A DNA stretch of 56,282 nt, counting the filler, from Asterionella formosa (taxonomy: Eukaryota): the NCBI GenBank assembly GCA_002256025.1. It is 5 parts of 5 records of this genome, joined end to end, with 100 filler letters (N's around TTAATTAATTAA, not from the genome) between each part and the next. Parts side by side here need not be neighbours in the genome. Positions count along the whole stretch, not along the records: positions 11,286 to 22,470 come from NKIB01008753.1; 4 more parts are not named here. The stretch is one strand, 5' to 3'. Position 1 is the stretch's first letter. Each line of letters starts with the position of its first letter. Below are positions 1-56,282 of this stretch, piece by piece. The notes below the pieces were generated by a model. It searched no databases. It had not been told where the DNA came from and saw only the letters and a program-made list of their open reading frames with translations. Made by a program: the position numbers and the translations under genes.

Positions 1-743
1 TGCCTGAGAATATTCCTGAAGTCAATGCATGGCAACCTGGTGACCTTGACAAAATGTTTGAACGGATCGTGGCTACCATTCCAAATGTAAATATCCATTC
101 TCGACCAAGCCCTGTCGAATCCGAAGATGGCCCTTGGGTCTTGACCATTGATAAATTCTTAAGTGATGCCGAATGTGAGCGGCTCATTGAGTTGGGTCAT
201 TCTCAGGGTTATAAACGATCTGCTGATGTTGGCAAGATGAATTTTGATGGAACATTTGAAAGTAGTGTCAACGACGGCCGTACGTCTACAAATGCGTGGT
301 GTGTGGATGACTGTGTCAACGATCAGCAAACTCAGATTGTCCTTGAAAAGATTGAAAACTTGACTGGCATATCCGACATGTATTCTGAGAACTTACAACT
401 GCTCCGATACGAACCTGGTCAGTATTACAATACTCATCATGACTACATTCCCCAGGATATCGAACGTCCTCAAGGCGTTCGGATCTTGACCGTATTTTTG
501 TACCTGAATGAACCTGAAGCAGGAGGTGGGACGAACTTTCCTGATCTGTTTGGAGGTATTACTGTTAATCCCAAAAAGGGTACTGTCTTACTTTGGCCTT
601 CTGTTCTGAATACGGATCCAAATGAAAAGGACGGACGAACAATGCATCAGGCGTTGCCAGTCGAGAAGGGTCTTAAGTTTGGAGCCAATGCGTGGGTGCA
701 TATGCGAGACTTTAAGACCCCACACTTGATTAATTGCACGTAG
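1..743 (+). CDS. Prolyl 4-hydroxylase alpha-like 2OG-Fe(II) dioxygenase, copy 1 (5' end truncated by contig start)
   Basis: Frame open from base 1 (..PENIPEV..). Contains GRTSTNAW, LLRYEPGQYYNTHHD (HxD), RILTVFLYLN, GGGTNFP, TMHQALPV and KFGANAW motifs of the P4H family. Near-identical to the gene at 3914-5471. Confidence 0.9.
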   Translation, partial: PENIPEVNAWQPGDLDKMFERIVATIPNVNIHSRPSPVESEDGPWVLTIDKFLSDAECERLIELGHSQGYKRSADVGKMNFDGTFESSVNDGRTSTNAWCVDDCVNDQQTQIVLEKIENLTGISDMYSENLQLLRYEPGQYYNTHHDYIPQDIERPQGVRILTVFLYLNEPEAGGGTNFPDLFGGITVNPKKGTVLLWPSVLNTDPNEKDGRTMHQALPVEKGLKFGANAWVHMRDFKTPHLINCT

Positions 744-1090
744 TGTTATAAATGGTTCAATAAATCCGGAACATGACAAGTCATCAAGCTGCAAAGAAAT
801 GTCAGTGAATGTGTTAAGTTTTAGGCTCATAGGCCATGTCAATGGAAGTGTCAGTATAGTAAATAACGCATCATCGCATTTGTGTGCCACCAACTTATCA
901 TCATGCACAAACGAATTTGAGTATGGAAGAATGTGCTTCATGACAATGATTTTAAGCATGGGTCTCACAATCTTGCTATCCATCATCTTAGCAGAAAAAA
1001 GGCAAAAGGAAGTTTCTTTACATGGAGAGAGAATGGTAAATGTAGTGTAATTATGTAGGCACTAATTGAACCATAGACAATATGGTGACA

Positions 1091-1270
1091 GCATGAGCCA
1101 CAATCTAAACTAATAGAAATGCTTTTTTTATTTGGCTATGGTTGAAGTCTAATCAACCACGTACCTGATATTTGGTCGATAGTAAGGAGGTAATTCCTGA
1201 CCAATACCAACATAGTTTTGGTCTTGGTTGGTGCAGTGGCTAAAATATTTTTGCTTTTTTGACCAATGCG
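1091..1270 (+). repeat. Dispersed hairpin-rich repeat family A, copy 1 (MITE/Helitron-like non-autonomous element)
   Basis: Aligns by eye to the reverse complement of 48126-48306, e.g. AATCTAAAC.AATAGAAATGCT, TATTTGGTCGA, GTGGCTAAAATATTTTTGCTTTTT. Confidence 0.75.
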
Positions 1271-1879
1271 ATGGATCATTATGTGTAATGGCTCCCAACT
1301 GGAATTTGTCACGGTCTTGGGCAGTCCTGGTCTATGTGGTGGAGATGCTCTAACTTAAAGCAACTTTTCTTTATTTCTCATTTGCCGCTATTCATTAAAT
1401 TTTAAATCATATTTTGGCTGCTGCAATCATTATGATTAATGATTATTTATGTTTTATGTTACAATCACCAGTTTCGTGTGTTTAAGTTGTGGCCCTGCAG
1501 TTGCACATCGCGAGTTTTTTTTTCAAAAACATAAATTTATGATGTACCTCAATCCACACATTAAATGCAAGTGAATAAAAAAGTTAAAGGAAAAATTAGC
1601 TTTCACCAGTCTGACCACTTTGTATATGATGCTTAGATAAAGTCATTGCTCGACTTTCTATATATTAAGATATGATAACCAATGACCTCACCATTTCTGG
1701 AGAGAAACTGCAGTTATCCCTTGTATAACCAAGGACTCCGCTTGCCTTGTCGGCTCAGCGCTCACCTTCTCTCTTGGGAGAAGAGGGGGGATATTGAACA
1801 CTCCTAGTATCTTACTTCATCACACTAGCACAACTGAGTGGAATGACAGCAGATAATGGAGATTTGACCTATGACTGTA

Positions 1880-2070
1880 GAACCTCAGCAGTCAGGGGAG
1901 ATATAATGCACCAGCACAGAAACACAACAGATATTTCAAAGCCTAAGATGGAAAAGGCTGCCCTATGATTCTTAAAATGGCAACCCAATCACACAGTATT
2001 TTACCCCAGACAATGCCATATCAATGCCAAATGCCAGAGGAACAAGCCATTGGCTGGAAATGGGAACCAT
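1880..2070 (+). mobile_element. Possible decayed non-LTR retrotransposon fragment
   Basis: A short frame reads MPEEQAIGWK, resembling the Q-x-x-IGW motif of the LINE fragment at 20.9-21.1 kb. Otherwise interrupted by stops. Confidence 0.2.
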
Positions 2071-3913
2071 GCACAGCACTCTACGCTGTAACATGAGTTG
2101 ATGAGCAATTCATTAGAGTTGGTTTGAGATTAATGATTGATGAAGACTATTGCTGCAGCAGATCTGTGCTAATTTGAGACACATGGGCCGGGAATAATCA
2201 CCTGTTGACCATAATTGTGTCCCAAGAATTGAATGAAGGGGAGTAGCAGCAGAGGAATATGTCAGCATACCTGTAATAAATTCATTCAATGGCGGATATC
2301 AACAGTACCAAGCAGGTGGTAGTATGTTGGAAGATGGATACATGTGTAATGTCCAATACACATGATTTATGACAGACAGCATACTGCTACCAGCAGTACT
2401 ATGCTGACCCAATAAGGAATGCAATAAATTTATAGAGCACACATTAGTAGAAGTAAACAATTGGTAACTGTATTTCTCTGTGTCCGGCAGCATGTGCTTT
2501 TGTCGTGAGTTGTTTAGCGCTTGTTTATATTTGCTTACCAATCATGAACCAAGATTATGTACTGCTCCCGGCATACCTGGTGTACTCTAGTATTCTGGTA
2601 CTGATTTCATATATGCCTTTGGGCGTGGAGCGATATCAAAACCACAAACAGCAACGTAGATTCAATATAAACGTATAAACACAAACCATGAGCATACATG
2701 TTGGCATATTCCTGATGTATATTTGTGTTTTGGCATGGCGCAAAATCATGTCTGCACTCAGCAACGTAGTAGATATATAGTATAAACGTTTAAATATCAT
2801 TTTTGTATGTTTAAACAGGAACTCTATTAATCTGGCGCCGAGGATTCCTATTTAATTCAAATATTGAAATGGACACTCAAACATGGGAATTCATAGAAGC
2901 AAACTCCTTGTTCCCTGCACCGTCTGCAACAACCCTAGTGACGTTTTCTCCAAACAAGGGCTAAGACAGGGCCGCAACCTTAAACTTCCTTTTTGTCACA
3001 GAGGACCCAAAATGTGTATTTCCATGTACATAACTGCTATTCTGGCTGTCATGCTAAACTCTGAAATTTCATGGTCAAACGCAAATTCGATGTGCCCCAT
3101 ATTACCCTTAAATTAAAATGCTTCAAAATTTAAAAATAAATTCTAATGTGTGATATTGCATAAACCGTTGTCCTCAAAACCCCAATATTTGTGTTTGTGT
3201 TGACCAAATTTGATAGCTCTGGTTCAGTGTAATATAAAAAAATATGTTTATTCAGATACGACTACATTTAATTTCCCAGAATGTTTCAAGACTTGCTTGC
3301 TCATTTGCATACCAAAACGGGAGCCAAGAGAATTTCAAAGGAGATCAAAAGAGCAAGATTTGATTAAAGGTAATGATAAATGGGTTCTTTCCAGCTCGAG
3401 AGGCTGATATCAGTCTCCCTTTGCGGCCCGATAAGAAAGCAAAACATACCATTGAAAACTACCAAGTAGCACTACTATCCAACATACATAATCATCAATG
3501 TATAATATTGTACATAAGTGGGTGCAGGTCCATAACCAGACCACAATACCAATTTTACTTAATCCATTTCTTCTTGATTCTCATATGGTTATATTGCATA
3601 ATCACTTAGTAGTACTACCATAATAGCAGTGATATCTGTCATGTTTTAAATTCTGTGACAGAGCAAAATAATTTGCCAACAAAAAAAACAATGATGCATC
3701 ATACCTCCAGAAACCTTCAGTTCTGTAGATTTAGATTAACTTTTCAGAAATGAAATATCCGTTGAATTGATCTACCGGACTAAAATAATTTGAGTCGTAA
3801 CATATGTAAGGGTTCGGATTACGATATAAAGCTTTTGCAGTACCGGCACTACCTTGACAAAGGGTGAGGAGAGTTTATGATTCTCGTCCCAAGCAAGTTA
3901 CAAGTCAACGACA

Positions 3914-5471
3914 ATGAAGATACGAAGAAGCATTCCATTATTGCTGTCGCTGCTGCTGCTGCTAACGACTGCGGCGCTACTGACTAGCAGCTCTGTCCTT
4001 GCCAGTGCTGAGGATATGACTACTACTGAATTCGAAGTTGGTCTCGACGGGGAAATGCATCTCGCTGTGAGCGCCGACAATGACAACGACGACGACGACG
4101 AGCAATTGTATCCAGCAAGAACTCGGACTGAAGTGGACAGTTCAGAGGACGAGTACCCAGACTGTCAAGATCTTAGCGACGAATGTACTCTCTTTGTGGA
4201 CGCGGGACATTGCGATGCGATCGAGGGAACTCCAGAATGGATGTATGTCAATTGCGCTCGTAGCTGCGAACTTTGCGGCAAGGGGGAGATTGCGGACTTA
4301 CTGGCGCATGCCATGAAACTACGAAATGATGACCTGGCTATTTCAAGATGGGGAGAGGAGCAGAGCATAGAAGAATCACGAATAGGCGAGTACAATGTCT
4401 TACTGAAAGAGATCGAACGATACATGCTGGAGGAAGTTAATGTAGAGGACAAGTACAAGAAAATCAAGAAGCAATGCCAGAATCGGCATCCCGATTGCAC
4501 ATTTTGGGCTCTTGAAGGCGAGGTAAGCTTAGATCAGCTCATGAATCTATGGACTGGTTGCTTTTTCAATGTATTTTCATGCATCACTCTTCTCAATTTT
4601 GGATTTTTGTCACTTCATGTCACTGAATTGCCCCACCTAGTGCGAAGCCAACCCTGACTATATGCTCCTTAAATGTGCTCCCAGCTGCAAGACGTGTCAC
4701 ATGATAGACTTTAACTTTCGGTGTCCCATGCCCGAGAATATTCCAGAGATCGATGCTTGGAAACCAGGTGACCTTGACAAAATGTTTGAACGCATCGTGG
4801 CTACCATCCCATATGTCAATATCCACTCTCGACCAAGCCCTGTCGAATCCGAAGATGGCCCTTGGGTCATAACCATTGATCAATTTTTAAGTGATGAAGA
4901 ATGTGAGCGACTCATTGAATTGGGCTATGCACAAGGCTATGAACGGTCTGCCGATGTTGGCAAGATGAATTTTGATGGAACTTTTGAAGACAGTGTCAAT
5001 GACGGCCGCACGTCGACCAACGCCTGGTGCGAGGATGATTGCTTCACAGACCCAAAGACTCAGAGGGTCCTTCAAAAGATTGAAAATCTGACTGGAATTC
5101 CAGACAAGTGCTCGGAACACTTGCAACTTCTGCGATATGAACCTGGCCAGTTTTACAATACTCATCATGATTATATCCCCCAGGATACCGAACGTCCTCA
5201 AGGCGTTCGTATCTTGACCGTGTTTTTGTACCTGAATGAACCTGAAGCAGGAGGTGGGACGAACTTTCCTGATTTATTTGGAGGCCTTACGGTCTATCCC
5301 AAAAAGGGAACTGTCTTGCTTTGGCCATCTGTTTTGAATGATGATCCCAATGCCTGGGACGAACGAACCATGCATCAAGCATTGCCTGTCGAAAAAGGTC
5401 TCAAGTATGGAGCCAATGCTTGGGTGCATCAGCGAGACTTTAAGGCTCCAAATGATATTGGTTGTTCGTAA
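3914..5471 (+). CDS. Secreted-pathway prolyl 4-hydroxylase with two ShKT domains, copy 2; exons 3914-4522 and 4641-5471
   Basis: N-terminal hydrophobic signal peptide. ShKT domains CQDLSDEC..C..WMYVNCARSCELC and CQNRHPDCTFWALEGE|CEANPDYMLLKCAPSCKTC, the latter joined across a GTAAGC...CTAG intron at 4523-4640. C-terminal P4H domain with HHD, H and K catalytic residues. Confidence 0.92.
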
Positions 5472-5869
5472 ACTCTTTTAGTTAATGTTAAAAAGTAATA
5501 TGAGTACCTTGTCTGCTGGCAGGATACTTTATTCGTTATTTCTTGTTGTTTTCAAGAGAGGCAGGACCACCTGATAGCTACGCTTCACGACTCGATCAAT
5601 TTTGGTAACGGTGGCTTGATTAGGGTTAGGGATAGTGTAGGAATTTTGCACGGGATGGGATATTCGTCTGCTATTCTATAAGTACCGGGTGGACACGTGG
5701 AAACTGATGAGAGTGATGACGGAGACGCACAGAAGTGCCTTTGCCAAAATATAGGTTACCTGCTTACTAAAGTCACGTAACTCTCCACAGAAAACATACC
5801 AGTCTAGCTTTGTTCCGGTTGCCTCGGTCCAACAAGGACGTCTATTCGGCATCAAAGTAACTTGACAAG

Positions 5870-6543
5870 ATGGTCGTCTCTAGTGAGTTTCAGTCGGCGC
5901 ATTGGATCGCATCTGCATCGCATTAGCAATCGTAGTCCGCAGCTGATTGAAAGTGCTGCGATGCAGTCTTGATAATGGAGCAACCATCCATCATGGCGCT
6001 GGTTCAGCAGCCACTAATGGCCGACTCAGCGTAGACATTTTGTAGTCTCTGACAATCTTCCGCAACTCTCGGAACTGACCGCTTCTCCTTTTGTCCTCCA
6101 CAGCCGAACTCTGCGCTCTCAGCGAGTACCGCATCTACCCTGGAAATGGGAAATTGATGATCCGTCGCGACGGAAAGCCCATTTTCTTGGGCTCGTCCAA
6201 GACGTTTTCCCTTACCATGCAGCGCAAGAAGGCTGCCAAGCTCGTGTGGACTCAGGCATGGCGTCGTTTGCATAAGAAGGGAATTACCGAAACATCCATG
6301 AAGAAGCGTGTTCGCAGAACCAACAAGGTGCAACGTGCGGTTGTGGGTGCGTCTTTGGAGGAAATTAAGAAGCGGGCGTCACAAAAGTCGGACTTTAGAG
6401 CGGCCCAGCGAGATGCTGCCTTGAAGGAAGTCAAGTCTCGTAAGACTGTCAACAAGGCCAAGAGTGCCAAGAAGGTTGCGGGTCCAGCTGTTTTCGCCAA
6501 GACTCCTAAGCACATGGGTGGAAAGGGAAATGCCAAGCGTTAG
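5870..6543 (+). CDS. RPL24: 60S ribosomal protein L24 (eL24); exons 5870-5882 and 6104-6543
   Basis: Splicing out GTGAGT...CCACAG (5883-6103) gives MVVSTELCALSEYRIYPGNG. The protein contains WTQAWRRLHKKG and QRAVVGASLEEIKKR, typical of eL24. Confidence 0.95.
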
Positions 6544-6782
6544 TTGCGTTATAAAAAAATCACACACGGAGAACTGTCTGTTTTGGATTATTATTGAGTG
6601 ATGCCACTGTAGTCGGCCTTTAGGACCATGTTCGGAGGGTTAGAGATGTGCAGCTTGATTAATGGTAGTCAGCTGGGAGAGAAAAGTTGGTTGAATCTTG
6701 CAGCCAACTATCATTCTCTGCTACCGGTACTAGTTTGAAGCCTAGACTAGATTGTTCGTGCTTCTCTCGATCACCATTGCCT

Positions 6783-7672
6783 NNNNNNNNNNNNNNNNNN
6801 NNNNNNNNNNNNNNNNNNNNNNNNNNNNNNNNNNNNNNNNNNNNNNNNNNNNNNNNNNNNNNNNNNNNNNNNNNNNNNNNNNNNNNNNNNNNNNNNNNNN
6901 NNNNNNNNNNNNNNNNNNNNNNNNNNNNNNNNNNNNNNNNNNNNNNNNNNNNNNNNNNNNNNNNNNNNNNNNNNNNNNNNNNNNNNNNNNNNNNNNNNNN
7001 NNNNNNNNNNNNNNNNNNNNNNNNNNNNNNNNNNNNNNNNNNNNNNNNNNNNNNNNNNNNNNNNNNNNNNNNNNNNNNNNNNNNNNNNNNNNNNNNNNNN
7101 NNNNNNNNNNNNNNNNNNNNNNNNNNNNNNNNNNNNNNNNNNNNNNNNNNNNNNNNNNNNNNNNNNNNNNNNNNNNNNNNNNNNNNNNNNNNNNNNNNNN
7201 NNNNNNNNNNNNNNNNNNNNNNNNNNNNNNNNNNNNNNNNNNNNNNNNNNNNNNNNNNNNNNNNNNNNNNNNNNNNNNNNNNNNNNNNNNNNNNNNNNNN
7301 NNNNNNNNNNNNNNNNNNNNNNNNNNNNNNNNNNNNNNNNNNNNNNNNNNNNNNNNNNNNNNNNNNNNNNNNNNNNNNNNNNNNNNNNNNNNNNNNNNNN
7401 NNNNNNNNNNNNNNNNNNNNNNNNNNNNNNNNNNNNNNNNNNNNNNNNNNNNNNNNNNNNNNNNNNNNNNNNNNNNNNNNNNNNNNNNNNNNNNNNNNNN
7501 NNNNNNNNNNNNNNNNNNNNNNNNNNNNNNNNNNNNNNNNNNNNNNNNNNNNNNNNNNNNNNNNNNNNNNNNNNNNNNNNNNNNNNNNNNNNNNNNNNNN
7601 NNNNNNNNNNNNNNNNNNNNNNNNNNNNNNNNNNNNNNNNNNNNNNNNNNNNNNNNNNNNNNNNNNNNNNNN
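6783..7672. other. Scaffold gap (run of N)
   Basis: Continuous N run. The poly-X ORFs in the track are artefacts of it. Confidence 0.99.
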
Positions 7673-7674
7673 CT

Positions 7675-8672
7675 ATGACAAGACTATCCGCTGTCCTTTT
7701 GTGCGGCTTTGCCGCTTCATCGGGTAAGTGAAGGGTCACTGAAAGAATCCTATGAATGGCCAGGCAGAGAAAGGAATGCTCACAGCGGTAGTCCCTTCCT
7801 TCTCACTTCTTCTACAGGCGCATTTACATTTACTGAAACAAGAACATTCAGCCGTTCTGCAGCCCAGTCCACCAGGTGAGTCTATTGACAGCTGCGCATA
7901 CCGTAATATACCTGCCCTTGGAACCCATATCCCCCACTCAGCAATCATTTACGTTCCTAGACTCGCCGCGAGACTCGTGAACCCCTACAACATCGGGAAC
8001 AACCCGTACATGATGCCAGAAGAAGACGAGCCCAAGAAGACACCTCCCCCCACCAGAAACCCCCCTCCCCTCCCCACTGTCGCTGGCGAGTCGGGACAAC
8101 TCGACGTGCTCTCTCGCTTGCTCAAGGACCGTATCTTGCTTCTGGGGACGGATGTCAATGACGAAGTTGCCAACGTCTTGGTTGCTCAGCTGCTGTATTT
8201 GGCAAATGCAGATCCAGAGAAGGACATTACTCTATACATCAACTCACCTGGCGGGTCCGTCAGTGCTGGCCTGGCCATTTACGACACTATGCAGTTCATT
8301 CCATGTGATGTACAGACCGTCTGCTTTGGCATGGCGGCCAGTATGGGGGCCTTCCTTTTGGGCGCTGGGGCTCCCGGAAAACGCAAATCCTTGCCCAATG
8401 CCCGCATTATGATTCACCAACCACTTGGAGGAGCTCAGGGATCTGCAGCTGACATTGAAATACAGGCAAAAGAAATTCTTTTCGTCAAGGCAAGTTTGAA
8501 CAAGTACATGGCAGAATATTGCGATCAGCCCATTGAGAAGATTGCGGAAGATACAGACAGAGACTTTTTCATGACTCCCTATGAAGCGCTAGATTATGGA
8601 CTGATTGATGAAGTTATCAAGACCAAGACGTCGCACATTCCAATGCCCAAGATGCCAAGCTTGTATGCTTAG
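7675..8672 (+). CDS. clpP: Plastid-targeted ATP-dependent Clp protease proteolytic subunit; exons 7675-7723, 7818-7875, 7961-8672
   Basis: Two GT-AG introns (7724-7817, 7876-7960) join in frame to give [25 protein letters not shown]..., i.e. signal peptide, Phe at +1, and a transit peptide. ClpP core [15 protein letters not shown] (Ser), IMIHQP (His), DRD (Asp). Confidence 0.93.
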
Positions 8673-9122
8673 GAGAGTATAGCACCATTTATACATAGAA
8701 TGAGTTTCAATCCAAACTGTAATAGATTATTGAATACTGAATACTGTAGTAACTGCAGTATTTGTAACATCATGATCAGGATGATTTTTCCAAGTGTAGA
8801 TCATTGATGGTGTAAATGTCAGAGTACAGGATAACCATACATTTCATTGTGGAGACAAGCACGAAGCAGCCTTCATACAATGAAAATAAGAGTGCCTAGT
8901 ATTTTCTGTTCTGTATTCTTGCTACTTTATTCGGTCATCGTACTTGTCATGTGAGCTTGACCCTCATTTCTCTCAATGCAGATCAATAAGTGATATGATC
9001 TGGTTGCCCAATAAAATATGACTAGATGAACAAAATGTATAATTCTCAGATAATCAAGTGATAATAAGCCCCCATCAAACAGATTAAATTTATTTTTAAA
9101 CAATCCCCAAATCAGCAAATTA

Positions 9123-10856
9123 TTAAGAATTCGATGGCATCAGGGACGGAGAAGGTGACGGTCTTGGAGACTCCGTTGGGAAAGGCATTGGAGTTGGAGA
9201 AGATGTGGTGGGTCGAGAGGAAGGTACCATTGTTGGATATGGGGTTGGTGACATGGTTGGCGAATCAGTGGGATAAGGAGTCGGTGACACAGTTGGCGTT
9301 TGCGTAGGAAGTTCGGTTGGCGACACAGAGGGTGAACGAGACGGAGTTTGTGTGGTGGGACGTACGCTGGGTGCATTAGATGGGGCCAATGATGTTGTCG
9401 GTGATGCTGACGGTGATGTCGACGGCTTATTTTCATTGACTTGAATTGTACTGGAAATCAAATTAACATTTTTGATATTTCCAGCAGCTATTTGTTCATT
9501 TACGGTTGAGTTGAATAAATTGGTGAATGCAACCGTACCTGGAGTGCGGGGAGGAGCATTGACAGCGCAGTAGCAAATGTCGGTGCCAACAACATACCCA
9601 AGTTGACGGTGAGGCACCATAAAAGCAGGGACCTCAATTTCTTCCGACGCCCCAAGAAATCGCCTCAAAGCATCATCAAACAAGGCAGAGTCCTGTTCAC
9701 AACTCTTACAAACTCCAGTAATGGCAACCCTAAACCTAAATGGGTAATGACGTCGTTGAAGTTGACGTCCAGTCTTACCACCAGAGGAAGAGTACGATGG
9801 TTCGATGGCAAAGACGGCTATCTGTGCAGCACGAAATTTTGGATCGCATGTTTCGTAAGCGAGGCGATTATAGGATGTCACAAAGGTACTGCCCAATACT
9901 TCCAATTCCGACTGTGTGACAGCGTCAGGTGCCCCAATACTATCAATCAAAACTGTCGAGTTGAATTTGTTCAGCCCAGTTGCGCACTTGATCTCTTTCA
10001 CTTCAGTGACTGCTAAAACTCTAGAAATCCCTTCAAATAGAGTGGCTTGTAAGTTGGTGTTCAGCGTGGCAGTGAACGACTTTTCCGAAGGTGCCTTGTT
10101 GATCCCGAAAGCATTTTGGCAGTCGCATGATCGAGGTGACGTGAGTGTCACTGCTGGAGGATTGGTAATGGCAAAGAAAATGTCTGGTCTGTCCTGGGGA
10201 CGAATGATAGTTGTTCCGCCGATGTTGGTGCCGGAGTAAACGAGGTCGCCCCTTGTAAAGAACTCCAAGTGGCGACGGTAGTTTCCTTCAAAGTCATACT
10301 CGTACTTTTCTTCTTGCATGCGTCGACGCACGCCGTCATTAAAGAGTTGCGAGTCCTTCTTACAGGCTCTACAAACCCCAGTAACAAAAAAGCGATAAGA
10401 AAATCGCGTTAGAACGACGGGTGGGCTCCCGGTGGCCAACAAGTTCCGACGAGCGTCCCCAGCAAGCGGCTTTTGTTCAACAATGGAAACATTGTAAATA
10501 TCTCTGAACTTTTGATCACACAAGGGCGCAGATGCGCCAGCGTATGCTAATTTTATCTGCTTTTCCAAAGTCGTGATGCCTCTTGCCGTTACTTGATTTG
10601 GATTTCCGTCGAACTCGACAATAATGTCAGAAGTAAACGAGTTCGGTTTGAACGTGCATGTTTTTGGAGCTGATGTTGCCGACGTCGGGTTGTTCTTCTC
10701 AAAGGTGCCTCCCACTATTACCGAGGAACCCAGGCCCTGCGTCCACGTGAAACTCGATTGTTCCTGCAGGTACCTGTCCTCTTTGGTGGCTGACCCGCGA
10801 ATGGCGGAGGCGGCGCCTGCAGTGGAAAGCACAAGGGTGAAAACGGAAAGTTTCAT
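9123..10856 (-). CDS. Secreted cell-surface/mucin-like protein with a duplicated Cys domain, multiple RxL motifs and a PTS-rich tail
   Basis: Signal peptide MKLSVFTLVLSTAGAASA. Two copies of a domain with CDxKFR...GVCxxC...LFxD. C-terminal (PS/PT)xx repeats. Confidence 0.85.
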   Translation of the reverse strand: MKLSVFTLVLSTAGAASAIRGSATKEDRYLQEQSSFTWTQGLGSSVIVGGTFEKNNPTSATSAPKTCTFKPNSFTSDIIVEFDGNPNQVTARGITTLEKQIKLAYAGASAPLCDQKFRDIYNVSIVEQKPLAGDARRNLLATGSPPVVLTRFSYRFFVTGVCRACKKDSQLFNDGVRRRMQEEKYEYDFEGNYRRHLEFFTRGDLVYSGTNIGGTTIIRPQDRPDIFFAITNPPAVTLTSPRSCDCQNAFGINKAPSEKSFTATLNTNLQATLFEGISRVLAVTEVKEIKCATGLNKFNSTVLIDSIGAPDAVTQSELEVLGSTFVTSYNRLAYETCDPKFRAAQIAVFAIEPSYSSSGGKTGRQLQRRHYPFRFRVAITGVCKSCEQDSALFDDALRRFLGASEEIEVPAFMVPHRQLGYVVGTDICYCAVNAPPRTPGTVAFTNLFNSTVNEQIAAGNIKNVNLISSTIQVNENKPSTSPSASPTTSLAPSNAPSVRPTTQTPSRSPSVSPTELPTQTPTVSPTPYPTDSPTMSPTPYPTMVPSSRPTTSSPTPMPFPTESPRPSPSPSLMPSNS

Positions 10857-11185
10857 GATGATATGATTTTATTATTCGAGGTTCGGTTGGGATTTCCGAT
10901 CATGCCGTTCGTGTGATTGACCTTGATCGTTGTCGCAGTTATTGTAATTAGAAGGGGACGTGTTGGGTTGATCTTGCGTTTGCCACTGGAAAAAATATAT
11001 GCAACATCAGTGGTGACAAGAATAAATGAATTCAGGAAAATAAATTCAAGCGATCGTTTGTTGGGTCCTTAGATGTTGATTGACTCTCCGATTACAAATT
11101 CGGTATCGAACCATTTGTAACTCCGGCATTTCCCCTATGGGAAAAACGTCCTCTTGTTATCGGGCCAACTCGAAACAATTATGTA

Positions 11186-11285
11186 NNNNNNNNNNNNNNN
11201 NNNNNNNNNNNNNNNNNNNNNNNNNNNNNTTAATTAATTAANNNNNNNNNNNNNNNNNNNNNNNNNNNNNNNNNNNNNNNNNNNN
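11186..11285. other. Artificial contig linker N44-TTAATTAATTAA-N44
   Basis: 100-nt spacer with a core that stops all six frames. Repeated at 22471, 33743 and 45014. Confidence 0.97.
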
Positions 11286-11920
11286 TACCGGTATGTATGT
11301 ATGCCCACCATCGTCATCACGACAGCGGTGACGAAATACTACCGGTACTACGTACAGACAGGAACAATCGAAAATTCATCCTCAGCCATCATGTACCAGG
11401 TACCAGGTACCATGTACCACCGTACCGATAGTTATATTCTAGGTCGTATTAGATAGTTTCATGCGGCTAAACTAAACTAACGGGTACCTGGGGTAGACTC
11501 CTCCCGGTATGCCCAAAGCGAGATTAGCGAGTATGATAGCAGGTCAAAGGTACCAGGGTACCCTGATGACGGATAGAGCCCCCATCAAAGACGAGAGAAA
11601 TGCTTGGAGTACTATATACCTAGTAAACTAATGCCGGTAGTTCGACCATTCTCACTTCATCCAGCTTACTTATCAATGGGAGAAATAACTGAAGACGGTT
11701 AGTTTGCTGATATACCTTATTTTCCAGAAAATAGCTAGAAAAACTATAGACTATATACTGGCTATTATTGGTATAGGTAGTTGTCGACCATTTCGAAATG
11801 AATGCTGTGGATGACAAAAGCATGAGCCACAGCGTGAGAAAGAGCCCACCTTCAAGGTAAACTTGTATATGATTCCACCCCCTTACAACTAACTTATCAA
11901 CATTGGGTCTATACCTATTC

Positions 11921-13702
11921 TCATGTCACCTTACGGCGTTTGCTACCTGCTGCTGTTGTTGCATCCCTTGTCTTGTTTCCTACTGATTTCGCCTTCTTGG
12001 TCCCTTCTGCTTCCCTGCCAAGTTTTTTCGCGGCAATAATTGCGTTTTTCCCTGCAGGACTGTATTTTTCCACAAACTCGTCCACTTTGAACTTTCGCTG
12101 ACACCCAGCGTAATTCATATATCGTATCTTGCCAAATATTTCACGTTCCTTCCAACCCATGTCATGGATTCCCATAATGCTCCACGCCACACCAACGAAC
12201 CCATTTGGATCATTCCCATCTAGTGCATACTTGTCATTCAGATATTGGGCTGTCCGTAAGGCTATTACGGGAGATGCGGTCCACTCTAATATCTTTTTTG
12301 CCCAATACATTCGCAAAAAGCCATGCATTGTCCCTTGTGTTGTCAATTGGAGTTGAGCTGCATTCCAAAGGCCATCATGTGTTTGTGCGTCGGTGAGCTC
12401 CTTCGTCGAATACAACCACTCTCGCGGGTCTGTCGCATGTTGCTCTAGTGTTTGCTGCGCCCAGTCTGCCGCAGCCGTCAAGTCGTCGTAATTGGTGGGT
12501 GCATAATACACAAAATTATCTGACAATTCTCGTCTCACCATCCCTTCTTCAATGTATGAAGCAGTTCCATTGGCATATTTGTTTAATTTCTTGACCAGTA
12601 TGGCCAGTCGTTGAAATGAAACATGTCCATGGTTGATCCAAGGGGATAGATTTGAGCATATTTGTGGAAGATTTGGATTGTTGCGTAGTTGATCAAATTG
12701 AGGCAAACCATTCTTGGTGAATGTTTCAAATTGTGTCATGGCGTACTCTGTTCCAGGTTTGGCCCATGGTACGGGCGGGACAGACATGTCCATGTCAAGG
12801 TAGCTTATGTAAGTCTCCAGGTCAAAGTCTGGACAAGTGATGGGCAATGCCAGGTTATGACTCGCAGCACTGTCTGAAACAACAGGGGGATAGTCAGTGA
12901 GAAATGTTCCAACGAGCTTGTGCAATTTGGGGCGCAAGGTCCGCGCCCCCACCTCACGTTTGGGAGACGCATGCCACACAGGCACGACGTTGTGAGCATC
13001 CACTTGAATCATGGGTATATGTTGTAGTTTGGGAGCAGTTTGATGTTCCATCCAGTCTCGGTATTGCCGGAGGGGACTAAAGTCGCAAATTACCATAGCG
13101 GGTTGCACCGTGTTGAATAATTGAAGAACGGCGTGTCCCACAGTGGCTGGAGACGAGGGCATAAGAACGTGGAGAGGGATGTTCCTGGCCTTGAGGTCAG
13201 CATGCACACACTTTAGACCTCCCAGCATAAAAGATCCATGTCGATGAGTCATTTTTGTTTCCAGAATGATCTTCGGTGGCAACGCAGATTCCAGTTCCTC
13301 ATTTGGAGGTGGATGCAGACAGTACATGACCTGCAAGGGAACGTGGTGCAGTTCTGCCAGCCAGTTCGCGTAGAGCAAGGCCCAATTGTCTACGGTGCGA
13401 ACGTCTCGTTGCATCCAGTAAACGATAGCCTTTCCTGAAGCGTTGGGCGTGGTTTGATTGTTGAGTACTTTGGTTCGTTCGCGACGCATCCAATTAGGAA
13501 GCGAGTTGCTGTCGACATGTTGGACTGTACTGTTGTCCTGCTGGTCAGAGCGCGTCGCGAGCAGTTGCGACGACATGAATGTTGACGCTCGCTGTGGCGC
13601 TCCAGATGTTCTGATTGTAAAAGCAAATGTAACTGATGCGATGCACACAAATACTGTTGCAGATCGCCGTGTCGAAGATCGTAGAGAGGAAAGGATGATC
13701 AT
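11921..13702 (-). CDS. phr: Class II CPD photolyase
   Basis: Class II photolyase signatures: IVYWMQRDVRTVDNWAL, VDAHNVVPVW, GARTLRPK, SNLSPWINHG, RRELSDNF, MHGFLRMYWAKKILEW, DGNDPNGFVG, FGKIRYMNYAGCQRKF. Confidence 0.95.
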   Translation of the reverse strand: MIILSSLRSSTRRSATVFVCIASVTFAFTIRTSGAPQRASTFMSSQLLATRSDQQDNSTVQHVDSNSLPNWMRRERTKVLNNQTTPNASGKAIVYWMQRDVRTVDNWALLYANWLAELHHVPLQVMYCLHPPPNEELESALPPKIILETKMTHRHGSFMLGGLKCVHADLKARNIPLHVLMPSSPATVGHAVLQLFNTVQPAMVICDFSPLRQYRDWMEHQTAPKLQHIPMIQVDAHNVVPVWHASPKREVGARTLRPKLHKLVGTFLTDYPPVVSDSAASHNLALPITCPDFDLETYISYLDMDMSVPPVPWAKPGTEYAMTQFETFTKNGLPQFDQLRNNPNLPQICSNLSPWINHGHVSFQRLAILVKKLNKYANGTASYIEEGMVRRELSDNFVYYAPTNYDDLTAAADWAQQTLEQHATDPREWLYSTKELTDAQTHDGLWNAAQLQLTTQGTMHGFLRMYWAKKILEWTASPVIALRTAQYLNDKYALDGNDPNGFVGVAWSIMGIHDMGWKEREIFGKIRYMNYAGCQRKFKVDEFVEKYSPAGKNAIIAAKKLGREAEGTKKAKSVGNKTRDATTAAGSKRRKVT

Positions 13703-13836
13703 GCAAACTCAAACTGATACATTCGGCCGTACAGCCAAAACCTTACCATATTTTAAGCAAAGTGTATAAAGGCCTTGATAAAATGGACGCAGTGTGCATC
13801 CTCTGTAGTACGCATGTCCATCGGATTCATTCCGGC

Positions 13837-15291
13837 TAGGCTGATTGCAGTCTAATAGACTGGATTCTGTCAGGGTTTTCAATCCCTTGATGCCCCTAGC
13901 TCAATTCAATGGATATTTCATTTCTGAATAGTTAATCTAAATCTACAGAACTGGAGGTTACTGGAGGTATGCATGGCAATGAGCTTATAGGTTTAAAAAA
14001 ATTTCAGGCACATGAGAAGTCTTCCTGCCAAAAAATCTAAAAAATATCTGTGCAGAATGGCATGACAACGAAAATCGACAATGGGCAAAGGTGCCATCGT
14101 TTCATGCCTTTCCAAGTACATTCACCCATCAATGTGGGTCAGAGATCATAATTTGAAAATCGCAAAAGGTCATTGAATATGATGAAGTTGATTATGAACT
14201 TGAGGAGGTATCAGAAGGTGAAGTGATGCCGCCTTCAGGCAGAGCTGCTCAAACTTGTCAAGGAGTGTACTGGCACAGTTCAAGACTCTGATGATGCTGC
14301 CATTCTAGCTGGATTTTTTGATATTGGTGTTGAAATTTTCCCAGAATCTTAAAAGTTCTCTGTCACAATGAAGTTGCAGACAATTTAATTGATAATGATT
14401 GGGGGAAGTCAGAAATTCACGACAGGAGACAGTTGAATGCATCAAAGTTCAATCCAATAGCTATTTTCATCATTTCTAATTCAGTTGAAGTCCACAACCT
14501 TCCATATTTTGATTTATTCTTTCCTTCGGAGTTCTGGAAAGTTTCCATATTTTAATCATTGATCAAAAGGTAAAGGCAGTGCAAACCTGTAACCATTCAA
14601 ATGGATTAAAAAAATGGGGCAAGTAGCATGGTGGAGGGAAAGCAAAGCGTGCACAGATCATGAATAACAACAAGAAATTACATGTACGGTGGTTTTCTAC
14701 AGCGATTGCAAATTTCAACATGCTCTTGAAAGTTCATCAGGATGAATGAATGCAAGGTTGGAAGAATATATTCCAAGAAATTGATGCTGGTCCTCAGCGT
14801 CGTCGCACTGTTCGAAAATTGCAAGCATCCAACAACCAGCCACATCCGTTTAATGACAAATCGCTATTTGATTCATCAATGAACAGAGTTTGTGTAAGAA
14901 TTGACATGATTGATGAGGAGGAGTATTGTAAAGAGGAATTGCCATCAACATTTTACAGAATTTTGTGCCTTATGTGGTTCATCCTACTCTCTTCGAATTT
15001 CGACAGTCCGTTTTCCTTAAGTAAATGGCAGTCAGTCCGCCCATTGAGGGGCTATAGATATCAGAAATTCATTTTCCTTAAATAAACAGCAGTCAATTCT
15101 GACATGGAAATCAAGAGGCTATTGAAAATATTTAGGGTAGTTTGGCAATCCAAAAACGGAGCATATGAAATATACACAATATGTTTTGTATGAAAAGCAA
15201 TTGCAGAATTGAGTAATTCGAAAACTGAACATATGAAATATCCAAGATATGTTTCATATGAATGGCGATTGGCTAGTTCGCATCCAGCCTA
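13837..15291. mobile_element. Possible degenerate DNA transposon with imperfect terminal inverted repeats
   Basis: Left end TAGGCTGATTGC; right end reverse complement TAGGCTGGATGC. The interior is stop-riddled coding-like DNA. Subterminal 15140-15275 matches 21901-22030 in reverse orientation. Confidence 0.35.
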
Positions 15292-15991
15292 CAAATTATC
15301 TAAACTAGGTTTTCAATGTTAAGTGAAAGGGCAATTTAGTGGCGAAAAGTGCGACAATAGCTATGGCATGAATTGCCCAGCAGTTAAGACTCTACTGGGG
15401 AGCAGTCTGCCTACTCGCCATCTTGTGTACATGACTTTTTTTCTGAATTATCTGAAAATATAAACTACAAAGTTGATGGTCAGAATCAGATTGCTTCTGT
15501 TTATATACTTGTTCTTAATAGGAATGAGTGCTAATAGGTACACATTTTAAGTCATGGAGTTCATTTTTCAATGAAGTCTTAAATTACTATACTGGTAGTT
15601 TCATTAATATCATCATGATCATTTTGTGAGTGCTGAATTCAATTGATGCAGATGAAGATACCACACATGGGTGCTTGCTGCTGTTGCAGTTGGAGATTGG
15701 AATGGATTTGGACTCTGCTTGATCGCCGCATTTATAGCATATTTGAAGCTATTATCAAGTTCATCAAATACCGGCATAAAATTTTGTCATGCATTCAGAT
15801 GAAGATGTTAACAGATCGCTATCCACAGCAGACAAGATCTTAACAAACAATTTTCCCTTCCCTAAATTTTATTATTATAAACCGTTCTCTACCTTAACGC
15901 AATGCAACGACGACGTAAAGACATCATTATTGACGTTAATTAAAACCGACTGCTCTGAGTTTGCCTATCCGCAATCAATCCCTCGAATTCA

Positions 15992-16978
15992 ATGGTTCAG
16001 ATTCCAAGAACGCGCTCTGCCCCTTCGAAGAGGAGGTACTGGATTCTGGCTTCCTTTTTAGTCGTTGCCGCTCTAGCCGTTTTCCTGTACCAAGATGTTG
16101 CTTACAAAAAGATCGAAATTGCGGCTAGTAAGAATATCAACACACCATCAGTGGCCAATCATGCTGGAGCGAGCAAACTGATCTGGGCCCACTTAAGCAA
16201 AGACGAACGAGGCGAAGCAATGGCACTCGTCTTGCCCTACCTTGTCGATTTTGTCAGAGAACTCAACACCACCAAACAAGATCAATGGTGGGATCACAAG
16301 CGATGCGCTAGCGTCATTTCATTTGGAACACAAGACGGAACCCACCAACTATGCCACTATCCCACAACCAACTGCGTCTTTGTCTCCTTTGGCATTTCTA
16401 TGGACTACTCATTTGACACCGATTTGGCGGACAAATGGGCATGTCGAGGCTTTGCCGCTGACCCGACAATTGTGCACAAGTCGCAATTGCACGAAAATGT
16501 CACATTTCATAACATTGCCGCATCGACGATCAAAGGCAACCTTCAATCGAAAGCCGCTAAACAGAAGTGGTGGATCACGACTGTTCCGTCCCTGAAAAAA
16601 TTCTTGAACCTGGACAGAATTCCCATTCTCAAAATGGACTGTGAAGGGTGTGAATTTGCAGTCGCAAGGGACGTTTTGTTAGAGGAGCCAAACTTCTTTC
16701 ATTCAGTCGATCAGTTTGCTTTCGAAGCGCACTTAAATATTTTGTGGCTACATGATGTTGAACAATTATATTACTATGCCATGTTGTTTAAGCTGCTACG
16801 GGAAGCTGGACTAGTACTGGCGGGATCGAAAATCGGATGCTGCGGACCTAACGAAAGGGAAGAAGTGATGGAAAAAATTCGAGAGATCGGATATCCTGGG
16901 CCCGGGCGAAAGGAATTACTCTCTCGTCGGTCTTGTCATGATTACCTCTTTGCTAGAATACCAGCGGAGACACGCTGA
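15992..16978 (+). CDS. Type II membrane SAM-dependent methyltransferase, METTL24/FkbM-like
   Basis: Basic N-terminus plus one transmembrane segment. Motifs CVFVSFGISMDYSFD, GFAADPT, ILKMDCEGCEF, VDQFAFEAH. Confidence 0.8.
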   Translation: MVQIPRTRSAPSKRRYWILASFLVVAALAVFLYQDVAYKKIEIAASKNINTPSVANHAGASKLIWAHLSKDERGEAMALVLPYLVDFVRELNTTKQDQWWDHKRCASVISFGTQDGTHQLCHYPTTNCVFVSFGISMDYSFDTDLADKWACRGFAADPTIVHKSQLHENVTFHNIAASTIKGNLQSKAAKQKWWITTVPSLKKFLNLDRIPILKMDCEGCEFAVARDVLLEEPNFFHSVDQFAFEAHLNILWLHDVEQLYYYAMLFKLLREAGLVLAGSKIGCCGPNEREEVMEKIREIGYPGPGRKELLSRRSCHDYLFARIPAETR

Positions 16979-17307
16979 AGGCATTATCCTAGTCAGAAGG
17001 TGGTTACAAGTTCCAGGATTTGCACCAATCCCTTGCAATAAAGCATTGTACATCAAAATATTTCACAATGTCATTAGAGACATAAGACGAACTGCCCTTT
17101 TCCGTTTTGAGATGAGCATTATTTGGAACCTATCTCTTGGCGGAACGGAAAGTGTCATTTCACATCAATGACCTCACATTCATGCAAAAACCAAAAAATT
17201 ACATTGTAATAGAGACTCTGCATTACGATATGGTCGTTGTTAAAGCCATATCAGTGACAGTAAAGACTAGTATGCAATGATAAACAAATATTTACAACTA
17301 TATTATC

Positions 17308-18417
17308 TCATGACGTCAATTTTAACGGCACGATCTTGCCTCCAATTCTCACTGCCTGAATTGCTACATATTTTTTGCTTTGATCTTGAATGGAAATTCT
17401 TCCATGGTGATTATACTTCCAATCATACAGCAAAAGAGTTAGCACTGCCTGGTCATGTCGATGAGTCTTGAACGTGACTGATGGAGGCCCTTCAATGATG
17501 TAGTGTTTCTCAAACTGCTTGGCAGTGCCAAGTGGTGTCATGCATGTTTCACATGCTCTTGATCCGCAATCGATCCAGGGTTGTAGTACATGAAACATTA
17601 TCCGTGGGTAAATTCGCACCAAAAAGTAGGTGGCCACAATTGTATTTTCTTCTTTGTATTTAGTGCGTGACACATTCAGAAATCGAAATGTGGCATCATG
17701 TGTATTCTCAGTAACTCCTAAAGGACCATGATATCCAGCAAAATCAACCTTGTCCCTCACCATATTGGCTGCCCAGACTTGTGGGTTCAACTTAACACGT
17801 GCTGAAGCATCGACCCACATAAGCACCTGCATCTTGTGATGAATCAATACATCACTCACGATCCTTGGCTTGAAGCAATAGGTCCCGAAGTCTTCCTTGA
17901 CCTCATACTCAATCACTTCCGCGCAAAGTTTAGACTTGGAAATTTCTTGGCACAATGTCGTAACACTGTCGTCAAAGATCTCCCCTGGCTTGCGTATCAA
18001 ATAGATGGAAAGCGGTCCAGTATAATTGACATCAATCAATGATTGAAGCATGCCAAGAGATTCATACAAGTGGTTGCTGCTGAACGCGGTGACAATGCCC
18101 ACAAGTGGTTCAACTTTGACACCATCGCTTCCATTGACATCATTATAGCTTTCCAGGAACAGGGAACATTCGAGTCTACACTCTTGCTGAATGCGATCTG
18201 TGGGTTCTTGAATTGCAGTCCCAGCCTTCTGCGGAACAAATTTCTCGCGATCCTCGCGCTCTTGAGGAACGTCATTGTCAGCAATAGTTGCTCTGTTTTC
18301 GTCGAGCAGCAATAGACCTACTCGCTGTTGGTTCAAAACTCCAACAGTCAATGCGAACAGCAGAAGCTGAGCAACACGAGCAGAAGGGGGAGCATGATTC
18401 TGCTTTGGTCCCATCAT
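17308..18417 (-). CDS. Type II membrane glycosyltransferase-like protein (DUF1647-like)
   Basis: N-terminal transmembrane segment. Motifs IVTAFSSNHLYES, YCFKPRIV, LMWVDAS and HRHDQAVLTLL resemble the DUF1647 family. Confidence 0.7.
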   Translation of the reverse strand: MMGPKQNHAPPSARVAQLLLFALTVGVLNQQRVGLLLLDENRATIADNDVPQEREDREKFVPQKAGTAIQEPTDRIQQECRLECSLFLESYNDVNGSDGVKVEPLVGIVTAFSSNHLYESLGMLQSLIDVNYTGPLSIYLIRKPGEIFDDSVTTLCQEISKSKLCAEVIEYEVKEDFGTYCFKPRIVSDVLIHHKMQVLMWVDASARVKLNPQVWAANMVRDKVDFAGYHGPLGVTENTHDATFRFLNVSRTKYKEENTIVATYFLVRIYPRIMFHVLQPWIDCGSRACETCMTPLGTAKQFEKHYIIEGPPSVTFKTHRHDQAVLTLLLYDWKYNHHGRISIQDQSKKYVAIQAVRIGGKIVPLKLTS

Positions 18418-19510
18418 CGTTTTTAAGAATATTCAATAATCTCTCACCCGCATTTTTGTTTGAGGCTAAATATATAGATCTAAGGCTTTCCGGCTTTAAA
18501 TTTATTTGGAGGAATTGTTTTGAAACGTGCTTCCGACCGTAAATTCTCAGTTTGACTAGAAGAATAGTGGCAAGCAAATCTGTGGCTCCTCTTTTTTGAT
18601 TATAATCAAGATTCAAGAAAAACTTGTACAATGGCAGTGCAGGAGTAGGTGAAATGAATGCTGCCCGAAGAGAAGCTAACATTGTGCCCACATTTGCTAT
18701 TGCTCTCCTGCCCTTCATTGCTTCTAGTACCATCCATTTCCGGATTTTGGGCAAAAATTGAAACTGACATGCAAAGGTAAGCTGGCGGCCTTCGACATCT
18801 CAGATCAAGTTTTTCTTACACTAGTAGTATTTACCATAAATATCAGTTTTCAGCTAACCAATCATTCTACTTTTGCTCTCTCTATCAACGGATGGCTTAT
18901 CTTTGTAATTTAATCATCATTGTCTTCTTGTCGTTATGGTTGCTTTTTAGCCTGCACATCGTCATCAGATCATTTCGAAAATTAAGGGCTGTTAGTGCCA
19001 ACAAAGTTGGTCTCTGCGCTTTCCTCTGTATTCTAAGAAAATTTCTCGAGCTTAGATGTATCCCTCGGGGCACTCTCTGTAATGATGACACATGGCATAT
19101 TGAACAAATGTCACTTGTCAGGAGATTATGGTTCGTTCAATGCAGCTGGGCTTGGGCGGAGTTTGCGTCATTGCTTAGATTCCCTATAAATCTATTAGAA
19201 GCATTACAACAAGTAGGACATCTTCCTCTAAGTCAATAGCACTTTTGGTTATTACAATTCATTTCATTTTAGCTGTCATAGTCTACCATTTGGTGCAACC
19301 AACATGATGGAGGTGATTGAGTGGTCACCATAACTATTACGTTAACAACAATGATTCTAGTCGAGCTACGCAGGGGGGTCTCGATGATTCCACAACTAAA
19401 GAAAAAGATGGACGAGCTAAGCAAATTAATTTGAATCCTCGAAGAACAGGCTTCTACTACAAGTTCCAACTAGGGAAATACCAGTGCAATTTTCCTACAT
19501 CGAAGCATGC

Positions 19511-19712
19511 CGCAAAATTCATCACTTTTCCGAAATTTCATCTATGTAGACTCAGCGGTCTAAATTATTAGGTACTTCACATGAATTAATGCCACTCTTC
19601 ACGAAAAAAACGTTATATTAAATGGTTTCATTTGAATTTTTCACACTTTCATGTGAGGCTTTAAAAATAAAAATTGAACTCGAAACTGAATTAGTTGAAG
19701 CTTCAAATAATT
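19511..19712 (+). repeat. Dispersed AT-rich repeat family B, copy 1
   Basis: Shares GGTACTTCACATG.ATTAATGCCACTCTTCACG.AAAAAA and ACTGAATTAGTTGA.G.TTCAAATAATT with 56089-56282. Confidence 0.8.
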
Positions 19713-20349
19713 CCTTTCGAGAAGTAGTAAGAAAATGACAGGAATCTTTTTGTTGGGGATAAGATTGGCTTGGATCCAATTTTGATACCTACTTTGGAAC
19801 ACCAAGAACTATCTTTTTCCCAAACAACATTGTCTGGTTCCTGACCAAACTATGAACCAGTATATAGGTTATAGATTCTATCAAATATATTTACCTAGAT
19901 TTCCTTCATTCTTTCAGTACTTGTTACCTATCGAAATTGTAGTCTGGAGGGAGAAAAACATGTTTGTAGCCAGCCTGTTACTATGGCGAATATCCATGAT
20001 TTTTGGGTGATACTACTGGTAGTTTATTTTAACGTTGAGAATGTACTGTATTTTTTCAGTTTAAATCCGAAATCCAATTGAGATTTTTCCAAATTGATAT
20101 TTTTGATATAAATTCGGAAAAAATTCAAAATGGTTAACCTTGCTGAGATATTTATTTAGCTTCACAGAAATACTAAATTGGTATCATTTGCTACCAATTT
20201 GAATTCAAATTGGTATCAATTTTATTTTCACTGCCAATCTGGTTTCCAAATTGGTATCTATTGTTGGCGTTAGGGTTAGGGTTTGAAATGTTGCCACCAA
20301 TTTGGATTCTTGATTATAAGTTACAAGATATCTTAAAATGAAACACGCT

Positions 20350-21150
20350 TTACTAGGTCTCTACTGGTGCTGAGAACGTTGAGTTGAACCAGAGCGCAAC
20401 GCGCCCTTTGAGGGAACCTTTGGGTAGTAAATTGTTTCTGTGGGGGCAGAAGGACGGCAGGGGAGAGTATGGTGGATAATGAACTGTGTGATTGTGCCTT
20501 CTTGGCAACAGCTGTTGCGTTGGATTTCTTGTGTTAAGCGGAGTTTGGCGGTGCGGTGAATGGCTAGCCAAGCTGTCAGGTGGATTGTTGTGATAAAATA
20601 TGTTGAGATAAGGGTAGACTAAATAGGTAGCCCTGTTCGTCTCTGGATACTGCATCTTGTGTCGAGTAGGCAGCTATTATACTAAATAGGTGGCCTTGTT
20701 CGTCTCTAGATACTGCATCTTGTGTGGAGTACTAGGCAGCTGTTATGTCGGAGATGAGCAACAGTTTTTTGCGAGAGACAGTAATAGTTGCACCATGAAT
20801 GAAGTGATTTCGGTGTTCCCAGAGATCTAGTAGGAAGGGAGTGTGTCTGCAGACTGTGGATGAGTATATGGGTCCATTGTGTCGTGTGATCCAAGATCTG
20901 TGGTGGTTGAAGGCGTTAGAGGGAGTATTCTTTCATGGCTAGACCCCAGTGTAATGCAAGGTGCCCGTGGAGAGCATGGTTCCAACCGATCAGGGACTGT
21001 TGGTGAAAGGCAGAGTAGAAGGCTTGGGCTAGGGATTCGGTGGGAGAGGGAGGAGGCGTAGGGAGCGGCCAGACAGGAGAGTGACTTAATTGCCAGGAGA
21101 TTATTCCTGCTTCTAGGGGAGTGGTGATAACCACAGGAGTGTTAAGGGTG
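20350..21150 (-). mobile_element. Degenerate 3' fragment of a non-LTR (LINE, Ambal-like) retrotransposon
   Basis: A minus-strand frame reads AFYSAFHQQSLIGWNHALHGHLALHW. From memory, the Q-x-x-IGW...L-x-G...W pattern occurs in the C-terminal region of diatom non-LTR ORFs. The region is frameshifted and contains an internal ~63-bp tandem duplication at 20618-20746. Confidence 0.55.
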
Positions 21151-21484
21151 TTGCGGATGATAACTAATTAACAATGTACACAATGCAACAATACACGTAC
21201 GGAAGTATTTACTCGCTATATAAATCTGAACAACTCGTTTGTGACAATAAATAGTGGCTGTATCTTGCAAACTAAAAACTCAAACAATGCATTTACTCTG
21301 TTTGGTGGTGGCTTTCAGTTCAAAGGTCGTTGTAACTGTGGCTTACAGTTTTTGAGTGGTACTCCCTCCATTCATGTATGTATAGTTGCACCCAAACTTT
21401 GCGGCTTGGCTGATCATGAAGCACAAGCCCCAATAATTCTCCGGCTAACAGCCCCTAGCATTAAAAAATTATTCCGAACCAAAT

Positions 21485-21543
21485 GGTGTGAATCGAACCT
21501 GTCACCTCGGTAGGTGAGCTACTAACCAACTAAGCTATTCCCC
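21485..21543 (-). repeat. tRNA-derived Pol III head (SINE-like / pseudo-tRNA)
   Basis: Minus strand GGGGAATAGCTTAGTTGGTTAG...CAGGTTCGATTC has an A box and a B box. The 3' acceptor strand does not pair, so it is not a functional tRNA. Similar element at 54495-54565. Confidence 0.6.
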
Positions 21544-21640
21544 ATTTGGTGTATATAATATATGTTCTAAGTAGTCTAGAATTAGGTGAACCTGGGTTGA
21601 AAAATATGGCGCCACTCAAGCGCGCTCCAGCACTGCTGAA

Positions 21641-21824
21641 GGCAATACACGCCCGAGGTGGTCTCTTGCCTGCGAGTATACATGTGTTCGAGGCTGGGTG
21701 GCGCGAGTAGGTTGACCGTACGAGTGGCGCCCCCGGTGCTGCGAGAAGGTCACCCTACGAGTGTCATCCCAGTCGAGTGAACATGTATACGAGAAGGCAA
21801 GTAGCCGCCGAGAAGGGTATTGTT
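21641..21824 (+). ncRNA. Putative structured RNA (or ssDNA) rod hairpin with five tandem G·A loops
   Basis: End-to-end pairing with perfect stems CTTGCCT/AGGCAAG, GTATACATGT/ACATGTATAC and TGACC/GGTCA, many G·U pairs, and five CGAG/CGAG oppositions. Confidence 0.6.
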
Positions 21825-22470
21825 GAGGCGATTCCCGCTCTAGCTATCGTCACGTCATTCGCTTACCTACTGCCCACAAATTTAGCATAAATGTCAATTT
21901 TAGCCTACTATTGCCCATCATATAAAATATATTTTGGATATTTCCTATCTTCACCTCGAAAATTGCCAAAGGTCCGATATTGCCCATCATTAAAATATAT
22001 TTTCTATATTTCATATGTTCGCATTTTGGCAAGACAACAGACGCCAGTTGCCCCTCGGTTTTCCAGCCCTGGGATTGCCGAAATCGGCAAGGGGTCTACT
22101 TAAGGAAACCATTTTTTATGCTATACAGATTTTTATAATTTATGTCTAGAATTCACCTCGTTTTTGTTCGTCTCCTGAAAAGTGGACTCCGGCAATTCAC
22201 CTTTCACCATGCCAATCGTCGTCCATCATGACCGGTTTGAAGCGAAATCAGTTCCGCGATGACGCCAGTAGCGATTCTTTGCCTGAAGGATGCGGTTGAT
22301 TGTTGGATTGCTTGTCTTCTCGAGGTATTCATGTAGTCGCATTGTCCATATTTCGTCGGACGAACGATGATATCGATACATCTGATGTTGGTGGCAAGTT
22401 TTTGCTCCGGTCATGTATGTAATGATGCTTAACGGATATTCTACTGGTACCGGCAGTCATCTAGTCTACA

Positions 22471-22570
22471 NNNNNNNNNNNNNNNNNNNNNNNNNNNNNN
22501 NNNNNNNNNNNNNNTTAATTAATTAANNNNNNNNNNNNNNNNNNNNNNNNNNNNNNNNNNNNNNNNNNNN
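22471..22570. other. Artificial contig linker
   Basis: N44-TTAATTAATTAA-N44. Confidence 0.97.
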
Positions 22571-22599
22571 ACTACTACTTACATACCGGTATATCTAGA

Positions 22600-23270
22600 A
22601 TGGATCTTTGGATGGAAGGAATTCGGTCATGGTACAATGAACAAGACTATTTAGCTGCAATGGAATGTTGGGATGATTGGATTCGAGAGGAATATGATTG
22701 GCACGATCAAGAGCATGTCGATGACAATGACAATAACAATGACAATGACAATCCACTCTTTCAACTGTCGGGAAGTAACAACCATGCTGTGGAATTGTTA
22801 GTGTTCATGGCAGGGTGTCATTTGGACTCTACGAATGCAAGCATGGCTCAAAGATACATACATCGAGCTATACACGCTTGTACAACAATAGAAGAAGCGA
22901 TTCCTGCCATTCAAGAATATATTTCAATGACTGCAACACTTTCGAATCACCAAAAGGCTCGTAATGTAATTCAATGGGCAATGACTGCTGGTAGTAGTAC
23001 TACTACTACTACTTCACAAGAACAACAAGAACCAGAGTATCCTTCCTCATCCTATTGGAATGATCCATATCAACGACCAGGATATATACATCCACAAATA
23101 AAGGCCATGCCATGGTATGAACGACAAGATCATCCAACATGGTGTAGTACTATTTTGGAACAACATTATTCCATCATTTTACAAGAATACTTGAAACTAC
23201 CAATCCATTATTTTCATAATGTCGGATCTGGGATGCATCGATCCAGTGGTGAAAATGATGCTTCTATTGT

Positions 23271-23306
<36 letters not shown>

Positions 23307-24009
23307 AGCTGCTGCTGGTGGTGGCGAATGGAATGAGGTAGTATTGTTTGGGACTGGAGCAACACCACATGTAGCACCTCAAACATGTGCACTCCTACAA
23401 ACGCATCTACCAGATGCTGTACAATTGGCAGAATGTGGGGGAGGGGAAATCATTTTTAGTGTCTTGCGACCCAAAACAAAATTACAATCTCATTGTGGGA
23501 CAACCAATCTACGTCTTACTGCACATTTAGGTCTTGTTGTCCCTCCAGAAGAAAATAATAATAAAAATGAAAATGAGTTTGGTACATGCAAAATTCGTGT
23601 CAAGGATACATGGCATACATGGAAAGAGGGAGAATGTATAGTCTTTGATGATTCCTTTGAACATGAAGTAATTAATGATACAACATCAAGTCGAGCAGTA
23701 TTGTTGGTAAGATTCTGGCACCCAGACGTCAAAGACAGAACCAAGGCAATGGCTGCAGCATTACAAGCCAAAGAAGATGATATACTAAGACGATACAATC
23801 CACCATTACCACCTAATTATGAGAAACGAACGTCTGTTCAACAACGGGGATTGGAACGAACCTCATGTCCACGATGCTTTCAAACTGGATATAGAAACAT
23901 TCGAGTGATGGATAACACTATTATTACCAATCGCAGTTTTACTCATGACAACAATGATGTCAATTGCAATGTCGCATTTCACTGTAGCTGTGGTGAGCCC
24001 ATTGATTGA
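22600..24009 (+). CDS. Aspartyl/asparaginyl beta-hydroxylase family 2OG dioxygenase
   Basis: FSVLRPKTKLQSHCGTTNLRLTAHLGLVVP, WKEGECIVFDDSFEHEV, RAVLLVRFWHPD. Degenerate TPR-like N-terminus. C-terminal CPRC...CSCG. Confidence 0.85.
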
Positions 24010-24186
24010 TTTGAAGAAGCTTATAACAATAGCAATAATTGCAATCATGACTACTAGTGTCATATACTAGTGTACCATATACTTGTACTTTATGATAAAG
24101 TCTCGTCATTCTATAGTGATATACTCAGTCCTAGTATTACTGAGATGGGCGCAGTGTGCCAATATTATTTTGTCATTCACCCATGA

Positions 24187-26325
24187 TTAGGACCACTTTT
24201 TTCGTAACTCTCGTTTGCGCTGTTTGTGCATATCGCGACGATTCTGTTTGTACACAAAGACAAGCAATGTATCCAAAACGACATGAACGATAGCTTCCAT
24301 TATGGGTACGAGAGCAACTATAATATGAAAAGCTCTCATTGGACCAACACTTTGGCAAAAGGTGATGCATTTCCCAACAATGTGAGCTGCATCTTTTAAT
24401 GTTGGATTGACAATCAATTGCAATACCACTCCTGGTAGGATCCATCGACTGAAAAAATCTTTGGGAACTAATAGTCCAGCAGCATCCAGTTCACCCGTAA
24501 AGAATGTAACAAACACATCCAGGAAACTGACTGCGCTCACCATTTCTGCTGTCAGGAGAGAAATCCATGGAACTGCCGCCACCAAATGCAGTTGCAAACG
24601 CGGAAATGAATCTAGTAAATGTTCTAGACTCGGCGTAAGCGCACGCTTGACCAATTCTTCAATAGGTACTTTCGATGAATGTGGCGTGAGCTGTGGGGCC
24701 AGTACAAGTTGAGCAATTTCAAAAAGTACACACGTAATAGTAATTCGTTTCCAATTCACGGCAAAGTCAGTGTTTGGTCGTAGCAATAGACGAGGAGGAG
24801 TAGACTTTGGTAGTACTCGTTTGGTGCCCTTTTCTGATTTGGCTACTTTATACCGATGCTGTAGGATGCGAACTGCTTGATCCATTGTCAGCCTTTTCTT
24901 CGTCGTCGTTGCCCCTTGACGAGCCGCAAGAATCACCACTTGCTCCCATGAATGTATTGCCTTTTTGGAACGCTGTCGTTGTAATTTTTTCTTCTGGTAG
25001 TCACTAAAATGGCCACGTAGTTTATTGCATGTTCCAATCAAGGGTGCCAGGAACTTGGCCCATCGAATGGCCTTGAATATTTGTTGAACTCGTCCAGATA
25101 CCTTCCATGGTTGACTCAGTAATATTTTGACCATGTGCACTACAAAGGCTTTGATTTGTCTTCTAATTTTGGTAACTGCTTTGGAATGAAAAATGGAAAA
25201 GATGGCTTCTGCGACGGACAGCAATGACTGCTGTGCATCATTTACACTTACTTTTTGTTGTTTTCCAATTGATAAGAACCATGGTTTATTTTGATTGCCA
25301 TGTGTCATTGGTCCAAAGTACTTGACAAATGGATTTTCATGCAAGACAGGGACAAACAACAATCGAACAATACATCCCACGATTGCCCATTTCAGAATTT
25401 CAGTCGTAGTTTGCTTCCAACGGATTCTATTCCGAGTCCATCGTGCCATCCAATGTCGATTGGTGGATGTTGTTTCCAATCGTTCACCCCTAGCCTTGGT
25501 ACGTCGTGTCACCCATTGCGCCGATCCTTCTTCCTTGAGCTGTTGTTGCTGTGTGCTTTTGAACGCCACATTCCACGACTGTACCATGGTTTGTAAGCAC
25601 ATGAAACAAATAAATGTCATGTGAACAATCATGGGTGGTACAATGTTCCGTAGTAGTATCCTATTGTCATCCTCTCGATCATTGTCATTGTTGGTACAAT
25701 AAGGGAGGTCTGAATCAAGGTCTAGCCAACCAAACATGGAATCCATAACCATCATTGTGTTTCTGTTTTGACACGAGGATAGTTTGTTGTTGTTATTATG
25801 TTGACAAAAGATATAAAGTTCCAAAATAGCCACAATGGCATACAGTCCTTGCCATAGCTTCCAAATGAGTCCAGTGGTTCTTCGTTTGTTTCTTTGAAAA
25901 GGATAATAGCAATCGACGTCCAAGTAAGTCATGGACTGCTGTTGCTCATTCTTCTTCTTGTTGTTGTTGTAGACGAGTAGTTGATTCTGTGACTTGTTTT
26001 GGTGATTAATGGCTTCAAAGAGTTGCTTCCGTGCTTGAATAGTAGTGGTTGCAGTAGTTGCAGTAGTAGCATCAGTTGTTGTTGTAGTCGATGATTGCCT
26101 CTTGTCCTGATTTTTCAGTGTCGTTTTATTGTCGTTGGTCCGATCCTTAAAGGGTAAAGTCGTCTTTACGACTGCTTTTTCATCATTGTTAGAAGCGGAT
26201 GCTGATGATGAATCGATTGGGTTTGTACTAGTAGGAATGCTGATGGATTTCTTCTTTATCATCATTATCAGTTCATTGTTTCGTTTTTTTGTGGTGAAAT
26301 AATGGTCCCGGGGGAAGAAAAGCAA
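24187..26325 (-). CDS. Uncharacterised multi-pass membrane protein; C-terminus resembles S1-S3 of cyclic-nucleotide-gated/KCNH-type channels
   Basis: 712-aa ORF with several hydrophobic segments, including LLRPNTDFAVNWK and FLDVFVTFFTGELD..GLLVP...WILP. Start codon uncertain; the MMIKKK Met is more likely than the TTG start in the track. Confidence 0.65.
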   Translation of the reverse strand: MLFFPRDHYFTTKKRNNELIMMIKKKSISIPTSTNPIDSSSASASNNDEKAVVKTTLPFKDRTNDNKTTLKNQDKRQSSTTTTTDATTATTATTTIQARKQLFEAINHQNKSQNQLLVYNNNKKKNEQQQSMTYLDVDCYYPFQRNKRRTTGLIWKLWQGLYAIVAILELYIFCQHNNNNKLSSCQNRNTMMVMDSMFGWLDLDSDLPYCTNNDNDREDDNRILLRNIVPPMIVHMTFICFMCLQTMVQSWNVAFKSTQQQQLKEEGSAQWVTRRTKARGERLETTSTNRHWMARWTRNRIRWKQTTTEILKWAIVGCIVRLLFVPVLHENPFVKYFGPMTHGNQNKPWFLSIGKQQKVSVNDAQQSLLSVAEAIFSIFHSKAVTKIRRQIKAFVVHMVKILLSQPWKVSGRVQQIFKAIRWAKFLAPLIGTCNKLRGHFSDYQKKKLQRQRSKKAIHSWEQVVILAARQGATTTKKRLTMDQAVRILQHRYKVAKSEKGTKRVLPKSTPPRLLLRPNTDFAVNWKRITITCVLFEIAQLVLAPQLTPHSSKVPIEELVKRALTPSLEHLLDSFPRLQLHLVAAVPWISLLTAEMVSAVSFLDVFVTFFTGELDAAGLLVPKDFFSRWILPGVVLQLIVNPTLKDAAHIVGKCITFCQSVGPMRAFHIIVALVPIMEAIVHVVLDTLLVFVYKQNRRDMHKQRKRELRKKWS

Positions 26326-27496
26326 TCATTGCAAAATTCGATATATATCCATCATACCGGTAACAGTTCCCAACGTCTCTTTATGATGGTCCGACTGTCG
26401 TCCGATCAAAGGACATGTCGCCTGGCGTGTGGTGTTCGCAACAATCCTCGCTCATTCCATACATAGTAAGTAGATTTCTTACGATACCTACTACTCCCTC
26501 ATAGCATGCCGGTACATGTACCGATATCAAAAGTGCAGTCCACCTTGTATACCGGTATACTCCTACCACTTTGTTTACGGTACCTGGTAGCAACTGCCGG
26601 AAGTATCTGTATTGTTGATTGTAGCACATACCGGTACTAAATAGAAAATGGTCGTCGCTTTTCATGGCTGGTAAAGAAACTGTTTGCCTATCGGTACTGG
26701 AATTTACAGCTGGAATCATATACCGGTATGGATATGATAAAAGACTGTCCCTACCAAATATATGTATACAGTACTGTAGAGAGATATTGTTTACATACTA
26801 CAATCTACATACAGAAAAACGTGAAAGCGACCAGTTTATCTTTATACATATACAAATATATATATACATAAATATTATATATAGAAAGTGCCGTGTGCGT
26901 TATAGTTCTTGTGCACGCTCGATCAGATCAGCATCACCAGCAGCATTGCGACAACGACGACAAGTGGGAAGGAATAAAACCAACAGGTGTGTATGTGTGT
27001 GCATCGTTGACAATGGCGGAGACCGAACAGGAGCTCCTGTCGATGTTGTTCAAGCAAAGCAAGGCAATAAATAGAACGCAAGACAAGTCAATGGAATGGA
27101 ATGGAATGGATAGGAATGAACTTGTTGACAAACGGAATCTTTTTTGGCCACAAGGAAATTGGCGAGATTTTGTTCGTAATCTTTAATCTCTCCTTGCATC
27201 GCACACGACGCATCCAATCGGATGAAGCAAGGCCCAGAGGTGGCAACAAATTCCATTTCTCGTTCTCAGTTCATGACTTGCCATCCAAACACGGCTTTGC
27301 AAGGCTGTTTGCGGTCGTTCCGGTACTGATCATGGAACTCGGAGACGGAGACGGAGCCATCGCTGAACGGATCTATCTGAAATTTTATTAGCTAACTCTA
27401 TGCTTCTCTGACGTCAGCAGGCCTTGGATCCGCAGTAGTAGTAGTTGCGACTATTACATTTTACATAGCTCTCTCTAGACTTAATTCCTTCATACC

Positions 27497-29175
27497 ATGT
27501 CAAAAGGACCCACCGCCCCCATCACGTCGCCCGTGGCATCTGCCTTTCCCCACATTCAATGGGATCCTCTAGGATCCCTGCGCTTGACGGCTCAAGAGAC
27601 TGCCTTGCTTCGCATGGCCGAAACGAACCCGATTGAATACACTTTGGCCGACTCTCGGGACGCCAGCATGTACGCTCGGGTGCTGCTCAAGCTATTGGCA
27701 GAGGCCAGTGCTGCCGGCGCTGGGACTGGAGAAGTGTCGCAGATTGTCGATACCTGCACGGACGAACAAGCCATGCAGGCACTAGATGTCGACCCCCTTG
27801 GCGTGGTCACGCACTACGCATTGACCAAATTGTCGGAGATTATTGCCAGCTTGTCGTCCGGGGTCTCCGGTGTCACTTTGGGGGCGGTCTTTTACGTTGG
27901 CAAGGACGGCGTCTTGGTCGACCAATGGAAGGCTCTTTTGCGCATCCTCAACAAGGGAGGAAAAGGCGATGTGTACACACAAAAGGGAGCGGCTCGCTGC
28001 TTGGCGCAGATTCTGGTCGTATCGTGCCCAACCATGCGCAGCACGTCCCCTGTCACTGGGAAGGATGGACAAGCCATCAAGTCCAGACCCATTAGTTATG
28101 CATCGGCATTGGAACCTATGGAGGCTTTGACGGCATGGATTGTCAGTCAGCTCAAGAATGCTACTGGAACCAGTGTAGGACTTTGTATTCCAGCTCTGAC
28201 TGTATTGATGAGCGCCCATGAAACTCGCATTCTTTTTTGTACTTCTGGAGGAGTCAAGTATTTGGCTCGTCAACTCAGAATCGGAACCAAGGGCGCTGCA
28301 AAGGCTTCGGTTGCGGATAACAAGAAGAATATGGGACAAGCTTCGGTGCAGCAGTTGTACGAGCTCAGTTTCTGCCTTTGGTCCTTGACCTACGAGTTGA
28401 ATGGAAACTATGCCGTCCGTTGTGACTTTGCCAAGGAAAGTTTGACTGTGGCCGCCTTGACTGACTTGGTCTCTATTGCTCCTCGTGAAAAGGTGGTTCG
28501 TATTGCTCTGGCATCGCTTCGAAATCTGGCCGTCTGTTCGGCAGATCAGAGCCCACCACCGGCTGGGTCCAATGACTTTGATGGTGTCCACTTTTTGTCA
28601 GAGATGATTGCGTGTGGATTGATGAAAGCGGTGGATCATTTGAGAGACCGCCAGTTTACTGATCCTGATATTATTGATGGTAAGTTGGTTTGGTTTTTGC
28701 TCGTCCATTGCATTTTGTTTTTATTGAACTCACTCACACTCATTTATCCGCTGTTGTGTGTTGTTTAGATGTTGCTGTTATTCACAAGCTGCTTGTCGAT
28801 AACTATAAGGATATGAGTCGTTGGGAGGTGTATAAGAACGAAGTGGAATCTGGTCGCCTTCAGTGGGGATCCACCCACACGGAAGCCTTTTTCAAGGAGA
28901 ATGCCAAAATGTTGGAAGGCTCCGATGGTGATTTCCACGTTCTCAAAGTCCTGATCGCCCTTCTTTCCAGTAAGGACGATGATATTGCTGCCATTGCTTG
29001 TTATGATATTGGTGAGTTTGTCCGTCATTACCCTAACGGCCGACAAATTGCCAAGCGTCTTGGTGCCAAAGAGCTTGTCATGCCCTTGATTGAACATGAA
29101 AATGTTGAACTCCAACGTCACGCTCTGCAATGTGTTTCTAAAATTATGGTGCAGAACTGGGAATATGTCAAGTAG
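27497..29175 (+). CDS. ATP6V1H: V-type proton ATPase subunit H; exons 27497-28679 and 28769-29175
   Basis: QQLYELSFCLWSLTY, REKVVRIALASLRNL, LQWGSTHTEAFFKENA, ACYDIGEFVRHYPNG. Intron GTAAGT...TTTAG (28680-28768) joins the two ORFs in frame. Confidence 0.93.
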
Positions 29176-29286
29176 AGAGAGAGAGAGGATGATCTATGTG
29201 TCTTTTCTGCACCGCATATGATTTCAATGAAGGAATGCAAACAAGAACGAAACAAGAAGAAAATATAAAAACGTAGCAACTAAAGT

Positions 29287-30630
29287 CTAGAGTGTGGACA
29301 GTTTCCCTCCTGTGTTTTGTCGACGAAGAAACTCTTCTGCCAATTGTTTTCGTTGAGCATCTTCATCTTGGTTGTTGTCATAGCAATTGACACCAGGTAG
29401 GAATCCATAATTCAACAACCATTCGATATCGGATTTCTTACCATACGACACATACACTTGGTTGTCTAGCACGCACTTTGGACCGATTGTCAACGTGAAG
29501 GCTTGAGTGATTGGATCATATTCAATCAAACTATCAGCATCATCCAAATGATTGGCACTGTCAATAAATGGCAACAAGACAGCCTCCTTTTGTTCTTGTT
29601 GTTTTTGATTCACCATTAGGAGTATGGACGATACCATGGCAATACCAAGGAGTGCCATAACTCCAAGTTCGTCATTTCCGTTCAAGAATGCATTCCCTCC
29701 TACCACTGCAGCTAAGAGTGTTGTTGTAGGAATTGCTATAGTGGCCCATTTCATCATTTGATTGGTAGTAGCAGTCATCCCAAATGATCCACAAAATGCA
29801 CGAGAATGAACCACTTCCATACACCATTGAAATTGATCCCATGTCATTTCCATAGTACCACATTCTTGTTGATGTTGTTGTTGATACTTTCTTTGCCATT
29901 CCAACTGCTGCTGCGATTGTAATTCTAAAATGAAATGATTTTGTAAGTATTCACGTTGAGAATTTGTCCAATGTCGTAATGCATTTGGTGCAACCACCGG
30001 ATACTGTGATTGTCCCGATAAAAAGGTGCAATACCCATTCATGGTGTTGTCGTCATCAAAGCTACATTTTCTCCATAATTGTTGTGCCAATTGAGAATCC
30101 CAATCATTGATAGTGGTAGTAGTAGTTGCTTTTGATTGTTTCATCGGTATAGATGTTTGCAATACCATGGACCTTGGTACTTTCAACACGACGGATACTT
30201 GGTTGTTTGTATTATAAGCAGCATCAGTCGTTACTGTCGGTTTCATTCTTAATCCACGCAAGGATCCAAAGTAAGCATGTTGGACCAATGCATCACAATT
30301 AGTACTAGTACTCCTACTTCTTCCTTTCTCTTGATATTGATGAAACCATTCTTCAAAGTCATGTTCCTTTGATGTGTCAGATGATGTCATCATCATCCTA
30401 GGAACAATCTTCTTATTATTACTATAATACCGGTAGTTACTTTTTGTATGGACATGATCAGGAACGATGTTTTGTCGAATCCTAGTTTTGCTTTTGCTAG
30501 CTTTCCTTGAATGCAAAACAGGGGGGGATACATTGACCCAACTCTCGACGAATACTCCTAAAGGGATCCAAGGAGCAGCGGCGATGGTAATAATTATGAA
30601 TCGAATCAATAGTACTACTATTACTTTCAT
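29287..30630 (-). CDS. SET-domain lysine methyltransferase (Rubisco LSMT-like), probably plastid-targeted
   Basis: RGL, FQWCMEVVHSRAF, LLPFIDSANH, QVYVSYGKKSDIEWLLNYGF. Signal peptide followed by VES|W. Two hydrophobic segments inserted in the SET domain. Confidence 0.85.
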   Translation of the reverse strand: MKVIVVLLIRFIIITIAAAPWIPLGVFVESWVNVSPPVLHSRKASKSKTRIRQNIVPDHVHTKSNYRYYSNNKKIVPRMMMTSSDTSKEHDFEEWFHQYQEKGRSRSTSTNCDALVQHAYFGSLRGLRMKPTVTTDAAYNTNNQVSVVLKVPRSMVLQTSIPMKQSKATTTTTINDWDSQLAQQLWRKCSFDDDNTMNGYCTFLSGQSQYPVVAPNALRHWTNSQREYLQNHFILELQSQQQLEWQRKYQQQHQQECGTMEMTWDQFQWCMEVVHSRAFCGSFGMTATTNQMMKWATIAIPTTTLLAAVVGGNAFLNGNDELGVMALLGIAMVSSILLMVNQKQQEQKEAVLLPFIDSANHLDDADSLIEYDPITQAFTLTIGPKCVLDNQVYVSYGKKSDIEWLLNYGFLPGVNCYDNNQDEDAQRKQLAEEFLRRQNTGGKLSTL

Positions 30631-31876
30631 TGTTTGTCATTCGTGTGTGATGAGAACAAGCTACCGACCGATAAAGTATTTCGATGTACCGGTTGCTACA
30701 TTTATGATGGCACGAAACAATAAAAACATAAAATGCATTCAGCCAACCACAAAAAACCCTCAACGGATTATCAGCCACAACTATGAACTACGGTACATCC
30801 TCCCTTGGTGGTGGTGATGCTGTCGTGATATAGTACTGGTAATCATTTTTACCTTGGAGGATCACTGATACGTGGACTATGTTATATACCGGTATGTACT
30901 TACCGGTCACCCCACCCTCTCCTAAATGCAAACCGGGTGTGTTTAAATTGGGACATGTGGCCCCACCTTGCAGTTTTCTATGATACTACCGGGATACGTA
31001 CGTATTATCTAGGACAACAATCAATGCAGCCATAATAGATAGGCGTGCGTCAGCACATTTGCTGAACAGGCAAAAGACAGACGACCCCGAGGTGGTATCT
31101 TTTTGCCAGTTGCTAGAAAGAGACTGTACCAGTACCCACCCGCAAGCAGAACCGTATAATATTTGAGTCCTCCGAGTCATTCTCAACGAGGGTTTCTGCT
31201 TGGAACACAAATACCGGTACCGGTACCTTGTGCGGTACCTGGTACCGTACCGGTACCGGTTTTGCCGCACCCGATAGACAGTCACACTTCGTCATAAGCA
31301 ACTTGGATACAACTTATTACCAAATTCTACGAGTAGTATGATATTTTACGTTCTTGTAAGAGGAGTACCTGGTGGTAACTCCTTAATAACGGTAAGCTAT
31401 ACCGTAGTGTGCATTTCTGCCACCCCACCACAGCATTAACGCAGCAGTTAAAAAATGATGGCTGAAACGGGACCAGAAAGGACCAAAATGGGATCAGGAA
31501 AATATTCGTGTATATAATTTGTCCATAGCACATGTTCACACTGCGATCGTTTAAAGTAATGTGTTTTTCGTTCCTTGATGTTTGCCGCTCATTATTTTGA
31601 ATTTAGCAGTCAGCGCCCTTCGCGTAATTTGTTGTTGTCCAGAGAAAAAAGAGAACACTCTGTGTTCGTTACTTTGATTCATTAAATCATTTTCATCAGA
31701 TCTGGTGAAGAATCTCTCTCCATCAGAAGTCACAAAAACTACTACTAAACAAACGTGTCGATGCTTGCAATTCGACAGCCAGAGTAGTAGGCGCCATTAC
31801 AGCAACACATTCAACAAAACGAGACAAGCAGGCGATACCGTCTTTCAAGGAATAAAGCAATTGGATCATCTTTATC

Positions 31877-32323
31877 ATGTACTCAGGACAATCCTCTACT
31901 TTAAATCAAGAGTTCTCTTCAAATGAGGAAGAATCTGAAAAAACGGAAATAAAAGTAGATGCTGCTGAGGGACCATCTGCAGAATCACAAAATGCGTCCG
32001 CAGAACCAAATACTGAGCATTTCGATGCTGAAGAATCAGGTTCGAACGCGACAGATTCAGCTGCTGCAGTACGACATGAGTCAACGGAATCAAATACTGA
32101 GCATCTTGCGGATGAAGAAGCAGGTAGGAATTTGGCCACGACTCTTCAATCACTTATTCTAAAGAACAAGGAGTTGAAAAGATACAACGCTCAGCTTCGA
32201 CTCGATCTATGCGCAGTGACTGCTGCTATTCAAGGAGAATCTAACACAGATGCTGGACAAACACAGTGTCCATCATCAACCACTGGCGATGATACTGATG
32301 ATGATAGTGATTCTCCACACTAG
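31877..32323 (+). CDS. Hypothetical acidic low-complexity protein (possibly a fragment)
   Basis: 148-aa ORF with an internal repeat (S/P)NTEH..EE.G.N and a short coiled coil. No family recognised. Confidence 0.3.
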   Translation: MYSGQSSTLNQEFSSNEEESEKTEIKVDAAEGPSAESQNASAEPNTEHFDAEESGSNATDSAAAVRHESTESNTEHLADEEAGRNLATTLQSLILKNKELKRYNAQLRLDLCAVTAAIQGESNTDAGQTQCPSSTTGDDTDDDSDSPH

Positions 32324-33742
32324 TAAAACTCGTCCTCCTCGCGAGTTGGAGAATGAAGCAAAACCATCTATATACCGCAAGTGATCATTATAAATGCAAG
32401 ACTTTAAAAAATTACCAACCAATAGAAAGATTAAGATTTAGCGGGCTTACGATGGAGATGCAAGGATTGATTGACATAAATATTGTTATTTTCGCTGGAT
32501 TAGTCTACTACTAGCGAAAAGAAGTAGCTAGTGATGATTGTATTGGCAACCAGACAGCATGTGTGGTAGAAGTTGCTCCAAATAGCAAATGGCAGTGTCA
32601 GGTAGACTTGTTAAGAAATGTGGCAAGCTATCCTAAACTTCGACATGAGGTGTGCAACTAGTACTAGCACCTGCTAAATAGTACATAGACTTACTACTGG
32701 AGTAAACTTTTCAAATAAGTAAGTCTTATAGGAGAATTGAAGAGTAATAACAAATGATAGCTGGGACAGCTGCTGCTTGCACAGAAGATATGAAATTGAC
32801 TTAAGCAATCAAGCTAGTATTACAGTTTTACTGTTGCATATATAACCACTGGATTTAGGAATGAAAACTTTCTCGCAAAATTTCTCCATGGATGGCTTCT
32901 TTGCAGGAAATTGATGCTCAATGATTAAGGAAGATAGATGAATGTCATCACTGCGACGGACTCAAAGGGAATAGCAAGCACATGTTACTTTGCAGGGATT
33001 TTTAGGCCATTTTACTGAAGGAATTAGACTAACAGCACTGAAGTCAAAACTTCATAGCATCCGGGTGGGATGTGAAGTGTCTCAAATATGGATCAAGAGT
33101 CTGAAGAGGAGAGTGGGGGAGGATTTTTACCAAAACTTCTAAAAAAAAACCAGGTGGTGAATGAAGGAATCAAAAAATTCCACTTTAGAAGGCTGCCATG
33201 CTAGCCACTACGAAGCCATTCTCTTTTAAAAACTATTGAAAAAGGCTTTACAATATGTATGTTTGTTCATCATGCATTAAGAGGCACAACAATAAAGTTT
33301 TTTAATTTTGATCATAGGGCATTGGGCTGCTCCATAATCATATAATATAATGTATGAAAGTATAACTTACCTCTCTATAGCTTACCTCTGTCTGTTCAAG
33401 TCAACCAACCAAGTTGCATCATGGATCCATGGAACAAAGCTGAAAGGAAATGGTATCTATCAAATAATCAACGGTTTTACTCTACACTAATCTATCTAAT
33501 CCTTAGTTGCCTGAGGAGGGTTCAGATATTTTGGAGTGATCCTTTATGATAACCCTTCTTGATTGGTTACACCTTGGCTGGAAGTGTTTATCACTTGCAT
33601 TGGTTTAACAATGAAACTTGAAAAAAGGTTTGGATAATGGATGGCTGTGTGATTTCAACCTTGCCTTGAAAAAGAAATGTAGATGAGCCCATGAGTTCAT
33701 GGGTCTCACATTCATAGTTGCTCGGTAACTCAAGAGCCTGTG

Positions 33743-33842
33743 NNNNNNNNNNNNNNNNNNNNNNNNNNNNNNNNNNNNNNNNNNNNTTAATTAATTAANN
33801 NNNNNNNNNNNNNNNNNNNNNNNNNNNNNNNNNNNNNNNNNN
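33743..33842. other. Artificial contig linker
   Basis: N44-TTAATTAATTAA-N44. Confidence 0.97.
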
Positions 33843-34841
33843 TTGCCTTGCCTTGCCTTGCCTTGACCACCAATGTTAAAATTGCTCAAAACTAAATTGG
33901 AATGAGTGCCCTTGAGGAACCATCATCTCATAGTTACAATTCTTGAACCAGAAGTGAACAAGCAATCCACAAGATCACAGTAAGGAACAAAGATAAGAGA
34001 AGGTTAGTGATGGCCATTGCAATGGCTGTTGTGATGACCAAAAAACAAGAATTTTTGAGCGATAAATATTAAAATTTTTGACCAGTCAAGATTCTCAAGG
34101 CCTGCTTATCCCAATCCAATTCTGGTTATCTGTCTAATTTTTGCACATGGAATGTATTTATGTCAATTCAATGCAGCTTTTGAAAATATTAGATGTTTCC
34201 AGGCCATCACCAAGACAAGAGATTTTTCACTTTTTAACAGGTTTTGAGGACATGTATTGATGATGATCTTCTCGATCCTTGGATGGCAAGACTGCGCTCT
34301 GCAGTAGTAGACAAAACGGTAGTAAATTATGGTAACAATCAGCATTACATATGCTGCCATCCTCAGTTGAGACTGTAGACATTGCTGGTGTTACAACTCC
34401 TTTGCAAGGAAGAAAAGCATTTATCCATGGGATTCTAGAGTACTGTTAATAGTTAAGAGGAATAGTGTATGATTATTGCTGTTCCATTTTTAATCCAAAC
34501 ACAGTACATTACCCTACCGGTATACTCCCTCACAAAATATACCGTATGTACACTGGTGAGACATGCATCATCGTGGTACCAGCTGCAATACAGGTGTATC
34601 GCTCCCGCTGCGAGTGATATGCTCTGTTTCCGGTAAAACTGAAATGCAACTTTATGGTCCAAAAACAAGTATAGAATTATTATAAATACAAATATTGAAT
34701 AATTATAAATAGAAATATTGCTGACGTTTGCTTTTGAACCATCAACTCGATGATGATCTGTGATTATCATACCGATACATCTTTTGGTTTTGGGCCTGCT
34801 TACCGGAATTGTATTCGCAGATGTAATGTGGTTGAAACGAA

Positions 34842-36209
34842 ATGAAGCTGCTCCTGTCGCGATTGTCCTTCATAAGCTGTACAGTTAGTTCCTTGGTTCC
34901 TATTCTCCTTCTTGTTGTTCTAAGCATCACGGGCGGTGCCGTTGCAATGTCATCATCAGCTCAACGAATCGTCCGCATAGCCGAACCGGCCTGGCGAGCC
35001 GCGGTGACTCACCATGCCGATGCCGTTCACGCCATGCTGCTGCCGGGATTGACACCTCCAATGCATGCGCTCAATTCGGGCAAGAATCGGCATCCCACAG
35101 ACGGAGACGACCGATGGACAGCGTTGGATCCTCAGCATCCGGTGTACAACTTTCTAATTGAATATTACGGACTCAAGGGAGTCAAGGGGCCGAAACGATT
35201 GGCACGATGGTCTCCGGCGCCGGCTTGGATCTTGGGAGACTCAGACCGAATGGAAACGTTGGAGGAGCTAGAAGCGGCATCGTCGAACAAACCCAGTATC
35301 AGCAGTGCCGACTTCGTTAGGCGAGGTGGGATACTCTTGGAAGGAGCGACCATTGATGATGTAGGATCCAACCTGCACCTACGAGGTGCCATGCCGTACT
35401 CTGGCGGAGTGCTGTACTCTCCATTTTCATTCTTTGACCAACCCGACAACGCCAGCAAGACATCCAACCCCTATGTTTGGTACCGCTCTGTATTGCAACA
35501 AACACTCAGAGCCGAACCCGTCCTGCACTGTCATGGCTTACATGAGTGGGCCATGCAATATTGGCCTCCCGGTGCTGACCCACCTCCCTCGCAACAATAT
35601 CAATCCACCTTGCCTCTTCGAGTGTCTCAACAAGTCATCAATACAGCTGTCGAACGACGAGGCATTTCTTGCACACATGTTGATGCCTTGCGATACTTTG
35701 CACCTGCTGCTGGTCCACTCAATCATCATGGTGCCTCACTGGAACGGTCGCAACAATTGGAATTGGAACAGCCAGGTTGTGTGCATGCTCATATGGATAT
35801 GCTCAAACACATATTGAGGTTATCCCCCTATTGTGACCCCACTTTGGTGCAACGCGTGTTGCATGTGGCAATACAAGCACGAACATTGGATGTGGCAGCC
35901 AGTCCATATGATAGTACTCACTATGGAGTCTCGGTCATTCCCATTGAAACCATGGAAGGGAGAGCACAATATAGGATGGAACAACAAGAATTGATGCTAA
36001 AGGCGACTCCGGTGAGGCAAGATTTGTTATATGCGTATAATGTATTTTTGAATCTGGCGTTTGGTGAAGATGGACTACAGGTACAGGAACGACGACAAGC
36101 AGACCCAGAACGATTTGCCAGAGCAGAACCGGGAGGATTGCCGTGGCGCAGGAATTTGATACCAGAAACAAGGGAAGGGACTGCATCCACTACATTGGAC
36201 GGCATATAG
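34842..36209 (+). CDS. Uncharacterised protein related to a bacterial family often labelled '3-methyladenine DNA glycosylase'
   Basis: Intronless 455-aa ORF with HPVYNFLIEYY, CHGLHEWAMQY, PLRVSQ, CTHVDALRYF, EQPGCVHAHMD, DVAASPYD and IPIETMEGRAQY. Hydrophobic N-terminal extension. Confidence 0.75.
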   Translation: MKLLLSRLSFISCTVSSLVPILLLVVLSITGGAVAMSSSAQRIVRIAEPAWRAAVTHHADAVHAMLLPGLTPPMHALNSGKNRHPTDGDDRWTALDPQHPVYNFLIEYYGLKGVKGPKRLARWSPAPAWILGDSDRMETLEELEAASSNKPSISSADFVRRGGILLEGATIDDVGSNLHLRGAMPYSGGVLYSPFSFFDQPDNASKTSNPYVWYRSVLQQTLRAEPVLHCHGLHEWAMQYWPPGADPPPSQQYQSTLPLRVSQQVINTAVERRGISCTHVDALRYFAPAAGPLNHHGASLERSQQLELEQPGCVHAHMDMLKHILRLSPYCDPTLVQRVLHVAIQARTLDVAASPYDSTHYGVSVIPIETMEGRAQYRMEQQELMLKATPVRQDLLYAYNVFLNLAFGEDGLQVQERRQADPERFARAEPGGLPWRRNLIPETREGTASTTLDGI

Positions 36210-36328
36210 CTAATTAGATAAAGTGTCAAATTTCAGCATGAGTATCGATCATTTCTGTCGAATTGTTTTCTCGTTGATTGTCTGACGCGTGTATTCCTAG
36301 TGCTATAGTGACGGAATCTATTCTAGTA

Positions 36329-37378
36329 CTACTTCTTTTTTTCATGCTTTGCCTTCTTCTTCTTGTCCTTTTGAGCCAACTCCTTTTCCCAAACATCTCT
36401 CACTCGCTTAAATAACTCCATCGTTGAGGTGGCATCAATTGTTGAATCGTGCGCTTCTCCCTGCACTTGAATAGCAATACCCAAATTTTCTTTCACTAAA
36501 TCTCGAAGTTTTCGTGGTCTCCACTTGGTTCCTCCCAACCGCTGAAAGGGTCGGTAGTGAGCGGTATCTCGGATATCCTCTTTGGGATGTTGCAACAAGA
36601 GCGCTTGCAAATCATTTTTCAACGCATGTCCTACCAACACTTTACCCTTTAATAGTTTTGCCACAGTCGCACGGCAGGTAGATACATCCATGGCTTTTTT
36701 GGTCGAAATGTCCTTGGCTGTCACTCCACTAACATGAGTCCTAAAGTCCGTAACACGAGCCGGAACTTGAACAAAGGTATCCAACAAGACATTGCCATCC
36801 CAATCCACCAACGACACACGTGCTAAAGCCGATTGTTTTCCATCAGAACCAATTCCCACCATTTCACAATCAAGTGCCACGTACTTGGCCTTGTACTCTG
36901 CTGGAATCGTTGAGTTAGCCTCAAGTCTAGCTTGTTCTAGTTGTTGTTGAGCAGCCGCTTCCTTTTGTTGATTCAAAATATCATTAATGCGAGGAAAAGT
37001 CTTTTTTGGTTTCTTAAGAGGAGGATGAGTTGTTTGTTTTGCAGTTTCTTCGTCGCCTTGTTTCACAAAGACTAATTGCTGGTCAGTTCCCTCTTGTTTG
37101 GCCGTTCGTCGAGCTTCCTTTCGAAGTTTCTTAGCGTCCTTGACAGGCAAATCAATTGGAATGACAATGGTTTTTGTTGTGGTCAGCTGCTGCTGCTGCT
37201 GCTGCAGTTCTTCGTTGGCACTGATTCGTTTGCGTTTTTTGAACATGTAACTTGGATCCAAATGTTCCGGAATTGGTACGCCTTGTTCCTTCAAGGCGGC
37301 AATCTTTTTCTTACGACGGTCTCGCATTTGCGTCTTTTGTTTTTTGGAAAGGATACTTCCGCTGCTATTAGTCGTCAT
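36329..37378 (-). CDS. REX4: RNA exonuclease 4 (DEDDh)
   Basis: YVALDCEMVG, LARVSLVD, DFRTHVSG, LVGHALKNDL, IRDTA, HDSTIDA. Lys-rich nucleolar-type N-terminus. Likely start is MTTNSS at 37378. Confidence 0.9.
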   Translation of the reverse strand: MTTNSSGSILSKKQKTQMRDRRKKKIAALKEQGVPIPEHLDPSYMFKKRKRISANEELQQQQQQLTTTKTIVIPIDLPVKDAKKLRKEARRTAKQEGTDQQLVFVKQGDEETAKQTTHPPLKKPKKTFPRINDILNQQKEAAAQQQLEQARLEANSTIPAEYKAKYVALDCEMVGIGSDGKQSALARVSLVDWDGNVLLDTFVQVPARVTDFRTHVSGVTAKDISTKKAMDVSTCRATVAKLLKGKVLVGHALKNDLQALLLQHPKEDIRDTAHYRPFQRLGGTKWRPRKLRDLVKENLGIAIQVQGEAHDSTIDATSTMELFKRVRDVWEKELAQKDKKKKAKHEKKK

Positions 37379-38285
37379 GATGGGAAGGAGAAATTGTTCT
37401 CTCTCTCTATATATATAAATGTACGTGTATGTTGTGCGGTCAGGAGATTGTTGTACCGGTAGTGATTTAGTCAATAGAAAGTGGAGTGTTTGTCAGAGAA
37501 GAGTTTTGTTACTATTGACAATGATAATATGAACATGATATCCCGGAATATTTGCACCAGTACTCTGGAGTACTGTAAATCGGTAGTAAGTATGTGCTCG
37601 AAATTACTTACCTGTACCGGTAGGCTACTTGATCATCCCTATCGAGGGGACATTCATGAGAGTCATGTATTATATATAATAGATAGAGAACCCTGGTAGT
37701 CTAGCGGTATGTAAATTTTAATTTTAAATGTGGTTACATCAGACGACATTAACACACCTGGAAATACGTTTGCGAGGACGAACGAACCAAGAGCGAGCAG
37801 CAAAAGAGAGCCAACAAAGCAAACAAGGCAGAAAGAAAAGCAGAACAGAAATTGGGTGGCGGTTGGCTGTGAAGAAATCGTCCTTCCCATGTAGGATCGC
37901 TGGCCAGACGAGATTGATAAATTGGAAAACCGGGATCATAGCTGTTTCCTCATGTATGTAAATAAGAACCGTCTTTTCCCGCAACTTCCACAGTTTTTTA
38001 TGTATACCTAAGATAGAATGCTGTACCAGGTACCCTGTACCAGGAGATACCAAGACATGTACCATAGTCGTAGCATATGTAAATAATGGCCGTAATTACC
38101 CGGTAGTAATATTCTTGAATTCAAATCAGGCAAACCGCCGTTTGCAACTGTTCCATGGACTCCTCTTGAAAACTACCGGCACGACTTCATGCATCATCAC
38201 ACTTGCTCTTGACTTGTTGTCTACAATTCTTTGTAAACCATTTTATCATTTTCATCAGAACGAGCATCGCTCAATCATCATCATC

Positions 38286-39791
38286 ATGGACTTGACTTCG
38301 TCGTCCGGGTTTGCTCCTACGCAATACATCTTCCCTATTCTGAAGCATTCAGATATACTGCAATGCATGTCGGAGCTGTCCATCGAGTTGTCCAAGGCGG
38401 AATTGGCAGAGCCTGCTCGTCACAAAGACCGCATTAAACGAGTGTTCCTTCAATTGGTACGTTGAGCTCCTTATGCTGCTCCACTGCTGTCTTTGATCCA
38501 TTCTAATGCAAAACATACAGATTGAAATCTGCTGCGGCCTCACGGAAGAGGACTTTGAAAAGACGTCCGACCGATGCAAAGACAAGGCAGCCTCCTTTGA
38601 CTTTCCGCAAATCCACGAGGACTTTTCAGATACTCGCCTATTCCTGGAACTCAAAAAGTGCATGGAAACATGTGGCATTTACGACTTTGGATGGAAGGAT
38701 TTGACATGTCCCACGCCAAAGCGATTTAGATGCCAGCTCAGTGCTGCGATCAACATGGCCAAATTTAGAGAAGATCAGCTCAAGTTGTATGCCGAGTTGA
38801 ATGAGCCAGTAAGTTCAGTTTTAGACTTCTTTTGTCAATTAATGTGTGGATGCGTTTTTCTAACCAGTCCCGGGACAATCCACCACGACAGCGCATGGAA
38901 ATGTTGAAGGCCTTGGAAGAAGTAAACGATGAGAATAATCAACTAAACATGCAATTTGAATCGCTTCATATGGAGTCGGAGAACAAGTTTCAGGAAATGG
39001 AAGATGTACAACTGGAGTGCGAGGAATTAGAAATAGAAATCGCAAGGATCAACAAATTACAAACAGCCAAGCGGGAAGAATCGCAAGAACTGAAGAAACG
39101 TCACAATGACCTCAAGGATCAGTTAGCAACACTTTCTTTGGCATTGCAGGAAGTGCAGGCAGAATACGACACACTACAAAGTAGGATTGTATCGTCTCCG
39201 GAACGGAGAACGAGACAACTTCAAGATTTGCATGCTAATTTGGACTATGAGCGAAGGGAAGCCAAGGCTTTGGATGAGAAACTGCAGGAGATAAAGACCA
39301 AAATTATTCACATCACTCAAGCCCTCAAAGATGTCCCTGAAGTCACGGATACAGTCGAAGAAGCCGTGGAAGGATCCAAGAAACTAGCTTATGTGCAAGA
39401 ACAGCGAAATACTGCAAGACGAGATAAGAATGTCATCATCAACAAGACCACTTCCATTTCGGAGGATATGGACGAAGCCAAAAAAAGTTTGCATCGCATA
39501 GAAGAAAAAATGGCTCACATGCGAAAACAAGCCAAGGTGAAAATGGATGCGGCACAACAAGCTCTCAAACAGGCTACGGATCGGCTCTTGGAAGTTGAAA
39601 AGGATCATATGGACGGCATGGCCCGCATCGAGGCGGGGGAATTGGAAGTAAAAGCTATCGAGGCGTCAATGGACCAAGAACGACAGAAAACTTTGGCCGA
39701 GATCAAGGAAATGATTGATGACTACAGGGCTACGGAAAAAATTGTATTGGAGCAGAATGCAAATCTCATGACTGCCATCGGGGCCATTTAG
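38286..39791 (+). CDS. NUF2: Kinetochore protein Nuf2; exons 38286-38456, 38521-38808, 38892-39791
   Basis: FPILKHSDILQCM, DFGWKDLTCPTPKRFRCQLSAAINMAKFRE, SRIVSSPER and a long coiled coil. Two GT-AG introns link the three ORFs in frame. Confidence 0.9.
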
Positions 39792-40088
39792 GTGGAAATC
39801 AGGGAAACGACGTGTCATAGGCATAGTAGTCAATATTACTTTATGGTAGCGTAGAAATCAATAGGTTAATTGTAAGAACTCGTACACGCCAAAACTGTTG
39901 GACGAATGAGCCTATCAAACACTGGAAAGCTAATATGTAAGGCAAATCCATACAAATGATAAAATGGCTTTCTTCGTCCGTCACTGGCCGTTACTTCATG
40001 AAATACCAGATTTCACTTGAGTATCAAAGTAGCTATTCTGCATTTCTAATAGATTCATCAGTCGCTGAATAATTTCACAAATCGTACA

Positions 40089-43000
40089 CTAGACTATTAA
40101 ATTACTCTTTTCTTGTGTCAACGAGAGCATCAATATATCAACAAACGAACCACCCATAGTCATGAGAACACTAATAGGGGAATTGTCCACTGTTGTTGGC
40201 TTCTTTCGAGACGCTCCCTTGTCACGATCGCCCAGTAAAAGAGTATCTAACATTCTGACAATTTTGGGGTTCTCAGAGGCTAGCCCGAGTGCCTGGAATA
40301 CTTCGTTCGCTTTAGACCAGCATTCCTTGGCAGCACCTTCTTCGCCATGAATCATATGGATTTTTCCAATCGTGATCAATGCATTGACAAATTCGCCATC
40401 TATTTTCCCCTGACGCCGTATACGGACAAACTCTTCCAAGAACAAACGAGCTCGGTCCAAGTCGCCACATCGAAATTCCATGCCACCCATGTATTGTAAA
40501 ACATCAGCAACACGTTCGTCGCCCTCTCTGCCGGCCATGCTAAGAATTGCGAGAGCTTCCTGATATGATCTTGTCGCTTTGTCAATGTTGTTCATGTCAT
40601 TTTGGACATTTCCAATAGCAATGAGAGCATCTGCAACTTTGTCGTGGTCATCGCCAAGTTTATTTCGTCGTAGTCGGAGACAATTTTCGTAACATTCGAC
40701 TGCTAGCTCGTATTGGCGCTTTTCACGTTGGACGTTACCAATATTCTTGAGCGTTTCAGAAATCTTTACATCATTATTGTTAGCCTTCCGTATTCGAAGC
40801 GCTTTCGAGAGAAGCTCGAGTGCATGGTCGAGTTTGCCCCTCTTGGCTTCGATGGAACCCATCATATTTAGTGTATCTCCAACTTCCATGGCATTGTTGC
40901 CAAGGCGAGCTTTACGGATGGCAAGCGATTCTTCGAGGTGTTTTAAGGCACGTAAAGATTCACCTTGATTATGAAGTGTGTATCCTATGCTGTACAAGTT
41001 AGCTGCGACGGCTTCGTGGTCACCGAGCAGCTTTCGGCGGATATTCAAGGCGGTGACATAATTTTCCATAGCTTCGCCGTACTCCCCAAGGTCGTCCATA
41101 AGGTCGCCCATTTCAACCAGAACATCGGCAACAGCTTCATTCTCGTCTCCGAAAATCGAACGTCGAATGCGCAACGCTTCTTCAAAGGAAATTTCTGCTT
41201 TCTTGCTCCACCCCATGGCTTTAGCTAGGAGACCTATCTTCGCGTGGGTGAGCGCAACCTTTTCGCTGTCAGGCAACCGCACCTGAAGAATTTTCAAAGC
41301 TTGTTCTAGACACTTAAATGCCTTTTCTGGATGTTTGTTGGACTGGTGCAAGAAAGCGATATTGAATAATGTGCTTACAACATCAACGTGTACGAAACCC
41401 ACTCCAGCTCGTCGGGCCTTCAAACTGGCGACAAAAATCTTCATGGCCTTTTTGTATTCTCCCATGGTCAAGTATACACAGCCAATTACGTGAAGCAATG
41501 TAGCAATCTTTTCCTTTCTGTGTGGCACTTTCCTGGTCAAGATCTCGAGTGACCTTTCGTAGTAACGTAACCCCTCCTCTTTTTGCCCCGTCAAGGTGTT
41601 GAGCACCCCTTTAATTGCTAATACATCGGAATCTCCCTCTGCTCCCAGATCAGGATCTAGTTTCTTGAGTCGTATAACCTCTTCGAAATACGAAATGGCA
41701 TCGTCGGCACGATCTTGATCTGTCAGACAGTTTCCAATGTGATGGTATGTGGCAGCGAGTTCGGGGTGTTCGTCACCGAGTTCGACCTTCTTCGAATTCA
41801 ACGCAACTTGGAAAATTTTGAGTGCTTCTGTCACCTCTCCTATATTGTAGTGAATATTTCCAATACTATCGAGTATTTCCCCGATATCGACACAATTGAG
41901 GGTGACATCAAGTTGCATGATATCCAAGGCCCATTTGTAACTATTCATTGCTTCTGTGAAGTCACTCATCGCAAGAAAGACATCACCAATTTTTTGTACT
42001 GTATGCGCGAATAGGATGTGCTCCACGCCGTGCAGTATTCCTCGAGCATGAAGGCATTGTTGCAGCGACGCGAGGGATTGCTCAAACTGATTCATTTCAC
42101 AATACACAACCCCAACATTGAACAAAATTGCGGCGACAAATTCGGTCATGCCAAGCGACGAGAGAAGCAATTCTTGACTACTCTCCCAGTGAGTAATTGC
42201 TGCCTTCCAGCATTGTCTTTCGGAAAGGGAAAATCCAATTTCGTACTGGGCTCTCCCAGCGTCGACGCAGAATACGACCGGGTCCTTGGTGTTGCTTCCA
42301 GATGTAGGTGTGATTAAGTGATTACCAAGTGTTGCGTATGCCCGAATAAGTATATTGCGTGGGTCAGTATCCATCATTGCTCGCTCTATCAAAGTGATAA
42401 TGTTACTGTGCAGACTCTCACAATCTTTGATATGACGTCGAGTGGCTTTCTCTCTGCCAAATGCAAAAATTCGACATCGCACAAAGCGCTCGTCTGCCAG
42501 CAATTCAGCGGCTTCCCTGAACATTTCGGCTCGAAGCATGTGTGATATGATAAGTTCCAGCCCATAATCACGGGCAGCGTCAGGACGCGTCGTGTCCCAA
42601 TCTTGATACTGCAACATGTAAGCCTCAACGAAAGCTCTATTCCATTTACACTCTGAATTACTAGTGAGCACCTTCATGTCATTTGCTTCAGATGATAGAT
42701 ACTCTCCATATTCGTGTTGGATGCTGTGCATGATCTGGAGAAAAATTTCTTCATCGTTGCTTTCTAGGGACCTTTTAGAGGGCAAATCATCGTCGGCATC
42801 GTAAGTGGTAACCGCTTTCAAAACGCCAACGGCTACAAAAGCTTCTGGAATCAGAATAACAGCGTCCTTTCGTCGGGAGTAAAAGGGACTTCCTACTGGG
42901 AATAAAGATTCTCCTTCCATTTCCAATAGCGCCTCAAAAAGGAGAACCGCTATCGACCGTGGAACCATAGATGGGGCCCATGAGTATTTTTGATGCTGGA

Positions 43001-45013
43001 ACGAATATTTGTCGTAGCAGAACACCTGGACAAATGCAGCAAAACATAACTTTAGGATGTTGGTTGACTTGCCGTTGACAGAGGGAGAAAAACTCATTTC
43101 CATTATTTCATACATTTTGTCAGTCCCTTGATCTGGTACATTCAATATTGGTCTCATTGGTCTTGCGACAGATTCGTGAATTTCTTCCACGCTGCTAATA
43201 ACTCCCGCGGCTGCGTGCTTTAACGACAACCAGCGCCCAACACTTTTGACTGCCAGTGGATGGTTGGCGCATTCGCGAACAACTTCCTGAGCTTCCCTCG
43301 AAGATGCGATCACATGATTTGGGGGTTGTCCAGATTCTGTCACCATCAGCTTGATGGCATCTACTTCTTCCAGCAAATCGATTTCTACCGTATCTGCGAA
43401 TGGTAAAAGATCGCGAATTTTGGTTGTCAGCAATATACAAGGTGAATGGGTGTCCAACTTTTTTTTTGATGTTTGAGTTGACTGATATATTTGTGGCATA
43501 AATTGAAACCATTGCAAGTCACTTTCAAAGTATACATCATCTAGAATAATGAGCACATTTCTTGTCTCCATGATATTGGCAATTGTGTCACGGGCATGTA
43601 GCATGAACCCTGCTTCGCGTCTCTTCCGCTTCGACGAAGGTTCCCCAGGGATATTCACAAGGTCAGCAAAGATAGGCATGCCGCTGTATCCTACTTGGGC
43701 AACTATGTCACGCAAACAGTGAGTATAGCGTAAATAGTCCAACTTGTCCATACCTACATGAGCGAACGCAACACCGTCCTTGAAATAACTTCGAACATCA
43801 TCATGCAAAGCCACCATTGCTGCCATTGTTGTTTTTCCCACACCAGTCATACCCATAGCAAGAGGATCATTCAAGTCTTCAGAAACTGATGAAATTGCCA
43901 CCATCACTCCTTTGCTCCCCATGGCGCCTCGTGGACTAAACGCACTTGATTGACTGTACGACGAATGGCCCAACACCCCTACATCGGTCAATGCGTGCGG
44001 AGGCAGAATTCGGCGTAAAATAGATGCCATTGTCAGAGACCGCGGTAAAGGTTCACCATTAATTTTGTCCAAGACCTGCAAAGCCCACTGAGGTTTTGGT
44101 GCAAACTGACGGTAATGTACATCGACGTCGTCATCTTTCACTGAGTTCGCAACATCGCAGACCAAACAAAGTTCCTGAATATTGGGACACCACTGATCTG
44201 TTAATTTCAAAACTTCGTAGCAAACCTGCCGAAAGAGCAACGTATCATTCTTCATAAAAAGCGTTTTCAATGCTTCGACATGGCCAGTTGCAGTCCATGC
44301 TCGCCGCAAACTTCCGGACAATTCATATTTTGGAACAGATTGGCCTTCGAAAAGACAAATAATTTCTTGAGCAGTTCTTTCCAGCATCTCCAGAAGAGTC
44401 ACGTAAGCCGTCTCAGCTCGATCATTCCATTCCTGCCGTTGCCAGACACGGTACGTGAGGTCGCATAATAAGCCGACGAGTTTTTGAGCTCGTCCCAATA
44501 AGTGGTCCATCTCGTCGATGGGATCTTCTTCTAGGTACCTTTGGATAATTGGTCTCAGGGAAACGAAAACGTGGTCGGCAGTCGGCGCATGGCTTAAAAC
44601 TGCATTTAAAGCTTCAGAAGCAACCGCCGTGGATTGCCCATCGTCAGTTCCACCCAACGTAGAAAGTAATTCTAGCTCATCAGATAGTTGCAACAGGGCA
44701 CCGAGCAGCGCTTCAAATCCATATAATAGCTGATGAGATGCATGAGCATTTGAATGGGTGCTTTCGACGGCATCCAGGATTTCTGTGGATTGGCCGACAA
44801 TTTCACCCATGGCGACAAGTTCGCGGACTGTTTTCCGATTGAGGCCTGACTTGGTGATGGTCAGCGTTTTATCCACTTTGGCTCCTAGCTCATGCAGTAT
44901 ATCATATTCTTGACCCTTGCGTTTAAGCCGAGTACCTATGTTGATTGGCGCTATCGTAAACAAATCTTCTTCAGCAGTATTGTGGTCGTAAATGCGCTTC
45001 GTTAACTGTGAAC
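40089..45013 (-). CDS. STAND NTPase (NB-ARC) with long TPR array, NLR-like; 5' end truncated by contig end
   Basis: Walker A GMTGVGKTT, Walker B LIILDDV, sensor ILLTTK, GLPL-like NHPLAV, MHD-like IMHSIQHEY, then roughly 15 42-aa TPR repeats. The frame stays open up to the linker. Confidence 0.88.
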
Positions 45014-45113
45014 NNNNNNNNNNNNNNNNNNNNNNNNNNNNNNNNNNNNNNNNNNNNTTAATTAATTAANNNNNNNNNNNNNNNNNNNNNNNNNNNNNNN
45101 NNNNNNNNNNNNN
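45014..45113. other. Artificial contig linker
   Basis: N44-TTAATTAATTAA-N44. Confidence 0.97.
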
Positions 45114-45564
45114 CTAATGAGACATGAAAATTACAAAACCAGAATCACTCTGTTACTATAAATAGACGGCACAGTCTCATGCTTCTTTGTGCGTGCATAT
45201 CGCCTGCTATGCTGCGTTTCAATTGTAGATGTATTACGTTCTTGTTAGAGAGACGATGTTACGGAGAAGTAGATTGTGCTGTTCTATAATGGATGTTGTT
45301 TACTAGCTATGATTGAGGTTGTAACACTGACCGATGCTCCAGTGACAGACCAGCCGGAAATATTCGTCTTGTGTGATGAGCCATTTCGTTATCATTGGAT
45401 TTCTTTTCAAGCTCTTAACGGATTGCATAGTACAAACATACTGTGCAATGTAGATGATGATTCATCGAAGACATATGATGACTTGAACGACAAATGAAGA
45501 TTTTATCACAAAATCTCGTTCCTCTTGACATCATGGCTGCTTTGTCGTTGTTGCAAGAATCAGA

Positions 45565-45816
45565 GTGAGGACTGGAGAGGATGATGAGCCAAACCACATA
45601 ACTTTCACTGGTACATTCTCCTACCAAGAAATTTAAATGAAGGAAGCAAAAAGAAACAATACATATTTTAATTAAATTTCCATAGTCAAAAGGGTTACTA
45701 TTTAAATTACGAGGGCATTTATCAAAATTATTAGATGATATAACGAAAAATTATGATCAGATGATCATAATCCTATGATGCATCATGGAAATATGATGGT
45801 TTTTATTTGCAGACGA
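45565..45816 (+). repeat. Direct repeat C, copy 1 (core; similarity extends ~250 bp further upstream, more diverged)
   Basis: GAGGGCATTTATCAAAATTATTAGATGATA..ACGAAAA.TTATGATCAGATGATCA.AATCCTATGATGCATC is shared with 47500-47749. Confidence 0.85.
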
Positions 45817-46077
45817 ATGGTAGCTCATCCAGTGCATATGCAATTAGCTAGGAGTAACTATTGGCTGTGGTGTCCTCTCCCTCTTGTCATATTTTTTCAA
45901 GTCACACTTTTAGCCTCAGAAATTTGTCCCGACGAAATTGTTCTTAGCAAGACTGTGCCAGATCTTTTCGTTTAGATTGTAGGTACAAAGAAGAAGTCAT
46001 GGCTGCGCCAGGATTTTTGACCATGATCTGAATTCATAAAAACACCAACATTCAACACCACTGTGAACAATTAATTT

Positions 46078-46777
46078 TCAACATGGGGACGACCCTTACA
46101 ACCAGCATCCCCCTTCCAGATTTTCAGCTGCCTTACTACAGACATATCTTTTATCAGCTCACATATGGTTTGTTGCACCAAAAACAAAAGGTGGAATGAA
46201 GCAACATTGAGATGTTCCACAATGGATGCGTTTAAGGTAAGATTCATTTGCTTGCTATTTTTGCTATCATATCACCAAGCGAAGGATAATTCATAATGAT
46301 ATGCTGCTGTTCTCAACATTCATTTGACATTTGAACAGGCCTTTTCAGAAAATAGGTGTTATTTTGAAAGCAGGACAAGTGATAGAAGGTGAAATGATGC
46401 AATATGGAGACCCGCAATGGAAGATTTTACTAAGGTAAGCTTAATCCTCAGTTTTTGTCATCACATCAGCAAAGCGAGCGATAAATCACGTGGTTCTATT
46501 ATTGTTCTCTACATTTATTTTACATTTTAGCCGTCCATTTCACAACAGGAGCATCTTTTTTAATGCATCAGTGAGTTGCGGTTCTGCCTGGTGGGTGGCT
46601 AATGCCGGTGTCTTGCTGTCAATTTGACTGCTCCGTGAAACAGTTGAATAGCACATGTGTGTGTTGCTTTCTGCTGTTGCTAGTTCTATTAAATGAATTA
46701 ATGACACACTGTTCTTTTGTAAACCTTTGCAGGTCAATGAAGAAGTCATTTTAAGGACAAGGAGGAAGCCAGTGTGA
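46078..46777 (+). pseudogene. Intron-rich unknown gene or pseudogene lying between the two copies of repeat C
   Basis: Introns 46237-46338, 46435-46530 and 46571-46732 are all GT(A/G)AG...AG and join one reading frame. There is one in-frame TGA at 46208-46210. Confidence 0.4.
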
Positions 46778-47025
46778 TACATTCCTGTTAAGATTTCGCA
46801 CCATGATGCCTTTTCAAGAATGAATAATTTTTTCATTCAGAATGAACGGTTTCTGTTTGTCTTTCATTGTCCTAACAGACGTCACATGATTCCTGCCTAT
46901 TCAAGACTGAAGATGCCATTCTGAAAGAACTGCTTTGTTTGATTGCACATCGAGATTTGTTTCCCATGTAATGTGAAATACCGGCAGTTGCATTAGAAAT
47001 CAACATATTTGATTGTACTTTTAAA

Positions 47026-47190
47026 TTACGTAAACAAATTTAATACATTACGTGAACTATATTATAGAATTACGTGAACAAAATAATAGGCAACGTGAAC
47101 TAAATTACAGTATTAATTGAAGTATTTCAATTCATTACGTGAAGGATTTCAAATCATTACGTGAAGTATTTCAAATAATTATGTGAAGGT
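47026..47190 (+). repeat. Degenerate ~22-bp tandem repeat (ATTACGTGAA...)
   Basis: About 7-8 units, e.g. CATTACGTGAAGGATTTCAAAT and CATTACGTGAAGTATTTCAAAT. Confidence 0.75.
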
Positions 47191-47499
47191 GATCATGTGA
47201 GAATTGAAAAGGTCAACGAGAACAAGTAGAATGTGTTTGTTTATGAGTTGATTGGCAAGATTGTAATGCTGGTGGTTGACGAAACGGATTTACTATGTGC
47301 GCTGTGTGTGGAACCATTCCGAGTTCGAATGATTTCTTCTCTGTAAACTCTTAATTGAAAGATTATAAACATAGGCTAACTGCACATGACGATTGCTCAA
47401 AGATATAATGATCACTTGACCAACAATTCAAGACGTTTTTGCAAACAATCATTCCAATTGTCATCGCCAGTATTTCGTCATTATTGCAAAAATCGGCAT

Positions 47500-47749
47500 G
47501 AAGACTGAAGATGATGAGCCAAAGTATATTAATTTAGCTGGTACATTATCCAACCAAGAAATTTAAAAAATGAAACCTAATAGAAACAATACATATAATA
47601 ATATAATATACATAGTCAAAACAGTTACTATTTAAATTATGAGGGCATTTATCAAAATTATTAGATGATAGAACGAAAAGTTATGATCAGATGATCACAA
47701 TCCTATGATGCATCCTCATGGGAATATGATGGTTTTTATTTGCAGACGA
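47500..47749 (+). repeat. Direct repeat C, copy 2
   Basis: Matches 45565-45816. Both copies end at ...TTTTTATTTGCAGACGA. Confidence 0.85.
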
Positions 47750-47760
47750 TGAGCCCTGTC

Positions 47761-48030
47761 ACAGAGTGGAGTGGACATGGAAGCTGGCTTGATGACTCAG
47801 TGGCAACAACCCATGTGTCCATCAACACTGTTAAAATGAGTAATTTGTAAACTGCAACCGAAGGTGAGCATGTCAGGGTTGGAAACAATGAAACCCTTAA
47901 GGCAACAGCTATTGATGATTTTAATCTGGAGGAGAAGGAATCAAAGAGAACACTGAAATTAAAAGAAGTTATGACTGTTCCTGGTTTTGCTCGGAATTCG
48001 ATAAGTGTTGGCAGGTTGACAGAGAAAAGA
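47761..48030 (+). mobile_element. Ty1/Copia pol remnant (aspartic protease and adjacent beta-barrel region)
   Basis: Translates as SWLDDSVATTHVS...L*...VRVGNNETLKATAI...TLKLKEVMTVPGFARNSISVGRL. This matches the Copia pattern W-x-x-DSGA-T-x-H...V-x-VG...L-x-x-V-x-x-VP...N-x-ISV. One stop codon. Confidence 0.8.
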
Positions 48031-48125
48031 AAACGAGTTTGTGGCTGGAAAAGAAGGATCCAAGATATACAATGAGTCTGGTGGTATAATGATTTTTGAG
48101 ACAGGAGGTCATTACATGTCATGAT

Positions 48126-48306
48126 GCGTTGTGTTGGTCGAAAAAGCAAAAATATTTTAGCCACCACATCGACCAAGACCAAATATGCTTTGGTCTTGGT
48201 CGAGGATGACCCCCTTGTCGACCAAATATAAGGTATTTGGTCGATTAGACTCCGATTGTTGCCAAATAAAAGGAGCATTTCTATTGGTTTAGATTTTGGC
48301 TTGTGC
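48126..48306 (-). repeat. Dispersed hairpin-rich repeat family A, copy 2
   Basis: Inverted copy of 1091-1270. Contains perfect stems TCGACCAAGACCAAA/TTTGGTCTTGGTCGA (48169-48203) and TCGACCAAATA/TATTTGGTCGA (48218-48244). Confidence 0.8.
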
Positions 48307-50306
48307 ATACATAATTTCAATACATATACCGTACTCCTCGCTCAGCATTAGTCTAATGTAGACAAACAATAAACTAACTTTGAATGATGCCGGCAGATTT
48401 ATAATATACAATCATCACATCAAATAAGTTTTCTTTCCTAATCCATGTGTGTGTAGCGCAGTCCTTCAGGTCCCTGACGGCTGACCTTCTCTTGACAGAA
48501 ATGGTCGCAAGGTGGCTTCTTGGTGGCTAAGAAGTCGTGCAAGCAAGGATTGCGACAAGGATAAGACTTCTTTGCCAACTGTCATTCCCAAGTTCTCACA
48601 CTGTGTCCCCAAGGACTAGAATATTTTGGGCGTTAGCGAACATAGTTACATCTTGACTGCAGCTCATGATTGTCATGATACTTGTTTTATCCGAGTCGAC
48701 AAAGAAGTCAAGTCGGCACCATGTGACAGTAATGGAAATTCAGTTTGCATCGGTTTGCGATATTACTGCCATGTCGTCGTCGTCGTCGTCAGCTGCTAGA
48801 TTCATTGGAACTGCAAGTGACGGAGGCAAGAGAGCGATTCAAGCTCTTCTCAAAGAAATAGCTAGATGTCATTATTATAGACTGGGACGAACTGAATGCC
48901 TTCGCTCCATCTGCTGCTTCTTCCGGATTCTTCGAAATTGTCAAGCTTTCTTTGCAAAAGTAGAGGGCGAAGCCAGTTCAAGAACACAGCTGACAAGGAT
49001 GTTAGAACTGCATTGATGAAAGCTGGCATCATGGGACTTACAAAAGTTGCAGCAGGAAGCCAAACTGTTCAAATAAAAGAAGCAACGCATGAATAAGTAC
49101 TACGCCAATACATTCTCCAAGACCGGCTTCAATGCGTAGATTAATGCTGCTGCCGCTTATGGACATAAATGCCATAGTGGAGTACTCGATTGATGGAGGA
49201 CCTGTCATCCACAAGCACTGATCATTTTGATGCAGCTAGTTTATGATTCTGAAAAGCAGGCAAATAATGAAGTTAACATGTCAATGCTATTATGAGCAAT
49301 TATTATGCTATCCCCCTAGCTTAAACCAAATTAGGAAAACAGAAGGCAGGCAGAGCTTATCCAATTCTAGAATACTATTATACAAATGCATAGTCATAGT
49401 AGTTTTTGATGGGTAGCTAGCACTAGATATGCGTAGTACTAGCTGCGTAAGAATAAGGAATTTACAGAAAGCAAAGGCGATGCTAATATTTTAAAAACTA
49501 CATTAGCCAACTTTCCCACCTTTGATGCTCCTCCCCTTTGTCTCAACTGCTTTGCCTTCTTGTTCTTTTCTTGCCGCATTTTACCAAAGTGGTAGAAGCG
49601 GTTGTTATTCAATGGCTTGCTATTGCTGCCCTTTCCTTCATCATCATGTGAAATGTGAAGTATACCCAACATATCAATTATAGCGGTAAGATATCATTTT
49701 AGGATACAGATGTAACTACACTATCGGTACTGGTCGTGCTATTCCTATTTGCTAAAAATTTGGGCGCGAGATTTGACTATTTAAGGATTTGGTAGATGCG
49801 GTGGGAAAAATATGAGTAATTCGACTCTTTTGATAAAAAATGCTCGACCAACTGTGACGTGTTTTGATACTTTCAACTGCAAATTGGCTTTGGTATTTGG
49901 TCGATTCGGTGGCGAAGCTCTAAGGTATTTCTGATTGAATTCCTGTGTCTGCCCTTGCTGGTGGTACCTGGTACCTGGTACCCTGGTACTCGGAGCAACT
50001 GGTAACCATGGATTCTTCTAGAGGGGGAGAACTCGCTCGTCGTCGTGTCATCTGTTCAAGGTGGCTCATTACTATACCTGTACCTGGTACCACCACCAGG
50101 TACTAAGAAGGACGACAAGTTAGGTAACTGGTAGAACTGTGGTATACCTAGCACCAGGTACCAACATGTACAAGGTACCAGGTACCAGGGTACCACATTG
50201 TACAGGAGCTGCCTGGCATGTAGTCCCTTCTACATAGCTATTTCCTATGTAGTCCGTTGTTACGACAAGCAATCACCATTTACCCAACAACTTTCCAAAC
50301 AAGCAA

Positions 50307-51901
50307 ATGAACATGAGTGAACGAGACCGTTCCCGCTCCCGCTCTCCCGAGCCTTCTTCGAATCAGCCTCACGGCGAAGACCGTATCTCCGGCGATGACC
50401 ATGGCGCTCCTTCTTCTGACGGCGCCAACGGAGGTGGACACGGAGGTGCTGATTCCGGAAATGGCGAGGAAGTGAAGCTTTACATTGGAAACTTGGATTA
50501 CCGTAAGTCTCGTCTCGCCCGTGCTTGTTCGGAGATGTTCCTGCCGTTACTCACGTTCGACCTTCTCTACGCACTCACAGAAACCGACGAAACCAAACTT
50601 CGCGAGGAGTTCGGCCAATTCGGACCTGTCACTGACGTCTTTTTGCCCATGGAGCGTGGCACTCAACGCCCTCGCGGCTTCGGATTCGTTACCCTGGCCT
50701 CACGCGAGGCTGCGGAAAAGGCCATCAGCAAGATGGACCAGGCCCAGCTGGACGGACGCACTATTCGTGTCAACGAGTCTCGCCCCAAGGGAGAACGTTC
50801 TAGCACACCGTCGGGCGGAGGAGGCAGAAACGGCTTCAATGCGGCTGGAGCTGCGGAGGTCAAGCTATACGTCGGGAATGTGGCCTTTGACACGGACGAA
50901 GAGACCATCCGCAAGCTCTTTGAGCAGTATGGAAAGGTTTCCGACTGCTTCATGCCCACCGATCGGGATTCTGGCAAGGTCCGCGGCTTCGCATTTGTCA
51001 CCATGCCCAGCAAGGATGCCGAAGAGGCTTGCAACAAGTTGAACGGATATGAAGTTGATGGGCGTGCCATGCGTGTCAACGAGGCCCAACCCAAGGGCGG
51101 AGACAGCGGCGGTGGAGGTGGCCGTGGCGGCGGAGGAGGAGGTCGTGGAGGATATGATGGTGGCGGAGGTGGCTACAGTGGTGGTGGTAAGTGTACACCT
51201 CAGGTCCAGGCATGTTCTCTGGTTCCTTTGTTATCTAATGGTTCCGTTTCGTGTACAGGTGGTGGATACAGCGGCGGTGGAGGCTACGGCGGTGGTGGAG
51301 GTACGTTTCTTAGAAACTTTGTTCCTTTTTGTGTCGCCGAATGGAATGGACGGATAGCTGACGGTTGTGGCTTGCTCGTACTTCGAAACAGGATACGATG
51401 ATAGAGGCGGCGGAGGTTATGGGGGCAGCGGGGGCTACGGAGGCCGAGGTGGTGAGTGTTCGATTCTAATTTACTCGGTTTCGATCATGGAACTGTCGTT
51501 ACTAGATGTTGTTTACTTCATTTTGAGTTCTGGTGGACTGTTTTCTGACGGTGGATCGTTCGCTTTTCTCTAACACAGGTTATGACGACCATCGTGGTGG
51601 ATACGGAGGTAGGAGGACACTGGGGTAGTTTTTCCGCTACTCCTTTGTGACTCTGTATCGTTTTCTCGTTTTCTCACATCACAAACCTGGTTGTTTCTTA
51701 ATTCTTTCAGGTGGTGGCGGTGGCTACGGAGGCAGCAGAGGGGGAGGGGGTGGGTATGATGACCGCGGAAGTTCCGGTGGATACGGTGGCGGTGGTGGTG
51801 GAGGCTACAGTGGTGGCGGTGGAAGATCTTCATACGACGACCGCGGCGGTGGCGGCGGTTACAGTGGTGGCGGCGGAGGATACGATCGTGGAGGATATTA
51901 A
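50307..51901 (+). CDS. Glycine-rich RNA-binding protein with two RRMs and an RGG/YGG tail; exons 50307-50502, 50581-51186, 51259-51300, 51392-51451, 51579-51608, 51711-51901
   Basis: RNP2 KLYIGNL and KLYVGNV; RNP1 RGFGFVTL and RGFAFVTM. Five GT-AG introns keep the frame through to TAA at 51899-51901. Confidence 0.9.
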
Positions 51902-54229
51902 TGCACGAAAGGAGCGCTGGCACATTCTCAAGACTATGTCTGGAAGTGTCTCTTCTCAATAATTCTGTGGTTTGTCCACATGATACTTTCGTCCAGCACA
52001 ATGTTCTCATGCTTCCTTCGACTATTATCACCTGCTTGGTTTCATTCGGGATTAGATTTATAACCTTTGGGGTCCCCTCGAGTGGATAGCTTTCTTACTA
52101 TTGGGTTTCTTGCCTTTCATTTTGGGTTTCAGTCTCAGTTTGAGTTGAGAGTACCGTTTTAGCAGCGTTCGGCGTACCGTTCGTGATCCCACAAAGATAG
52201 GAGAGGCCAGGATCGGTGGAGAGTTCCCAGCCTCAGGTATCATGCACGTCCGATGCTCAGTAGAGGACGATCGTTTTGTATTACTTGAATTCAGACTTGG
52301 GCTCTCGCCTTCAAATCTTTGCGACAACGGTTAGAAAGAGTCAATTCCCGGTTCATGGCCCCATTGGAATGTCGCTCATATCAGTCTCGTTTTCTAGTGT
52401 TCGGGGGCGCATTTTGATGAGCCTGGTCGGAGTGGCGAGGCAAAATCTTTGTTTTAGTTCTGGTTTGCAGTTCAATCACTGTTCGGAAGTTATCATTTCT
52501 ATCCCCATGTCGTTGGCGCTGATTCAGACGCCTCTTAGAATCTTGACCAATTTTTAATTGATTCACTGCTCAGTCTTCGCCGGACGAACAGCCCCTTCAA
52601 TTCCTCCCGCCAATTCAATGACGACAGAATTGTATTTACCATTTTACTGCCAGGTGTAAGAATGTTGACGAACTAGAGGTTCCCCCATCACTTGCTCAAT
52701 AGTACTCTTCGTGCTCTGGAACACCAACTATCATGCACACATTATATGGTATCATTACCTGACTGGAATGCTAACAAGGCAGCTGCTGTTGATGCCATCA
52801 TACCTGGCCTTTTTTCTCACTGGTATTAAAGAAGAATTCGGAGGATATCAGATGAGCCAATGATGTGGGTCGACAGTTCCATTACCGTACCAAGCTCGCC
52901 AATCTTTATGCAGGATGTAGATCCTTCGTGGTGCTTGCATGTCTTTCATGCCAGTCAATCCTTGGGGCTTAATTGATATCCAACAACCAACCTTTTGGGA
53001 ATTCTATTTCAGTTGTCCACCTTTGATGCTAATTTCAACCACTGCAAACATTGCTCAAAGTGTAGACCATGATGGCAGCAATTGAACCAGGGAGTCATGC
53101 CCTTGCACCTTCCATCTGGTCCTCAGTGGTTCTGCTATTTGGCTGGGTTAGGGAGTTTCGCATGCACCACAGGAAATGGTTCTCTATTTCTCGTTTTTCT
53201 TCCCCATCTACTACATGATCTCCCTTTTGTGGCACGGTTATGTACTTCAAGTAAGGTCATAGGGACTAGATTGGTGAATGTGGATAGTTATGAATATATT
53301 GCACAGACTCAGGGAATGGTTTATTGGTTAGCACACCTCCTGAGGTGGGTCCTGGGTGGTGAAGCAGACAAGAAGAAGGTCTTCCTTGGTAGCATCTGAA
53401 GATAAGGGTTAGGGGGACAAAATATCTTTTCCTTTTATATCACACACAGCTAACTCTATCTATAGTTTTGTTAAAATTGTTGTAATATACTAGCTAGTAC
53501 ATAGTAGGCCTGCCTAATAGGTAGGAGTACCTTTTACTTAGTAGCACTACCGTAGTAGTCTACTTGTCACACCCATATATTTAAAAATATTATGGCATAT
53601 CATGTGTATAATAACATGATTTGTATTGACAAATTCTTTTACAGCCCATTAGTTAGAACAGATTTATATATAAAATATGTCAATTCATGAATGACTACAT
53701 ATAATTTCCCGGAAAATTTCAAGAGTTGCTTGCTTGTACCTGAAATGGCTTTCACTAGAAACGGTATACATACAAATCCATACGCACATCAATCACCCTG
53801 ATTCATGATCACGGTATCAGGTGAAACCTCCAAGATGCGGTAACTTTAGCTAAATAGACATTTCACCTCTGGATGAAGATGGTTAAACATTTTGCTCCAG
53901 TAAAATGACCGCAACTTACACAACTAGTGGTCATTTTGCTGAAATTGTTAGGTGTCGCGGGATAAGCATGCGAATTCCAATTCCAATGATGAATTTGATT
54001 CGAAACTGAAATATTTAACCATTCCGCATCGGCCGAATTATTTTCATTAATAAATATATATATTAATTATTTTTAGTTTTTTCTCTGTAAAACCAGTTTC
54101 AGGCAGACAAGTTGCAGTCGTCATTTTGCTGAAACTTATACAACTGTATTAGTTTTTGGCACATCATCCCGAGCTAAAATTTTCTAATGTATATAAAATT
54201 GAAACTCACTTATAACGCGCTTTTTAAGA

Positions 54230-54565
54230 CCATGGAGTTACACATGGAATTTCAAAGCACAGCCTGCCAACCAGCAGTCCGTGTGCTTCCATAGTTTTGT
54301 TAGCATAGGTGAGTCCCCAACCATCTTTCGCGAAAGGTGATTGTCTTAGCCGCAGTGTTAGGGAAAACTCCGACCGCCTAGGAAGGCGGCACACTGCTTG
54401 TAGGGGGGCAACCGACTTTCCTTGCACACCAGGCAAGACCGCGCGGGACAGTGAGGTGTGTGGGAGTCGAACCCAACAATTGCTTCTCAAAAACATTGCG
54501 GGAATCGAACCACACAACTTCAAATCAAAGGCAACGTGCCCAACCAGCCAACTGAGCCATTCCCC
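54230..54565 (-). repeat. tRNA-headed, GC-rich structured element (SINE-like or Pol III ncRNA)
   Basis: Minus strand starts GGGGAATGGCTCAGTTGG (A box)...GGTTCGATTCC (B box). A second B-box-like GGGTTCGACTCCC follows, then several hairpins. Confidence 0.55.
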
Positions 54566-54634
54566 TATTCATATATGCATATATGTACTTTAATTTCTGT
54601 CGCTCATATATGCTGTCGCTCATATATGTAACAG

Positions 54635-54842
54635 ACAAGAGGTCATCACCGAGCACCAAGGGCATCTTAAAAATCGGAATCTCATTTACGACAAAATTGT
54701 CGTAATTAAACTTTGTCGTAAATGAAGTTTATTAACGACAAATTCTCAGACATGGAAGATGCCATTGGAATAAAGCTATTGTTTTTGACATTTTCAGAAA
54801 ATGGCACATTAGTACAGCAACCAACGGTCATATCACTGGAGC
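54635..54842 (+). repeat. Repeat family D, copy 1
   Basis: Runs from ACAAGAGGTCA to GGTCATATCAC.GGAGC with internal CATTTACGACA/TGTCGTAAATG palindromes. Diverged copy at 55068-55283. Confidence 0.75.
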
Positions 54843-55067
54843 CCCCTTTTTAGTTGCCTTCAGCAAATAGCAAACTCTTCTGGATTAGGCTGGGACAACT
54901 CTTGCTTGCTTACATTGACCGAACGGTGCGTCATTGCAGTGGTTCGACTGCTAATATTCGTCTGAACAGGGTATAGTGTGTGTTATCTAGAGCCAGCTAT
55001 AGTACCATACTAGCTACTACTATGCATATATTGGTAATCATACTCCGAGTACATACCGGTATATGAT

Positions 55068-55283
55068 ACAAGAGGTCACCGAAGAAATCTGAGGGAATCA
55101 GATTCTCATTTACGACACATTTGTTGTAAATGACTTATGTTCTAAGTTGAGATGTCATAAATGCAGTTCATTTACAACAAAGTTTCCAATGAAGAAGGTA
55201 CAATTGGTATCAAGCCAATATTTTTGACAGTTTCAGCAAGAACATGACCACAATGTATGTATTTCTGGTCATATCACCGGAGC
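55068..55283 (+). repeat. Repeat family D, copy 2
   Basis: Same termini and internal palindromes as 54635-54842. Confidence 0.75.
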
Positions 55284-56088
55284 TACTGATTTATCTATCT
55301 TCATCCTAATCTAAAATGTTTTTTTAAGTAGAATTACCTCAAACTTGTTTGTATGTATGAGTTTCAGGACTTTGAGTTTCCCCTGAAATATTTCCAGCCA
55401 AATCGGGTTCCAGCGACAACATTTCTTAAGGTCATGCCACAAATGGAAGATAACGGTTAAATGAGTACAACAACCAGTGATGGTGAATATCTTACTAATA
55501 TATGTCCAAATCGTCATGTCATCATATTTACCGCAACTTTTGCTCTATGCAACAGTAATTTTGCCTGTGTAAACATTACAATATGCATGGGATAATGACA
55601 GCTAAATCTTTTGCTTGAGTACAATTACCATCTGCACATAGAGAACATCTTATTTGTGTGATGCATCTTATGATGCTGACTATCATATCATATCAGAGTA
55701 TATTGAGTGTGCGGAATGTTTGAAACCATTCTGTGAAGAGTCCTTCAAAAATTCACCTGACAATGATGGTTCACTCTCCTTTTGGTCATGTTAACCATCA
55801 TTCCCCTCATCCCTAATCCATTCAGGAACATTTCATTTCTCCTTCACAACCTACCCATTCTCCTACTGGTCATGTTGCTGCATTTGCTGGATATCATAAT
55901 TCTTCATGCCTCAATCACCAATTAACCATTCTTGCAATTCCATTGCTCTTTCTAACGTTGTGCTTCTCCCCAGCAACCAATCTCAGTTGTGCACAATAAT
56001 GTTACTACTGATGAAGATGCCATGATTGCTCCTCTTTGCTGTTGAATTTTTTTGGAAGCAACCACATGACAACAGATTCATCTAAGAC

Positions 56089-56282
56089 GCGAAATACGCC
56101 ACTTTTCGAAATTTCGTCTACGTATGAGTGTTAATTATGTGGTACTTCACATGCATTAATGCCACTCTTCACGTAAAAAAGATTACTTTTAACGGTTTCA
56201 TGTGAAGTTTTAACTGTTTCATGTGAAGTTTTCACAATGAATTTTGAACGCGAGACTGAATTAGTTGATGTTTCAAATAATT
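56089..56282 (+). repeat. Dispersed AT-rich repeat family B, copy 2 (runs to the window end)
   Basis: Matches 19511-19712. Confidence 0.8.

Follow-up and report, generated by a model that had tools for sequence, protein, structure and literature searches.

The window analysed here, a stretch of 56,282 nucleotides from the Asterionella formosa assembly GCA_002256025.1, consists of five separate contigs (11185, 11185, 11172, 11171 and 11169 nt) joined end to end by N44-TTAATTAATTAA-N44 spacers at 11186-11285, 22471-22570, 33743-33842 and 45014-45113. An additional run of 890 Ns lies at 6783-7672. Pfam searches of these contigs recovered ordinary eukaryotic nuclear genes (V-ATPase H, photolyase, ClpP, RRM and NB-ARC/TPR), and ARAGORN found no tRNA. 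The second contig (11286-22470) hosts a long hairpin, and the repeat to which the hairpin belongs is still running at the contig end, 836 nt past the hairpin start. Because the window is made of joined contigs, the ORF at 22600 is not a neighbour of the hairpin.

Other features of the window deserve brief mention. A 1,624-aa ORF at 40089-44963 (-) combines an NB-ARC domain with many TPR repeats, a STAND-type architecture, and TAC/GTA trinucleotide runs at 22991-23306 lie inside ORF 22600-24009, which encodes an Asp/Asn beta-hydroxylase domain. The palindromic 8-mer TACCGGTA occurs at 17 sites against 0.26 expected, a count reached by 0 of 100 shuffles (examples at 22584, 26355, 26550, 26629, 26721, 30887, 31212, 31218, 31248, 34515, 37454 and 37615). 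These sites fall mostly between ORFs or just upstream of ORF starts, for instance 16 nt before the ATG at 22600, with one located 20 nt inside the start of ORF 36329-37474 (-); two window contigs start at or close to such a site. The 8-mer is possibly a promoter motif, or else marks where a small repeat ends. Microsatellite-like runs of the GGTACC(T) type are found at 49959-50195, 31212-31257, 11388-11427 and 38023-38048, and also in the left flank of one of the metagenomic repeat copies described below (L003).

The hairpin is a complete rod-like module of 198 nt on the + strand (21634-21831), delimited by its folds, its CGAG positions and the left limit of the repeat. Its 5' arm (21634-21731) and 3' arm (21735-21831) meet at a CCC apex (approximately 21732-21734). 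In the minimum-energy fold, CGAG motifs stand opposite one another in five internal loops, at 21654/21809, 21673/21790, 21689/21774, 21704/21758 and 21721/21742. The initial annotation had listed ten CGAG motifs, paired motif to motif as C-G, G·A, A·G, G-C around a C-rich apex; all ten were recovered (21654 to 21809) and the pairing was reproduced. The same annotation gave the hairpin an extent of about 185 nt. The structure stands but is longer, and its first base (21634) is paired. Next to the terminus, TGAA faces TGAG in a sixth tandem G·A at the base of the hairpin; in the fold this basal loop reads T[GAA]G / T[GA]G.

The concentration of the motif is local. Ten CGAG lie within the 200 nt of the hairpin, compared with 149 in the whole window (about 0.5 per 200 nt) and 5 in the next-richest 200-nt stretch; CTCG reaches at most 4 in any stretch of this length. 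From one motif start to the next there are 15-21 nt on the 5' arm side, and along the 3' arm the successive distances are 16, 16, 16 and 19 nt, so the step from loop to loop would correspond to about 1.5 helical turns. The helices between the loops are all of different sequence, yet complementary arm to arm, and the longest unbroken one is about 12 bp. The remaining irregularities of the fold are three 1x1 mismatches (G/A, T/T and T/C), four single bulges and two larger internal loops (GCC/AAG and GTA/AA). Within a span limit of 400 nt, this is the longest natural-sequence inverted repeat reported for the window.

Folded as RNA, the + strand of 21641-21824 reaches -100.3 kcal/mol (z -8.5), and 0 of 200 dinucleotide shuffles did as well, in the control that the initial annotation had proposed. 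The - strand reaches -67.5 kcal/mol (z -3.9). For L001, a near-consensus copy of the hairpin, the values are -112.3 kcal/mol (z -11.6) on the + strand and -84.0 kcal/mol (z -6.1) on the - strand. With RNA parameters the + strand is more stable by 28-33 kcal/mol; with DNA parameters the energies are -50.1 (+) and -44.1 (-) kcal/mol, a gap of just 6 kcal/mol. The earlier statement that only the + strand folds well is correct as to the direction of the preference but too strong, given that the - strand also beats its shuffles. Similarly, the claim that many deviations from Watson-Crick pairing are G·U holds for the energy-optimised fold, with 9-12 G·U pairs, but not for a fixed arm-to-arm alignment, in which the ratios of G·U to A·C in three copies (5:2, 9:3 and 6:4) are not significant. 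Since this asymmetry is not significant, the strand preference rests mainly on the G·A loops; the fixed alignment has 11-12 G·A or A·G oppositions versus one T·C.

No known family accounts for the structure. Rfam 15 gave no match over the whole window at gathering thresholds, and over 21200-22300 at E up to 10 it gave three weak matches, none of them within the hairpin, in agreement with the initial expectation. The full-text literature, taken apart from most subscription journals and from Dfam/Repbase, yielded no account of such a hairpin.

The hairpin is far from unique. A search of public sequencing runs with 21560-21900 listed 24 runs, 20 of which, from 18 studies, hold part of the hairpin stretch; six are RNA libraries. 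Their sources are marine, freshwater, river, runoff, estuary and sediment samples and one 'algae metagenome'. We matched the contigs of four runs to 21400-22100 at 80% likeness and obtained 30,893 contigs from X1 and 868 from X2 (both DNA), 3 from X15 (RNA) and 24 from X18 (poly(A) RNA). Summed depth in X1 stands at 1.1-3.6 million over 21640-22095 versus about 8,000 at 21496-21543; it does not count copies but does indicate a highly multi-copy, polymorphic family. Depth stays as high or higher rightwards to 22100. Loose contig ends accumulate just before 21634 (75 in X1, 32 in X2, 2 in X15 and 4 in X18). In addition, a metagenome scan with a hairpin 22-mer returned three contigs of about 1 kb, L001, L002 and L003, which are 94.8%, 95.2% and 90.6% identical to the window over 715-796 nt. 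The further copies that the initial annotation recommended looking for are thus present both at these three loci and in the public runs.

The window, L001 and L003 begin their shared sequence with identical first bases, TGCTGAAGG, at 21634, and pairwise likeness among their 40-nt left flanks is no better than among shuffles. Many copies, a common boundary and unrelated flanks are the generic marks of an interspersed repeat, and the hairpin almost certainly belongs to a multi-copy repeat. Of the origins first suggested, this fits the mobile-element option, with the hairpin as the left-end module of a highly multi-copy interspersed repeat, while a single-locus non-coding RNA gene is excluded by copy number. 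In the majority of copies the letters at 21737 (C), 21764 (C), 21779-80 (AC), 21830 (A) and 21852 (G) are not those of the window. The copy in the window is slightly decayed, because the majority letters at 21737, 21764 and 21779-80 pair better. Depth dips over 21712-21783 and deletions centred on the apex occur, for example from 21679 to 21781, in contigs of three runs; together these suggest that many copies carry shorter hairpins.

Presence in the RNA runs X15 and X18 was read from contigs, which give neither strand nor ends. The X15 contigs show two different left flanks. One high-depth poly(A) RNA contig of 3,476 nt in X18 carries a diverged 5' arm only (21634-21726, 14 differences) followed by unrelated sequence; it could stem from a different species, in which a transcript includes a fragment of the repeat, or from assembly having joined two sequences at the palindrome apex.

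To the left, a fragment of another, far rarer repeat lies outside the hairpin at 21547-21594 (+), with loose ends at 21547 and 21594 and a depth about 30-fold lower. Next to it, 21485-21546 (-) has, by eye, the look of a tRNA reduced to its 5' two-thirds, including a D-arm-like part and a T-loop-like one (GGTTCGATTC); no tRNA was called there by ARAGORN or by Rfam (E up to 10). This stretch is missing from other copies of the low-copy repeat, as X1 contigs join 21454 to 21550/21551 with other letters between. The left flank of L001 (756-1185) derives from a small repeat family that is also present at 1349-1603 and 3018-3143 of the window, at 75-80% identity; the likely source of L001 is thus a related organism in which small repeats abound.

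To the right, the repeat unit continues as an AT-richer sequence (21832-22470, +), traced by depth and by alignment with L001, L002 and L003. Over the 639 nt that follow the hairpin, folding does not surpass that of shuffles (z +0.47, 20 shuffles), and Rfam contains no ribozyme match, so that the integrated viroid-like rod of the initial annotation is not supported. The hairpin is always joined to this same non-coding sequence, over at least 860 nt. The longest open frame in the repeat is 83 aa. A coding region on the - strand of the right part was considered and rejected, as the frame is just 68 aa stop to stop in both the window and L002. In L002 the repeat extends at least 224 nt past the end of the window contig, and this tail holds no obvious right terminus. 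No coding partner was found in the window contig or in the three metagenome loci of about 1 kb. A direct duplication, 89% identical by self-BLAST and kept in other copies, occupies 21909-21952 and 21978-22020 (+), and both of its units contain an A/T-rich TATA-like stretch.

A diverged, colinear relative of the repeat (approximately 68-72% identical) lies on the same contig at 14812-15440 (-). Its likeness to the hairpin is confined to the basal 3' arm, where CGAGTAGG is followed by CCAGTAGAG as two tandem units; it is without the 5' arm and forms no long hairpin (fold z -1.5). The corresponding subfamily is common in X1, where a loose-end consensus at 21948 (37 contigs) matches this relative. 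Contigs clipped at 21840 and 21948 show that subfamilies of less than 80% identity exist. Because this subfamily is present and abundant without the 5' arm, the hairpin is not indispensable for spread.

Comparison of copies indicates that the hairpin appears to be under constraint. Between the most divergent pair, L001 and L003, it differs at 4 of 198 positions (2.0%) versus 56 of 514 (10.9%) for the rest (p 3e-5). It is likewise less diverged between the window and L003 (p 0.002) and between L002 and L003 (p 0.02), though it is CpG-rich. In the other three of the six pairs, those among the window, L001 and L002, it is not significantly better conserved (p 0.17-0.24), and between the window and L002 it is slightly worse conserved than the rest. 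The low divergence seen with L003 could reflect a recombinant copy instead of selection. At paired columns, six pairs vary on one side while keeping wobble or Watson-Crick pairing and three lose pairing in some copy. None of 74 pairs shows compensatory base changes among the four copies, because these copies, at 90-95% identity, are too alike for covariation. Taken together, we consider it probable that the hairpin is selected in its single-stranded + form.

Two variants suggest that the arms may meet in vivo. In L002 the fourth loop has been rewritten on its 3' arm into the exact complement of the 5' arm, by three substitutions within five bases, the outcome expected from templated correction in a quasi-palindrome. 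In L001 the first 29 nt after the hairpin reappear, inverted, immediately to the left of the terminus (matched by 0 of 300 and 0 of 2000 shuffles), and the rod is extended to about 270 nt and -159.7 kcal/mol. Such an extension would be expected if a strand ending at the terminus had snapped back and been extended. A loose-end consensus near the junction in X1 bears a weak resemblance to this extension, with an agreement of only 0.37. The apex-centred deletions in three runs can be read as a further sign of the same kind.

Several other explanations of the boundary and of the motif pairs were considered and set aside. The longer palindrome is a property of L001 only, as the window and L003 were matched by 1961 of 2000 shuffles. 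A tandem or circular arrangement, in which the left flanks would be the right end of another copy, received no significant support, and the reverse-complemented left flanks are unlike the right part beyond the 29 nt of L001, contrary to a long foldback with diverged arms. The CGAG pairs might also be 4-bp target-site duplications of nested palindromes. Direct repeats around inverted ones would then arise without selection. Such an origin would need five unrelated palindromes with a central CGAG, and the deletions seen do not run from CGAG to CGAG; that from 21679 to 21781 lies within a TATACATGT palindrome.

How does this hairpin relate to known systems? It resembles the end hairpins of elements mobilised as single strands (the Helitron 3' hairpin, IS200/IS605 ends and LINE/SINE 3' stem-loops) in its strand specificity and in its place right at the end of an element of high copy number. 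They have a single stem and measure about 10-40 nt, whereas the present hairpin spans 198-270 nt with five or six identical internal loops. Helitrons have 5' TC and 3' CTRR ends, a hairpin of 16-20 nt about 10 nt from the 3' end, and insert into AT. Here the terminus is TGCTG (+) or ...CAGCA (-) and the 198-nt hairpin is flush with the end, so a Helitron was rejected. Replitrons were also rejected: HUH transposons are described as using end hairpins, and Replitrons are reported to be absent from diatoms and to have quite different ends, with only an 11-bp palindrome (10.1101/2022.12.15.520654).

Two retroviral RNA elements also invite comparison, the Mason-Pfizer monkey virus constitutive transport element and, for its purine-rich internal loops, the Rev response element of HIV. 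Extended stem-loops of this type have repeated, symmetry-related, purine-rich internal loops that recruit several protein copies; the present hairpin has no sequence or Rfam similarity to them and consists of five or six minimal 2x2 tandem G·A sites, and the retroelement nature of its carrier is a guess. Foldback elements and MITEs, short units bounded by terminal inverted repeats and a target-site duplication, share with it arms that pair over their whole length and high copy number, and the 198-nt unit reads TG...CA. Left flanks end in AT in all three copies and in two loose-end consensus sequences, and the right side begins with AT. However, this right side is a conserved part of the repeat and not host DNA, the repeat goes on for at least 860 nt on one side only in every copy seen, and the direct-repeat orientation of the CGAG sites sets the arms apart from simple inverted repeats.

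Other likenesses concern the motif itself. Kink-turns and SECIS elements have tandem sheared-type G·A/A·G pairs beside a C-G pair, as here. A kink-turn was rejected, as all five loops are symmetric 2x2 C[GA]G / C[GA]G without the 3-nt bulge that in a kink-turn adjoins the G·A pairs on their 5' side in one strand, and no SECIS or snoRNA family was found at the Rfam threshold, one SNORD25 match (E = 10) lying outside the hairpin. The terminal hairpin of adeno-associated virus likewise repeats a short G/A/C tetranucleotide, the GAGC bound by Rep, in a replicon that makes use of a single strand. Those repeats are contiguous and Watson-Crick paired, whereas the CGAG sites are mismatched and follow one another at 15-21 nt, and the analysis revealed no Rep-like gene. 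A viroid-like or retrozyme-like rod was rejected on the unstructured right part and on Rfam, as was an HDV-like or other 5' processing ribozyme, for which there is no Rfam match and the topology is a plain rod. By analogy, the hairpin may work most like the end hairpins of single-strand elements and the extended stem-loops of retroviruses, while being a member of none of these groups.

The carrier repeat is most likely a mobile element or a non-autonomous derivative of one, and our leading guess for its class is an LTR or other retroelement. LTRs are recognised by TG...CA ends, a second identical LTR, a PBS and PPT, and a 4-6-bp target-site duplication. A 5' TG is present in all three copies that have a left end; there is no second repeat copy in the window and, by eye, no convincing PBS in the L002 tail. 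In two runs the left-flank consensus is purine- and A-rich. This flank, the TG start, at least 1 kb without coding sequence and the TATA-like duplication are compatible with an LTR. If the repeat is one, the hairpin would be located at the start of U3, and hence in the 3' region of the element RNA.

We therefore favour, at somewhat below even confidence, a reading in which the hairpin is the left-terminal module of a mobile-element repeat and serves in cis as a single-stranded platform of G·A sites for protein. It would act from a + strand in single-stranded form, RNA being likelier than DNA since the two strands differ by 28 kcal/mol under RNA parameters versus 6 under DNA parameters. The tandem G·A is stable in a CGAG context. 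The structure may be a stiff rod of 11-15-bp helices, each different, broken about every 16 nt by a twofold-symmetric CGAG/CGAG site, and five to six equivalent sites could offer a multivalent platform to a protein supplied in trans by the element or by an autonomous partner. Its role might be in packaging, export, priming or end recognition, and the G·A loops would also hold perfect duplex to about 12 bp or less. That the hairpin binds protein in this way is put forward tentatively.

Alternatively, the ten CGAG may form an array in duplex DNA, as same-orientation subterminal sites for a transposase or other DNA-binding protein, with the palindrome secondary. Subterminal repeats bound by transposase are known from hAT and CACTA transposons. 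Within 200 bp of the element end, the motif recurs in direct orientation about every 16 nt. Longer words are shared as well: the 3' arm has three occurrences of CGAGAAGG and one of GAAGGCAA, a word that is also found at the terminus. Furthermore, because the hairpin-less relative at 14812-15440 still has two such units, the CGAG motif may predate the palindrome. Counter to this, a duplex array leaves unexplained both the arm-to-arm complementarity between motifs, with its differing helices, and the 29-nt palindromic extension of L001. The rewritten loop of L002 points to pairing between arms, and what the ten sites all have in common is just a 4-mer, a short target for a DNA-binding protein. 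We regard this alternative as unlikely.

Similarly improbable is that the hairpin is a functionless by-product of one fold-back (snap-back) duplication in a master copy, carried along by amplification. Such an event would account for the relative without a 5' arm, and L001 illustrates that inverted element sequence can be added at the left end. Apex-centred deletions and templated correction of a loop are typical of palindrome instability, and the copies have no compensatory changes. Against this, a fold-back places CTCG opposite CGAG, the reason for which the initial annotation was right to reject a decayed palindrome. To obtain CGAG on both arms, five sites would each have to undergo two transversions while the rest of the hairpin underwent none. 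The lower divergence of the hairpin in all three comparisons with L003 also argues against a passive origin.

If the repeat is transcribed, the hairpin RNA might instead feed a small-RNA pathway (siRNA- or miRNA-like), in silencing or through co-option by the host, with the loops setting or limiting dicing. A long, stable fold-back in a high-copy repeat, with flush and paired ends and present in metatranscriptome contigs of six RNA runs, is what such a pathway might use. However, the helices between loops do not exceed 12 bp, a length that suits Dicer poorly, and contigs from RNA runs carry neither strand nor ends; we consider this explanation quite improbable. Least credible, and very improbable, is a stand-alone structured non-coding RNA gene or an integrated viroid-like or hairpin-ended viral genome, for which an extreme fold matching no known family might speak, as opposed to the tens of thousands of contigs that cover the hairpin in one run, the constant non-coding and unstructured right side of at least 860 nt, the lack of ribozymes by Rfam, the lack of a flipped CTCG/CTCG form among the 40 of 69 variant rows listed, and empty exact-pattern scans of viral contigs.

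Those scans covered viral contigs and prokaryotic genome contigs, in which an exact hairpin 26-mer and 22-mer and a right-part 26-mer found 0 loci. The pattern CGAG-N12-CGAG-N12-CGAG-N12-CGAG found at least 120 loci in viral contigs, of which 121 match-strand entries were ranked by fold energy; the four checked (L064, L113, L083 and L066) are simple tandem repeats with no hairpin of opposed CGAG.

Returning to the single-stranded platform, its most specific form is an undescribed cis-signal of a mobile element: a ruler-like single-stranded rod, most likely RNA, with helices of unconstrained sequence and about 1.5 turns in length between identical G·A sites, each of them occupied by a dimer of a protein that the element encodes. 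Coated with five or six such dimers, the rod would mark the transcript for packaging, export or priming and would escape double-strand RNA surveillance, in an element that is abundant in fresh- and salt-water algae. As a whole this scenario is possible but doubtful.

If the rod proves not to be functional, it serves as a warning that a spectacular 'structured RNA' at a single locus can be one copy of a repeat that breaks assemblies at that very place. If it is functional, nature would offer here a clean case in which proteins bind again and again to a symmetric non-Watson-Crick motif that recurs periodically. Attention would also be drawn to a mobile-element family that is abundant in aquatic algae and as yet unclassified, represented in the metagenomes and metatranscriptomes of 18 studies.
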